Virus record (IMG/VR): IMGVR_UViG_3300009081_000009 | Coordinates: 64,001-128,000 of that record | Reading direction: 5' to 3' (one strand) | From: a virus | DNA: 64,000 nt | Part shown: piece by piece, positions 1-64,000 of the stretch | How positions within the stretch are numbered: the stretch's first letter is position 1 | Layout: each line of letters starts with the position of its first letter | The notes under the pieces: generated by a model | What the model was told of the DNA's origin: nothing | The model's input: only the letters and a program-made list of their open reading frames with translations | Databases searched by the model: none | Position numbers and translations under genes: made by a program

Positions 1-334
1 AACCCCAATCAAGCAAACTGAATTTGTTACTGCAAAAACAGCAGCAAAAGTAAGCACTGAACTTGAAAAGGCTAATACAGCATCAGAATTGCCTGTAACT
101 GAACATAAAAATGATAAAGTAGTTGATACCCAAGCTGATAAAGCCATGAATCAAATGCGTAAAGATGCGGATGATAAAAAGAAATGGGAAGAAGTATCAA
201 AGAAACAAACTAAATTATGTAATAATTCCGCTAAATTTGAGTCCTTTATGGAATCTATGAAAACCGACGACAATAAAGTTTTGGTTGAAAGTTTCACTAA
301 AGCATTCAATGTATTAATTAAAAAACATATATAA
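1..334 (+). CDS. 3' part of a hypothetical protein ending in the repeated 'KFESF..S.K...LVES' motif (5'-truncated by window)
   Basis: ORF track 89..334, probably continuing upstream; C-terminal motif shared with several late proteins in the window. Confidence 0.55.
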   Translation, partial: TPIKQTEFVTAKTAAKVSTELEKANTASELPVTEHKNDKVVDTQADKAMNQMRKDADDKKKWEEVSKKQTKLCNNSAKFESFMESMKTDDNKVLVESFTKAFNVLIKKHI

Positions 335-447
335 TTTATTTCAAAATTATTTTTTAAAAAGTGATATAATATTTTATGTCACTTTTTCTTTTTTATCTAT
401 ATTTATAAGTAATCCCGGTCGGGAGACAAACAGGTAAATATATATAT

Positions 448-3297
448 ATGCAAGAAGAACAGACTAAAAAGTCTATGTGGTCAGCTATTCACCACGATAG
501 AGCAAAAAACTTAATGTTCCTATGGTACACAGATGGAACTAGAACAGCAGTAAGAACAAAACACAGATTTTTTACCCCAATACGTGGAGAATATGGATCA
601 TCTCCTAGTGGTATGAAAGATATTTATGGTCGTGATATGTATGAGGCCATAGTTGATAGTCGTACTGAAATGGATATAAAAAATGCCAACATAGGAAGAC
701 ATAATCACATTTCTGAATGTGATATCGATTTTAGAACTAGATGGCTTCAACGAGCATATCAAGAATATGATGACCTTAGATTTAATGTAAAGGATATCAA
801 TATATGTTATCTTGATATTGAGGTGGCTACTAAAGGTAAATTCCCATCCGCATCTAAAGCAGCCTACCCAATCAATTGTGTTACTATTTATTTTTCTAAA
901 TATGACAAATATTATACATACGGATTAAATCAAGAACTTAAACCTGAGACAACGGAAACTCTTAAATCACATAACTGTGAATATATTAATTGTGCTACTG
1001 AAAGAGAGTTATTACATAAATTATTCACTGCTATTGGAACTAATGAAGTCGATATATTAACTCATTGGAATGGTGATTTTTTCGATATTCCTTATATAGT
1101 GAAACGAGCTGAATTACTGGAAGTCCCTCTTAAATTATTGAGTAGATTACCTGAACAATTTAAAAGTGCTTATATAAGCAAGCAAGATGGTTCCCTTATA
1201 ATTGGTGGAACTGAGAATATTGACTTTTTAAAACTATATAGAAAGTATACGTTCTCCGAACGCGATAACTATAAATTAGATACCATCGGTTTTGTTGAAT
1301 GTGGTGAACGAAAAGCACCATTACCTAATGGATATTTAAGTTATATGACTGACTGGGATAACTTTATCCTATATAACTTTCAAGACGTTAGACTTATGAC
1401 TAAGATTGAAGGTAATTGTCGAATGTTCGATACTACCTTTACTGCATGTTCGGAAGCAAAGGTTCCATTCTCTGCTATATTTGAAGCTAAGAAGATGCTT
1501 GTAGGATTTATATTGAACTTCCTACACAAGCGTAATCTTGTAATGCCTCCTCTTAAAGAAAATACACGTGAATGGTTTCCGGGTGCATATGTATATGCAA
1601 CAGCAGGATATTATCTACATCTAGTGTCCTATGACTATAGATCTATGTATCCCTCTATTATGATGGGTGCTAATATTAGTCCAGAAACAAAGGTATTGTA
1701 TCCTATAGATGAAGTAATCCCAGAGGAAATATTAAAAACCCTTGTTCGAAGTCCATGGACAGGAAATAATACCCGACAAGTATTTTATAGACGAGATGTT
1801 ACAGGTATTGTGCCTCAAGTTGTTAAGATATTGTTTGATGGTCGTACAGATCTGAAATTGCTAATGAAAAAAGCTAGTAAAGCTGGTGATACTCATTTAG
1901 CTGATTTCTATGACATGAAGCAGAAAACGTACAAAATTTTAGGTAATTCTCTATATGGCTTATTGGGTAATCCATACTTCCAGTTATATGATATTGATAA
2001 TTCAGCATCAATTACTGCATTCGGACAGGCATTAATCACTAGCACAGTTGATCAATTATGTACGTACATAGATACTCAAATGAGTTCGGATGCTAGATTT
2101 GATGCGTTATTTGGTTATAAAGCACCCATAGATCCTGCATTAACCGGAACATATGAAAACAAAGAAGGGTTAACTATGTATCGTCGTGTAAGTCATGGCG
2201 ATACCGACTCTTTCTTCGTAAAATATACCGACATATATAAGCCATATATGGAAAATGTTGGAAAAAAAGTAGAAGTTATTGTATTTAATGGCACTACTGT
2301 TGTCGAAAGAAATACATATAATCTTCCTACTGAAGAAATAGCATCTAAGAAATATTTTAATGCGATGTGTACTAAGTATTGTCCATCATGGACAGATCCT
2401 GAAACAGATGATAAGAAAAAGAAAAAAGCATTTGCCGAGGGAATCGTATTCGGTAAAGGATATCGTGTCATATATAACAGATTCTGTCTAACTGATTTCT
2501 GTCGTATTATGGATGCTGGTATCATGGAAGAAAAATTAGCTGAATTCATGAGTGATTATGCTAAGCATTGGAATTACTATGAAAACACTTTATTCCTTAA
2601 ACGTGAAAAGTGTATTCATCAAGCTATTGTTACTGCAAAAAAGAAATACATCTGTAATATTGAAAGCAACGAAGATGAAAAATATTTAGATAAAGAAACG
2701 TTTTTACCTAAAGAAAAATTCGGCATCACTGGTCTTGAAATAGTTCGTAGTTCAACCACACCATTTTCTAGAGATAGAATTATGAAGTTGATAAAAATGA
2801 TGTTTAAGACCATGGATAAAGCAATTATTCGTGATGAATATCTAAAGGTAAAGATCGAGTTCTTCCAGAAAATTGATAGAGGTGAATACTACGATATATC
2901 AATTCCATCTGGTGTTAAATCCGATCCACCTAAATATTCTGACTATATCACGTGGAGTGATGAGGAGAAAACTAAAGTTGACTGGAGACTTCGCGCAGGG
3001 TCTGTGTGGAATTTCTTAATAGAAAACGACGAGGTTCTGAAAAATATGACATTAGAACCAATTTTTGAAGCATCTAAAGTAAAGTTTATTAAAGTTTGTG
3101 AGAACAAATATAAAATAAACGCAGTTGCTTTCGTTGGTGATAAATGCCCTGATAGATTATTTGAAATATTCACTCCTAATTGGGATGAACAATGGATAAA
3201 AACATTTGCTCAAACTATGGATAGACTATTTGATGCAGTAGGTTGGGGTGTTGGATTGGAAAATGATGAACGTGATACTATGGTAGATATACTTTAA
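448..3297 (+). CDS. Family B DNA polymerase (T4 gp43-like)
   Basis: Exo motifs LDIEV, WNGDFFD, YNFQDV; Pol motifs YDYRSMYPS, KILGNSLYG, HGDTDS, KKKY, GLEIVRSSTT. Confidence 0.97.
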   Translation: MQEEQTKKSMWSAIHHDRAKNLMFLWYTDGTRTAVRTKHRFFTPIRGEYGSSPSGMKDIYGRDMYEAIVDSRTEMDIKNANIGRHNHISECDIDFRTRWLQRAYQEYDDLRFNVKDINICYLDIEVATKGKFPSASKAAYPINCVTIYFSKYDKYYTYGLNQELKPETTETLKSHNCEYINCATERELLHKLFTAIGTNEVDILTHWNGDFFDIPYIVKRAELLEVPLKLLSRLPEQFKSAYISKQDGSLIIGGTENIDFLKLYRKYTFSERDNYKLDTIGFVECGERKAPLPNGYLSYMTDWDNFILYNFQDVRLMTKIEGNCRMFDTTFTACSEAKVPFSAIFEAKKMLVGFILNFLHKRNLVMPPLKENTREWFPGAYVYATAGYYLHLVSYDYRSMYPSIMMGANISPETKVLYPIDEVIPEEILKTLVRSPWTGNNTRQVFYRRDVTGIVPQVVKILFDGRTDLKLLMKKASKAGDTHLADFYDMKQKTYKILGNSLYGLLGNPYFQLYDIDNSASITAFGQALITSTVDQLCTYIDTQMSSDARFDALFGYKAPIDPALTGTYENKEGLTMYRRVSHGDTDSFFVKYTDIYKPYMENVGKKVEVIVFNGTTVVERNTYNLPTEEIASKKYFNAMCTKYCPSWTDPETDDKKKKKAFAEGIVFGKGYRVIYNRFCLTDFCRIMDAGIMEEKLAEFMSDYAKHWNYYENTLFLKREKCIHQAIVTAKKKYICNIESNEDEKYLDKETFLPKEKFGITGLEIVRSSTTPFSRDRIMKLIKMMFKTMDKAIIRDEYLKVKIEFFQKIDRGEYYDISIPSGVKSDPPKYSDYITWSDEEKTKVDWRLRAGSVWNFLIENDEVLKNMTLEPIFEASKVKFIKVCENKYKINAVAFVGDKCPDRLFEIFTPNWDEQWIKTFAQTMDRLFDAVGWGVGLENDERDTMVDIL

Positions 3298-3451
3298 GCA
3301 TATTTATCAACATTAGCTGAATTCTCACATCTCGTTATTTTATTAACGAGATGTTTTTTCATTTCTGGTAATTTTATAGGTCTATTACTTAAAAAATTAG
3401 ATTGAATCGCGTAATAATATGCATATGGATTTATATCAGATGTGATGTTCA

Positions 3452-3808
3452 TTAACTTTCTCCATAACTTGCACTATAATTACTGGTTTCGTTCGATTTT
3501 AATGCATCTTTTCCTGTTGATGTGCGTCCAACTGGTGGCATTTGTGCAATTCTGGCTCCCATTTGAGACATATTTGCTATATTATTCTTATCATCTGGTA
3601 ATGTTTGTTGAAAATAATCTGTACTAGGTTTGATGTAATCTATAGCACTTGCTGGACTTGGGTGTGTCACCGTTTGTCCATTAGGTTTACCATTAGCATC
3701 ATCCGTACTTATACTTTCTATAATAATAAGACCTTCTTTAATAGTATCTATTAATATTGGGTCTACATCATGCATAGAAGTTAAGAAAGATTCAAATTTA
3801 TTATTCAT
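3452..3808 (-). CDS. Hypothetical late protein with N-terminal KFESFL..LIDTIKEG..IES motif
   Basis: ORF with late motif TATAAACTA at 3831-3839 upstream. Confidence 0.7.
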   Translation of the reverse strand: MNNKFESFLTSMHDVDPILIDTIKEGLIIIESISTDDANGKPNGQTVTHPSPASAIDYIKPSTDYFQQTLPDDKNNIANMSQMGARIAQMPPVGRTSTGKDALKSNETSNYSASYGES

Positions 3809-3879
3809 ATTACTCAGTCCTGATTAAAAATAGTTTATACTTACATGAAAAACTTGCTATATTTATAGGAACGAGGTTT

Positions 3880-4914
3880 ATGATGAGTAATATGGATATA
3901 TTTTCAGGTGATGGAATAGATGAAGTAAATAAAATGATGCTTACTTCTAAGCAAAAGGTAAGTGATAGCCTACCATGGGTAGCAAAATATAGTCCGAAAT
4001 GCGTTGATGATGTAATTCTACCTCAGAAATTACGCAATATGATTAAATTTGCTTTACAAAATAATAAATTCACTCATTTTTGCTTTCATTCGGGAAAACC
4101 CGGAACAGGAAAGACAAGTACTGCAATTGCAATCGCGGAAGAATTTGAAACCGACTATCAAGTTTTTTATATTTCCGAAAAACCAATGGAATGCATCGAC
4201 AGTATTAGAAATTATGCATCTCAAAAAAATGTAGATGGTAAACCACGTTTTGTTATATTGGATGAGGCCGACACTCCAAAGATGCAAGATCCATCTAAAT
4301 TCTACACAGCATTACAACCATTGATTGAATCAACTACATCAACCCTTAGATTCATACTAACATGTAACAATCTATATAAAATACAACCAGCCATCTTATC
4401 TAGATGCACACCAATATCATTTGCATATGATGTTAATGATGCTGATATTAAACTGCAAGTATTTCGTCGAATGAAAGAGATCGCTAAAAATGAAGTCCTT
4501 GATAACGGTGGTACTGTTGATAATGAAACAATCAAGGCTATAATAAAATTCTATTATCCTGATATTAGATCTATTACTCAACAACTCCAAGTAAATTATA
4601 TGGAGAATCTTGGTTCGATTGCAGGGACACCATCGCTAATTTCATATGAAAACCTAGATACTATTTGGGATTATATTCTAAAGGTAGATGAGGAGAATCT
4701 ACGTAAATTCGTAACATTGCATGTTGTTGATTTTGTATCTGTATATGCACCATTTGGAGCATATGTAATGGAACGCATCGATAAAAAATATAGACTTAGC
4801 TTCTCTGTATTACTTGGTAAATATCAAGTACAGTCAGCAATGCCAGCAGTTGATCAAGAAATTAATCTAAACTCATTTTTTGCAAGTATAATGCTGTTAT
4901 TGCAAGGTAAATAA
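3880..4914 (+). CDS. Clamp loader large subunit (gp44/RFC-like AAA+)
   Basis: PWVAKYSP, Walker A GKPGTGKT, Walker B ILDEAD, SRC motif. Confidence 0.93.
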   Translation: MMSNMDIFSGDGIDEVNKMMLTSKQKVSDSLPWVAKYSPKCVDDVILPQKLRNMIKFALQNNKFTHFCFHSGKPGTGKTSTAIAIAEEFETDYQVFYISEKPMECIDSIRNYASQKNVDGKPRFVILDEADTPKMQDPSKFYTALQPLIESTTSTLRFILTCNNLYKIQPAILSRCTPISFAYDVNDADIKLQVFRRMKEIAKNEVLDNGGTVDNETIKAIIKFYYPDIRSITQQLQVNYMENLGSIAGTPSLISYENLDTIWDYILKVDEENLRKFVTLHVVDFVSVYAPFGAYVMERIDKKYRLSFSVLLGKYQVQSAMPAVDQEINLNSFFASIMLLLQGK

Positions 4915-5361
4915 ATGGCTAATTTTGATTATTTTGCATTCATGCATAACCGCAGATCCTCAATTGAACCAACTGAGGATGAAAAGCGTGAATTCAATTT
5001 ATTTATGACTCAAATGGTATTGTCTATGGATACAAGACAATCAGTTATTAATATATTGGATAAAATAAATACTAAAGAATTTTTTTCATTGCCAAATGAA
5101 ATTCAATGCATGGCATTTACAACACTGGATGGTGCTTCATTGAATCTTAAATGGAAGAAATCTAAAGCGGGTTCTCAAGAATCACATAAAGAAACCATTG
5201 AAAAAATAATGAAAGTATATAAGTTATCTCATAATGATGCTGAATCATGTATAAGATTTAATACTATTAATATGAATGAATTAAATGAATTATATACACG
5301 TATATATGATACAGATGATATAAAATTCAGAGCGACAAAGGCATCAAAGAAATCTAAATGA
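4915..5361 (+). CDS. Probable clamp loader small subunit (gp62-like)
   Basis: Abuts the gp44-like gene; size and FNLFM..LS / KWKKS pattern. Confidence 0.6.
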   Translation: MANFDYFAFMHNRRSSIEPTEDEKREFNLFMTQMVLSMDTRQSVINILDKINTKEFFSLPNEIQCMAFTTLDGASLNLKWKKSKAGSQESHKETIEKIMKVYKLSHNDAESCIRFNTINMNELNELYTRIYDTDDIKFRATKASKKSK

Positions 5362-5600
5362 ACCAAAATGTGGTGGATATGACTCAAAATGTGGTAGATA
5401 TAAATAATGAAGATATTACAACTGTTATGACTCTGTTAGGTGTTCCTTATGATACAGCAAAGGAATTAATCCGAGATGGATTGAATATGCAATATTTAAG
5501 AACAGGATTAAAGGATGATATTGAACGAGAAACTACTCAACTTAGAGATGAGTATATTAATCGTATCAATGAAATGATTAAAATTGAATTTGAGTCATAA
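5358..5600 (+). CDS. Hypothetical protein
   Basis: ATGA overlap with upstream gene. Confidence 0.6.
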   Translation: MNQNVVDMTQNVVDINNEDITTVMTLLGVPYDTAKELIRDGLNMQYLRTGLKDDIERETTQLRDEYINRINEMIKIEFES

Positions 5601-6284
5601 TTACTGCATTTTTTCTAATACAGTTTTATCGATTGCAGGTGCTTCTGTAGCTGGTTGATTCATTTCTTGTTCTTCCAATTTATCGGCAACTTCCATTTCC
5701 TTTGACTCATCTGTTATACCGCTAGAAAAGTCAACTAATATCTGTTGAAGAATTGGATCTGCTTCTTGTCCAGCAAATATGCCTGTGCCATATGCGAAAT
5801 CAATTAAATAATCAATTATAGTCTGACCATTTATATCAGTCTCGTCAATTACATTTTTTATAATTACCTTTTCTTTATCTGGTGTGGATTCTTTTTCTTC
5901 ATATGAAAAATCAGTATTTAGTATTTTTTTAATTAAATCATAATTAACAACTTCTGTAAATGTACCTGTCGCTGCTGATATCAAACACATCAATACGGTA
6001 TCGCCATATGAATTTTTATGTGCTAACATTAATGGATTTACTGATAATACATCAGCAATGCCGTTTTCTGCCCATATATGTAACTTTGTCGTCCATTCAC
6101 CACGATCAGTAGGAATTCTAGGAATGAATTGAACTGGGAATGTTTTTAATGCCCGTCTTTCGCCATCGGAAATAGCTTCAACTTCCTTTTCAAAGGTTCC
6201 TTGAATACTCTCAAGCAAATCAAAGGAATCAGGATTCTGATCTTTTAGCTCATTTAATAATACGTGAAATGCTCGTTTATCCAT
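5601..6284 (-). CDS. Hypothetical late protein with ankyrin-like motifs
   Basis: KNSYGDTVL and DINGQTIIDY motifs; late motif at 6306-6314. Confidence 0.6.
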   Translation of the reverse strand: MDKRAFHVLLNELKDQNPDSFDLLESIQGTFEKEVEAISDGERRALKTFPVQFIPRIPTDRGEWTTKLHIWAENGIADVLSVNPLMLAHKNSYGDTVLMCLISAATGTFTEVVNYDLIKKILNTDFSYEEKESTPDKEKVIIKNVIDETDINGQTIIDYLIDFAYGTGIFAGQEADPILQQILVDFSSGITDESKEMEVADKLEEQEMNQPATEAPAIDKTVLEKMQ

Positions 6285-6329
6285 AATAATTATAGTATTT
6301 ATTATTAGTTTATAATATGATATAAAAAT

Positions 6330-6352
6330 AAAAGGGCGTTACCGCCCTTTTT
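6330..6352. terminator. Intrinsic terminator (bidirectional geometry)
   Basis: AAAAGGGCG-TTAC-CGCCCTTTT hairpin just after the dUTPase stop. Confidence 0.8.
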
Positions 6353-6354
6353 AA

Positions 6355-6849
6355 TTATTTACTTGTGCTTCCGAAGCCACCAAGTCGATCTCCTCCTACA
6401 GTGGATTCATCATCATCAGCAATTAAATATTTCTGAAACATCATCTGAGCCATTGCTTCGCCCTTTCCGATGGTCAGTGTATCATTTCCCTGATTATGTA
6501 ACTTTACGAATATCTCGCCTTCTTCCATCTCACCCTTTTTATTCATTACTGCTACAGGCTTATAATAATCACAATCTATAATGCCTGTTGAATTAGCTAA
6601 TCGTACTGAATACTTAAATCCATGTCCTGATCTAACATATGCCATAAGAACTTCATCTTCTAGCATATATGCTTTAATTTTTGTGGGAATAGCCTTTGAT
6701 ATCTGACCTGCTTCTATAACAATATCATTTCCTGTATTGTTAAATATATCATAGCATGCAGAAAACTTAGTACCTCTGCGTGGCATTAATACATTAGATG
6801 CCTCAGATGAATACTTACTAACAACTTCAAATCCTCTTGATCTAGCCAT
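6355..6849 (-). CDS. dut: Trimeric dUTPase
   Basis: SACYD, RSG, GIIDCDY, AQMMF, RLGGFGST motifs. Confidence 0.95.
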   Translation of the reverse strand: MARSRGFEVVSKYSSEASNVLMPRRGTKFSACYDIFNNTGNDIVIEAGQISKAIPTKIKAYMLEDEVLMAYVRSGHGFKYSVRLANSTGIIDCDYYKPVAVMNKKGEMEEGEIFVKLHNQGNDTLTIGKGEAMAQMMFQKYLIADDDESTVGGDRLGGFGSTSK

Positions 6850-6969
6850 TTTTAACTCCTATTTAGTGGTTAATTTAAATTTAGCAAATTTTTTCAAAAT
6901 TATATACATAATATAAACAAATGTAAATGTATGATAGTTTTTCAAAAAAATATTAAAAAACGTCATGCT

Positions 6970-6978
6970 TATAAACTA
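6970..6978 (+). promoter_or_regulatory. Phage late promoter motif TATAAACTA
   Basis: Recurs about 20-40 nt upstream of structural/late genes; resembles T4 late TATAAATA. Confidence 0.75.
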
Positions 6979-7015
6979 TAAGTAAAGAATTATAGTACTT
7001 ATATAGGAGTTATAT

Positions 7016-10000
7016 ATGGCAGTTTACGGACAAGGCGCACCGGGAGTAAGAATCAGACTGAGAGATCAAAGTGAAGTCAGTTTGGTTACGAATCCAAATA
7101 TAACCGCTGGTATTGTCGGTTATTCATCTAAGGGTGAATTCAATAAGATAATTGATCTTACATCCACCGCTGAACAGGATACATATCTTGGTAGTGGCTT
7201 TAACAACGCGAAATTCAATCAAGGATTGTATGCAGCTCGTGCTGTAATAAATTATGGTGGATTTGTTGAGTATGTTCGACCATATGGCGAAACAACTATT
7301 GCAGATGATGACTATAATCAAGATTTAAAAACTGATACATTCACTGTAGCATTCGATTTCTCTGATACAGCTACTACATCGTTTGATGTAAAGCACATGG
7401 CATCTACTAGATATACGGAAGATGGTTTACAAGGTTTGGGATCTCGTAAAATAAACACAATTACAGAAACTCTCGCAAACAATACAAACGTTGATTTTGA
7501 ATTATCTGCTGATGCAATGACTGACGCTGGAAGTGGTACAGATAAGGTTATGTTATTCGCTATAATGAATAGTGATCCGACCGCTGCTGTACGTGCAGGT
7601 GATCGCGTTGCAGTTATCGATATAACAGGTTCTGGTACTGCTGCTACGGTAACTACTGGAAGTATACATGGATTGAGTGCTGGTGATAGCGTTATAGTTG
7701 CAGGTACTGCTAACTATAATGGTACTTATACAATCGCAACTATTGTTGATGATGTTAAGTTTACATTCGCTACAACCGAAACAACTCACGAAACGGTTGG
7801 TTCTATTTACTCAAATTCAGATACAGTAAACAGTGGTGTTGATTATTTAACTGTCAAGACAGTTGCATCGGGTAAAGCATCCAAAAAATATGATCGTATT
7901 ACTTTATCTACATCTACTTTAATGGGTGTGGCTAATGCTACTGACACGTTCACAATGGAAACTTCAACTGGTGCGGATGCAACCTTTGAATTTACATTGA
8001 CCGGAACACCTTCATTGGATACATATTATCCAATTACCATCGTAAACGATACATTCACTACTACTTATGTAGCCACTGCATTGACTGCAATCGTAGTAAC
8101 AGACCCTGCTAAATATGCAGTTGGTGATAAAATACACGTTACAAGTAGTCTAGGTCTTCCAACTGGGTTAGTCGCTGCTACTATATATACAGTTAGTGCA
8201 ATAGTAGGTACTAGCGTTAGCTTAAATCTTTCATCCACTGGTGCTGCTGTGTCTATGACAACTAGCTGTACTGATGGTGTTGCTATTAACTTAACAGCAA
8301 CTCTACGATCTATTGTATCTGCATTTGCTAATGTAGGATTGGCAAATTCTTCACAGGCAACAGCTACTGCAACTGAGATCACTGCAACTACTGGTATCAT
8401 TACATTAAATGCTTCACAAGCATCTAAATTCACGGTCGATGATCTAGTTATACTAGATGATTATTATGCAAATACTGGATTGAGAACTGCATTGCCTACA
8501 GGATTAACTGCTGGTACTGTATATAAAGTTGGTACTGTTGATTTGATTAATAATACTATCACATTAAAAGATTATACAAGCGGTGTATTGGTTGCTCCAT
8601 CGGTAACGTCAACCTCTGGAATTACATACAGATTGTTGAATTTAACTACTGGTGTAGTCTCAGCAACTATAAATTCTAATAGTCTTTCCATTGATGTTAT
8701 CGGTAAGTTCGGATTAACATCTCCAATATCTGTACAAGAAACTGCTACATCATTCTTTACATTTACTGATTTAGCTACTGCATTCTTAGCATCAACCGTA
8801 TCTATGGATGATGCCGACCATAAAATAGCAGGAACTGATGGATATATAGTAATCGACTCTGACATCGGAAGACAATTCCTTAATCTAGGTCTCGCTACCG
8901 AAGATTATCAAGATATAAATTTTGATGGTACGGAAGATCGTGTATATCAACTAACTGCTGAAGGTGAAGTTGTTGCTAAAATGTACGTATTCGTAAAGTA
9001 TTATTTTGGTGGTGAATTATATGAATTCGCTGGTACATTAGTTGAATACGCTTATGGCGATACTAATTTGTATTTGAAAAATAGTGCAGAAGATTATGAA
9101 AATGGTTGGACACTTGTTATGAATGACAACGCATCTATAGAAGATGCTGTTGAAAATCCAAATTTCTCACTTGCTAATAGCATTTCTGGTGGAATTATAA
9201 CAAGTTCAGTAACTAAAGTTGCTTTTGATGAAACTGATCCAGCTATCTTAAATGATGCTATCTGGACATATTTACCTAAGAACAACAATTCATCTAACAT
9301 ACTAGCAAGTGCTTGGAACTTATTCTTGAATAAAGATGAGGCTAGTGCTGACATGTTAATATCTGCTGGTACTGCGATTAGTAATCTTTTCGTTAAGAAT
9401 ATGGAACAAATCAATTACACTGTAATGGACACTATGCTTAGCATATGTGAAAAGAGAAAGGATTTATTCGCAATCTTTGACGGTGTGGATGAGCCAAAAA
9501 TAACAGTAGCATTGAAGAAAATGATCGGTATTGGTTCTAGTGGTGATTTATCTCGCTGGGGTTCATTATTTGATGGAAGATCCATTTTCTCTGATACCAT
9601 TTATACAAAATTAAATGCACAGGCTGTTAAATCGATTGAAGTCGCTGCTATTATTACTGCTAACAGAGCAAGTAATGTATACTGGTTGCCTCCTGCTGGT
9701 TTCACAACTGGTAAGATCCCAACAGGTCTTGCAAAACGTCAGAAATTCATCAGAACTTATAATTATGCAGATGATATCAATTCCGATATTGCTCGTTTGT
9801 ATGATGCAAACATTAACCCAACCCGTGTAAATGATCAGGGTCAGTTCATATATGGTCAAAAGACCATGTTAAAGAGAATGACTGCATTGAATCGTTTAAA
9901 TGTTATCATGCTAATCGCTGGTATACATAAACGTTTCGGTAATTATTTGGATACAAAGGTATTCCAATTAAATACAGCAGCATTAAGAGCTGGTATTCAG

Positions 10001-10234
10001 GCTGATCTACAAGCTCAGTTGGAGTTGATTAAATCCGCTAACCCTGCTGGTTTGACCGCTGGTGTTGTTATATGCGATGAAACAAACAATACACCTGACA
10101 TCATTGATACAAATCAATTGATTGTTGATGTAGTGTTACAACCAACAAAAACTGCTGAGTTCATTACTCTTAGAACTACGGTTCAGAGAACGGGTGCAGA
10201 TCTTAAAATTACTAACACCATTGTGGGAGGATAA
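7016..10234 (+). CDS. Contractile tail sheath protein with large central insertion
   Basis: N-term APGVRIRLRDQS, C-term WLPPAG, INP, GQKT, RLNV, CDETNNTPDIID, AEFI (gp18-like). Confidence 0.95.
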   Translation: MAVYGQGAPGVRIRLRDQSEVSLVTNPNITAGIVGYSSKGEFNKIIDLTSTAEQDTYLGSGFNNAKFNQGLYAARAVINYGGFVEYVRPYGETTIADDDYNQDLKTDTFTVAFDFSDTATTSFDVKHMASTRYTEDGLQGLGSRKINTITETLANNTNVDFELSADAMTDAGSGTDKVMLFAIMNSDPTAAVRAGDRVAVIDITGSGTAATVTTGSIHGLSAGDSVIVAGTANYNGTYTIATIVDDVKFTFATTETTHETVGSIYSNSDTVNSGVDYLTVKTVASGKASKKYDRITLSTSTLMGVANATDTFTMETSTGADATFEFTLTGTPSLDTYYPITIVNDTFTTTYVATALTAIVVTDPAKYAVGDKIHVTSSLGLPTGLVAATIYTVSAIVGTSVSLNLSSTGAAVSMTTSCTDGVAINLTATLRSIVSAFANVGLANSSQATATATEITATTGIITLNASQASKFTVDDLVILDDYYANTGLRTALPTGLTAGTVYKVGTVDLINNTITLKDYTSGVLVAPSVTSTSGITYRLLNLTTGVVSATINSNSLSIDVIGKFGLTSPISVQETATSFFTFTDLATAFLASTVSMDDADHKIAGTDGYIVIDSDIGRQFLNLGLATEDYQDINFDGTEDRVYQLTAEGEVVAKMYVFVKYYFGGELYEFAGTLVEYAYGDTNLYLKNSAEDYENGWTLVMNDNASIEDAVENPNFSLANSISGGIITSSVTKVAFDETDPAILNDAIWTYLPKNNNSSNILASAWNLFLNKDEASADMLISAGTAISNLFVKNMEQINYTVMDTMLSICEKRKDLFAIFDGVDEPKITVALKKMIGIGSSGDLSRWGSLFDGRSIFSDTIYTKLNAQAVKSIEVAAIITANRASNVYWLPPAGFTTGKIPTGLAKRQKFIRTYNYADDINSDIARLYDANINPTRVNDQGQFIYGQKTMLKRMTALNRLNVIMLIAGIHKRFGNYLDTKVFQLNTAALRAGIQADLQAQLELIKSANPAGLTAGVVICDETNNTPDIIDTNQLIVDVVLQPTKTAEFITLRTTVQRTGADLKITNTIVGG

Positions 10235-10238
10235 TTAA

Positions 10239-10919
10239 ATGGCTGATTTTAGTAACCAAACCAAACTTTTCTATCTTAGTGGTGTTGATAACTTACGTGA
10301 TCCAGTTAGAAACACTCGCTGGAGAATGTTAATTCCATCTGAAATTTTTGCAGCCACTGGTATTCAAGTTACCAATGGTGCTCAATTCAATAATGGACAG
10401 GACGGAACTGATGAATTTGCATTACATGTAAAGTCATGTCAGATTCCTACCCTAAAAAATGAAAATAAATTTCATTGGTATATGGGATTTAAACAGGCAC
10501 ATGTAGTTAATACCGATATGTCTACTGAACAAGAATTCGAAACGATTCTGTTGGAAGATATGAGAGCGTATGAAGCTATGATTGCTTGGGAACAGGCTTG
10601 TCATAATACTGGTATTCTTGTTGATGGCTCCACTAATGATAGAATGAATCAAACTGGTATTCGACTAGGATTAGGTAATCATAAAGATATAGCTAATCCA
10701 ACATCTACTGTGGTTAGAAATAACACGGTTAAGATTGAGTTGTATAACTGGATGCGCGGTGATGTAATAATGAGACTTAATCTTATTAATGCATATCCAA
10801 GCGAAGTATCTGGATTCAGTCTTAATTATAATTCAGCCGATATAGTTAATTTCAAATTCAAACTATTCGCTGATAGATGGACGGTACAAATACCAGAAGG
10901 ATATACAACTGGTGTCTAA
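10239..10919 (+). CDS. Tail tube protein (gp19-like)
   Basis: Follows sheath; NAYPSEV...LNY...FKFKL pattern. Confidence 0.8.
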   Translation: MADFSNQTKLFYLSGVDNLRDPVRNTRWRMLIPSEIFAATGIQVTNGAQFNNGQDGTDEFALHVKSCQIPTLKNENKFHWYMGFKQAHVVNTDMSTEQEFETILLEDMRAYEAMIAWEQACHNTGILVDGSTNDRMNQTGIRLGLGNHKDIANPTSTVVRNNTVKIELYNWMRGDVIMRLNLINAYPSEVSGFSLNYNSADIVNFKFKLFADRWTVQIPEGYTTGV

Positions 10920-10921
10920 TT

Positions 10922-10949
10922 AAAAAAGGGTGATTTAATCACCCTTTTT
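10922..10949. terminator. Bidirectional intrinsic terminator
   Basis: AAAAAGGGTGA..TCACCCTTTTT between convergent genes. Confidence 0.85.
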
Positions 10950-10953
10950 CTTT

Positions 10954-11418
10954 TTACAATCCATATTTTGCTCTAACTTCTTCACGCTTTAAAATAACAT
11001 TAACACTATTGGCATAGTATTGTAATTGACTTACTGTGCGTTTTAGAAATTCTACATATGCATTCTGATCATCATATTCACGTTGTTTTGCACGTACACC
11101 TTCATGACCTTCTAATATAACATTAGTACCCTTTGAATCTATGTCATATGCTAATTTTGTTCGTTTGATGTCATCGTATGCGATTGCTTTAATTTTAGCC
11201 AAATCTTCGGCTATCTGATTTAATTTAAGTTGTTCCTGAAATTGAAGTCCGTTATAATTTGTATATATGTTTCCTGATGAGTAGGCAACATTGCGTTGAC
11301 ACTTATCAAGATCGACCTCCCCATCAGCATTAAATGCATTAAATGTGTTATTTATGTGATTTTTTAATTTTATTATATGTTCAGATGTAATTGATATAGG
11401 TATTTCGTCACTAGCCAT
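10954..11418 (-). CDS. UvsY-like recombination mediator (probable start at 11418)
   Basis: Helical protein of about 154 aa with UvsY-like C-terminus; upstream extension in the ORF track overlaps the divergent gene. Confidence 0.5.
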   Translation of the reverse strand: MASDEIPISITSEHIIKLKNHINNTFNAFNADGEVDLDKCQRNVAYSSGNIYTNYNGLQFQEQLKLNQIAEDLAKIKAIAYDDIKRTKLAYDIDSKGTNVILEGHEGVRAKQREYDDQNAYVEFLKRTVSQLQYYANSVNVILKREEVRAKYGL

Positions 11419-11489
11419 GATATTCCTCGTTTTTTTAATATAAATCAAATATATTATAAATATACTTAATAAACTATGGGTTATCATTA

Positions 11490-12041
11490 ATGGAAAAAGA
11501 TTATTCAGCATTTGAACGGCTTCTAGGATTACCAGCAGGATCAACAGCACAAGGAGAAGACGCACTACGTCCGTTACTGGCTGATGGAATAAAAAATAAA
11601 ACAACTGAATTAACTAAGAAAGCAAATCAACTCGAAGTTCTTGGTGATATGTCTAAAGCCGATTTGGTTAAGAGTGGATTTAATTTGGATAGTCTTGAAG
11701 AAGATAAAATTAGAATTCGGACTGAAACCTTTGAGGTGTATGCCATTGCTAGATCATTATTAGATGGTTATAAAACCCAAATGGATAGGGCAGTTAATCC
11801 AAATGATCGTATGTGGATGGCAGGTGCTAAGCTAGTAGATTCGGTCACTGGTAGCTTAGATAAACTGCTTACAATGACGATGAAATTCCGTCAGGAAGAA
11901 GAAATGAAGGGCATGACCTTGGTAGCTGATGAAGAAAAAACATCAAAGGAAATGACTCCTAAGAGTTGGTTGGAATTTGTCAAAGCCGTTAAAGATGCAA
12001 CCCCAGAAGAATTAGGTGAAGTAATAGAACATAAGGAATAA
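11490..12041 (+). CDS. Probable terminase small subunit (gp16-like)
   Basis: 'PNDRMWMAGAKLVDSV' resembles the gp16 'PR.EV...L' helix; late motif at 11468-11476. Confidence 0.5.
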   Translation: MEKDYSAFERLLGLPAGSTAQGEDALRPLLADGIKNKTTELTKKANQLEVLGDMSKADLVKSGFNLDSLEEDKIRIRTETFEVYAIARSLLDGYKTQMDRAVNPNDRMWMAGAKLVDSVTGSLDKLLTMTMKFRQEEEMKGMTLVADEEKTSKEMTPKSWLEFVKAVKDATPEELGEVIEHKE

Positions 12042-12082
12042 ATTATATATAAATTTTAATTAAATTATGTATATTTATACTC

Positions 12083-13201
12083 ATGGAAAGAATAGCACTT
12101 ATAGGTGATCCACATTTTGCTAGAAAAGCTGAGCATCCTTTAATAAAGAAACATATAAAGGATGGACAAGAGGCTTATTTTGATTTTGTTGTTAGTGAAC
12201 TAAACAAAAACAATATTAAAACAGTTCTTATAAGTGGGGATTTACATGATACTCGTCAATCAATTAATGTGGAAGCATTAGTATTGACGAAACGTTTACT
12301 ACAAACGAAAATGAAAGACTTTGATGTACATATCATATTAGGTAATCATGATATGTATTATGAGAACTCATATGATATCACTGCTCTTGAATTATTTGAA
12401 GATATCCCTAATGTAACTGTGTATAGAAATGAAGTGGAAATGAAAACCTTCTTAGGTAAAACATGGTATATGTTTCCTTGGATAATTCATGAACGAGAAA
12501 ATAGTACAGTAGAATTCTTAAAGAAATTGGCATCAAAGCCATTAAAGGATAGGAATAATACTGTTTTATTTGGTCATTTCGAGATGTTTGGTATAAATAT
12601 GGAAGGCAATAGCATGTCAACGTTTGGATTAGATCCAAATACGTTCATGGATGCATCAAATACCATATTTAGCGGTCATTATCATGGTAAATCAATAACA
12701 GAAAAATCAAGTAGTAAATTAGTATATCTTGGATCACCATATCCAATGACATTTGCAAATGCCAATCAGCAACATGGTATATGGTTGGTTGATGAAAATC
12801 TTAATACTGAATTTATTGAGAATAAAATATCACCTCGATTTGTTGATATATGGGATACCGATGACATGGATTTATTAGATGATTTAACAAATTGTTTTGT
12901 TAGATTATATATAAATAAAACAATAACATCAGAAAAAGAATTCGAAATTAGGTTGAAAATAGAAAATAAAAAACCTATTTTAATTAGAACACTGCCATAT
13001 AATGGTAGTAAAGCGGAAATAGAACAAAAAACCGAAGCTGAAAAGGAAGCAAATCGTATAATTAAAATGTCAACGTTAGATCTTGCTGAAATTTATATAG
13101 ATCAAAATTCAGAAATACTTCCTTCATTGAGATTATCGAACGATCCTAAAGCAGCTATAATGAGTAAACTAAACCTTTATAATGAAACAATCAAAACTTG
13201 A
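12083..13201 (+). CDS. Recombination nuclease (gp47/SbcD/Mre11 metallophosphoesterase)
   Basis: GDPHF, GDLHD, GNHD, GHFE, SGHYH, YLGSP motifs. Confidence 0.93.
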   Translation: MERIALIGDPHFARKAEHPLIKKHIKDGQEAYFDFVVSELNKNNIKTVLISGDLHDTRQSINVEALVLTKRLLQTKMKDFDVHIILGNHDMYYENSYDITALELFEDIPNVTVYRNEVEMKTFLGKTWYMFPWIIHERENSTVEFLKKLASKPLKDRNNTVLFGHFEMFGINMEGNSMSTFGLDPNTFMDASNTIFSGHYHGKSITEKSSSKLVYLGSPYPMTFANANQQHGIWLVDENLNTEFIENKISPRFVDIWDTDDMDLLDDLTNCFVRLYINKTITSEKEFEIRLKIENKKPILIRTLPYNGSKAEIEQKTEAEKEANRIIKMSTLDLAEIYIDQNSEILPSLRLSNDPKAAIMSKLNLYNETIKT

Positions 13202-14564
13202 GGCAATAATGTCAGATACAAACGAACAAGTAATTCCAACGATTAGCGATGAACTTAGAGAAAGAGCATCACAGAAACCAACATTTAATATTATGTTTGT
13301 TTCTGATAATGATTCTAAATTGTCATTATTCCGTGGTAGTAACATATTTAAGACGTTCGAAGAATTTTATTCTAGACAAGCTAATATATCATGTATTACA
13401 GCATCATCGACTAAACTAGCATCAATGAATAAAGATGATCTTGCTGGAGTTAATGTATTGTGGATTGATAATTGCAGTAATTATCAAGCAGCTCGAACTC
13501 TTGCTGATATTCATCGTGATATGCTTAATGATATTGATTCTAATTGGAAAGAGACTGTAGCATCATTTGGTAGTGACTCAGATTCGGCATTGAAATTCAT
13601 TAAAGAATTAAATACAAAGAGAGAAGCACGACTTAGAATTATATATGCAATCGATGAATTGGTATGGGATGCACCTGTTGGTCGTGCCCATGATATTCAA
13701 AGCGTACAGATAATGGAAAACTATATGAATCTAGCTGATAGTATAGTAGTTCCAACGGCTGAATTGCGTGAATTAATTCAATATTATAAGTTCATTGTTG
13801 ATACAGAAAAGGATATTTTTGTAATTCCAACATCAGTAAATGCTGACTTCTTTCCATTATTTAAAGATTTCAGTCGAATGCATGCACCAAGTCAACTAGC
13901 CGATAAGCCAAAGGTTTTGATTAAGGGTGTTACCATTCCTAAGAACGTCGAAGAATTTATTGTTGAAAATCATAAGAAAATGAATATCACCATTTGTACT
14001 GTAGGTGAACTCAATGAACATATCATGGGTCTTATTCAGCGTCAAAAGATTACTCATATTTATCACTGGGCTAACCCATACGTAAATAAGAGAAATATAT
14101 TAGCTACATATGCATTGGAAAGAGATATGTCATTTGATTTTGTTATCCATACAAAACCAGATAATCTCCAAGGACAAATGTATGAACTATCAATAGGTGA
14201 TGAAGATATGTTGTTCGCTATTGCATCTGGTGCATTGCCTATTAGTGGTATTGCTCATCTTGAGTATGATGAAGATAGTTCTCATCTAGGTGTTGCTAGT
14301 GGAATCACTTTTGGTAGAGAAAGCACAGCAAAAACTATTAAGCATTTAATCGAGTCATATAGTGTTCCAGTTCGTTGGACGGAAGCATATAATAAGTGTC
14401 GTGCTAAAGTAGAAAGCCGAATCATCACATCGCCTAAGATCATATCAGCATATTTCTCGGTCATGCTTGGTAGAGAAATCGCGCATGCTCGTAATGTGAT
14501 GGCTATGGAAGCTAAAGCTAAACTTGAAAAAAATATTGCTACAGAAACATCACAAGAATCCTAA
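13182..14564 (+). CDS. Hypothetical protein, divergent glycosyltransferase-like
   Basis: IIYAIDE..ADSIVVPT..VIP pattern seen in phage GT-B proteins. Confidence 0.45.
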   Translation: MKQSKLEAIMSDTNEQVIPTISDELRERASQKPTFNIMFVSDNDSKLSLFRGSNIFKTFEEFYSRQANISCITASSTKLASMNKDDLAGVNVLWIDNCSNYQAARTLADIHRDMLNDIDSNWKETVASFGSDSDSALKFIKELNTKREARLRIIYAIDELVWDAPVGRAHDIQSVQIMENYMNLADSIVVPTAELRELIQYYKFIVDTEKDIFVIPTSVNADFFPLFKDFSRMHAPSQLADKPKVLIKGVTIPKNVEEFIVENHKKMNITICTVGELNEHIMGLIQRQKITHIYHWANPYVNKRNILATYALERDMSFDFVIHTKPDNLQGQMYELSIGDEDMLFAIASGALPISGIAHLEYDEDSSHLGVASGITFGRESTAKTIKHLIESYSVPVRWTEAYNKCRAKVESRIITSPKIISAYFSVMLGREIAHARNVMAMEAKAKLEKNIATETSQES

Positions 14565-14579
14565 TAAGGGAGAATTAAT

Positions 14580-15302
14580 ATGAATAAGAATCCTAAATTA
14601 AAGTTAGTTGGGTTTTTTGGTCAGTCAGGTGCTGGTAAGACCACTATAATTCGTAATGTTAAGCCTAAGATAAATGGTCAGACTGTTATTGCAAGTACTG
14701 GTATTATTAGATATTTGTTCGGTAAAAACCCTCGTACATATCAGAGTCCAAATGATATTATGAATAAGTATGGACGTGATATCGATGCATTGAAACCAAT
14801 TGAACGTAATGCTAAAATTGATGAAATGTATGAAAAATATATTAGATCTCAAATGCAATTGATGAATGATTTCTCTACTGAGGTATTCAATCAATCACGT
14901 GAAACGGTCATCGAACCCACAATTATATTATTTGATAGAAGTCCAATTGATTTTTATGCTATTACATACTGCGGTGTTAATTATTTAAAAGATATATTGG
15001 GAAAAGAACTAAATCCTATATGTGTTAAATTATTAGCTTTGTGTAAATCAACTGCTGAATTAAATACTAGAAATATGTTTGATTCCGTATTTATTACATA
15101 TCCATGGAAGACGAACGAATTATCTAAATTTAATGATGGTGTTCGTGATCAGTATTTAAGCGATTTTTACACCGGAGATAATTGGTACAGTCTTATAAAC
15201 ACTGTAGATATCGGATCAGTTAAGACATTTTCAATCGAGGGTGATATAACTGACTTAATGCAGCGAGCTGCTGTAGTCGATAAATACTTAGAGGAAGTGT
15301 AA
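14580..15302 (+). CDS. P-loop nucleotide kinase (NadR/AAA_28-like)
   Basis: GQSGAGKTT, FDRSPID, DGVR motifs. Confidence 0.75.
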   Translation: MNKNPKLKLVGFFGQSGAGKTTIIRNVKPKINGQTVIASTGIIRYLFGKNPRTYQSPNDIMNKYGRDIDALKPIERNAKIDEMYEKYIRSQMQLMNDFSTEVFNQSRETVIEPTIILFDRSPIDFYAITYCGVNYLKDILGKELNPICVKLLALCKSTAELNTRNMFDSVFITYPWKTNELSKFNDGVRDQYLSDFYTGDNWYSLINTVDIGSVKTFSIEGDITDLMQRAAVVDKYLEEV

Positions 15303-15304
15303 TC

Positions 15305-16264
15305 ATGGCACCCAAAAACGTTAATAGTGATATAGATCCACAAACCGCAGCACTGCTTAGACAGGCACGTGCTGCTAATAATCAGATGCGCAATATCGGT
15401 ATGCCAGTTACACCACTGGAACCACAAGCACAGCCAGTTATTCAGCCACTTACTGTTAATAAACCAGTTCCTGTGAAAACGACTGAGCCAGTCGCATATG
15501 AAAATTTTGTAGAAATTACTCACTTACCATCGAAGGGATTGTTTTACTCAAATAAAGTATTTGGACAGCCTCTTAAAATGGAAGATATTCTTCAAGTTCA
15601 GACAATGGATGATGATAATCTAATAACTAATTTGGGTGAAATTTTTAGCAGACGTATTAGAGGTGTCACATCTGATGAAATTACCGTAGCCGATGAACTA
15701 TTTTTGGCTCTTTGGTTACGTGCAACTTCATTTCCTAATAGTGATCATCCTGCCGATGGCTTTGTCTGTACCAATGATAAATGTAAGTTTGTGATGAAAG
15801 ATCCTGCATATACAGTTAAATTTCAACAAATCACATTTGATGCACCTAACATGCCAGATGATTTATTTGAGCATTATAAAGCTACTGGTATTGCAGAGGA
15901 TGTTCTCGCATCTACAGGACAGAAAGTGGCTATTGAAATTCGTAGACGCTATCATACAAAATTAATTCATGATATATTAGACGAAGATTATTATTCTAAA
16001 GATACACTACCTTCTAAGTATTACAGAAACTTACTCAGAATAGCCTCAATAACTCATATTGATGACATTGAGGATTTACGTGAACGAGCTATCAGAATAG
16101 GAAATCTAGAGACATCTGAATCATATGAATTAATTAAACTTATTAATAAGTATTCATTGTCAGCCGAACCTATTGTGAATCATATATGCCCTGCGTGTGG
16201 GGAGGTTATCTCTGTTAGGGGGTATCCTTTTCGTTATGAAACATATCTTCCCGCTGATTACTGA
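15305..16264 (+). CDS. Baseplate hub assembly protein (gp26-like)
   Basis: LPSKG, LRATS, CxxxxC and CPACG zinc motifs. Confidence 0.75.
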   Translation: MAPKNVNSDIDPQTAALLRQARAANNQMRNIGMPVTPLEPQAQPVIQPLTVNKPVPVKTTEPVAYENFVEITHLPSKGLFYSNKVFGQPLKMEDILQVQTMDDDNLITNLGEIFSRRIRGVTSDEITVADELFLALWLRATSFPNSDHPADGFVCTNDKCKFVMKDPAYTVKFQQITFDAPNMPDDLFEHYKATGIAEDVLASTGQKVAIEIRRRYHTKLIHDILDEDYYSKDTLPSKYYRNLLRIASITHIDDIEDLRERAIRIGNLETSESYELIKLINKYSLSAEPIVNHICPACGEVISVRGYPFRYETYLPADY

Positions 16265-16439
16265 TGCACAAGTTAGAGAAATTAAGGCATTGATATCGAT
16301 TCATACATCAAATAGTTATCTTGATTGTGATCGAATGTTTGTTCCTGATTTCTTATACTTGGATGATATAGTTCATAAAGAAGCAAAGCAGAAACTAGAA
16401 ACTGCTCAATCACTGTTAAATTCGCTTCTATCTAGATAA
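16236..16439 (+). CDS. Baseplate hub assembly catalyst (gp51-like)
   Basis: Small ORF overlapping the 3' end of the gp26-like gene. Confidence 0.5.
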   Translation: MKHIFPLITDAQVREIKALISIHTSNSYLDCDRMFVPDFLYLDDIVHKEAKQKLETAQSLLNSLLSR

Positions 16440-16511
16440 TTGAAAAAAGACCTAATTATAAATAATTTGGTCTTTTTTTCTTTTATAAACTAATATATAA
16501 CGGGTTAATAT

Positions 16512-18698
16512 ATGGCAATCGAAGATAAAGATATAAATGAGTTAAAAAAAGAGTTAGAAACTCTAGCTAAAAACGTATCATCTATAGGTGATTCGGTTCG
16601 TGTTGGTGTTCGGGAAGGGATTAAAGATGGAAATAGTGATTTAGCTAAAAAAACTCGTACAGAAAATGATGCTGATTTGGCTGAAAAAGCCCAATCACGT
16701 ATTATATTACGTCAAAAAGAAGATTTTGAAAAAACACGTGAAATGCAGAAATCATCTGTAAAAACACCAGAACAGATAACACAAGAAAAAGCAGCAAATG
16801 CTCAATTTAAAACTAATGAATATTTAGATCAATTAACAAAATTAATTAAAGATAACAATGAGACCTTAAATAAACCATCCAAATCAACTAAATCAACTGG
16901 TGATTCTATTGGTGATAGTGATAGAAAAAAGAAATCAGGCTCGGATTCATATATAACAAGTAGCGGAATGAAAGGTGAAGATCTAGTTGGAAAACTATTT
17001 AAAGGAATATCGGGAACATTCGAAGGAATTAAAGAAATTCCGGGTAATATGAAACGAAAAGCAGAGGGTGCTGCTGATTGGATTCATGGTATTGGTAGTG
17101 GCGAAGGCATAAAATCAAAAATATCCGGTGGTGTTGATTGGGTTAAAGATGTTACTGGTGGTCGTCAAGATAGTGCAGATAGACAAAAACAATTAGAAAT
17201 TACTAAGAACGAAATTAATAAAGAAAAAATGTTGTTATCAGCCGAAGAAGCTGAATTAGATAAATTAAAAAAACAACGTGGTAAGAACAGAGATAAAAAG
17301 GCTATTGAAGAATTAGATAACGCAATAGAAGAACGAAAATCTACGATAGCTGAGAAGGCAAAGGTATTAGGATCTTTAACATCGGAAGAGTATTTATATC
17401 AGAAAGGAAAACAAGATAAAAATTATAAATTAAAAGGACGTGAAAGGGATCTTGTTCTAAATCAGATGCGTGATAATGTTACTTCTAGCGTTACATCAGA
17501 TTTAGAAACTCCTAAAACAACGTCTACGCGAGGTGGTACTGGATCAGGTACTGGTATTGGTGGTATTGGATCTGAATCAATTATTTCTGGCTTAAATAAA
17601 TTAGAAAAATCCTTGAATGCTATTGAGAAAAATACAAAAACCAATACCCAAACAACTACATTAAATGCGTTGAGTAAAAGTCTTGCATCGCAACAATCCT
17701 TATTATCTCAATTAGATAAATCGGTTACTGCAATAGAATCTAAATCATCAGGTAAATTAAATGCTGATACTAAATTATCAAAGACTCCAACTCCTACTAC
17801 TTTTGGTGAATATGTAAGTGGTATATATAATGAATTGAAAAAATCAAATGAATTGAATGGTACTAAATCAAAATTAGCTGGTGTTGCTAGTGAGGCTGAT
17901 GAGGGTGGTGGTATTATGGGAATCATGGGTAAAATCCTCCCTGCGTTGGGTGGATTAGCTCCTATGATGGGATCTATAGCTGCTGCATTACCTGCAATTG
18001 CTGTGGCTGCTGGTGGTGCGTATTTATTAAAGAAAACCTATGATATGACTGAGCAAAGTACTGAAGGTACTACTGTGGGTGATGTGGGTGCTGGTATTGG
18101 AGGATTCGTATCTGGTAAAGGATTTAGTAAATCATTAGAAGATCGACAGGTTGATCGAGTAACTGCTATTCATAAAAAGGAAGGTGATAAAACTGTAGTT
18201 GAAGGTGCAAAAACACTATTCGATAGAGATCAAGCTCCTATTTTCGCACCATATAAGAAATATATGAGTGATGATGATTTGGCTGGATTAAAAGATAAAT
18301 ATATTGATTATAGAGTCGGTAATTCTACATATATACAATATAAAATTGATAGAAATAAATTATTGAAGCAAGCAAAGGAACAACAAGCTGGTGAAACGTC
18401 AGTTGATAGTGAATTCGCACAATTAACAGGTAAGTCAGCAAGTACTCCAACATCAAACAATCCAAGTACATCAGATAAGGGACAAGGCAGTCAACCAAAA
18501 GTTAATACACAAACATCAATGTCATCAATGGGTAGTTCCTCTGGTATGGATCAGTTAACTGCAATGACCATACAAGCAAAATTAATAGCAACCGAAATGC
18601 TTAACATGCAGAAAAACCCTGATTACATTAATCAACAGAAGGCATATATGAAAGAAAATGGTAAGCAGTTTGCTACATCTTTAGTGGGGAATGACTAA
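16512..18698 (+). CDS. Tape-measure/baseplate hub-like protein
   Basis: Coiled-coil, Gly/Ala-rich hydrophobic segment; late motif 16484-16492; tail operon context. Confidence 0.6.
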   Translation: MAIEDKDINELKKELETLAKNVSSIGDSVRVGVREGIKDGNSDLAKKTRTENDADLAEKAQSRIILRQKEDFEKTREMQKSSVKTPEQITQEKAANAQFKTNEYLDQLTKLIKDNNETLNKPSKSTKSTGDSIGDSDRKKKSGSDSYITSSGMKGEDLVGKLFKGISGTFEGIKEIPGNMKRKAEGAADWIHGIGSGEGIKSKISGGVDWVKDVTGGRQDSADRQKQLEITKNEINKEKMLLSAEEAELDKLKKQRGKNRDKKAIEELDNAIEERKSTIAEKAKVLGSLTSEEYLYQKGKQDKNYKLKGRERDLVLNQMRDNVTSSVTSDLETPKTTSTRGGTGSGTGIGGIGSESIISGLNKLEKSLNAIEKNTKTNTQTTTLNALSKSLASQQSLLSQLDKSVTAIESKSSGKLNADTKLSKTPTPTTFGEYVSGIYNELKKSNELNGTKSKLAGVASEADEGGGIMGIMGKILPALGGLAPMMGSIAAALPAIAVAAGGAYLLKKTYDMTEQSTEGTTVGDVGAGIGGFVSGKGFSKSLEDRQVDRVTAIHKKEGDKTVVEGAKTLFDRDQAPIFAPYKKYMSDDDLAGLKDKYIDYRVGNSTYIQYKIDRNKLLKQAKEQQAGETSVDSEFAQLTGKSASTPTSNNPSTSDKGQGSQPKVNTQTSMSSMGSSSGMDQLTAMTIQAKLIATEMLNMQKNPDYINQQKAYMKENGKQFATSLVGND

Positions 18699-19747
18699 TG
18701 GCTGAGAAAGAAACAACAGTAGATCCATCAAGAAATCTTAAAGTTAGAGGATTATCAGATAATATTCCTAGACCTAATATAGTTCGTATAGAAACTTTAG
18801 ATGGTGCTGCTAGAAGTCGATACTTGACAGGTATATATACAGGAACAAATCAATTGAGAGATAAAATATATCAAAGCGTAGCTCCTGATGCAGAAAAAAA
18901 ATTTTATGGATTCTTATCACCAAATGCAGATTTTTCGTTTAACATGACTGGATCATGGGAAGGATCAGCACTCGGTGGCATGGCTATAGGAGGCATTAAA
19001 AAAGTAGCTGATATCGTTGGTGCTGGTAAGGCAGTTAGTTCAATATTTGATGCAGGACAGACAGCTTATGAGATAGCCAGTTCATTAACACAAATGAATT
19101 CTACTTCAACTGGTAGTTCTACCATGCAAGATTTCAAAAATGTAACTTTAGATCAATTTGCGGTTTCCTGTGTTTGGTATATCCCAGAACAAGAAAAAAT
19201 TGCACAGACATCATTGAGAATTATATATAGAATGTTATATCCACGTCAATTGAATGCGGATTCGGCTGCTGATATGCTTGGTCAAGCGACTGCTAATGTA
19301 ATAAATGCTGCTGGTGAAGCAGCCGTTACAGCAGCCTCAAAATTAACTGCATCTGATAGTGAACAACTTAAAAGTAATGTAAGTAAACCAGCATCTCCTG
19401 AAGGTGGTGGTGTATTGTCTGGAGCTATATCTACCGTAGCCGATGTATCTGGTTCTATGGTAAGTGGTGGTGTACAGGCTATCAATGCTGTAGGCACGTT
19501 CTTTGGGTATAATACAACCATGAATCCATTACCTGTTCGTGTATCTATAGGTCAGTATATAGATGTCGAACCACTTGTAATAACAGGAATAGAAACTAAA
19601 TTTTCTAGAGAAACTTTTATATCTGAAAATACAGGAAGACATCTTCCACTATTCGCATACACAACCATTCACTTTAAATACTGGCTTAACCCAGCACCTA
19701 ATTTGCAATTTGCAAATATATTAGGTACAGAATTGTTTGGAACTTAA
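18698..19747 (+). CDS. Baseplate/tail-tube cap-like protein (gp48-like)
   Basis: Operon position; C-term P.PVRVSIG..VITGIETKFS...LP. Confidence 0.5.
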   Translation: MAEKETTVDPSRNLKVRGLSDNIPRPNIVRIETLDGAARSRYLTGIYTGTNQLRDKIYQSVAPDAEKKFYGFLSPNADFSFNMTGSWEGSALGGMAIGGIKKVADIVGAGKAVSSIFDAGQTAYEIASSLTQMNSTSTGSSTMQDFKNVTLDQFAVSCVWYIPEQEKIAQTSLRIIYRMLYPRQLNADSAADMLGQATANVINAAGEAAVTAASKLTASDSEQLKSNVSKPASPEGGGVLSGAISTVADVSGSMVSGGVQAINAVGTFFGYNTTMNPLPVRVSIGQYIDVEPLVITGIETKFSRETFISENTGRHLPLFAYTTIHFKYWLNPAPNLQFANILGTELFGT

Positions 19748-19762
19748 ACTTAGGTATAATTT

Positions 19763-20185
19763 ATGGCATTTCCGAGAATAAAAAAATTTAATTTTAATAT
19801 AACAAGTACTTACGAAGTTCCTAGTTATTTTGTTGGTAGATTGGATTTAATTGCAGTCGAATTATTTGATAATGTTCGCATGTATAAATCAATCGCTGCT
19901 GCAAATAATATAAAACTTGCACATGGTACTAGAACTGGTATAAGACCTCAAACCATTTCAATCCGAAATGAATTGATTATGCGCGGATTTACTGGCACTA
20001 ATCTTGAAGCTGAATATCAGAGATTAATAGATGAATCAAGATCAACTAATTTGGATTGGATGGCATATGAAAATACAGGATATGGATACATGAGTGAAGT
20101 ATATGAAGGTAGATTATTACTTATCCCAGATTTTGCTACGGCTGATTTGTACCTAAATAAATATGAATTTTTAACAGAAGAATAA
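19763..20185 (+). CDS. Baseplate wedge protein (gp53-like)
   Basis: GRLDLIA..LF...IAAANNI, GRLLLIP LysM-like pattern. Confidence 0.7.
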   Translation: MAFPRIKKFNFNITSTYEVPSYFVGRLDLIAVELFDNVRMYKSIAAANNIKLAHGTRTGIRPQTISIRNELIMRGFTGTNLEAEYQRLIDESRSTNLDWMAYENTGYGYMSEVYEGRLLLIPDFATADLYLNKYEFLTEE

Positions 20186-20188
20186 CAC

Positions 20189-21493
20189 ATGTCAACTAAG
20201 TCAACCGGATTAAATGTAACATTTGCAATTGAATTACAGGGAGCTGTTTTCAATAATGCTACTATTGTTGCGTTTGCATATAATAATTCAATTAATCAAA
20301 AACCATCAGGTGAATTCATATTAGTTGATTCTAATAGTGATACATTAATTGAGCGATCTGGTGATTTTGGTTCTATAATATTTAGCAATGTAACTGATAC
20401 GACAACTGATAAAACCACTATATTACCATTTATTGTAGATGACATGATGCGAATAAATGTATCTAACTCAAACTCTACTTATAAAATAACATGGAGTGCA
20501 GGTACTAAAGAGACTATGGTATTAAATACACGAGCCGTTAAAGGGAGTAGTATTGATGCTATGGTAGATATCGCAAAATTCTTTAAGTATAAATTAGTTG
20601 AACGAATGAGTGACGTTAAATACGATAAACCAAGTGATTCGATGATATGGCGATATGTATCAGATGATATGTGGGATTCGTTTGAGAGAACAATTAATAG
20701 ATCGTATTTGTATAATGATTATTTATATTGGGCATTTGATGATGTGAATAATTGTGTTAAATTATCTTCATTTAAATTTGAAGATGCCATGGAAGATAAA
20801 AATTTATTTATATATTCAGATAATGCGAAATCATCATCTGATACCGTAAAGACATATGTAGATAAACCTAAACTTACTATATGGTCATATGGTGATAGTT
20901 CAAGACAAAATAATATAGGATCTAATAAAGATAAATTATTTCCAAATGTCGCATTTAGTGGTGTTAATAATGGTGAAATGAATCAGGCTGGATGCCAAGG
21001 GCCATGTTTTAATAGCGTATTAAAATCAACTGGTGATAACTCACAAGATATGATAATGAAAAATACCGGATTAACTGGTAAAAATGATGTATTTGGAAAA
21101 TTGGAAGTTGTTCGAAATTACCCAAATAATACTCATAAAATGTATTCACTTGCGCCTACTATACGAAAATACAAGTTAGCTACTTATGGAAAGGCATTAT
21201 ATATACAATTATATAATACATTAGGGCCAGAAATTGGAAGTAAGGTCTCCGTGGTATATTTTGGTGCGGATAGAAAAGTGCGTGGTATGAATGTTGATGC
21301 AACCTATACAGATAGATATATAATAACTGAGAAGCGAGTTAAATATACCACAGTAACCGGAAATATGAGAGGAAATACAGTTGCGAAGGATAGTACCGAA
21401 GTTTCTGTGATGTTAAAATTAGTATCAGACCATTTAGGTACTGAAGGTTTTGATGATGTATCTAAAATATTAGATCAGATTAAGGATAAATAA
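20189..21493 (+). CDS. Baseplate hub protein (gp27-like)
   Basis: Lies between gp53-like and gp5-like genes. Confidence 0.5.
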   Translation: MSTKSTGLNVTFAIELQGAVFNNATIVAFAYNNSINQKPSGEFILVDSNSDTLIERSGDFGSIIFSNVTDTTTDKTTILPFIVDDMMRINVSNSNSTYKITWSAGTKETMVLNTRAVKGSSIDAMVDIAKFFKYKLVERMSDVKYDKPSDSMIWRYVSDDMWDSFERTINRSYLYNDYLYWAFDDVNNCVKLSSFKFEDAMEDKNLFIYSDNAKSSSDTVKTYVDKPKLTIWSYGDSSRQNNIGSNKDKLFPNVAFSGVNNGEMNQAGCQGPCFNSVLKSTGDNSQDMIMKNTGLTGKNDVFGKLEVVRNYPNNTHKMYSLAPTIRKYKLATYGKALYIQLYNTLGPEIGSKVSVVYFGADRKVRGMNVDATYTDRYIITEKRVKYTTVTGNMRGNTVAKDSTEVSVMLKLVSDHLGTEGFDDVSKILDQIKDK

Positions 21494-22725
21494 TGACACT
21501 ATTAACTGATAAATATTATGAAGCTGTTGTTATAACAGATGAAATTGACCCGAATCATGCTGGTGCTGTTCGTGTACATGTTCTTGGTGTTACTGATAAA
21601 TTAGAACCTGATAATCAACCATTTGTAGTACCTTCTATAAATGGAATGCAAGCAGTTCCCACCAAAGGAACCCTGCTTTACGTTGTATTTGATGAGGGTG
21701 ATATAAATATGGGTAGATATTTCTTTGTAGCACAAGACAAAAATTATTTACCGAGTGAGTATGTAACAGATTATCCGAATGTAGCTGTAACTAATTTGGG
21801 TGATGATACATTTTTATTAACTCATAATAGAAGAACTAGAACAAGTATAATCACACATCCAAGTGATAGTAGCGTTACGTGGAATAATTTTGGTGCTATT
21901 ATACATGATAGCGATAAAGGATATACCAATGCTGGTTATGGAGCACTTAATAATCAAGGAAGTAAAATACAATCAGTCTTAACTGAAGGTACTGTGGATG
22001 TATTTTGTTGTACAGCTATCGGTAACAATATTGCTAATGGTGGTGCTCATCAAGGATCTGAATATTTATATGCTACTCATATATCTAAAGCAACTGTTGA
22101 TGCCATAAATGGTAAAGTTGTTTCTGACGATGAAAACAGTGAGGGTAATCCAGCACTTGAAGATGGTAGCAGTGAATTGGTTATTAATTCTATATACGAT
22201 GCGACTGGAAATGAAGTAGCAACAGTTGAATATTATCCAACTGAATCATATATCGAACGAAAGGATAAAGATATATCACATATAATTGTAGCGAACACTG
22301 GTAATAACAATTTCGTTGATGCTGCATCTAAAGTTGTCGAGAAGAATAGTAATTATGGGTGTCATTATTTGATAGGTCGAAGTAATGGAACTCCACCAGT
22401 TGACTCTGAACGCGAAGGTGATTCGACATCACGTGCATCTGGATTCATGCAATTTGTTGAGACTACAAACGATGTTTATTTTGGAAGTAATGCTAAACTA
22501 TTACCATCAACTGATGCAGCTAATAAGAATGCGGTTGTTATCATGTTAGTGGGTGATGGTACATCATATACCCAATACCAATATGATATGCTAAATAAAT
22601 TGATCGCCCATGTAAAATATGTAGCTGGTGATACAGGGGTTAAATTTTTCGTTACGGATAATATGGTAGCAGTTCCAGCATATGAAACGATTGGAGCATT
22701 AGATCCATCGAAGGTTAATAAATAA
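21493..22725 (+). CDS. Baseplate spike gp5-like protein with C-terminal amidase_2-like domain
   Basis: N-term DP.HAGAVRVHVLG..P.KG..V.F OB fold; C-term SHIIV..YGCHYLIGR..YTQYQYDML. Confidence 0.75.
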   Translation: MTLLTDKYYEAVVITDEIDPNHAGAVRVHVLGVTDKLEPDNQPFVVPSINGMQAVPTKGTLLYVVFDEGDINMGRYFFVAQDKNYLPSEYVTDYPNVAVTNLGDDTFLLTHNRRTRTSIITHPSDSSVTWNNFGAIIHDSDKGYTNAGYGALNNQGSKIQSVLTEGTVDVFCCTAIGNNIANGGAHQGSEYLYATHISKATVDAINGKVVSDDENSEGNPALEDGSSELVINSIYDATGNEVATVEYYPTESYIERKDKDISHIIVANTGNNNFVDAASKVVEKNSNYGCHYLIGRSNGTPPVDSEREGDSTSRASGFMQFVETTNDVYFGSNAKLLPSTDAANKNAVVIMLVGDGTSYTQYQYDMLNKLIAHVKYVAGDTGVKFFVTDNMVAVPAYETIGALDPSKVNK

Positions 22726-22727
22726 TT

Positions 22728-24554
22728 ATGGCTAAATGTATTAAAGATATTATAGATAACAATGTTGCTAGTGGTGGTATTGGAAATGCTTCCAGTGCAT
22801 CATCGACAACAGCATATCCAAGTGGGTATGGAACATATATAAATGCTCCAATCTCATCTAATGGAGATATAAAATACGCTGATAATTTTGTTGACGCTCT
22901 AAGTAGTGCTACGATGAAACTTAGAAATACCGACTGTACTCAAACTGTATTAGATTTCTTTTCTAATCAATTTCCTGCTGCATCTAGCATGGCAAAAAAA
23001 TCATATGATTGGGTTTCTGATAATGCAAATTTACAAAGTGGAATGTCTGCATTAGGTAATAAATTAAAAGGTGGTAGTCTAGAAAAAATGACAGATCAGT
23101 TCTGTGATACAGTGACAACATTATCCAGAACTCTTATATTTTATCTAGACACAGCTACTAAAGCAGCATTTGTATTATTTAAGAAAATCGATGCATTAAA
23201 ACGAAAAATAGAAAAGGCTTTGCTTGAATTTACCGATGCAGTTAGAAACTGTATTGTTAGTGTTATAGTAGATGCAAAAAATGCAATTAATCGAGTAGTT
23301 CGAAAGGTTTTGGATTTTGATATAGTCCTTGATTTAATGAGACATTGCCCTTGTATAACAAAAATAATAGCTAGTTTATTTAATTGTAAACGAGATTCCG
23401 ATGGTAATAAATTAACAACTCCAGAAGAGGTATTAAACTGCGTCCTTGAAAAGTATACATTAGATCCAACTCAAATCATAAATGCAATTAATAATTTTAT
23501 TGATAATACAATATTAAGTACTATAAATAAAGGCTTTAATATGTTGGATGAATTCATAAAAACTACTATGGAATTATTGATGGCTCCTTTTAGAGCATTA
23601 ATTCGATTGTATGCTAAATTATTAAATACGAAAATAAATATGACGTTTATTATTCGTGGATTAGGCCCAGCGGAATGCTTACTTATATATACAAAGGAGC
23701 ACACTAAATCAGGTGGTTCTTATCTTGGTATGAGTATAATAGATATGGTAAACACATTAAAATCATGGGCTAATTGCTTTGAGTTTGCGTGTCAATCATT
23801 CACGGAAGATATGGCAACTAAAATAAAGGAATTAAATGAAAATCTTAGATTAGATGATAAATACTGGCGTGATGTTATGTCAATTGATTTATACCAATCG
23901 GCTATTGGCGCAAAGGTGCAATCAAATCAGCCTAGACCTGCTATGATTCGAGAAATATTTACAAAGAATCAAGGTAAAGGAAAAAACGTATTTATTGGTA
24001 TTATTGATTCCTTTAAGCAAGTTGGAAAAATAACAATAGATACAGGTCTATCAGATAAAACACTTGGAGAAACAGCAGAAGCCGTTAAATTTAAGGATGG
24101 GCCTGATAATGAAAGTGCTAATACTAATAATGGAATAAAAACATTAAATTCTACAGTCGAAAATAATTTAATGAGCATGGAATTAAATCTTGCTAGTGAT
24201 ACATCATCTTTTTATGTAGAAAAATTATTACAGCTAGTTGATTGGGAAGGAACATTCAAAAAAAGTGGTGCTCATAATACTCAAATTGATAAATTAATTG
24301 CAACCCAACAAACATTAACTCCTGATTACTCAACCATTCAAATATCAACTGCATATGTATCTAATAATGATCGAGTGTATTATGCAGGAGATGCTACGGA
24401 AACCATTTCTGATGTAAAGCCTACATACGAAATTACTGATGACTATAATAGTACGAGTATAAACAAAATAAATAACTATGAAACTCCGGTGAGAAATGAA
24501 TCCGAATCATTAACGGATTACTATAGACGCTGGTATAATGGAGCTATTGCATAA
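22728..24554 (+). CDS. Hypothetical Cys-rich structural protein
   Basis: Long ORF in tail operon. Confidence 0.6.
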   Translation: MAKCIKDIIDNNVASGGIGNASSASSTTAYPSGYGTYINAPISSNGDIKYADNFVDALSSATMKLRNTDCTQTVLDFFSNQFPAASSMAKKSYDWVSDNANLQSGMSALGNKLKGGSLEKMTDQFCDTVTTLSRTLIFYLDTATKAAFVLFKKIDALKRKIEKALLEFTDAVRNCIVSVIVDAKNAINRVVRKVLDFDIVLDLMRHCPCITKIIASLFNCKRDSDGNKLTTPEEVLNCVLEKYTLDPTQIINAINNFIDNTILSTINKGFNMLDEFIKTTMELLMAPFRALIRLYAKLLNTKINMTFIIRGLGPAECLLIYTKEHTKSGGSYLGMSIIDMVNTLKSWANCFEFACQSFTEDMATKIKELNENLRLDDKYWRDVMSIDLYQSAIGAKVQSNQPRPAMIREIFTKNQGKGKNVFIGIIDSFKQVGKITIDTGLSDKTLGETAEAVKFKDGPDNESANTNNGIKTLNSTVENNLMSMELNLASDTSSFYVEKLLQLVDWEGTFKKSGAHNTQIDKLIATQQTLTPDYSTIQISTAYVSNNDRVYYAGDATETISDVKPTYEITDDYNSTSINKINNYETPVRNESESLTDYYRRWYNGAIA

Positions 24555-25060
24555 TGGGAATAAATTACAAGACAGATACCAATAAAGGATATTATCAGAT
24601 ACTAAATAAAGAAAAATATTATCCTACTGGAAAGGTTCCTATATACAAGTCAGGATGGGAGCTACAAGTATTTCATGCACTTGATGTAAATCCTAATGTA
24701 TTATATTGGGGTTATGAGCCATTGGAAATATATTATTTTAGTCCACGATATTTAAAATATACCGTATATTACCCTGATATTCTATGTCATATCCGTATGG
24801 ATAGCGGAGTTGAGCAAAAACTATTATTGGAAATTAAACCAAATAAATTTGTGGTTATGCCAAAAGTTCCAACTAAACCGAAAGAAAATACTCCACAAAA
24901 ATGGGATAAATATCGAAAGGCGACTATTAATTATAATAATAATTTAAAGGATTATATGGTTAATATGGCTAAATGGGAAGCAGCGCAACAATGGTGTTTA
25001 AAGAACAATGTAATGTGGCGAATTCTAAGCGAAAAAAATACCAATACTTTATTTAAATAA
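24554..25060 (+). CDS. Head completion nuclease (gp4-like)
   Basis: YKSGWE, WGYE, YYPD, EIKP, NMAKWEAA. Confidence 0.9.
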   Translation: MGINYKTDTNKGYYQILNKEKYYPTGKVPIYKSGWELQVFHALDVNPNVLYWGYEPLEIYYFSPRYLKYTVYYPDILCHIRMDSGVEQKLLLEIKPNKFVVMPKVPTKPKENTPQKWDKYRKATINYNNNLKDYMVNMAKWEAAQQWCLKNNVMWRILSEKNTNTLFK

Positions 25061-25096
25061 TGTATAATTTATAGTAAGATTAAATTAAGGAATTAT

Positions 25097-25528
25097 ATGT
25101 CCTGCTGTAACCAAACTGCACAGTTGGATACTATCTATTTATCTTTACATAAGCGGTTACTTGAATTCGGAAATGAGATATATGGCGAACAGCTAATGGC
25201 TTCTCATCCAAGTACCTTCATGTGGATATTTACATTTTATTCAGATGCTGAATTATGTGAAGAATGCCAATTTTCATTCTCTGCGATGAATAAATGGTTT
25301 CATGATTATGGTTTATTTAATGATCCAATTAGAAATGTTAAATGGATTATTGAAGATGAACCAGAAAAGAATTTCATTTATAAAGAATTGGGGTTTTCAA
25401 AAACTCCAATGCACTTATTTTGTGATAAAGATGGAAAAATAATAGATATTATAATGGGATTTCCTACTCCAGAATGGTTAGAGAAACATATATTACCTTT
25501 AATACAAGCGGATATGAATATATTATGA
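25097..25528 (+). CDS. Thioredoxin-like protein
   Basis: CEEC and TP motif, DKDGKI..GF. Confidence 0.75.
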   Translation: MSCCNQTAQLDTIYLSLHKRLLEFGNEIYGEQLMASHPSTFMWIFTFYSDAELCEECQFSFSAMNKWFHDYGLFNDPIRNVKWIIEDEPEKNFIYKELGFSKTPMHLFCDKDGKIIDIIMGFPTPEWLEKHILPLIQADMNIL

Positions 25529-26565
25529 ACAAAACCAAACCCAATGCCGTAGTTATCGGCTATACTTTAGATTCGGCTATATTAGCTCGTGAACTTGCTC
25601 AAAAAGGAAATAAGCAAGTTACTTATCTAAAGACTGGTAGATTAGGTTATCCACTGGATGACCTTAAAGACTACATTTCATATGAAGATGTGATTAATTT
25701 AAACACGTTGGGTGTCGATGTTGAATATAGAAAGCTAATCAATGGATCATATGTCTTTATGCCATATGATGCATTAAAGTTTGTAAATAATCGAAATGGT
25801 TTATTGAGTTATCCATTAAATAAGTCAAGTTTTGATTCAGCCGAAGAATGGGAGCAATTAGAATTTTGCCTTCATAAATTATCAGAATTTCGCGAAACAC
25901 TTGAAGACTCAACTAATTTCATCAATATTTATAAAAACTTCTTCCCTAAATGGTTATATGATAGCCTATTAAAGTATATGGGTATCAATAAATGGGGTAA
26001 AATAAGACAATCTCAGTTTAGTAGAGAAGCACTGGCTAAAGAAATTAATCTATCATATCTCGACTCAACCAATACAGGAACCGCATTCAAACCCGTAAAT
26101 GGATATGAAGATATATGTAATCGATTGCTGAATCATCCCAATATAAAAATTGGAAGTATTCAATTGGATGATATCAGAAAAATACTAATTAAACGACATG
26201 TAAATAGCGATATCATTGTATGCGATAATAGAATTGACTATATTTGCAACTACACATATGGTAATTTTGATAGAGTACAGTTTAGGTCAGAACCCGTAAT
26301 TGAGCGAAATTTAGAGGAATTTATTGATATCAGTGAAGGTGTGGTGATAACCCCCATGAAAGATTATTGGTGTATTTCAGCGGATAGAGGGGATATAACC
26401 AAGCTATATAGTACAGCAGTGCAAGATCTGAAATATACGAAGCAATCTGACATTCCAATGACGTTAGCCAACAAGAAAATGTATGCAGAATACAAGAAAA
26501 TGCTAACCCTATACTCAGGTAAGATACTAGATTTGGATAGTAGAGTGGTTACTATTATAAAGTAG
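25525..26565 (+). CDS. Divergent UDP-galactopyranose mutase-like protein
   Basis: VVIG..ARELA, KWG, P.NGY....LLNHPNI; Rossmann glycines degenerate. Confidence 0.55.
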   Translation: MNKTKPNAVVIGYTLDSAILARELAQKGNKQVTYLKTGRLGYPLDDLKDYISYEDVINLNTLGVDVEYRKLINGSYVFMPYDALKFVNNRNGLLSYPLNKSSFDSAEEWEQLEFCLHKLSEFRETLEDSTNFINIYKNFFPKWLYDSLLKYMGINKWGKIRQSQFSREALAKEINLSYLDSTNTGTAFKPVNGYEDICNRLLNHPNIKIGSIQLDDIRKILIKRHVNSDIIVCDNRIDYICNYTYGNFDRVQFRSEPVIERNLEEFIDISEGVVITPMKDYWCISADRGDITKLYSTAVQDLKYTKQSDIPMTLANKKMYAEYKKMLTLYSGKILDLDSRVVTIIK

Positions 26566-26578
26566 ACTATATTAGGCA

Positions 26579-26607
26579 TTGACAAATGAAACGTAATCAT
26601 CTATATT
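26579..26607 (+). promoter_or_regulatory. Sigma70-type promoter TTGACA-17-TATATT
   Basis: Same architecture recurs at 35876, 40215, 49981, 56736, 59741, 61083, 62513. Confidence 0.8.
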
Positions 26608-26635
26608 ATAGGTAGAGATAACCAAAGGAGTCGAT

Positions 26636-26788
26636 ATGCAGAACACTAACCAAACAAACGATACCGAAAGTCAATCAGCATTTTTGTCTATAGAGGAAGT
26701 CGCTGATTTTCACAAGTGGCAAGCGGATAAGTTGAATACTGGAAGCAAATACGAAATCATCCAAGATGGTAAATTACCGACCCCATGA
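26636..26788 (+). CDS. Small hypothetical protein (50 aa, not in ORF track)
   Basis: SD AAAGGAG, promoter upstream, ATGA coupling to the next gene. Confidence 0.7.
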   Translation: MQNTNQTNDTESQSAFLSIEEVADFHKWQADKLNTGSKYEIIQDGKLPTP

Positions 26789-27696
26789 AAGTTGCCTTAA
26801 TAATCCCATTATATAAGCAATCTATGTATTGGCATAGATTGCTTTCTGGTATTCAGAAACAGTCATTGAAGCCTGATACTGTGTACATTATAGTAGACAG
26901 GCCATCGGATGATTTAGGGGCTTTGGACAGCACAGGAAAGCCATTAAACGACAAATGGAATGCTCTGGCTGAGATAAGTAAGCTAAACGCATCAATTCAT
27001 GACATAAACATAAAATTGATTGTAATTGATAAAGTTCCTAATGGAATTCAGAGAACAAAACCCGACTCGCCTGTATTTTTGGCTGGATATGCTAGAAATA
27101 TAGGAATTGAACAGGCCATTAAAGACGGTTCCGATATCTTCGTTTTTATGGATGGTGATTGTATACCACAAGACGATTTTATTAAATCTCATGTAGAATT
27201 GTGCTCAAATAAATTACCTATAATGAGTATTGGAAGACGCAGAGAATCTAAATTGCGTTGGATGGATCAACGGGAAGTAAGTGCTAATTTAACTCATTTG
27301 AGATTGTTTGATAAAATGGGTAGCTTGATTAATAACCCAGATTTATTGAAACAATGTTTAATTGTATGGTCATGCAATATTGCAATGAATTTAGCTGCTA
27401 TTAAATTAATTTATAAATTCAATGAAGCATACTATCAACGAACTGAGATATTTAATAGTACATTTAATGGCGTATGGGGTGGTGAAGATAGTTTTTTGGG
27501 TATAACTGCTTGGTATTGTCGTATTTTTATACATACATTAGGTAATATAAAATCAGGCGTTGAACATATTGATCATCAACGACCAGAATCTATATATAAC
27601 AAAGAACATAAAATATTTTTTGATGCTCAGTGTGATATGTTACGAAAGAAACTCGTATTAAATCCAATCAATCTAAATTTATTGAATTATACTTAA
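26785..27696 (+). CDS. GT2 family glycosyltransferase
   Basis: IIPLY, ARNIG, FMDGDC, WGGED. Confidence 0.9.
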   Translation: MKVALIIPLYKQSMYWHRLLSGIQKQSLKPDTVYIIVDRPSDDLGALDSTGKPLNDKWNALAEISKLNASIHDINIKLIVIDKVPNGIQRTKPDSPVFLAGYARNIGIEQAIKDGSDIFVFMDGDCIPQDDFIKSHVELCSNKLPIMSIGRRRESKLRWMDQREVSANLTHLRLFDKMGSLINNPDLLKQCLIVWSCNIAMNLAAIKLIYKFNEAYYQRTEIFNSTFNGVWGGEDSFLGITAWYCRIFIHTLGNIKSGVEHIDHQRPESIYNKEHKIFFDAQCDMLRKKLVLNPINLNLLNYT

Positions 27697-28577
27697 TCTT
27701 TATAATATCCATTCATAGGATCTTTTAATTTAGATGTTTCTAATTCAAATGCACTGGTGTTATATTGAGTAGTTCCATTTTTTAACATAGTTGAATCAAT
27801 ACCAATACTCGTATTATCTCTTAATCCACGGAATGCATCATTAAATGATCCTTGGAATGTATTAGGAACATCAAAAGTAACTTTATATTCCATTATATCT
27901 TTACTATCATTTTTTATTACCATCGATGATATGTCAGATAAAACCGCAGAATTAAATTCAAACACTTGTGATACAACTGTGTCAATCGTATCTTTTCTAG
28001 GTTTATTAAATTCAGTAAGTGCAACATCGTTTACAAATTGTTCTTGTAAAATAGCAATATAGATACCTAATTTCTGGAATGAGCTTTTAGGTTTTAATAT
28101 TTGAGATGAATAAAATTGATTTATAATAGCATTAAAAAATTGATACCATAGAAGGTGTTTATCCTCTCGTATCTCTAATACAACCTTACCGCCTTCAGTT
28201 GTGCCCATTATAACAGGATATTTAATAGATTTAATCGAATCTATATAATTTTCAGTGCTTATTTTTGATGATGTGTGTGGAATGGTGACATTACTACATG
28301 CCCATTTTAATTCGATTTGAGGAGGTTCATCGGCATAATAGAATACCTTTTTCCAATTATTAAATGCATCATTGTATACATGACTTCCATGAGATATTTT
28401 TTGGTTTTTTGATAATGAATCTGTTTTTGATTCCTTTTCCATTTTTGTGATAGCTTTACCAACATATTCTCCGTATAATCCAACTAAGAATTTATTTGTT
28501 CTGTATACACTGGCATTGCCATAGAATTCATCTACACGCTCTTTCATTGTTTTTTCTATCGAATGTACTATAGGCAT
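27693..28577 (-). CDS. Tail tube-fold protein (gp54-like, tentative)
   Basis: RTNKFLV..NVTIP..VLEIRED..YKVTF pattern. Confidence 0.45.
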   Translation of the reverse strand: MPIVHSIEKTMKERVDEFYGNASVYRTNKFLVGLYGEYVGKAITKMEKESKTDSLSKNQKISHGSHVYNDAFNNWKKVFYYADEPPQIELKWACSNVTIPHTSSKISTENYIDSIKSIKYPVIMGTTEGGKVVLEIREDKHLLWYQFFNAIINQFYSSQILKPKSSFQKLGIYIAILQEQFVNDVALTEFNKPRKDTIDTVVSQVFEFNSAVLSDISSMVIKNDSKDIMEYKVTFDVPNTFQGSFNDAFRGLRDNTSIGIDSTMLKNGTTQYNTSAFELETSKLKDPMNGYYKD

Positions 28578-28585
28578 AAAATTCC

Positions 28586-29206
28586 TTAATTAGCTATACA
28601 GCTTGGTGTAGTATGTTCTTCAGGTGGTGCCATTCGTTCAATTGTTCGAAGCGAATATAAGAAACTCACTGTGAATTTAACTGGATCTGGGCCTAAAAAA
28701 TTAAGTGTTAATGGTTCTAATTCAATTGGGTAACATCTCTGAAATCTAATAATCTGATGCTTCTGATATGAATCGTCTGCCATGTGAATATCAATAAATG
28801 GAATCCAAGTACGTCTATTTCTATAATGACGATCATGTCCATATACACGGTGATTTAGATCTGTTATTGGAAATGCATCAGTTTGTCCACTCTGAATAGT
28901 TTCCATATAACGATTTAAAGTCCAATAATTTTCCATTCTGTCATCGCATATCATAGTGATAGTTAATACTTTATCATAATATTCATTATCTTCTGTGATG
29001 GGAATATGAACCATTGATTTATAACTACCATCCATTTTATATTTCAATGATAATCCCGGTGCTACGAATGCTGTAATGTTTCCATTTACAGTTTCTGATG
29101 ATGGCGCATCTGCCTGTGTATATGACACGGGAATCGGCCCAATATTACATCTAGCCGTTCCTTGGTGTAATCTACCTATATTTCTACTTAAAAGTGGGCC
29201 GTCCAT
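28586..29206 (-). CDS. Tail completion protein (gp3-like)
   Basis: LTITMICDDRMENY, F.RCYPIEL..L, FTVSFLY. Confidence 0.6.
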   Translation of the reverse strand: MDGPLLSRNIGRLHQGTARCNIGPIPVSYTQADAPSSETVNGNITAFVAPGLSLKYKMDGSYKSMVHIPITEDNEYYDKVLTITMICDDRMENYWTLNRYMETIQSGQTDAFPITDLNHRVYGHDRHYRNRRTWIPFIDIHMADDSYQKHQIIRFQRCYPIELEPLTLNFLGPDPVKFTVSFLYSLRTIERMAPPEEHTTPSCIAN

Positions 29207-29213
29207 TATTTAC

Positions 29214-29810
29214 CTATAATTTTATATAAAACTCATCACCTGATCGTGAGGTAAAATAAATTTCATCTATCCTATCAACTAGTTTATTAAAAACGGGTGA
29301 ATTTATAAATTTATCACATGACCCTTTTTTGACATACGCAATTGTAGCATGAGGAATATAAACATCAAATTTATCTGTATATTCCATATTATCACATATC
29401 AATTTATTTAATTCCATCAATTGATCGCTTTTTATATTAATTTTTAATACATCAAATGATGGATTGTTGTCAAAAATATCAATATTACCACACTGGATAT
29501 TAATAGATCCATATCCATTTACTAATTTGGTTAAATTATTTGGATCAGGATCATGTAATCCATATTTAACCGTAACGTGTGATGTTGTCTCATAACCCTC
29601 TATACCATTGTCTAAATCTATATATAAGGCTTCTTCCGGTATATTTTCCTTCGCCCATTCGGTAATTAATTGAGTGATGTAGTCATTTAAATTAAGCATA
29701 GCACAGCTAAAGCTATAAGTATGTTCTTTATTAGGTTGTTTTTGACTAGATTCCAAAATTCGTTTTTTCGCTCGTCTTGGTAGATTAGATAGGTATTTAG
29801 AGTAGTTCAT
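29214..29810 (-). CDS. 2H phosphoesterase, Acb1/T4 57B-like
   Basis: Two HxT motifs: SHVTVKYGL and YIPHATIAY. Confidence 0.8.
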   Translation of the reverse strand: MNYSKYLSNLPRRAKKRILESSQKQPNKEHTYSFSCAMLNLNDYITQLITEWAKENIPEEALYIDLDNGIEGYETTSHVTVKYGLHDPDPNNLTKLVNGYGSINIQCGNIDIFDNNPSFDVLKINIKSDQLMELNKLICDNMEYTDKFDVYIPHATIAYVKKGSCDKFINSPVFNKLVDRIDEIYFTSRSGDEFYIKL

Positions 29811-29830
29811 ATAGTCTTTTTATTTAATAG

Positions 29831-29844
29831 TAGTTTATAAACTA
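29831..29844. promoter_or_regulatory. Palindromic, bidirectional late promoter TAGTTTATAAACTA
   Basis: Perfect 14-bp palindrome made of two overlapping TATAAACTA between divergent genes. Confidence 0.7.
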
Positions 29845-29878
29845 TTACATTGAATCATAATTTAACAAAGGACTTATT

Positions 29879-30028
29879 ATGGCAGATCAAGTAGAAACAA
29901 CCGAAGAACCTATTCCATACGTTAATATGTTTGGTGCTGGATGGGAAGTTAGCGGAGCACAGTATACACCAACTAAATTAGGTGGTGTAGAATGCGATGA
30001 AAACGGAAATATAAAACCAATACAATAA
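29879..30028 (+). CDS. Small hypothetical late protein (49 aa, not in ORF track)
   Basis: SD AAAGGA, late motif upstream, terminator 30027-30052 downstream. Confidence 0.7.
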   Translation: MADQVETTEEPIPYVNMFGAGWEVSGAQYTPTKLGGVECDENGNIKPIQ

Positions 30029-30054
30029 AAGGAGCTTGTTAGCTCCTTTTTTAT

Positions 30055-31044
30055 TTATTTGAATTTGATTGGTTTTGGATCTGCCTTTACTTCGGATTTT
30101 GGTTTAACTACTCCCGTTTTATCACTCAGTACTGGATTCATTTTAGGTGCATTGGTAGGTACTTTATTATTAGTGGTTGTCTTTGCATCAATTCCATTTG
30201 TCTTATTAGTTACATCTGAAACATTCGCTGATTTAGAACCCTTAATTATATCAGTTGGTACATTTTGTTTAGTGAGTGCATCTTTAGCTTTAACAACACC
30301 AACTAAATCACCCTTTGGCTTAGCTGCATTGGAATCAACCTTGACTTCGGCTTCTGATTTCAATTCAACAATCTGACCACCATCTTTCTTAATAATAGGA
30401 ACTCCAATTTCTTGCTTTACAGTAGTCGTAGAGCCATCCCATTTTGTTACAGTCGTGGTGGTAAATGCATTGGATGGTTTAACGATGCCAACTAAATCAC
30501 CCTTTGGCTTAGCTGCATTGGAATCGACCTTAGTTTTGGTAGTTGTATCTGTTTTTATCGCATTAGCTGGTATATTAGCTATTTTTGGTACTGCTACAGA
30601 TACAGTCTTAGTTGTTACTGTGTCACCATTTACAGTTGTCTTAAATTCGGTAGTTGGTTTAACTACTCCAGTATTATCTTCCCATTCACCGTGATTTATA
30701 TTCTTAATGAATTTCTGCATTATTCCCATAATGCTATTGTCTTCATAATCAACTGTAGTTTCCTTTGTTTTATCACCAACAGTCTTAAACTCTGAATTTG
30801 GTTTTACGATGCCAGTTTGGTCATTTAATTCCAAATCGCGCTTTTTCTTATCTTTTTCAGTTAGATAGTCTTTATAATCAGTAAAGTTTTCTACACCGTC
30901 ATTAGCAACAGGAGTCCAGAATGGAAATAGTGCTTTTCCATCCATTAATTTCTTTTCACGCATTTCGAGTGGCTTGGTGTGATCTAAGTTTTGTTTCAAC
31001 ATTTTCTCAAACATATCGTTTGTAGGCATTTCATATCTTGACAT
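30055..31044 (-). CDS. Late Lys/Thr-rich repeat protein (G[IV]VK[PA] repeats)
   Basis: Five G(I/V)VK(P/A) repeats; duplicated KVDSNAAKPKGDLVG; late motif 31070-31078. Confidence 0.75.
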   Translation of the reverse strand: MSRYEMPTNDMFEKMLKQNLDHTKPLEMREKKLMDGKALFPFWTPVANDGVENFTDYKDYLTEKDKKKRDLELNDQTGIVKPNSEFKTVGDKTKETTVDYEDNSIMGIMQKFIKNINHGEWEDNTGVVKPTTEFKTTVNGDTVTTKTVSVAVPKIANIPANAIKTDTTTKTKVDSNAAKPKGDLVGIVKPSNAFTTTTVTKWDGSTTTVKQEIGVPIIKKDGGQIVELKSEAEVKVDSNAAKPKGDLVGVVKAKDALTKQNVPTDIIKGSKSANVSDVTNKTNGIDAKTTTNNKVPTNAPKMNPVLSDKTGVVKPKSEVKADPKPIKFK

Positions 31045-31113
31045 AGTATATTCCTGTCGGATTTATCAATAGTTTATAAGATTCACATTATAAACTATAA
31101 CAAAGAGGTATAT

Positions 31114-31350
31114 ATGACCAAAAATAAAAAATTTAATGAATTTCTTGAAAGTATTAAAGATGTTAATCCAACTTTGATAGAATCTATTATGCAGGGATAT
31201 GAAATTATACATGAAAGTAGTATAAATAAAGTAAATCAAATTAAAGATACATTAGGAGAACCAGAACCAGAACCAGATCAATTATTAGATGATGAACCTA
31301 CAGAAATAAACCCAGAACAAGATCCTACCCAAGAATATCCAAATATATAA
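31114..31350 (+). CDS. Small acidic late protein with KFNEFLES..LIESI..HES motif
   Basis: Late motif 31089-31097, SD GAGG. Confidence 0.7.
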   Translation: MTKNKKFNEFLESIKDVNPTLIESIMQGYEIIHESSINKVNQIKDTLGEPEPEPDQLLDDEPTEINPEQDPTQEYPNI

Positions 31351-31379
31351 AAGAAAGCAGTCCTATTGGACTGCCTTTT

Positions 31380-32480
31380 TTAATGTTTAAATGCGTTAAG
31401 TTTATCGCCTTTTCTTGTATTTTCTTTTGTTTTTTGTTTTTCTAATTCGCGTATTTTTTTCTTGATTTCTCGATCACGTAATTTATTTTTATCTCTAATT
31501 GCTTGTCTGATTTGTTTATTACGATCTCTTCTAAATTCAGAAACATTACCATTTTCAATAAATTCAGGCACATTATCAATTACTTTACTTACTTTTACTT
31601 CTTCATCATTAAATGTATTAATAGCATTTTTACGTTGGTTAGTATTTTCTCTATCTGATTTTATTTCCTCGTCAATCTCATCCCAAATTCCATACATCAT
31701 CTGAAAATTCTGTTTTATATATTTAACTAATGCGCCACCAGTAAGTGGAGTCTTTATAACATCACCATTAGGAACATATCTATCTCCCTTCCATGCCTTA
31801 CCTTCAACAAATACAGGATCTATGATAAATCTACCATCTGATGCAATTCTAACTAATGTCATATGTTTGCAATTAGCAGCCCAATTAATGCATTTACTGC
31901 GTCTAGTACCTGCATCATCATAAAATAATTTTATAGTATCAGGACACTGAAACACAACACCCCAATAGTATGTTCTGGTATCTTGAGGCATTATCTTTTC
32001 TAGTGGTTGTGTGAATAAATATCCATTACGTCTACCACCAACTTCTTCCGGTTTTGAATTGGTATCTAATTTCCAGAATGAATTAATATTCGGATTTCCG
32101 TGATATAATTGAGTTTCTGCTATCTCTCTCGCTTCTACTTCCGATTTCATTAAATCAACGTACCATTCATCCTCATCTACCATCATTGGATCTGATGTGT
32201 GGTAGAATATGTTCAAAGTTCCATTAACAAATTCAATCCAATCTTTATCTTCTATGGTTTGGAAGTTAAAGCTGTTAAACCACGTTTCATAGGCATTTTG
32301 AGCCTCTACAGGCAGCTCTTCTACAGTAAACATAGAATCGAATTGCTTTGATACATAACCGCTTTCACGGCACTTAAAAGCCACCCAGAAATCGAGAACG
32401 ATATCTTTATGATCTTTCCAGTTAATTCCATCCGTGATATAATTAACTAAACGAATTCCTGCTAACTTGACTGCTTTCAT
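31380..32480 (-). CDS. Hypothetical late protein (probable start 32480)
   Basis: Late motif at 32505-32513 lies inside the longer ORF call, implying the downstream ATG. Confidence 0.65.
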   Translation of the reverse strand: MKAVKLAGIRLVNYITDGINWKDHKDIVLDFWVAFKCRESGYVSKQFDSMFTVEELPVEAQNAYETWFNSFNFQTIEDKDWIEFVNGTLNIFYHTSDPMMVDEDEWYVDLMKSEVEAREIAETQLYHGNPNINSFWKLDTNSKPEEVGGRRNGYLFTQPLEKIMPQDTRTYYWGVVFQCPDTIKLFYDDAGTRRSKCINWAANCKHMTLVRIASDGRFIIDPVFVEGKAWKGDRYVPNGDVIKTPLTGGALVKYIKQNFQMMYGIWDEIDEEIKSDRENTNQRKNAINTFNDEEVKVSKVIDNVPEFIENGNVSEFRRDRNKQIRQAIRDKNKLRDREIKKKIRELEKQKTKENTRKGDKLNAFKH

Positions 32481-32562
32481 AGTTTTATTCTTATTTTCTA
32501 TTACTAGTTTATAAAAAAGTTCTGACAGTTTCATAGTTTTTACGTATATTTGGTATACACAA

Positions 32563-33114
32563 ATGATAATAGGAGCTAATATGCTACGTAAAGATGGTTT
32601 TAAAGGTGTTATGACGAAACATGCGTTCGGTGTGAATCGAGATAATGTATTCGTTGGAGTTGATATTAAACACGTATCTAACAGTCCAGATCAGTATTTC
32701 TTGGAATCCTTTGAAAAGGAAGCAAAGATCCCAAATCTCCAAAATCTATTTGAAACACCAGTTGCTTGGAGCAATCAGAAATTCAAGTTGGTTGAGTATC
32801 CTCTATTTTATGAAATTGAATTCGATGAAATCGTATTCGTTGCTCGACTAGTGACACTGAATGTTGCTAGAAAAATAAAGGATGGAATCGATATATTCGA
32901 ATATACTCTTGGTTTCCGTAAAGATGTAGAAGGTGATAATAAAGATGCTATCGCAGCTAAGAAGTATTTGAAATATAAAGAAGAAAATGAAGATGGTAAG
33001 AAAGTCTTGATTGAATTCGATGTGAAATTGACTCCAGCCGAGGAGCCAGCAGTCACAACAAGATCTGCTATAACTGATGAGAAAGATACATCCGATAAAG
33101 AATCAATGTTTTAA
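32563..33114 (+). CDS. Hypothetical protein
   Basis: ORF track; SD GGAG before ATG 32581. Confidence 0.65.
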   Translation: MIIGANMLRKDGFKGVMTKHAFGVNRDNVFVGVDIKHVSNSPDQYFLESFEKEAKIPNLQNLFETPVAWSNQKFKLVEYPLFYEIEFDEIVFVARLVTLNVARKIKDGIDIFEYTLGFRKDVEGDNKDAIAAKKYLKYKEENEDGKKVLIEFDVKLTPAEEPAVTTRSAITDEKDTSDKESMF

Positions 33115-33126
33115 TGGATACCTTCT

Positions 33127-33633
33127 GTGATTGAACGCGAAACATTACGCGAGTTTTCAGTAACATGTAAAACTAAGCGAAACGATACATATGTCATTCA
33201 ATATGGATATGATGTATCGGTTTCTGGATGTGATTATTATGTAAGAGCATCCATTAATGGAGAGTCGTTCAATTCAGATAGAGATACATTAGATAAAATT
33301 TGTAGATTACATATCCAACCAATCAATGAATTGATCTCATTGATTGGCTGTGATGAAACTGGAATATCAGTCGATCATAACCCAAGCATAAAGTTAACTA
33401 AAACATACAGACTCGATAAATTAACCTCACTTCGAGCAACTATACAGTCTCTACGGAAATTATACTATAGAGGAATTGATATAGGAAGTACTCATTACGT
33501 GGTAAAATTCGAAGGATACTTGAAACATATTCATTATCCTTCATATTATAAGCGTGATATGGATATGCTTAGATCATCCCGTATCCGATTATTTAAGACT
33601 GTTTTGCATAAAGATTACATTCCATTAAAATAA
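33127..33633 (+). CDS. Hypothetical protein
   Basis: ORF track. Confidence 0.55.
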   Translation: MIERETLREFSVTCKTKRNDTYVIQYGYDVSVSGCDYYVRASINGESFNSDRDTLDKICRLHIQPINELISLIGCDETGISVDHNPSIKLTKTYRLDKLTSLRATIQSLRKLYYRGIDIGSTHYVVKFEGYLKHIHYPSYYKRDMDMLRSSRIRLFKTVLHKDYIPLK

Positions 33634-33635
33634 AC

Positions 33636-34334
33636 TCAGTGCCACTCTCTGTAACTTGGAATCATTGATTGATTTTTCTTTGTATGCCATACATGATTCA
33701 AATCAAAGTTCAATTCCTTTGTATTAGTAACTTCGCTTTTTGGAACCGATACATGAAAGAAAAATACAGCACTCTGGATCGATTTCCCTCTCAATTCTAA
33801 TACCTTCCCATTGAATGTAGCACGTAGTGGCTTTGTAGTGAACTTATTAAATGTGAGAGTGAAAAACACACCCTTATTATCATTACTTAGAGATGCACCG
33901 TAGTCGCTTCCCATTACAATATAAGCTACTGTGTCACTATTGATATCATGACCAATGCTATGTGTGAGATCAGTCCAATACAATTTCAAGTCGGGATACT
34001 TAGAATTAATAGCCGAATCTACTTGATTGCTATGCGTATCCATAAACGCCTGATGGGTTACGATGAAATTTTTGAAATTCTGTTTAATGATACGTTCATC
34101 ACATGAAACCTTAAATCCAATATCAACAATCAATGAATCATCATAATAGGTGCTATCGATTGCATAGGTCTGTTCGGGTGTAACTTCACACCAGTTGAGT
34201 GGCTGATCAATAAATACCGATATATCACGCATGAAAGTTGACATATCAGCAGATTCACTTTTATTAGATGAAACCTTAAAGGTAGCACCGCTAACAGAAT
34301 GAATCAGAACCAATAGCATAATTACATATTTCAT
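33636..34334 (-). CDS. Hypothetical secreted protein
   Basis: Signal-peptide-like N-terminus; SD AAGGAG. Confidence 0.65.
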   Translation of the reverse strand: MKYVIMLLVLIHSVSGATFKVSSNKSESADMSTFMRDISVFIDQPLNWCEVTPEQTYAIDSTYYDDSLIVDIGFKVSCDERIIKQNFKNFIVTHQAFMDTHSNQVDSAINSKYPDLKLYWTDLTHSIGHDINSDTVAYIVMGSDYGASLSNDNKGVFFTLTFNKFTTKPLRATFNGKVLELRGKSIQSAVFFFHVSVPKSEVTNTKELNFDLNHVWHTKKNQSMIPSYREWH

Positions 34335-34382
34335 AGAAACTCCTTCTTTCTACTAATATAGTAATTAACTTGTATTTTGTCA

Positions 34383-34688
34383 TTAGAAAAAGTTAATTGA
34401 TTTATTTTTAGCCTTTTTGATTAATTTTAGGCTTATTTTTGGAACTTTTTTAGTTTTTATGCGTGATGGATGCACCAAACCAGACAGCTTTTCTTTAAAT
34501 TCTGTTTTGGTATCTTGAGGTTGGTCAATTACGGTGGACTCTGGAATCATGTCAGGCAACTCTATCGACTCTGATGTGTCTTCTTGTGCTCGATATGTAC
34601 TTTTCTTATAACTCTTTTTCGTAGAGTCGTTTGATGGTTTTATTTCGAACATTTCGTTGGTTTCATTATTTGCAGTCATATATAACAA
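34383..34688 (-). CDS. Hypothetical protein
   Basis: ORF track; TATAAACTC variant at 34701-34709. Confidence 0.55.
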   Translation of the reverse strand: MLYMTANNETNEMFEIKPSNDSTKKSYKKSTYRAQEDTSESIELPDMIPESTVIDQPQDTKTEFKEKLSGLVHPSRIKTKKVPKISLKLIKKAKNKSINFF

Positions 34689-34734
34689 TCCTATTATTTA
34701 GAGTTTATAAAACTCGATAATTGAATTGAAGTAT

Positions 34735-35181
34735 TTACTCGAATAGTGGTTTCAGTGACTTAAAAACTAATCGATGTGCCTGTACTCGGTTTGCCCATAT
34801 GAACATATCTAATTCTGGTTTACCTTCCATTTCAGGCATATTTGGATTATGTATTAACGATTGACACTTGAAATCTAAATTTGTGAATTTACTATCAACA
34901 TCAATTAATGAATATACTTTAATCGTTTTATGTTTTATGGTTACTGTATAAATCAATTCAGATTTAGATACATCATAATAATCACGTACATCAATCCCAG
35001 TCTCTTCCATAGTCTCACGAATGGCTGCTTCTAATTCGGTTTCGTTAGCATCCATTACTCCTTTAGGAATTGACCATATAGAATCGTGTGGATTGAATAT
35101 ATAACTAGGTGGTTGTGTTGTGTGTCCTAGTAGATATAAACCATTTGACTGTATTAGAAATCCACATGAAATCACTTTCAT
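34735..35181 (-). CDS. Nudix hydrolase
   Basis: WSIPKG....ETELEAAIRETMEETG. Confidence 0.93.
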   Translation of the reverse strand: MKVISCGFLIQSNGLYLLGHTTQPPSYIFNPHDSIWSIPKGVMDANETELEAAIRETMEETGIDVRDYYDVSKSELIYTVTIKHKTIKVYSLIDVDSKFTNLDFKCQSLIHNPNMPEMEGKPELDMFIWANRVQAHRLVFKSLKPLFE

Positions 35182-35531
35182 TTATTATCCATTGATTTTG
35201 GTTTATTACTAGATATAGAATGTAAAAATTCACTCTTTATGAATTCAGATATTGATATTTTTAATTCTAATTTATCCTTTAGAAATTGTGTGTGATCTTC
35301 AATAGATGGTAATGTATTAGATGATATCTTCTTTGATACAATCGACATTAATACTATAAGAATAAAACATAGAAATTTATTATCGCCATGATATGCGAAC
35401 AATTCATATATAGAAAAGCCAAATAATCCAATAGATAGAAATAAAAACAATGTACCCATTACGATATATACATTGTGATATTTCCATTTTACGTTAAATT
35501 CATTCAGCTTTTGTATTATTTTTTCGTGCAT
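35178..35531 (-). CDS. Small membrane protein (2 TM)
   Basis: Two hydrophobic helices. Confidence 0.6.
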   Translation of the reverse strand: MHEKIIQKLNEFNVKWKYHNVYIVMGTLFLFLSIGLFGFSIYELFAYHGDNKFLCFILIVLMSIVSKKISSNTLPSIEDHTQFLKDKLELKISISEFIKSEFLHSISSNKPKSMDNK

Positions 35532-35621
35532 ATTTTTTAGATAGATATGTTATTAATGGAATTATAGCCCACCCTAGTGGTATTATGCATACAAGTACTA
35601 TTAATATGATTTTATTTCGAT

Positions 35622-35840
35622 TTATCTGCATCGATATGTAATCCGACCATGCGATAAATCATATGGGGACAATTCTACTTGTACCTTATCATCAGGTAGA
35701 ATTTTGATTTGATTTGTTCTGATCTTTCCAGAGATGTGAGCAAGAACCATAGATCCATTTGCTAACTTTACTCCGAATGTTGCGTTGGGTCTGGCATCAA
35801 TAACTACACCTTCAACGACAATACCTTCTTCTTTTGCCAC
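35622..35840 (-). CDS. infA: Translation initiation factor IF-1
   Basis: [46 protein letters not shown]; own promoter 35876-35903. Confidence 0.97.
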
Positions 35841-35917
35841 GTTTATCTCCTATAGATGGGGCTGCTTTTGTTTATAATATAGAATCTTTTTTAGATCTGT
35901 CAATGGAAAATTAACTA

Positions 35918-36130
35918 TTACTGCAATGATTCGCCATCCGAAGTACTCCACGCAGTTCCCTTCGATGGATTTCCTGTATGTGACTTTTTCAAATCAAATC
36001 CAATTTCTTGTTTGTTTTTGTTTTGATCTCTCTTGGCTTTCTTAATTACCCATATTTCATATGCAAGTGGATATGCACGTAAGCGTTTGCATTTTTCTAC
36101 GTATTGATTGTATTCTAATTCATATGCCAT
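35918..36130 (-). CDS. Hypothetical protein
   Basis: ORF track, tight operon packing. Confidence 0.55.
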   Translation of the reverse strand: MAYELEYNQYVEKCKRLRAYPLAYEIWVIKKAKRDQNKNKQEIGFDLKKSHTGNPSKGTAWSTSDGESLQ

Positions 36131-36132
36131 AC

Positions 36133-36423
36133 TTATATAGTCCTTAGTATATCGTTAATGTGATCTTCTAAATATACATAATCTCCATGAAAACGTATTA
36201 TAGTTCCGTTATATTTCATAAAAAAAGGGTTATTATTATACTTTCTATCAATCTCGCCATATAACCCATCATCTGACATTTTTATACTAAATAACTCATC
36301 CGAGTATTCTAATCCACTCGTTTCCTTTCCCATTATGTACATGCTGTCATGATGAATTCCACTATGATTTAATATACGAATGACATTTTCTAAAAACATG
36401 TTACTATCGATATGTATAATCAT
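36133..36423 (-). CDS. Hypothetical protein
   Basis: ORF track, tight operon packing. Confidence 0.55.
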   Translation of the reverse strand: MIIHIDSNMFLENVIRILNHSGIHHDSMYIMGKETSGLEYSDELFSIKMSDDGLYGEIDRKYNNNPFFMKYNGTIIRFHGDYVYLEDHINDILRTI

Positions 36424-36686
36424 AATAATTCATCCGCTATCTGTTGTGTTCGTAATTCAACTAATACGTCACCGTGACATGGCAATGGTTTACATGAACA
36501 TCCTAACCGCTTACCATCAAGCTCATGCAATGATGCTATAAGTTCGGGTTGGGTTAATATCCATTCTTTATACTTCTTTATGGATTCAGTTCTTGTGTAG
36601 GTATCTGCCTTAAAAGGATTACCCCATTTACTGGGGCGACCTATATGTACATCATATTCTTCTTTGTGTAAATTTACAACAATCAT
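36420..36686 (-). CDS. DUF4326 protein
   Basis: HIGRPSKWGNPF..LGCSCKPLPCHGDVL. Confidence 0.9.
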   Translation of the reverse strand: MIVVNLHKEEYDVHIGRPSKWGNPFKADTYTRTESIKKYKEWILTQPELIASLHELDGKRLGCSCKPLPCHGDVLVELRTQQIADELL

Positions 36687-36687
36687 A

Positions 36688-37815
36688 TTATGTCTTTTCT
36701 ACGTATTGATCCCCAACTCTATCATATATTTTATCACCGATTTTAACTTCACCTGATAGACTGTCGGTTTGTTCTACTACAGTTTCAGTTGCAGGGAATT
36801 CTAAAATCTCAACAACATGACTAATGTGTTCCTGTTGGATACTCATATTAGATTTAACTGTAATACTCTCATTTGGATACTCCCAATTTTCTGGTAATGT
36901 ATCTGATTTAGTATTGATACTTTTATTTGATGCATCGCTTATAATAACAGATCCCATGCAATCTTTCTCGACCTCAACAGATCTACCAGTGTCAGGTATT
37001 GTTGAACGTATAGTATCATTTAAAGGTTTAGCTTCTTGAAGCATGGACTCAACTGTTGATAAATTACTTATAACATCGGCTACTTCATTACTATCGCGCT
37101 CTGCTTCTGTAGGTTCTTTAATGGCTTCAATTGGATCTGGTTTGGTTTCTTGTGGTGGTTCCTTTACCGGAGTTTTTTCCCATGGATATACATCTGGTGT
37201 TTTTGGTTTTATATTTAATCCCGGAACCTTTATACCATCTTCTGATGGTTCAAATGACATTCCATCAGGCAAGACATATTCATCATAATGTCCATGATTA
37301 ATTTTCTTTAATGGTATTTCAATTGGATTATTATATTTATCGACTCCCATGATTACACAACCGCCTAGCTCTTTATAGTGATTATGAATCTCTTCCTGCT
37401 TATATCGTTCAACGCAATTTTCTTTGTATGCGTTCTGTTCTATTCGCGTAACATATTTATTTATTAGTTTGTTTTTATGTCGTTTGGATCTAAGCCACAA
37501 ATAAATGCGCTCAGAAATAGGTGAACTTTTTTTGTATGCATTGAGTACATCAAACATAGTATCAATTTTAAGTGGTGCTGGATTTAATGTAAATGATGTA
37601 TCTGAATTAATTTTAAATTTTAATTTCTTTAATTCTTTGGCTAATTTACCTGTAAATTCCAGTTTTAAATCAATCTTTTCGCCTGATGGTGTTCTTATTG
37701 TTTTAATTGTTGATAAATTTCCGTCTGCATCAAGTCGTAATGCCGATACTGGTGTTGATTCGTGTTGTTTCCATATACCAAGTTCATCTGGTGCTAATCG
37801 CATATAAGTATCCAT
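36688..37815 (-). CDS. Hypothetical protein
   Basis: ORF track. Confidence 0.65.
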   Translation of the reverse strand: MDTYMRLAPDELGIWKQHESTPVSALRLDADGNLSTIKTIRTPSGEKIDLKLEFTGKLAKELKKLKFKINSDTSFTLNPAPLKIDTMFDVLNAYKKSSPISERIYLWLRSKRHKNKLINKYVTRIEQNAYKENCVERYKQEEIHNHYKELGGCVIMGVDKYNNPIEIPLKKINHGHYDEYVLPDGMSFEPSEDGIKVPGLNIKPKTPDVYPWEKTPVKEPPQETKPDPIEAIKEPTEAERDSNEVADVISNLSTVESMLQEAKPLNDTIRSTIPDTGRSVEVEKDCMGSVIISDASNKSINTKSDTLPENWEYPNESITVKSNMSIQQEHISHVVEILEFPATETVVEQTDSLSGEVKIGDKIYDRVGDQYVEKT

Positions 37816-37847
37816 ATTTAAATATGAGATAAATATACATTATTTTA

Positions 37848-37922
37848 TCCCGCTAGTTGGAATTCGAATCCAAATCACCGCATTCACAGTGCGGAGCACT
37901 AACCAATTATGCTACTACGGGG
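37848..37922 (-). tRNA. Atypical tRNA, anticodon GTG (His), bulged acceptor stem
   Basis: CCGCA-CTGTGAA-TGCGG arm, TTCGAAT loop; no G-1:C73. Confidence 0.55.
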
Positions 37923-37928
37923 ATGATA

Positions 37929-38003
37929 AGATGAAGGGGGGACTCGAACCCAACCAATGGGCAGTTTTGCAGACTGCTGCTTTACCAATTTAGCTACATC
38001 ATC
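37929..38003 (-). tRNA. tRNA-Cys(GCA)
   Basis: GCAGT-CTGCAAA-ACTGC; U73. Confidence 0.75.
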
Positions 38004-38007
38004 ATAG

Positions 38008-38107
38008 TGACGGAGGTGGGATTCGAACCAAATTCCCAAGGAGCGACCTCGGAATCACATCTTTCTGGATTAACTCCAGTTGCCTCTACCAATTGGGCTA
38101 CACCGAC
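38008..38107 (-). tRNA. tRNA-like element with 26-nt hairpin insertion in the T stem; anticodon undetermined
   Basis: D arm and T loop intact; anticodon loop AGTTAAT; two acceptor mismatches. Confidence 0.5.
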
Positions 38108-38114
38108 ATATTTA

Positions 38115-38205
38115 CGGAGATGGAAGGACTCGAACCCTCACGCCAGCATACGCCAGCCACTGTTTTCCAGACAGGATGCGTTACCAGTTACGCATTAACA
38201 TCTCC
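38115..38205 (-). tRNA. tRNA-Ser(GGA)
   Basis: CTGT-CTGGAAA-ACAG, long variable arm, G73. Confidence 0.85.
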
Positions 38206-38210
38206 ATTAG

Positions 38211-38294
38211 AAGAGAGTATGGGACTCGAACCCATAAGAGGCTTTCGCCTCGCAAGTTTAGCAAACTTGTGCCTTACCATTAGGCTAACTCTCC
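38211..38294 (-). tRNA. tRNA-Ser(GCT)
   Basis: CAAGT-TTGCTAA-ACTTG, long variable arm. Confidence 0.88.
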
Positions 38295-38298
38295 ATAG

Positions 38299-38381
38299 GG
38301 TGAAGAACGGGACTTGAACCCGCAAACCTTTCGGCACAGGAATCACAATCCTGCATGTTTACCAATTCCATCATCTTCACC
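38299..38381 (-). tRNA. tRNA-His(GTG) with long variable arm
   Basis: G-1:C73, CAGGA-TTGTGAT-TCCTG, variable arm GCCGAAAGGT. Confidence 0.85.
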
Positions 38382-38388
38382 ATGATTA

Positions 38389-38601
38389 TTAATTCGAAAT
38401 ATCAGTATTCAACACATCCATGTGATTACTAAAATATTTCTCAATCCATTCATACTTAAATTTCCAATAATTTACTTCACTTTGTAAGGCCGATAATTTG
38501 ATATTATCTGTTACAACAATTGGATCATTATCATTAGCATTGGATTTTGACATCTTTCTGCCTTCTTCTCTATATTCAGAACCCGTCTTTATTGGTTCCA
38601 T
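38389..38601 (-). CDS. Hypothetical protein inside tRNA array
   Basis: SD GGAGG. Confidence 0.65.
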   Translation of the reverse strand: MEPIKTGSEYREEGRKMSKSNANDNDPIVVTDNIKLSALQSEVNYWKFKYEWIEKYFSNHMDVLNTDISN

Positions 38602-38618
38602 TTTTCCTCCATTGATTA

Positions 38619-38692
38619 AGCTCTCGACAGGATTCGAACCTGCATATGACTGTTTTGCAGACAGTTGCCTTATCCATTTTGGCTACGAGAGC
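38619..38692 (-). tRNA. tRNA-Cys(GCA)
   Basis: ACTGT-CTGCAAA-ACAGT; U73. Confidence 0.9.
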
Positions 38693-38701
38693 ATGTTAAA
38701 G

Positions 38702-38878
38702 TTATTTATATTGTTTGTCTCTATAATGTTTCCAGTTGCGTTGGTAGTAATCACGGTGTCTATTACACCCACGATTAGCACCGCAACGTTCACATTTGAA
38801 ACTATATTGTAAAAGTCTACGATAAACATATGAGTTTGTTGTAGCTTTCATTTCCTGTTTTTCTATTGTTTTCTTCAT
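38702..38878 (-). CDS. Small basic Cys-rich protein (58 aa, not in ORF track)
   Basis: MKKTIEK...CERCGANRGCNRH...RNWKHYRDKQYK; SD AAGGA. Confidence 0.7.
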   Translation of the reverse strand: MKKTIEKQEMKATTNSYVYRRLLQYSFKCERCGANRGCNRHRDYYQRNWKHYRDKQYK

Positions 38879-38949
38879 GAATTAGATCCTTGTTAAAGTA
38901 CCTAATTCTCCATCGATGTATACATCATTAATCCTTGTTAAATTGTTAG

Positions 38950-39032
38950 CAGAAGATGAGGGACTCGAACCCCCAAGCCCTTTCGGACGACTGTTTAGTA
39001 GACAGCTACCTTACCAATTAGGTTAATCTTCC
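38950..39032 (-). tRNA. tRNA-Ser(ACT), A34
   Basis: GCTGT-CTACTAA-ACAGT, long variable arm, G73. Confidence 0.85.
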
Positions 39033-39150
39033 ATATAAAATTCGTCATCTATAACTTAACTTTATTAGTTAATGATCACTTACCAATAAAGCCTATACAT
39101 TAATGATCAGATGACTAATCAAACTTCTCGTTGTATATACTGCACAAAAA

Positions 39151-39222
39151 CAGGCTCACTAGGATTCGAACCCAGAACTTCGGATTTGGAGTCCAACCAT
39201 GTTACCGTTACACCATGAGCCT
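39151..39222 (-). tRNA. tRNA-Trp(CCA)
   Basis: TTGGA-CTCCAAA-TCCGA; A1:U72, G73. Confidence 0.9.
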
Positions 39223-39226
39223 ATAA

Positions 39227-39309
39227 AATTAATAGAAGGCTTCGAACCTTCATGCTTTCGCTCCGGGTCGTATACAACCCAGTATGTCTGCCAGTTCCAT
39301 CATATTAAT
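39227..39309 (-). tRNA. Atypical type II tRNA with enlarged anticodon loop (GTA-containing)
   Basis: All-AT acceptor stem, CTGGG-TTGTATACGA-CCCGG arm. Confidence 0.55.
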
Positions 39310-39310
39310 A

Positions 39311-39393
39311 TGCCTATGGGGAGACTTGAACTCCCACGCCATTGCTGGCAACAGCTTCTAAGGCTGCCGTGTCTACCATTCCACCACAGAGGC
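39311..39393 (-). tRNA. tRNA-Leu(TAG)
   Basis: GCAGC-CTTAGAA-GCTGT, long variable arm, A73. Confidence 0.9.
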
Positions 39394-39407
39394 TTAATTC
39401 TTACTTA

Positions 39408-39491
39408 TGCCGAGAGAGAGACTTGAACTCTCACGTCCTTACGGACACTGGCTTCTTAGACCAGCGTGTCTACCAGTTCCACCATCACGGC
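39408..39491 (-). tRNA. tRNA-Leu(AAG), A34
   Basis: CTGGT-CTAAGAA-GCCAG, long variable arm, A73. Confidence 0.88.
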
Positions 39492-39505
39492 TTATTTAAA
39501 GATTA

Positions 39506-39587
39506 CGGAAGCGGAGGGACTCGAACCCCCAAGCCCTTTCGGGCGGTAGTTTTCAAGACTACTGACTTACCATTAGCCTACGCTTCC
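39506..39587 (-). tRNA. tRNA-Ser(TGA)
   Basis: GTAGT-CTTGAAA-ACTAC, G73. Confidence 0.92.
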
Positions 39588-39592
39588 ATTAG

Positions 39593-39675
39593 TACCAGAA
39601 GTGGGACTTGAACCCACACGAGCTTACACCCAAGGGATTTTAAGTCCCCATCGTCTACCATTCCGACATTCTGGC
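39593..39675 (-). tRNA. tRNA-Leu(TAA)
   Basis: GGGGA-CTTAAAA-TCCCT. Confidence 0.92.
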
Positions 39676-39685
39676 TCACATATAC

Positions 39686-39713
39686 AATATAGAATTTTTC
39701 GCGAATTAGTCAA
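39686..39713 (-). promoter_or_regulatory. Internal promoter TTGACT-16-TATATT within tRNA array
   Basis: Matches the phage's recurrent promoter pattern; 10 nt upstream of tRNA-Leu(TAA). Confidence 0.6.
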
Positions 39714-39724
39714 TTATTTTTTAG

Positions 39725-39808
39725 TACCGAAGGTGGGATTCGAACCCACACGGGCACGAAGCCCAATGAATTTTAAGTTCACCGTGTCTACCATTCCACC
39801 ACATCGGC
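39725..39808 (-). tRNA. tRNA-Leu(TAA)
   Basis: GTGAA-CTTAAAA-TTCAT. Confidence 0.92.
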
Positions 39809-39815
39809 ATATTAA

Positions 39816-39898
39816 AGGAGGATAGAGGAATCGAACCCCTAACTTTTACATTACCACTGAGTTCGAATCAGATTGCACACCATTGTGCAGTATCCTCC
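39816..39898 (-). tRNA. tRNA-Ser(CGA)
   Basis: CTGA-TTCGAAC-TCAG; GGAGG acceptor. Confidence 0.75.
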
Positions 39899-39903
39899 AT
39901 TAG

Positions 39904-39986
39904 TACCGAAGGTGGGACTTGAACCCACACGCCCTTTCGGGCAATAGATTTTGAATCTACCGTGTCTACCATTCCACCACATCGGC
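39904..39986 (-). tRNA. tRNA-Leu(CAA)
   Basis: GTAGA-TTCAAAA-TCTAT. Confidence 0.93.
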
Positions 39987-40045
39987 ATAAAATACAACAC
40001 CAGATTAACAATCAGCGAACATCCGCTAGGGATAATTCTAAATAC

Positions 40046-40075
40046 AAAAAGGGCGAGAACCTTACGATCCTCGCC
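40046..40075 (-). terminator. Attenuator terminator upstream of Leu/Ser/Trp/Cys/His tRNA array
   Basis: GGCGAGGATC-GTAA-GGTTCTCGCC-CTTTTT. Confidence 0.85.
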
Positions 40076-40099
40076 TATAATGTAAACTTAACTATTAGT

Positions 40100-40174
40100 T
40101 TACATATATCGAGGATATTCAGGGCTGGAGAGCCATGAACATAAACTTGATAGATGCAAACTGAGAGACTTCAT
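40100..40174 (-). CDS. Putative attenuator leader peptide MKSLSLHLSSLCSWLSSPEYPRYM
   Basis: SD AAAGG; 15 consecutive Ser/Leu/His/Cys/Trp codons; lies between promoter and terminator. Confidence 0.85.
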   Translation of the reverse strand: MKSLSLHLSSLCSWLSSPEYPRYM

Positions 40175-40214
40175 TTTATTACCTTTAGTTAAGTAGTTTC
40201 GTTTCTTACTATAC

Positions 40215-40243
40215 AATATAGATCATTTTCTTGCATTTGTCAA
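40215..40243 (-). promoter_or_regulatory. Promoter TTGACA-17-TATATT for tRNA array 1
   Basis: Exact match to recurrent promoter. Confidence 0.85.
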
Positions 40244-42082
40244 TAACTTTTTTATTTCATCCCGTCTTTCTTGTTTAGACAGTTGATTTGGACGTGGTAT
40301 TTTTGCCTTATAGTCATTAGATTCTATAAAAACATCATTTTTAGATAGTAATTCATTGTATGGGTTAATAGAAGTCAATTTACCTATGTCAGGTCTGTCA
40401 TTGATTCTATGGGAGTATTTTTCCATTCGATGTCTAAGAAATTCTCTCATAGACATTCTTAATCTATTTTGTTCTAAATATCTAGGTTTGTCATCCAAGT
40501 ACACTAATGATAACTCGCCTTCAACGTAAGAACTTTTAGGAAATCCACCGCATGTTAAGCCACAATGATAAGCAACATCACCTAAATGCAAATCCTCCCA
40601 TCCATATTCACCATCGAATAGATTATTAAATAGAGTATTATGATTTATTTTTGTTATTACTTGTACAGCTTCTCGTCTAATTGCAAATCCGCATGTCCAT
40701 ACATGAGAATCAGCTAACCCATAATTTGGATTATATGTAAAATCATCTGAAAACCATTTACGTGGTTCAATTTCACCTTTTATTAATGTTATATCATATA
40801 GATGTAAAGCATTATATACAAGTTGTTCATTTATGTTTGATGGTATTCTATCTCCATCTAGAAATAATATATCAGAATATGGATCTGTGTGTTGTGCTCC
40901 TAAACTTCGTGCAGTACCAGCACAGAATCCGATCCCAATATCATTTTTTATATAATGTTCATTTAGGTCAGTTAATACAGATTCGCTATTATCCGTGCAT
41001 CTATCTAATACAAATATTCGTTTAAATGTAGGAAATGATTTCTTTAATGCATTTACCATTATATGTAATGTATTTTCTTGATTTTTGCTTATAATTACTA
41101 TATTAATTGGTTTAATATCTGTTGAAGGTCTAATCCTCGATGTCATGAATGGTGCTTGTGGTGCATCTTGTTTTGTTATATGTATTTTAGGTGGCGTATA
41201 CCACATATATTTATTCAATGGTGTTGTATTATCATCGGTTTGTGATAGTGATCTCGATTCACCTACATGAATGGCATCTGTGAAATTTTTAATGATTGAT
41301 ATTTTATTATTTTTATAACAATGCAATATATAACCACGCATCAAATCAAAAAATATAGGATTATTATGAGATTTAAATGCTTTAGCTAATGTCATCACCC
41401 AACTTTTATATTGAGTATATAAATTTTCATCGTATATTGAAGTAAATAATTCAGAATACATTTCATGTAATTCATCCAATGAATAGTCTTGTAATAATTT
41501 GTTTTTGTATAAAATATTAGACTTATTTATACCATGAATCAACTCGTTTTTGGTGTAGTTAATATCATCAATATATGATATTCCGTATATATCATTTAGA
41601 TCGGTAGTTATATTTAGATTTATACAAAATACACTGATATCTATATCGATTCCATTACTTCTAGTTATATCAGTAATTGCAATATCAGACTTATTAGCAT
41701 AACATGCATCGACTAATGATGTAACAAATGGCTTAGATATGATTACATCTTGTTCTATGTGAATCATGTAATCGTATCCAAGTTCTTTTAATGTTCTGTG
41801 TGCCATTGATAATGCGGATGCGTGTTCTATATTTGGTTTTATAAATATATTAGTCGCATTTTTTATACTTATCTGATGTAGTAATCTTATATCAGTCATA
41901 TCTAATACATTTTTTGAACTTCCATCGACATCCCACTTTTCCGAAAATGATGGATATGATATACTGTAAAATAAATCATATGTGTTTTCATGGGCATTAA
42001 TTGTGTTAATCCATGAATCAATCCATGTACCTTTGTTATTTGGTGTTACGTAAAATGGACAGAAAATTGCTACTTTTTTCAT
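40223..42082 (-). CDS. Two-domain glycosyltransferase (GT2)
   Basis: HIEQDV; VLDRCTDNS, FLDGDR, YGWED. Confidence 0.85.
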   Translation of the reverse strand: MKKVAIFCPFYVTPNNKGTWIDSWINTINAHENTYDLFYSISYPSFSEKWDVDGSSKNVLDMTDIRLLHQISIKNATNIFIKPNIEHASALSMAHRTLKELGYDYMIHIEQDVIISKPFVTSLVDACYANKSDIAITDITRSNGIDIDISVFCINLNITTDLNDIYGISYIDDINYTKNELIHGINKSNILYKNKLLQDYSLDELHEMYSELFTSIYDENLYTQYKSWVMTLAKAFKSHNNPIFFDLMRGYILHCYKNNKISIIKNFTDAIHVGESRSLSQTDDNTTPLNKYMWYTPPKIHITKQDAPQAPFMTSRIRPSTDIKPINIVIISKNQENTLHIMVNALKKSFPTFKRIFVLDRCTDNSESVLTDLNEHYIKNDIGIGFCAGTARSLGAQHTDPYSDILFLDGDRIPSNINEQLVYNALHLYDITLIKGEIEPRKWFSDDFTYNPNYGLADSHVWTCGFAIRREAVQVITKINHNTLFNNLFDGEYGWEDLHLGDVAYHCGLTCGGFPKSSYVEGELSLVYLDDKPRYLEQNRLRMSMREFLRHRMEKYSHRINDRPDIGKLTSINPYNELLSKNDVFIESNDYKAKIPRPNQLSKQERRDEIKKLLTNARK

Positions 42083-42089
42083 TATATAC

Positions 42090-43130
42090 CTAAAAACTAA
42101 ATTGAACTTGTTGTTTATATTTACTAGCTGTGCTTTTTGCTTTATTTAATTCATCTGTAAATGAATCATATAATGAAAATATAGGTAAGTGAACACCTAA
42201 TTTGGTTAATGATTCACCTCGTCCCCATTCTTTCATTCCCCAGAATTGAATTAAATCGAATTTATTTGCAAAAGCTAGATCAATGAAATCAGACATTTCA
42301 TTGTAATTATGCTTATTTACCGTATATGAAGTTATTAATTTCTTTATAACGTTATTGTCTCTTAATGTAGATATGAATTCTAAATTAGATAATAAAATAT
42401 TGAAATCTCCACCTAATCTAATTTTATGATATGTATCTGGGTGTGCTGCGTCAATTGATATAGTCACAGTATCAATGAGACTTCTATTATTTGGATGAAT
42501 TTCATTCCATTTGGTTTCATTAAATAATATTCCATTACTTTGTAATTTGATTGATGTCAGGTTAGGACATAGTTCATGTAGATCACTTTTCAATAACCCA
42601 AAATAATATTCACTCGCAAATGGATCTCCATCTCCAGATAAATACAATACACGAGCAATATCAAAATATGATTTTATCCTACTATGTTGCAGATCTATAT
42701 ACCGTACATTATCATTTATAGGTTCTTTGCGACATGGGGTACAATGTAAATTACAAGTACGATCATATGAAAGTCCTAACGTAAGAATACCATTATTAAA
42801 ATTTGTTTTCTCTGTAATCGATGTTATAATTGATTCAGCTATATCAACTGGATATGCGTTTTTTATTTCAACTAATGATTTCATTAGATATGAATTATCT
42901 GGATCTAATCTATTAGGACAATTAGCTGAACAATATGAATACGAACCGTCTATAATAGATAATCGAAATTTATTCATAATATCAGAATGCCAATATGAAC
43001 TGATACCAGAGATTGAACTTCTGACATCAGATCCATATTTAACTAGCCATGAGGAACAACATGGATATAAACCACCAACACCGCAATTAAGTTCAGTGAA
43101 TGGCATCATGCAATATTTGATTGCACTCAT
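42090..43130 (-). CDS. Radical SAM protein with N-terminal SPASM/twitch-like Cys cluster
   Basis: CNLHCTPC, SGDGDPF, SNG, SIDAA; N-term YPCC..CSANCP. Confidence 0.9.
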   Translation of the reverse strand: MSAIKYCMMPFTELNCGVGGLYPCCSSWLVKYGSDVRSSISGISSYWHSDIMNKFRLSIIDGSYSYCSANCPNRLDPDNSYLMKSLVEIKNAYPVDIAESIITSITEKTNFNNGILTLGLSYDRTCNLHCTPCRKEPINDNVRYIDLQHSRIKSYFDIARVLYLSGDGDPFASEYYFGLLKSDLHELCPNLTSIKLQSNGILFNETKWNEIHPNNRSLIDTVTISIDAAHPDTYHKIRLGGDFNILLSNLEFISTLRDNNVIKKLITSYTVNKHNYNEMSDFIDLAFANKFDLIQFWGMKEWGRGESLTKLGVHLPIFSLYDSFTDELNKAKSTASKYKQQVQFSF

Positions 43131-43666
43131 GTCAATTTACTTAATATTAAATTGAATGTATTTTCTTTGGTTCCTGTTGAATCGATCTCAATCAATTTAT
43201 CTGTACCTTTGAATACATCAAAACATGGTTCAGTTACATTGTAATACTGATCAAGTCGTTTCTTTATTCCTTCTTCTGAGTCATCTGATCGACCTCGTGA
43301 TCTCATTCTATCTTCTGCTACGGATCTTGGAATTATCAACTTTATGCATTTGTCTATTTTATAATTATCCATAACAAATTTCATTTGGCCTTGTGTTCTA
43401 GGAAACCCATCCAATATAAATCCACCGCATCGAGTTTCAAGTTCTGGTAGAAATCTATTAGCCACATTAAATAGCACCGTATCCTCGGCTAATTCACCCC
43501 TATTGTAGCGTTCCAATGTATAAGGTAATACAAAGGCTGGATCATCCACAAAACACTGTTTTATAGTGTCCCCAAAGGAAATGTGATGGATACCTAACTG
43601 TTTAGCTAGATTGCTTGCATGAGTGCCCTTTCCACTCCCCTGTACACCAGTAATTAAATAATTCAT
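43127..43666 (-). CDS. adk: Adenylate kinase (short type)
   Basis: GVQGSGKGT, FILDGFPRT, RGRSDD. Confidence 0.93.
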   Translation of the reverse strand: MNYLITGVQGSGKGTHASNLAKQLGIHHISFGDTIKQCFVDDPAFVLPYTLERYNRGELAEDTVLFNVANRFLPELETRCGGFILDGFPRTQGQMKFVMDNYKIDKCIKLIIPRSVAEDRMRSRGRSDDSEEGIKKRLDQYYNVTEPCFDVFKGTDKLIEIDSTGTKENTFNLILSKLT

Positions 43667-43760
43667 AAAACCACCTTACTTTTTTATAAATATACAAAAA
43701 TAATTTGTGTCAAAGTTAATTTTTGTTGCTATATTTAAATCAAATATCATATGAGATTAT

Positions 43761-44591
43761 ATGCAGAATAAATTCCCAGCAAATAGTAATTCAATTACTC
43801 GATTAATGATTGGAGACATTGCAAAAACGCAAGTTATTTCATTAGAAGAAGAAATAAAATTATTCAATCAATATCATGCAACTGTCGATTCGGGCATTAA
43901 GGATAGAATTCGAACGAAAATAATTTCATCGAATTTGAGATTCGTATTAAAAATAGCAATCCATTATAATAAATTAATGGGAGCTGATTTAAATGATCTA
44001 ATGACAGAAGGTAAATTAGGATTATATAATGCATTTGCTAAATATAATCATACCCAAGGTATAAAATTTATATCATTTGCTGTCTGGGATATACGGTGTA
44101 TGATAAGTAAGTATTTAGAAGAAAACGATTTGGTTCGTGTTCCTGCTCATGTTAAGTTAAAACTAAATAAAGCTAGACGTGAACTGAATCAAGGAAAAGA
44201 TCCCGAAATAGACTTTTACACTGAATTGTTAATGCAACAAAACGGTTCTCCTGTATCATTAGATGCCCATCTTGGATATGGAGATGATGATATGACATTA
44301 GCTGATGTATTAAAGGATGAGTCCGTTCCTGATCAAGAAACTGAACATTATAAAGATTATATTAATGATGAACTTAGATCAAGTTTAGAATATATATTAA
44401 CCAATGAAGAATTAACGGTTATTTCGGCTATGTTTGGTCTTAATAATTGCGAATTTAACATAAAGGAAACCGAACAATTGATCGGTAAGTCTCGTGAGAG
44501 AGTTCGTCAGATTCGCGATAGAGCACTTGCTAAATTAAAGAAACATGGTGATATAAAACAGTTGCATGATTTAATGAGAATAACAAATTAG
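43761..44591 (+). CDS. Sigma-70 family RNA polymerase sigma factor
   Basis: NLRFVLKIA, EGKLGL, KFISFAVW.IR, VRVP, SRERVRQI. Confidence 0.93.
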   Translation: MQNKFPANSNSITRLMIGDIAKTQVISLEEEIKLFNQYHATVDSGIKDRIRTKIISSNLRFVLKIAIHYNKLMGADLNDLMTEGKLGLYNAFAKYNHTQGIKFISFAVWDIRCMISKYLEENDLVRVPAHVKLKLNKARRELNQGKDPEIDFYTELLMQQNGSPVSLDAHLGYGDDDMTLADVLKDESVPDQETEHYKDYINDELRSSLEYILTNEELTVISAMFGLNNCEFNIKETEQLIGKSRERVRQIRDRALAKLKKHGDIKQLHDLMRITN

Positions 44592-44592
44592 A

Positions 44593-45381
44593 ATGTTCGG
44601 ATTTTTGAAGAAACTACTGGGGGGATCTGTCCCTGATAATTATACTGATACCCAGTACGATCAGAATGTTGTAATTGATACGGATAAAAAGAATAAATTA
44701 GATAATGAGCATTTAGATGAATATTTTTATATTCATAAAGAACCAGACCCAAGTGGAAGGATAAATATGGAAAACGAAAGCAGTACAATAAAAGGTGGTG
44801 GTAATATCGATATTTACGATCATCTTACGGGTAAACCTATTAGTCAAGAATCGATATCAATGGAACAAGTATCCGAAGGTGTTAATATACCCGGAATTGG
44901 CTTTGTAGGTGCTGCAAAATCACCAAAACAGCAGCAACAGCAACCTAACCGTTCTCAGAATCAACAATCTATACCTGTAAATGGAAATAATAATTCGATT
45001 CCGGTCACTGGGCAATCGAAAAATCCACCAAGTGAAGTTGTGCTTACTTCTGAGGCGTATCATTTATATGTCGATTTAGCTGGTGTTAAGAAAGAATCAG
45101 TCAGATTGACCTTCTCTGATTCTATCTTAAATATATCAGGTAAACGGTCTAGTATGATAGATGAATGGAAAACGATGTCAAAGGGAAAGGGAAGAAAACA
45201 TACTATAGTTGCACAAACATCTACAGTTCCTGCAATTCTACTAGGTGCGTTTGAATTTAAGTATCCATTTAAGAAATCTATAGATGAGACTCTCATCGTA
45301 GCTGAATTCTCGGACGGTTTGTTACACGTAACTCTGCCAGTTCGAGCAAAGGGTGATAGTGTTGCTATTGCGATAATATAA
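44593..45381 (+). CDS. Hsp20/alpha-crystallin domain protein with long N-terminal extension
   Basis: VDLAGVKKE..LNISGKR..AEFSDGLLHVTLP. Confidence 0.85.
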   Translation: MFGFLKKLLGGSVPDNYTDTQYDQNVVIDTDKKNKLDNEHLDEYFYIHKEPDPSGRINMENESSTIKGGGNIDIYDHLTGKPISQESISMEQVSEGVNIPGIGFVGAAKSPKQQQQQPNRSQNQQSIPVNGNNNSIPVTGQSKNPPSEVVLTSEAYHLYVDLAGVKKESVRLTFSDSILNISGKRSSMIDEWKTMSKGKGRKHTIVAQTSTVPAILLGAFEFKYPFKKSIDETLIVAEFSDGLLHVTLPVRAKGDSVAIAII

Positions 45382-45409
45382 AAAAAAGGCACTCATTGAG
45401 TGCCTTTTT
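45381..45409. terminator. Bidirectional intrinsic terminator
   Basis: AAAAAGGCACTCA-T-TGAGTGCCTTTTT between convergent genes. Confidence 0.85.
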
Positions 45410-45411
45410 AT

Positions 45412-45744
45412 TTATGTGGCTTTTCGTCCACCACAATTACATCCCTTTTTTATAACCTTTCTCACAGCACTACCAACCGCATATGCAGCTTGTAATCCAG
45501 CAATTTTATAATTCGCAGGTAACATCCACATATAATCCATTATAGCAGGGAAATCTTTAGCCATCATTTCAATTGCTGTATTTCCTTGATACATTTGATT
45601 TGATACGTTTATGTATTGAAAATCATTCAAATTACCCGAACTAGCAAGAAAATCTAAATCATCTGGTGATATTTTCTTTCGTACAAGTCTAATATAATTG
45701 GTACATACAGGACAGGTGCCGTCATATACAAGTCGTGCTTTCAT
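45412..45744 (-). CDS. DCC/DUF393 thiol-disulfide oxidoreductase-like protein
   Basis: VYDGTCPVC. Confidence 0.8.
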   Translation of the reverse strand: MKARLVYDGTCPVCTNYIRLVRKKISPDDLDFLASSGNLNDFQYINVSNQMYQGNTAIEMMAKDFPAIMDYMWMLPANYKIAGLQAAYAVGSAVRKVIKKGCNCGGRKAT

Positions 45745-46028
45745 TTTAAATTTCCTTTGGTAATTGATTCAAAAATACATTTTTTTGATATTAATTCACC
45801 CTGCTCTTGTAATATATTATAAATAAAATTAGTGGCTTTAATTGGTTCGGTTTTAGAATATCTATCAAACCAGCCTTTATCTAAGTCTTGAATTCCATAT
45901 TTATGGGAATTTTCAAAAACCACATTTATACATTTATTTATCTCGTCTGGAGATTCATAAGTTAAAATGTGATTTTCTATTTCATAGACCGCTTCTAGCT
46001 GGCTCAATATTTTATTGAATTTAGCCAA
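45741..46028 (-). CDS. Hypothetical late protein
   Basis: ORF track, operon packing. Confidence 0.55.
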   Translation of the reverse strand: MAKFNKILSQLEAVYEIENHILTYESPDEINKCINVVFENSHKYGIQDLDKGWFDRYSKTEPIKATNFIYNILQEQGELISKKCIFESITKGNLK

Positions 46029-46556
46029 TTACCATCCCTTCTTTACCTTAAACATTGATGTGTTATCTAATACAACGTTTGGTTTTGTGAAATCATAATC
46101 AAATTTAGGATCTTTTTCCTTTGATTTCTTTTCATATGATTTACCATACATATTATTAAATAAATCTTCAACCTTTTCAATTACATTCTTCTGACGAACA
46201 TCGCTTGCATCTTCCATAGGAGCTTCATCGGTAGTTCCATTAAAGGCTTCCATTCGAGACATTTCTTTTTTAATTCCCATGTTCATCGAACCAATTCCCA
46301 ATTCCAACTGTGGATATGGTTCTTTGGTGGAATCCTCTTCCGGTTTATTTCCTGACGCACCACTTACCTTACCATCAGCTCCCTTCGTATAAGGAGCTGA
46401 ATCATCTGTAAGCATTGGAACTTCAACATTATCCAATTTAGCGTTTTCTTCATCTGTCATCATTTCTTCATCGCTAGGCACTAAATCAGCACCTTCCATT
46501 ATGGAAGTTACATGTTTTAATGCATCGATATTATTGAACATCCCAAATCCGTACAT
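46029..46556 (-). CDS. Hypothetical acidic late protein
   Basis: Late motif 46579-46587. Confidence 0.65.
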   Translation of the reverse strand: MYGFGMFNNIDALKHVTSIMEGADLVPSDEEMMTDEENAKLDNVEVPMLTDDSAPYTKGADGKVSGASGNKPEEDSTKEPYPQLELGIGSMNMGIKKEMSRMEAFNGTTDEAPMEDASDVRQKNVIEKVEDLFNNMYGKSYEKKSKEKDPKFDYDFTKPNVVLDNTSMFKVKKGW

Positions 46557-46590
46557 ATTTAACCTATTAAGTTTTCTATAGTTTATAATA

Positions 46591-48306
46591 TTATCGTTTA
46601 AACATTACAGCACCTGTCATACCAGAGTCATCATCCTCATCCTCATCATCGGATTGGTTGCGTTTTTTAGTATGATCTAGATATCTAGCGGAATCTTCGA
46701 GCGTTTTTAACTGCTTCTGTTTATTATCCATAGCTTCAAACGCCAATCGTTCCTCGTTGATTTGCTCTTCTGTTTTAAGGATGACATCATCTTCTTCTAA
46801 TGATTTCAGATTCACTTCAACTACTTTACCATAATATAATGGAGATTGTAGATAAAATGGAACCCAATAGGCTGCTGTAATATGGTCATCATTATTACCA
46901 CCCAAACCACCCCAACGTTCTTGAGTAACTTTACCAAATGAATGCATCTCATTTATTGTCTGTCTATCTGGTATAGTCATAAACTTTCTTTGTACATATG
47001 TTTTAAATAGAATACAGGCATTTTGCTTAGTTTTTTCAGATGCCCATAATCCCATATGATGACCCGATGGATCAAAATGCAATATATTTTCATATTCAAC
47101 TTGATTATAGAAGAATTTCATAGCAGCAATTCCGGGGCCGTTTTGTTCAATAATTAATGCAGGGTCATGATATTTTTTTAATATTACATAACATTTTTTA
47201 CAAAACAAATCAATATCCATTTTATTAGATGCAATAACAGCAACCTGATGCACTGTTATATTTGATTTTACTAAGAATATTTGTAAGACAGAATTATCTT
47301 GATGCACACCATATCCAGAGTCTAATGATTCTACATATTCCCAACCTTCTGCCTCTAACTTTTCTTTTTTCAGTGGTGTTGAATAAATTCGTATGAAATC
47401 AGGTAAGTTAGCAATTTTCATTGGCTTCTTGCTTTCTAATGTTTTTAGGAAGTGATGGTCAATTAACGTAGATACGGAACCCACGAATTCACACATATAT
47501 TCCTGATTGAATCTGATTTCACCAATTTTTTTCATTTCATCACGTGCCCATTCAGCAGTTCTACCCGGAACTGCATTCCATGGTATTTCACTGCGAATAT
47601 AACCATTGGTGTCTTCTGCACTTATAGTACCAACATCTGATATATTACAAGCATCTTCCCACATTCTAAAGAAATGATTCATACCACATGGTGTTGATGT
47701 TATAATAACTTTGGTTGTTTTACCTGATGAAATGGTAGGGAACACAGAAGCAATAAACTCATCTGCTATATGTGATTTAACGAATGCAAATTCGTCAAGA
47801 TATAACAAGTTAATAGACATACCTCGAATACCATCAGGGGATGTAGCAGCACAAACGATTCGAGTTCCGTGTGAAAATTGTATGCCTCGTTTATTCCACT
47901 GTTTAACTCCCGGTTGCATCCAATATGGAAGGTTAATATATGAATCTCTTAACTGCTGTAATTGTTCCTGTGCTAGATTAAGTTTGTTTGCTAATATAGC
48001 TACTACTTTATCTTCATTAAATAATGCATACCACAATATAAATGCACGTGTAGTGGCTGATTTTCCTGCCTGACGTGGATATTTAACTATATTAAAACGG
48101 TTTTTATGAAATTCACCAATTAAATCTTCTTGGAAATTCCACATTTTAAATAATTGCATACCTTTATCTTTAGTATTGATATACACATAGTTTTTTATGA
48201 AATATATAGGATCTCTTGCACATTTAGCAAGTTCCTTAAACATCCAAGGCTCCATCTGAACCGATTCATTACCATCTCTTAAATTATTAATTCCATTAAA
48301 TGCCAT
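46591..48306 (-). CDS. Terminase large subunit (T4 gp17-like)
   Basis: PRQAGKS, LLYLDEFAF, ITSTPCG, nuclease LDSGYG..D, EQN, NDDH. Confidence 0.96.
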   Translation of the reverse strand: MAFNGINNLRDGNESVQMEPWMFKELAKCARDPIYFIKNYVYINTKDKGMQLFKMWNFQEDLIGEFHKNRFNIVKYPRQAGKSATTRAFILWYALFNEDKVVAILANKLNLAQEQLQQLRDSYINLPYWMQPGVKQWNKRGIQFSHGTRIVCAATSPDGIRGMSINLLYLDEFAFVKSHIADEFIASVFPTISSGKTTKVIITSTPCGMNHFFRMWEDACNISDVGTISAEDTNGYIRSEIPWNAVPGRTAEWARDEMKKIGEIRFNQEYMCEFVGSVSTLIDHHFLKTLESKKPMKIANLPDFIRIYSTPLKKEKLEAEGWEYVESLDSGYGVHQDNSVLQIFLVKSNITVHQVAVIASNKMDIDLFCKKCYVILKKYHDPALIIEQNGPGIAAMKFFYNQVEYENILHFDPSGHHMGLWASEKTKQNACILFKTYVQRKFMTIPDRQTINEMHSFGKVTQERWGGLGGNNDDHITAAYWVPFYLQSPLYYGKVVEVNLKSLEEDDVILKTEEQINEERLAFEAMDNKQKQLKTLEDSARYLDHTKKRNQSDDEDEDDDSGMTGAVMFKR

Positions 48307-49000
48307 TTTCTACCCCCTCTGGGCATGGATATACATATTCACGTTTACCATGTTTAATAAACATGCTATCTGGATCATTCCATATATCATCAAATTTTGA
48401 ATGTAAATATGGATATGACTCAATTATTATTTTGGTATTGAGTCTGTGTGCCATTGTTGGAAATATACCTGCAATGAACTCATATAATATATCATCACCC
48501 ATAAAGGATGCACCATGCATATATAACTGATCAATACCCATCCCTTTAATACTACATGGACTGCATCTATTAAATATAATATGGTTATTATTTGATAAAA
48601 GAATAACCTGCTTGTTACATCTAAGGACTGCGCATTGTAACCAAATAGGCAATGATTCATAATATCCAATCAGTCGAGTTCTATATACATCTGATTGCTT
48701 ACGTGTTGGTGTTAATATAACGCAAACTTTATCTTGTTGTTTAAATAACAACTTCCATAATAGATGCGTATGTAATAACATCGTGTTATTTGTTTTTGCT
48801 TTGGATGCTATTATATTATATCGATTCTCATTTATCGAGTTTATAAACAATAAATCAGATTCGGTTAATTCGATATGCAAATACATAGACATGAAATATT
48901 CATATGAATTTATGCATTTAATTATTTCATCAATCTGATACTTAGTTAAAGTGATATTATCAGATTCACTTCGCATGTTTGGATGCTCATTAATTGGCAT
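48296..49000 (-). CDS. Degenerate terminase-ATPase paralogue (Walker A/B lost)
   Basis: Colinear with TerL N-domain (EIIKC..YF, LPIWLQ, SIKGMGID, EFIAGIFPT) but no GKS or DE. Confidence 0.75.
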   Translation of the reverse strand: MPINEHPNMRSESDNITLTKYQIDEIIKCINSYEYFMSMYLHIELTESDLLFINSINENRYNIIASKAKTNNTMLLHTHLLWKLLFKQQDKVCVILTPTRKQSDVYRTRLIGYYESLPIWLQCAVLRCNKQVILLSNNNHIIFNRCSPCSIKGMGIDQLYMHGASFMGDDILYEFIAGIFPTMAHRLNTKIIIESYPYLHSKFDDIWNDPDSMFIKHGKREYVYPCPEGVENGI

Positions 49001-49955
49001 ATAAATCTCCCTTCATACCTTCGTAGAATGAACATTCATATTCCTGTAAGAATCTCTCTAAGCCCATTACTTGTATTGATTGACGTTTCCATTCGCTATC
49101 TCTTCCCGGTATTAATGTCCATGGAATTTTAATTGCGTGATAACCATTGAAATTAGTTATAGCATCTGCCCATAATTTAAAGAAATAATTAATACCATTC
49201 GGGGTTGATGATATTATTAATTTTAAATTAGGATTATTCTCAGATATCTTATCTATTATTTTCATGAATTCATACACATTTGCTACTGGTGCATATGCAA
49301 ATTCATCCAGAAATACGAAATCGAAATCAATCATTTTTATAGAATCTGGTGATGCAATTGTGTTAGCATATATTCTAGATCCATTTGAAAATTCTATATA
49401 TCTCTTATTATTTGATAAGCATCTGAATTTATCTTTGATATACGATGGTAAATGCTGATGCATTTTCTCTATTTTAAATAACAACTCAATGGATGCTGCT
49501 AATTTATGCGATGCTAATAGTGTATTTGTGTTTGGATGGGTTAAACAATAATGCAATATGTAGGCGCATAATATAGTTGAAATCCCAGCCTGTCTAGATC
49601 CATTTATTATTAACTTGTTGTAATTTTCCAACTTAAATGTCAATTGTTTCTGAAATTCATATAATCTCAATGGTTGCAGTCCACAATCCTTAGTTATTAT
49701 ACTAACAGCATTCTCCATGAAATGTTCTGGGTTATTTATACATTTTTGTAAATCCGAGTTATTATCGGTTTTCACTTGTTCATCTTGTGATAACTCCAAT
49801 CCTTCAACAAAGTCAGCTATATCACTTGAATGATCCTCTGCGAATTGTTCGATTGCTTGTCGTATTATTTCAGATCGATTGACTTGGAATATCTCAGACA
49901 GCGAATCGATTTGTTTATCGGTATCCTCTGTGATGTATATATTTATTCTTTTCAT
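48990..49955 (-). CDS. Ribbon-helix-helix fused to terminase-ATPase paralogue (no nuclease domain)
   Basis: MKRINIYI..RSEIIRQAI RHH; SRQAGIS, VFLDEFAY, ISSTPNG, FLQEYEC. Confidence 0.85.
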   Translation of the reverse strand: MKRINIYITEDTDKQIDSLSEIFQVNRSEIIRQAIEQFAEDHSSDIADFVEGLELSQDEQVKTDNNSDLQKCINNPEHFMENAVSIITKDCGLQPLRLYEFQKQLTFKLENYNKLIINGSRQAGISTILCAYILHYCLTHPNTNTLLASHKLAASIELLFKIEKMHQHLPSYIKDKFRCLSNNKRYIEFSNGSRIYANTIASPDSIKMIDFDFVFLDEFAYAPVANVYEFMKIIDKISENNPNLKLIISSTPNGINYFFKLWADAITNFNGYHAIKIPWTLIPGRDSEWKRQSIQVMGLERFLQEYECSFYEGMKGDLYAN

Positions 49956-50089
49956 TTTTTAAAAAAACCTGTGATGTATATTGACATTTGTTTATAAGAT
50001 TCCTATATTAAACATGAGAATATCTCAAAAACACGCAATGAACGATGATTTTTGGGTAATATTTGAGGTTTTTTAGGAGAAATGCAGAT

Positions 50090-51316
50090 ATGACTAAAAT
50101 TGACTGGGCAAAATTTACCGATCCGATGGTTGTATCTGGTGTTCGTTTGATGCAGCGTATTATGGAATTGTCATATGAGGCATATATCGTAGGCGGTGCG
50201 GTTCGTGATATTGCAATGGGTGATACTGATGTTCATGATATTGATATTGCTACAAACATGCCAATTGATGAAATCAAGAAGTATTTTAAGACTGTTGAAT
50301 ATGGTGGCGGTGAAAAACACGGTACTGTAATTGTTCATTTTGAAAAGTTTGATTATGAATTGACTCAATTCAGAACAGAATCTGGGTACAGTGATAAGCG
50401 CAGACCCGATCATGTTGAATTTGTTAAATCATTTGAAGAGGACACTAAACGAAGAGATTTTACCATTAACTCAATGGGAATTGATGCGTCTGGTGCATTT
50501 ATTGATTATCATGGTGGTATGCTGGATATTCAGCGTGGTGTATTAAGAACTGTAGGTGATCCTCATGAACGGTTCAGTGAAGATGCTTTGAGAATTTTAC
50601 GTGCAATTAGATTTGCTGCTAGGTTTGGATTTGTCATTGATACTCATACATTATATGCGATCAAAGAATTGGCCTATACAGTGCCTACTACTTCAATTGA
50701 GCGCATTAGAGATGAGTTATTTAAGACTATTGCTTATGGCGGTGTTAAATTCGCATGTGCATTGGAATTATTGCAGATTACTGGATTATGGAGAATCATT
50801 ATTCCAGAATTAGCATTAACTTCTCACAAAATTGAAGCAATTCGTCGTGCTGATACAGATAAACCAGAAGTTAATTTTGCTATCTTGATGAGTGGTATGG
50901 ATTATCAAGGTGTGAGTGATTTGTGCATGAGACTGACGTTTACTATTAAGGAAATGAAAACAGTTGCATTTATCGTAACTAAACTACGATCATATGAGGA
51001 ATTGGATGAAATTCCTAAAGTGGATGCGTTAGCGATTGTGCTTCATGGTGATTTTATGTTGCTTAGAAGTGTATTTATTTCACTTTATGAAAAAGATTTG
51101 GATAATTGTGCTGACATTATCCAAAAAATTTCTAAATTCAAAGAAGTAACAGATCGACAGAAAGTTGTGAACCAAATCATTCAGAGTGCTGGTTTCAGTG
51201 GTGCTCGATTTGGAATGGCTGTTAGTGAAGTTAGTAAATGGTTATTTTCTGAATTCGAGAAAGATTATAGACCTACTGATAGTGAAATTGAACAATTTGT
51301 AAAAGGATTAGTGTAA
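50090..51316 (+). CDS. cca: tRNA nucleotidyltransferase (CCA-adding/poly(A) polymerase family)
   Basis: VGGAVRD, DIDIAT, RRDFTINS, EDALRILRAIRF, ERIRDEL; promoter 49981-50009. Confidence 0.9.
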   Translation: MTKIDWAKFTDPMVVSGVRLMQRIMELSYEAYIVGGAVRDIAMGDTDVHDIDIATNMPIDEIKKYFKTVEYGGGEKHGTVIVHFEKFDYELTQFRTESGYSDKRRPDHVEFVKSFEEDTKRRDFTINSMGIDASGAFIDYHGGMLDIQRGVLRTVGDPHERFSEDALRILRAIRFAARFGFVIDTHTLYAIKELAYTVPTTSIERIRDELFKTIAYGGVKFACALELLQITGLWRIIIPELALTSHKIEAIRRADTDKPEVNFAILMSGMDYQGVSDLCMRLTFTIKEMKTVAFIVTKLRSYEELDEIPKVDALAIVLHGDFMLLRSVFISLYEKDLDNCADIIQKISKFKEVTDRQKVVNQIIQSAGFSGARFGMAVSEVSKWLFSEFEKDYRPTDSEIEQFVKGLV

Positions 51317-51317
51317 T

Positions 51318-52394
51318 ATGGTGAATTATAAAGAAGATAAAGATTTATTTGATGCGTTAGTTCCTAATGCATCGGCTCCTATCAAAATTGATATTTTTGA
51401 CTTTGATGGTACTATTTTTAATTCACCTGTTCCTAACCGTAAGTTATGGGATAGTAAAACTTATGGACGCTTGATGGAAGATTCTTCTCGTGGTGGATTA
51501 GGATGGTTCCAACATAATGTTACACTATCAAATAAGTATATTCAGGGATCTGATTTCAATTATGATGTCGTAAATGAAGTTAGAAAATCTATGGCTGATC
51601 CTTCTGCTGTAACTGTTATGTTGACTGGTAGAGATACCACGTTTACTTCGCATGTGTTGGAAATCTTGGCTAGAGAATCATTGGTGTTTGATGAGTATGG
51701 ATTTAAGCCAGCTCCAAAAGCAGGTGAGATTCGTACTACTACAATGAACTTCAAGCAGGATTTTATTAATGGATTGATTTCTAAGTATGGTGTGCGTAAA
51801 GTATCTATGTGGGAAGATAGACCAAAGCATGTCACGAAATTCAATGAGTTTCTGACTGCGATTGGTGTGAATAATGGCGTTCATTATATTGAAAAGCCAG
51901 AAGTTCACATGGAACCAGCTCTCGAACAAGAGTTGGTTCGTCATCTGATTGCATCGGCACCAAGTTATGCACCTCATCCACGAACAGAAAGTGTTGAACG
52001 TAAGAGAAAGCCATTATTTTGTGGAGTTTTCTTGTATAACGATTCGCATGATTTGTTAGTGGATGAGTTAGGAACTTATATTCCACATGACTGGAAAATT
52101 TTTGCGCATCATATGACTATATGTTTAGGTATGAGTAAAAATCCAACAACCGAACAGTATATTAATGATCACATCGGAATGGAAAGTAATATGACTGCTG
52201 TTGCCATTGGGATATCTTCTGATGCCATTGCAGTGAAAGTTGAGAGTGATGTACCAACTGATAATAAAGTTGCTCATGTGACTATTGCTACGCCTCCAAA
52301 TGGCAAGCCATATAACAGCAATAAAATTACGGAATGGAAGCCACTTGATACGCCAATAAAACTTTCTGGTCTAATTGACGCATTTTATCCGTAA
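51318..52394 (+). CDS. RNA end-healing protein: HAD phosphatase (Swiss-Army-Knife type) plus 2H cyclic phosphodiesterase
   Basis: FDFDGT, LTGR, WEDRPKH; C-term HHMTI and HVTI. Confidence 0.85.
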   Translation: MVNYKEDKDLFDALVPNASAPIKIDIFDFDGTIFNSPVPNRKLWDSKTYGRLMEDSSRGGLGWFQHNVTLSNKYIQGSDFNYDVVNEVRKSMADPSAVTVMLTGRDTTFTSHVLEILARESLVFDEYGFKPAPKAGEIRTTTMNFKQDFINGLISKYGVRKVSMWEDRPKHVTKFNEFLTAIGVNNGVHYIEKPEVHMEPALEQELVRHLIASAPSYAPHPRTESVERKRKPLFCGVFLYNDSHDLLVDELGTYIPHDWKIFAHHMTICLGMSKNPTTEQYINDHIGMESNMTAVAIGISSDAIAVKVESDVPTDNKVAHVTIATPPNGKPYNSNKITEWKPLDTPIKLSGLIDAFYP

Positions 52395-52414
52395 AATAAA
52401 GTATCTTATTATAC

Positions 52415-52837
52415 ATGAAATTAGGTGCTGGTTTTTTAATATTATGTCCTTCAACGTGTAGGATACTGACGGTTTTGCGAAATGATCCAGAACCCACGTG
52501 GTCTATATTGGGTGGTGGTTTGGAGAAATTCGAAACACCAATTCAATGTGCTAAACGCGAATTAAGTGAAGAAGCTGATTTCATAGAGAACAGAGACTAT
52601 GAAATCGTTTCTACACGTCCTATAAACATAGGTAAATACACACATTTCGTATATAGAACCTATCTAGCAGTATCAAAAACTGAAATAATTCCTAAATTAA
52701 ATTATGAACATGCTCAATATAAATGGGTTGATATTGATAATATCCCAGAGCCGAGACATTTCGGTCTTGTTCAATTATTGGAAGATGATAAGTGTATTAA
52801 AAAAATAAAATCAATGTATCAGGACAAAGATGGGTGA
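52415..52837 (+). CDS. Nudix hydrolase
   Basis: GGGLEKFETPIQCAKRELSEEA. Confidence 0.88.
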   Translation: MKLGAGFLILCPSTCRILTVLRNDPEPTWSILGGGLEKFETPIQCAKRELSEEADFIENRDYEIVSTRPINIGKYTHFVYRTYLAVSKTEIIPKLNYEHAQYKWVDIDNIPEPRHFGLVQLLEDDKCIKKIKSMYQDKDG

Positions 52838-53735
52838 GATTATAGTTCTTAAAGATCCTGTTATTAATGATCCATTTTCTAAAATTAATAATTTTACATA
52901 TGAATGGATTAAATGGTTTCCTTATGTAAAAATTGCTCCTGTGAATTATTCATTTTCCAATGATGATGTGATAGTAGTAAATATATGCGATGCACCAGAT
53001 CCATGTGCTCATTATAACATTAATCCGAAATGTAGTAAAATCGGCATTGTTCATAAAATAAATGAACAGAACCTAAAAATAATGAATGTATGTACGTATT
53101 TAATTTATTTAAGTCCGGTGATAGAATCAATTGCTACCATGGCAGGTATTCAGAAACCACATCACACATGTCCTAGATATCCATTATATGATTTTAATGG
53201 AACTGAGGTAACTCCCGTTGATTTCGCATATTTTGGTGGTTGGTTCAATGACACTGAATATGATGAGATTCATGATCATATAGTTAAATTAGATTCAAAG
53301 ATTCCAAAGAAAATTATTTTTAATATAGCATATACATGGGGAAATTCAGATGCTAGATTTAAAAAAATCAAATCTATTCTGGATACCGTAATAACAAAAA
53401 AAGAAATAAATAATAGACATATAATAGCACAAGACACACCAATGTCATTCCCTGTAATGCTATTTAAAACAAGAATTTCAAGTTATGGTGCATTGTATTC
53501 TAATTTACCTTCGATAGAAGAAACCCAAGATTTAATAAGTTCTAAGGATCTTAGCATATTAAATTATTCTATTGGTGAAAGTTCGATGTTGGCTGCTATG
53601 CAATCAAGCCATACTAATATTATATGTGATGATCATATTGATTTCATTTCATATTATAATGAAACACCCAAGTATACATATACAGATTTCGCAAAAGATT
53701 TTACATATATATCTAAAAAATATTTACTCAATTAA
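52830..53735 (+). CDS. Hypothetical protein
   Basis: ORF track. Confidence 0.6.
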   Translation: MGEIIVLKDPVINDPFSKINNFTYEWIKWFPYVKIAPVNYSFSNDDVIVVNICDAPDPCAHYNINPKCSKIGIVHKINEQNLKIMNVCTYLIYLSPVIESIATMAGIQKPHHTCPRYPLYDFNGTEVTPVDFAYFGGWFNDTEYDEIHDHIVKLDSKIPKKIIFNIAYTWGNSDARFKKIKSILDTVITKKEINNRHIIAQDTPMSFPVMLFKTRISSYGALYSNLPSIEETQDLISSKDLSILNYSIGESSMLAAMQSSHTNIICDDHIDFISYYNETPKYTYTDFAKDFTYISKKYLLN

Positions 53736-53759
53736 TATGTAATTTTGTATATTTGTAGT

Positions 53760-53975
53760 ATGAGTCAAATATGCATACTATTCAGAGGTTCATCTACTTA
53801 CATTAAGCTCAATTTTGAGCATAGTGAAATGGGGAATCAGGTATTTGCTGATTTGCATAATGCTAAATTAAATAAAAAATCTATACTGTTGCTAACAGGA
53901 GCGAATGGATATTCAAGATTCATTGAACCTAGAGCAATAATAGATTGTTATATAACACATAACATTAAGGATTAA
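53760..53975 (+). CDS. Hypothetical protein
   Basis: ORF track; probable start at the internal ATG. Confidence 0.5.
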   Translation: MSQICILFRGSSTYIKLNFEHSEMGNQVFADLHNAKLNKKSILLLTGANGYSRFIEPRAIIDCYITHNIKD

Positions 53976-53977
53976 CC

Positions 53978-54127
53978 ATGAATAAAAATAAAATTATATC
54001 CGTGCTTATTGATATAGCAAAAATTATATCATTTCTGAGTTTGGTAATGACAGTAGTTATAAAAACCCGAATACTACTTGGATTGCCAAATGGTGTCAAG
54101 ACAACGGAGAAGGCAAATGAAAATTAA
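53978..54127 (+). CDS. Small membrane protein (49 aa, not in ORF track)
   Basis: SD AAGGA; hydrophobic helix. Confidence 0.55.
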   Translation: MNKNKIISVLIDIAKIISFLSLVMTVVIKTRILLGLPNGVKTTEKANEN

Positions 54128-54392
54128 TCATAAAATTGTTACTACAGTTCTTAGATGGACAACATTAACTATTTTTGCTGTTGCGTTGGGATTTAAGTTA
54201 TATAATATATATAAATACGGTGGAACTAAAGCATCCTCACCTGTAAATCCAAACGAAGAAGAACCAACCCCAGACTATCCAGAAAGCGTTCGGGATTATG
54301 ATTATACACAGCCAGCACCTCCAGTAACTGGATATGGTGAGGCTGATGGTGATTGGAATGAAAATAACGCCAGTGCTTCTTATGATAGATAA
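54117..54392 (+). CDS. Membrane-anchored hypothetical protein
   Basis: N-terminal TM; SD GGAG. Confidence 0.6.
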   Translation: MKINHKIVTTVLRWTTLTIFAVALGFKLYNIYKYGGTKASSPVNPNEEEPTPDYPESVRDYDYTQPAPPVTGYGEADGDWNENNASASYDR

Positions 54393-54419
54393 GTTAACAA
54401 TATACTCTAGGAATTATAC

Positions 54420-56060
54420 ATGAAAATGAATGAATGGAATTTTGGTGATTCGTTTCCGTCACTTGAGATAGACACAACATATTGGCAGACCTTAAATGGA
54501 TTTGAGAAATTACAATACTTAAAACGATTAGTATTCCAAGAAAAAGATTTTGGTAATCGAATTAATGTTATTAATTTTATTTTGAGTAACTCAGCTAAAG
54601 TTGGTCGTAGTGTAATAAAAAATCCAGCAGCTAGAGAATACCTTGATATAGTTGAAAATTCTGCCAATTTGATTTCTATATTGGCAGCTACTGGTAATAT
54701 AGTTAAAGCTAAGCAGAATCATAAAACCATCAAGAATAATGAAATCGCTAAAATGATGGGATTTCCTAATGGTACTTTTGTCAACGAAACTAAATTAGAT
54801 ATTACAAGTGCTATGAGTGAGGCATTTGTTGATATTAGTGAATTTAATAAGAAAAAATACTTGTTAACTATTGATAATTTAGTTTCCGATGATGATAAAA
54901 AACAAAATGCATCACAAGCAAATGATGATAAGCAAGTATCTATATATAAAACCGTTAAGATGACAGGTACTATTGAGGGTGATACCAAATGGGGTATGAT
55001 TATCAAATCAAGTACATTAGCGATGGATGAGGAAGATACCACTACTCGAAGTGAGTGTAAATTATATTACGCTACGTCTGGTAGTAAGATGCATTCAGAA
55101 GTTCTTAAAGATAAATTACAGAAAATTTTATATGCATTGTATATTGATAAAGTTGATACATATAAAAACTTTGTAAAGATAAAGGGCACAAAACTTGAAA
55201 TATGCGAACGAAAGGAGATTGATATTGAAATAACGAATATCGATGTACCTCATTTGGTTCGTGGTATGCGAAAGGTTCTTAATGAAGGTTCTAGACGAGC
55301 AGTTACGTTCATCGGAGAACCCGGAACAGGAAAAACAATTTGTGTGCATAAAGTAACTAACGAATTCAGAGATAGATTAGTATTTTGGGTAAGTCCAGAT
55401 TCTATTAATAGCGTTGCTGGTATTCGTAATGTATTCAAAATTTTCAAGATGTTTGAAAATTCAATTATGGTGTTTGATGATTTGGATTCTGGCCCATTTA
55501 CAGGTAAGGATGAAGTCACTGGTGAATTCATTGCATATCTCGATGGCACAAACAATAATGATCTTAAAGGATTTATTATTGGTACTGTAAATGACCCATC
55601 TAAATTGCATGCTTCGTTAATTAATCGACCAGAACGCATTGATGATGTTATCTTGGTTAAGAATCCACAAAGCACTGGGGAAATTGCCACTATTATATTC
55701 TCTAAAGCAGCTATGAAAGGATACTATCCAGAAAGCGAAGCTGATGTATTTAGAGATGAAGATGGATTTGTTGGTACACTTAACTTTGAAATGGATAATG
55801 ATCAATTTATTGAAATTTGTCAGAAAGTACTTAACGCAAAATTCACACAGGCTCAAGTTGCTGGATTGATAAATTACTGCCATGTGTACTCAGAAGATTC
55901 TGTTATAACAATTAAACTTCTCGAAGAAAGTCTAAGTAAGAGAATTGAATCGATTCAGAATGCGAATAAAGTTGCTATTAAGGGTGGTAGACTATCGGAT
56001 TCCGATGCTATGTCCGATGAAGCAATGGCTAATTTGTCCAAGAAGAGTCGTAGCACTTAA
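54420..56060 (+). CDS. AAA+ ATPase
   Basis: GEPGTGKT, VFDDLD, TVND, RPERID. Confidence 0.9.
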   Translation: MKMNEWNFGDSFPSLEIDTTYWQTLNGFEKLQYLKRLVFQEKDFGNRINVINFILSNSAKVGRSVIKNPAAREYLDIVENSANLISILAATGNIVKAKQNHKTIKNNEIAKMMGFPNGTFVNETKLDITSAMSEAFVDISEFNKKKYLLTIDNLVSDDDKKQNASQANDDKQVSIYKTVKMTGTIEGDTKWGMIIKSSTLAMDEEDTTTRSECKLYYATSGSKMHSEVLKDKLQKILYALYIDKVDTYKNFVKIKGTKLEICERKEIDIEITNIDVPHLVRGMRKVLNEGSRRAVTFIGEPGTGKTICVHKVTNEFRDRLVFWVSPDSINSVAGIRNVFKIFKMFENSIMVFDDLDSGPFTGKDEVTGEFIAYLDGTNNNDLKGFIIGTVNDPSKLHASLINRPERIDDVILVKNPQSTGEIATIIFSKAAMKGYYPESEADVFRDEDGFVGTLNFEMDNDQFIEICQKVLNAKFTQAQVAGLINYCHVYSEDSVITIKLLEESLSKRIESIQNANKVAIKGGRLSDSDAMSDEAMANLSKKSRST

Positions 56061-56093
56061 TATTGTGACCCGTGAATAACGGGTCATTTCATT

Positions 56094-56438
56094 ATGATAA
56101 AATTAGCGTTACAACACTACTTAGCTGATTTAGGATTGGGTGTATTATTCGATAGAATTTCTAAAAATTTTATTGATACTATGCTCAGTCCAATTATTAT
56201 GCGTAATGGAGATCTGTTATTTACTGTTAGTAGAATATACAATGGTGGTAAGAGTATAAAACGTATTCATTTTACAATAATTGACTTTCCACCTGATATG
56301 AATCCAGAGTTATTTGTTGCTGAGATGTCAAATATTAATGTATTTTCTTATTTTTGTTCTGAATTTTTTATAAAACAACTGATCGAAGGTAAATATGGAT
56401 TTACTTGCGATGTATCTATAGAAGTCGATAACATATGA
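56094..56438 (+). CDS. Paralogous family protein (MIKLAL.H N-terminus)
   Basis: N-terminus shared with 56435, 57990, 58328, 58702. Confidence 0.65.
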   Translation: MIKLALQHYLADLGLGVLFDRISKNFIDTMLSPIIMRNGDLLFTVSRIYNGGKSIKRIHFTIIDFPPDMNPELFVAEMSNINVFSYFCSEFFIKQLIEGKYGFTCDVSIEVDNI

Positions 56439-56728
56439 TTAAATTAGCTTTACGTCATTTTTTAACGGATACTGCATTATCTGTATTTTTTGATGCGTTA
56501 CAAACCAATCTCATCACTACTACGCTAACTCCTATAGTTGAGGGAAGAAATGTTAGAGTTGACACACCAAGTTACACACTCGAAATTATGAATGTAGGTG
56601 GTGATACTACCGAATGTATACGATTTGGAAAAATTCTAATTGCTCAAATAATTTATATGGATATGCATTCAATCGTAGATTTTCTCGCTAATAATTACAA
56701 TCTAGAGGCTCATATTTATTTTAAGTAA
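56435..56728 (+). CDS. Paralogous family protein (MIKLAL.H N-terminus)
   Basis: N-terminus shared with 56094, 57990, 58328, 58702. Confidence 0.65.
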   Translation: MIKLALRHFLTDTALSVFFDALQTNLITTTLTPIVEGRNVRVDTPSYTLEIMNVGGDTTECIRFGKILIAQIIYMDMHSIVDFLANNYNLEAHIYFK

Positions 56729-56771
56729 AAAATTATTGACAAATTTACTAAAATGATCTATATTGTTATGT

Positions 56772-56858
56772 ATGAAGCAGATAAACACAAATATCATTAA
56801 CAGCATGGATACGGTTCTCGTATCTTCATTTGCTGCGCTTCCACCGAAAGGTGTATAA
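56772..56858 (+). CDS. Putative leader peptide MKQINTNIINSMDTVLVSSFAALPPKGV
   Basis: Starts 8 nt after the -10 of promoter 56736-56764; CCA-CCG codons; precedes two tRNA-Pro. Confidence 0.55.
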   Translation: MKQINTNIINSMDTVLVSSFAALPPKGV

Positions 56859-56891
56859 ATTTAATTTCACATATATAGTTTAAAAACGTAC

Positions 56892-56966
56892 CGGAATGTA
56901 GCTCAGTCTGGCTAGAGTGCATGATTTGGGTTCATGAAGTCGTGGGTTCGAATCCCTCCATTCCGA
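56892..56966 (+). tRNA. tRNA-Pro(TGG)
   Basis: CATGA-TTTGGGT-TCATG; C1:G72, A73. Confidence 0.92.
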
Positions 56967-56970
56967 TTAA

Positions 56971-57042
56971 CTGTGTGTAGGCTAGTGGTAAGTCGCTTGA
57001 TTTGGGATCAAGAAATCGCAGGTTCGACCCCTGCCACATAGA
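56971..57042 (+). tRNA. tRNA-Pro(TGG)
   Basis: CTTGA-TTTGGGA-TCAAG. Confidence 0.9.
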
Positions 57043-57098
57043 TAAAAAACATTGACTTTTTACTATATTATTCTATATTGTAGCAAGGAATAAACATT

Positions 57099-57725
57099 AT
57101 GGCAAAGATTCAAAAGAAAAAGAAAAAAATAAACGTAAATAAGTGTCCTGTTCTTAAATTGAACAAGGGATATATGCCTATTGATGTATGCACATGGGGT
57201 GATGCTATTCGTGACTGGTATACTGGTCGTGCTGAAATAGTACACTCATATGCAGAAGTATACTTACATGGTGGTATGGATGCACTTACAGGAGAACAAT
57301 TTGTTATGAATTGTCCATCTGTTATACGTATGTTGGATTCTGATGTTACTGGATATGGGATGGTTAGTGCTCTTCCATTAACCAGAAAAAATATTCTTGA
57401 TCGAGATAAAGGTAAATGTGCATACTGTGGTTGTGCATTAACTGTTAGCACAATGACAATCGATCACGTATATCCTGAATCTAAAGGTGGACTGTCTGAT
57501 TGGGCAAATCTACGTGCTACATGCCATAAGTGTAATTCCGATAAAGCAGATAAAACATTAAGTGAAATCGGATGGAAACTTCGTAGTCGAGTTGGTATAC
57601 CTACTCTTACTAAAGATGCGCCAAAAAGTATCATCGGTAAAATCGGTGGTAGAATTGGTGATGAATCTTGGAGAAAGTATATATATTGGAGTGTAGAGAC
57701 AACCGAAAAAATTCGAGATGTTTAA
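57099..57725 (+). CDS. HNH endonuclease (McrA-like)
   Basis: RDKGKCAYCG..TIDHVYPESKGG..NL..CHKCNSDK. Confidence 0.92.
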   Translation: MAKIQKKKKKINVNKCPVLKLNKGYMPIDVCTWGDAIRDWYTGRAEIVHSYAEVYLHGGMDALTGEQFVMNCPSVIRMLDSDVTGYGMVSALPLTRKNILDRDKGKCAYCGCALTVSTMTIDHVYPESKGGLSDWANLRATCHKCNSDKADKTLSEIGWKLRSRVGIPTLTKDAPKSIIGKIGGRIGDESWRKYIYWSVETTEKIRDV

Positions 57726-57736
57726 GGAATATAAAT

Positions 57737-57985
57737 ATGTCATTAATGAATGCACAAGAATTTAGAGAATTACAAGAGATGAGTAAGAATATTGCATCTC
57801 TTGCTAAATCAATGGATAAAACCAGAACAAGCAATGAGAAATTGGCGAGTAATACGGATAAAAAAACCATAGAACGCCAAAAACTTGATGCTATGACGGA
57901 ATTATCAAAAGCAATACGAGAAGCGACTGCCAAGATCACATCATCTATTGACGCATTGACTAAAGAAATTAAAAAGAAAGACTGA
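57737..57985 (+). CDS. Coiled-coil hypothetical protein
   Basis: SD AAGGA before ATG 57737. Confidence 0.6.
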   Translation: MSLMNAQEFRELQEMSKNIASLAKSMDKTRTSNEKLASNTDKKTIERQKLDAMTELSKAIREATAKITSSIDALTKEIKKKD

Positions 57986-57989
57986 TATA

Positions 57990-58289
57990 ATGTTTAAAAT
58001 ATCATTATATCATAAATTGGGAGAGATTTGTATAGATACTATATTCTATCAGATAAAGAAAAACTTTTCCGCACATAAACCCATGCGGATTGGTAGTAGA
58101 TATGATAGAATAACAATCGTTAGAAGTACTCATACAGGTCTATCTCACATGGAAACTTTCACTAATTGCATAATAACACATGTATATGAAGGGAAGTATG
58201 GGGGTAATCCAGTAACTTTATTTAATTTCAAAACTCCTGATGGTGATATGTTAATGGGATGTGAATTATTTGGTTCGATATTAGAATAA
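57990..58289 (+). CDS. Paralogous family protein
   Basis: MFKISLYH..IDTIF..KKNF. Confidence 0.6.
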   Translation: MFKISLYHKLGEICIDTIFYQIKKNFSAHKPMRIGSRYDRITIVRSTHTGLSHMETFTNCIITHVYEGKYGGNPVTLFNFKTPDGDMLMGCELFGSILE

Positions 58290-58327
58290 GGACACGTTAA
58301 GTGTCCTTTTTTAGTATATTATGATAG

Positions 58328-58657
58328 ATGATAAAAATATTATTACATAATATAATAATTGATTTTGCTATCTCTAATTTTTTTGAAGTTTTAAATAAAA
58401 ACTTTCCACCTAAAAGAAAATTACATTTAGATCCAAATGAATTATCTATCGGAACCTTTGTTTCATTTTATGTAGCAGGGACAATGCGCCAAGTACACCT
58501 AGATGCGCGGGTTGAATATATCAATAATGCTGATGGTATGATAGCATTGCAGAGTGTATATGATAGTCTTCCTATTTTTATTTTTGTTATGAGAGATTCT
58601 GTTTATAATGTGATGGGTGCTGGTTCTGAATCTTTATATGATTATGTCGGAAGATAG
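58328..58657 (+). CDS. Paralogous family protein
   Basis: MIKILLH..AISNFF..NKNFP. Confidence 0.6.
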   Translation: MIKILLHNIIIDFAISNFFEVLNKNFPPKRKLHLDPNELSIGTFVSFYVAGTMRQVHLDARVEYINNADGMIALQSVYDSLPIFIFVMRDSVYNVMGAGSESLYDYVGR

Positions 58658-58701
58658 TTAATGATAAACTATATAAGAATCATTAAATAGGTTGGTATAT
58701 C

Positions 58702-59073
58702 GTGATAAGTATTGCATTAAAACACTATATGTATGAACTCGCAATTGATACATTTTTTGATAGACTATCTGCAAATTTCCCAAAACAAAGAATACTACCA
58801 GTTATAGGAGAATCCTATAGTAAAATTGTTGACACTGATTTAAATGAAGCATTTTATGATTGTGTCATAATACCTATAAGTGAATTATCATATTATGATG
58901 AATTAATTGATCTAAGTAATGATGATGGTGCTGATTTGAGTGACTTGGCATTCGGAATTAGATATAGAGGATATGAAGATCTAGATGATCCAATGGAATC
59001 TGATAGATATGAAGAATATGAAGAAGCTCATTTTGAAAAAGATGAACTTGATTATTTAGTTTTTTATAAATAA
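58702..59073 (+). CDS. Paralogous family protein, acidic C-terminus
   Basis: MISIALKH..AIDTFFDRLSANFP. Confidence 0.6.
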   Translation: MISIALKHYMYELAIDTFFDRLSANFPKQRILPVIGESYSKIVDTDLNEAFYDCVIIPISELSYYDELIDLSNDDGADLSDLAFGIRYRGYEDLDDPMESDRYEEYEEAHFEKDELDYLVFYK

Positions 59074-59349
59074 TTGTATATTTACTCTATGTCTAGATAT
59101 TACGATAAATCCAAATATGAAATTGACTTTCCTATTGAAGGTGATTTCAATTGGGTGCAAATACACATAACTGATGAAAGTGATATACATTATGGTGGTA
59201 AACCAGCAGGTGTGTTACTTCATGATGGTAATTTTGTCGTAAATGGCTGTTATTATGAATCAGATCAATTTGAAATACTTAATCTAGATCCATTCGGGTT
59301 AAAGGCTTTTTGGGCAGAGGTGGAGTTAAAAAATGGCAAGTCTGCGTGA
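59074..59349 (+). CDS. Hypothetical protein
   Basis: ORF track. Confidence 0.55.
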   Translation: MYIYSMSRYYDKSKYEIDFPIEGDFNWVQIHITDESDIHYGGKPAGVLLHDGNFVVNGCYYESDQFEILNLDPFGLKAFWAEVELKNGKSA

Positions 59350-59518
59350 TTATGATGATTTATTGACGGCTGATATTAAAATAGACTATTCTAAGTTGGA
59401 TGATTCGTTTTGGGATGAAGTTATCAAAATGATGAAACGAAATGATAAAAAATTCGATATTTTAGAAAAATCATTGACTCCTACATGGGATGATATGCAT
59501 AGGAGATTTGATTTATGA
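59333..59518 (+). CDS. Small protein ending EKSLTPTWDDMHRRFDL
   Basis: C-terminus shared with the next ORF. Confidence 0.65.
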   Translation: MASLRDYDDLLTADIKIDYSKLDDSFWDEVIKMMKRNDKKFDILEKSLTPTWDDMHRRFDL

Positions 59519-59709
59519 CTACGAAGTTAACATTAAAAGATTTTGAACATCTTGCAAAAGTTCTTGATGAAAATCGAAATGCAAAGATTCCTGATTCGCA
59601 TTGGGTCGAGTTTGCAAAAAATGTAAAACGAAATAACGAAAGGGCTGAAGCGAATGAGAAAGCTATAACTCCAACATGGGAAGATATGAATCGACGTTTT
59701 GACCTGTAG
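59515..59709 (+). CDS. Small protein ending EKAITPTWEDMNRRFDL
   Basis: C-terminus shared with the previous ORF. Confidence 0.65.
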   Translation: MTTKLTLKDFEHLAKVLDENRNAKIPDSHWVEFAKNVKRNNERAEANEKAITPTWEDMNRRFDL

Positions 59710-59740
59710 AATCTTTTTTTACTAAAAGCAAAAAAAAGTT

Positions 59741-59769
59741 TTGACAAATACTGTAAAATAACCTATATT
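59741..59769 (+). promoter_or_regulatory. Promoter TTGACA-17-TATATT for Asn/Arg/Glu tRNA array
   Basis: Exact match to recurrent promoter. Confidence 0.85.
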
Positions 59770-59805
59770 GTATATATAACAAAAACTTGAACTATGGAAT
59801 TTAAT

Positions 59806-64000: not shown

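Follow-up and report, generated by a model that had tools for sequence, protein, structure and literature searches.

What is a 24-codon open reading frame (ORF) doing between a promoter and an array of phage tRNA genes, when fifteen of its codons in a row specify only amino acids served by the tRNAs downstream, and when an intrinsic terminator stands between the ORF and the array? Whether phages keep tRNA genes for codon compensation, to replace host tRNAs that have been degraded or to escape tRNA-cleaving defences has been argued over for decades, and to our knowledge the control of their expression is almost unstudied.

The DNA analysed here (hereafter the window) is a stretch of 64,000 nucleotides, positions 64,001 to 128,000 of the IMG/VR virus record IMGVR_UViG_3300009081_000009. 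The genome encompassed 164,708 bp (33% GC) and 57 tRNA genes in five clusters. Judging by its tail sheath and family-B polymerase, it is that of a divergent T4-like myovirus; its terminase was 36% identical to cyanophage gp17, and no isolate had a terminase more than 36% identical to it. The sequence feature itself is real and conserved. We consider it likely to be a five-amino-acid leader-peptide attenuator, which would make transcription into the phage tRNA array dependent on demand and which would be partly bypassed by an internal promoter.

Layout of the leader and of its tRNA array

On the minus strand, the elements followed one another in the order expected of an attenuator (promoter, Shine-Dalgarno motif, 24-codon ORF, hairpins, terminator and tRNA array):

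40215..40243, minus strand: promoter P1, TTGACA (40243-40238), 17-nt spacer, TATATT (40220-40215); 11 of 12 consensus matches
40180..40185, minus strand: Shine-Dalgarno-like AAAGGT, 5 nt 5' of the ATG, read directly from the sequence
40100..40174, minus strand: leader ORF, ATG at 40174, 24 codons and a stop codon (40102-40100)
40124..40168, minus strand: putative regulatory run, codons 3-17 (Ser x7, Leu x5, His, Cys, Trp)
40146..40162, minus strand: region 1, candidate anti-antiterminator strand (codons 5-10), its partner being the stop-codon region 40113-40097
40115..40142, minus strand: hairpin within the ORF (codons 12-20), centred just 3' of the Trp codon
40110..40116, minus strand: antiterminator 5' strand AUCCUCG, 14 to 8 nt upstream of the stop codon
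40080..40105, minus strand: inner hairpin AUGUAAACU / AGUUUACAU, 9 bp, containing the stop codon and stacking under the antiterminator
40046..40075, minus strand: intrinsic terminator, 5' arm 40075-40066, GUAA loop, 3' arm 40061-40052, T-run
39724..39986, minus strand: tRNA-Leu(caa), tRNA-Ser(cga) and tRNA-Leu(taa), reached solely from P1 by way of the attenuator
39686..39713, minus strand: internal promoter P2, TTGACT, 16-nt spacer, TATATT; of the P1 class, without leader or terminator
37848..39675, minus strand: 13 distal genes (Leu x3, Ser x4, Trp, Cys x2, His x2, plus an ARAGORN call that could not be assigned)

P1 was of the sigma-70-type consensus and overlapped the stop codon of an upstream 619-aa glycosyltransferase-like ORF (Pfam GT2 match), itself preceded by a radical-SAM ORF; the transcript start from P1 was predicted near 40210-40207. 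The 619-aa protein gave no matches by tblastn and none in the viral-contig scan. The leader ORF read as the initial annotation had it, with all of codons 3-17 being Ser, Leu, His, Cys or Trp; for sensing, His, Cys and Trp had one codon apiece. Also as claimed there, AUCCUCG was fully complementary to the CGAGGAU of the terminator 5' arm, and the pairing enclosed the 9-bp stop-codon hairpin. This CGAGGAU (40073-40067), the 3' strand of the antiterminator, was contained in a GC-rich terminator stem of 10 bp, located 24 nt 3' of the stop codon of the leader ORF. The whole leader element was compact (about 170 nt). The first tRNA gene lay 60 nt past the terminator, opening an array that extended over 39986-37848, and no promoter was found between the terminator and this first gene.

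ARAGORN returned 16 genes on the array strand (Leu x5, Ser x5, His x2, Cys x2, Trp, plus one gene whose 4-base anticodon could not be assigned), and Rfam returned 15 tRNA genes. The composition given earlier for the array (Leu x5, Ser x5, Cys x2, His x2, Trp) was thus recovered, but not its total of 17 genes.

The amino-acid set of the leader coincided with that of the array (Ser, Leu, His, Cys and Trp), in agreement with the initial annotation. Across the six frames of the genome, no run of codons from this set was longer than its run of 15, the runner-up reaching 11, and the probability of a 15-residue run (p^15) was 1.2e-11 for a set frequency of 0.187 derived from proteome frequencies. Every one of the regulatory codons (15/15) was readable by tRNAs of the array. 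Leader codons reached 11 of the 12 distinct anticodons of the array, as did 14% of synonymous resamplings; the suggestion that synonymous codons were chosen to sample isoacceptors therefore did not reach significance (p=0.14), nor did it in the relatives (p=0.06, 0.48, 0.14, 0.95 and 0.60).

The internal promoter P2 sat between the third and fourth tRNA genes, and transcripts starting there would begin a few bases 5' of the next tRNA. The 13 distal genes, with small ORFs interspersed among them, could be reached in two ways, by read-through from P1 or from P2. On the basis of this promoter layout, the predicted switch at P1 alone controls, and would exclusively gate, only Leu(caa), Ser(cga) and Leu(taa) in this phage, while for the other 13 genes it would add to P2 as a constitutive promoter. 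An attenuator gating the whole array, as first imagined, did not hold in this phage because P2 bypasses the switch for 13 of the 16 genes, so that leader control of the His, Cys and Trp tRNAs could only be partial here. P2 was conserved in the window's own lineage (contigs L008 and L073), where in L008 it followed an inserted HNH endonuclease gene. No P2-like promoter was found in the relatives L002 and L009, and the whole array lay behind the leader there.

The array displayed several features of its own. The ARAGORN call at 39227-39309 (minus strand) had a long variable arm, an 8-nt anticodon loop and the four-base anticodon 'tata', and it matched no Rfam tRNA model even at E<=1. Between tRNA-Ser(gga) and tRNA-Cys, a 110-nt gap (38004-38113, minus strand) contained a T-arm-like GGTTCGAATCC and other tRNA-like segments, with no ARAGORN or Rfam call; this gap may be the 17th gene of the initial annotation, or a decayed tRNA. 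Both tRNA-Ser(act) and tRNA-Leu(aag) (38949-39032 and 39408-39491, minus strand) carried an A in position 34 of the anticodon, which is seldom seen in tRNAs other than tRNA-Arg(acg), and Ser(act) was also found in L008. An 8-codon mini-ORF (type M-x-Y-T-S/A-M-E-x) that has a Shine-Dalgarno motif to itself (38902-38928, minus strand) was conserved (compare L009, ~17530-17560 and 18370-18410); mini-ORFs of this type stood immediately 5' of small basic Cys-rich ORFs within tRNA arrays, here the ORF at 38702-38878. Also within the array, a 70-aa ORF (38389-38601, minus strand) carried a KMSKS motif, with a KMSKS homologue in L009, and its Pfam match to the KMSKS region of class I aminoacyl-tRNA synthetases fell short of the cut-off (E=0.004).

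Homologous leaders in relatives and sister leaders in the genome

Relatives were retrieved from IMG/VR via terminase synteny (terminase identity of 64-80%) and carried a homologous Leu/Ser/His/Trp/Cys array. A pattern scan of metagenome contigs supplied two additional leader homologues. Homologues occurred only beside tRNA arrays, and the remaining ones of the 60 pattern-scan matches were discarded as chance matches inside unrelated ORFs. The comparative sample encompassed six sequences from three lineages. Among cultured phages no close relatives were found, blastn with the region matching tRNA genes only.

Conservation of the peptide in related phages had been set as a check on the attenuator, and both the frame and the core of the leader were kept in the six homologous contigs (L008, L040, L073, L002, L003 and L009), along with its start and stop codons. 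Homologues displayed a promoter, a Shine-Dalgarno-like motif and an ORF of 23-27 codons, followed by a terminator and tRNAs. Promoters homologous to P1 were located upstream of the leader in L008, L073 and L002, and purine-rich Shine-Dalgarno-like motifs were at the same position in all homologues; 5'UTRs and spacers were barely alignable. In these ORFs a shared core, SLHLSSLC, was followed by codons for Ser, Trp and Leu. All variable columns of this 8-codon core were third codon positions (columns 6, 12, 15 and 21 of alignment A1), in sequences that had been found independently of the codon pattern. Change restricted to third positions points to translation of the ORF and to selection on its amino-acid (codon-family) identity. 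In the 3' part of the ORF, the frame differed between L002 and L009 and the RNA segment AGGUUC was kept, which suggests a constraint at the RNA level rather than at the peptide level.

In L002, L003 and L004 at 10001-12482, the terminase match spanned 2,482 nt for 571 aa, and the terminase gene of the window measured 1,716 nt (46591-48306). Going by these lengths, the gene of the relatives is probably interrupted by an intron, an intein or some other insertion.

The arrangement was repeated within the genome, where eight leaders preceded eight tRNA blocks, the Ser/Leu/His/Cys/Trp leader included. The seven further leaders were for Tyr/Met, Lys, Gln (six consecutive Gln codons), Pro, Asn/Arg and Glu, with one eight-amino-acid leader that preceded 19 tRNA genes. 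Most of them had the same promoter type and a terminator; no terminator was found for the Pro leader, and the antiterminator of the Gln leader was only weak. When every leader was scored against every block, the true leader-to-block pairing outscored every other one of the 40,320 permutations. The genome contained 19 strict matches to the promoter consensus, P1 among them, against about 2 expected. A strong hairpin with a T-run was found at most 260 nt downstream of 5 of the 7 tRNA promoters (the T-run of the fifth being interrupted) against 0 of the 12 other consensus promoters. Three of the leaders were located as follows:

59741-59928, plus strand: Asn/Arg leader, four Asn codons then Glu-Arg(AGA)-Glu; precedes Asn x3 and Arg(tct)
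60298-60415, plus strand: Glu leader, Glu-rich (EREEER); precedes Glu x4
56736-56891, plus strand: Pro leader, a promoter and a 17-codon ORF ending Pro-Pro-Lys-Gly-Val; two tRNA-Pro genes follow

A 131-kb relative (terminase 76% identical) kept the Asn/Arg/Glu, Glu (EREEER), Lys and poly-Gln leaders before the corresponding tRNAs.

Some of these loci showed particularities. The terminator arm of the Glu leader was paired to the Glu codons in the minimum free energy (MFE) fold, and a perfect 8-nt antiterminator strand, UGAACAUG, overlapped the stop codon. In L002, the Pro-Pro pair near the end of the Pro-leader ORF was kept, one Pro codon being CCC and one tRNA being Pro(ggg). Outside the window, at genome positions 18551-18671 (minus strand), a short ORF with three Phe codons ran directly into tRNA-Phe; it ended in Phe-Phe-Ile over a T-run, without a hairpin terminator, and its peptide was conserved in the relative G001 (compare L088, 917-1047).

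Folding and covariation of the leader RNA

In trpL, hisL, pheL and leuL of enterobacteria, a promoter-proximal short ORF with codons for the controlled amino acid is followed by an intrinsic terminator. The antiterminator of such classical attenuators shares a strand with the terminator, a region 1 within the regulatory codons pairs with a region 2 near the stop codon, and the terminating ribosome masks region 2. The layout of promoter, ORF, terminator and shared strand in the phage leader was alike.

Equilibrium folds of the full leader formed the terminator in every ribosome state and displayed no switch, so any switch must be kinetic, as in trp. A transcript cut just 5' of the terminator 3' arm folded into the antiterminator AUCCUCG:CGAGGAU stacked on the stop-codon hairpin, and the energies of the isolated structures were -19.5 kcal/mol for the antiterminator and -17.0 kcal/mol for the terminator. 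When the cut transcript was folded under ribosome-footprint constraints, the antiterminator formed with the ribosome absent or with its A site at codons 4-16, and was absent with the ribosome at codon 17 or further, or at the stop codon. The antiterminators of L008, L073 and L003 responded to ribosome position in the same way. The switch sketched in the initial annotation, where a ribosome at the stop codon frees the terminator and one stalled upstream spares the antiterminator, was therefore reproduced by the constrained folds of the cut transcript but not by the equilibrium folds, in which the terminator always formed.

Both helices were supported by covariation in alignment A1. The antiterminator helix was 88.9% paired in a single register across the three lineages (42-53% in slid-partner controls), and the terminator helix was 93.3% paired (45-58% in slid controls), with 4 pairs changed on both sides in each helix. 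Columns 105 and 107, which belong to the strand shared by the two helices, changed between lineages and both partners followed, as is predicted for two mutually exclusive functional helices. Duplexes between cognate leaders and terminators reached -11 to -16 kcal/mol, against -5 to -9 kcal/mol for cross-lineage combinations. The inner stop-codon hairpin was kept with compensatory changes in L008 and L073.

In 6 of 7 leaders of the genome, the footprint of the terminating ribosome contained a stretch of 6-8 nt perfectly complementary to the terminator arm (Fisher combined p=2.6e-5). For the leader studied here, the 7-nt complement at -14 to -8 from the stop codon gave a shuffle p of 0.021. The narrow window behind both p values was settled on once the data were known, and a wide-window duplex shuffle of the leader 3' part against the terminator arm gave p=0.30 for this leader alone.

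A further candidate helix, region 1:2, would join codons 5-10 to the stop-codon region and enclose the conserved hairpin of codons 12-20. In co-transcriptional folds of a nascent chain carrying no ribosome, it formed before any other structure; it was isoenergetic with the antiterminator once the terminator 5' arm was out (-33.8 versus -33.9), and the full-length MFE fold contained both region 1:2 and the terminator. In the six sequences, 87% of its cells were paired against 22-57% in slid controls, and no compensatory changes were found. The hairpin of codons 12-20 was in the same place in 6 of 6 homologues with differing stems (GGCU/AGCC versus GGUC/GACC); it may act as an RNA polymerase pause hairpin. 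As modelled, the four-strand design looks like a classic trp-type attenuator, and a more complete one than the initial annotation described.

Proposed mechanism, rival readings and known attenuators

Codon match, coding-type conservation, covariation of the shared strand and an antiterminator 8-14 nt before the stop codon all agreed with the attenuator reading. The sequence parts, their conservation and their covariation were obtained by computation; from them, we infer translation of the ORF, the direction of the switch and its physiological signal. RNA polymerase would start at P1 and a ribosome would load on the 24-codon ORF. If the 15 codons were decoded fast, the ribosome at the stop codon would cover AUCCUCG and the stop-codon hairpin, the terminator would fold and transcription would end at about 40046. 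A ribosome slowed on any Ser, Leu, His, Cys or Trp codon would mask region 1 (codons 5-10) and leave the antiterminator strand free, so that AUCCUCG could pair with CGAGGAU before the terminator 3' arm is made, giving read-through into the tRNA genes. With no ribosome, region 1 would pair first with the stop region and the terminator would form. As the products are tRNAs that decode the test codons, the circuit would be a negative feedback on decoding capacity, and the phage probably makes more of these tRNAs from P1 only when ribosomes read the matching codons slowly.

Among other readings, we find unlikely a fixed leaky terminator at which the upstream glycosyltransferase/radical-SAM operon would end as well, with the short ORF translated but switching nothing and its codon content serving, for example, precursor processing or stability via ribosomes, or tRNA titration. 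The terminator does form in every equilibrium fold and lies about 150 nt past the stop codon of the upstream gene, and P2 shows that most of the array can be expressed without the leader. A fixed element would nevertheless leave unexplained that the strand shared by the two helices covaries with both partners, that an antiterminator strand lies beside the stop codon in 6 of 7 leaders, and that promoter-proximal terminators occur at tRNA promoters only; moreover, P1 firing straight into a terminator would be pointless unless read-through were regulated. A switch of reversed polarity appears improbable to a further degree. In such a pyrBI-type coupling, efficient translation would give read-through and stalling would give termination, the tRNAs being made only when translation runs well. 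One alternative antiterminator strand of the Glu leader overlaps the Glu codons in line with this polarity, but the perfect 8-nt strand over the stop codon of the same leader fits the classical one; in the leader studied here, the 24 nt between the stop codon and the terminator stem are too many for a terminating ribosome to mask the stem, and what such a ribosome covers is the antiterminator strand rather than the terminator.

We give very little credence to a functional micropeptide (e.g., a small hydrophobic one) whose likeness to the tRNA set would be incidental. The conservation of the core at the amino-acid level, with synonymous changes, is what a functional peptide would show; however, the peptides of the eight leaders are unrelated and yet every leader matches the tRNA block that it precedes, and the C-terminal frame differs between L002 and L009 where AGGUUC is kept as RNA. 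Although short ORFs are plentiful in AT-rich DNA, a functionless chance ORF beside an ordinary terminator is the reading we hold least probable, given the most extreme run in the genome, the in-frame conservation in divergent relatives and the seven replicate sites; the conservation data already contradict it.

The attenuator reading places the element beside well-known systems, from which it differs in what it would control and in how much it would sense. Classical amino-acid attenuators regulate biosynthetic enzymes, whereas here phage tRNA genes would be regulated, the output feeding directly on decoding; five amino acids would be sensed, with no long tandem run of any one. Mixed codons in one leader, with any shortage relieving termination, are shared with thrL (Thr, Ile) and with ilvL and ivbL (Ile, Leu, Val). 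Those leaders sample two or three metabolically linked amino acids, whereas the five sampled here are linked only by a shared tRNA block and a sister leader in the same genome samples eight. Attenuation of components of the translation apparatus in response to cognate tRNA status is likewise found in pheM (pheST) and in T-box elements, but pheM controls a synthetase while the phage leader precedes tRNA genes, and T-box riboswitches bind uncharged tRNA directly without a leader ORF, which the phage element has. Only tRNA matches were obtained with Rfam at the gathering score in the window, and no Rfam leader or T-box family matched at E<=1 in 37800-40300.

In the cultured phages T5 and phi92, the best-annotated cases among those compared, tRNA genes are likewise clustered, and promoters, small ORFs and genes for HNH endonucleases lie between them. 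The small ORFs there, however, show no enrichment for amino acids that the tRNAs behind them serve, and they are not followed by terminators, so that these well-studied phages lack the system. The T5 tRNA region, considered for attenuator-like short ORFs, was rejected on its annotated record, and phi92 likewise. A full-text literature search returned no description of attenuators controlling tRNA genes. By its sequence organisation, the element is most likely leader-peptide attenuation extended to tRNA genes, for which no published precedent was found in that search.

If the attenuator reading is true, leader-peptide attenuation extends to tRNA genes, with five amino acids per leader here and eight elsewhere in the genome, and elements of about 170 nt could serve as codon-specific reporters of translation speed. 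The phage would measure its decoding capacity for the codons served by the downstream tRNAs and top it up by feedback, and the debate on phage tRNA genes would become directly testable by asking which shortage opens which switch. Decoding could drop through a mismatch between host tRNAs and phage codons, through phage-induced decay of host tRNAs or through host anticodon-nuclease defences. More tentatively, large phages might possess a modular, on-demand tRNA supply in which each block is switched on by a codon-matched test ORF when decoding drops, and in which the leaders would act as counter-defence sensors.
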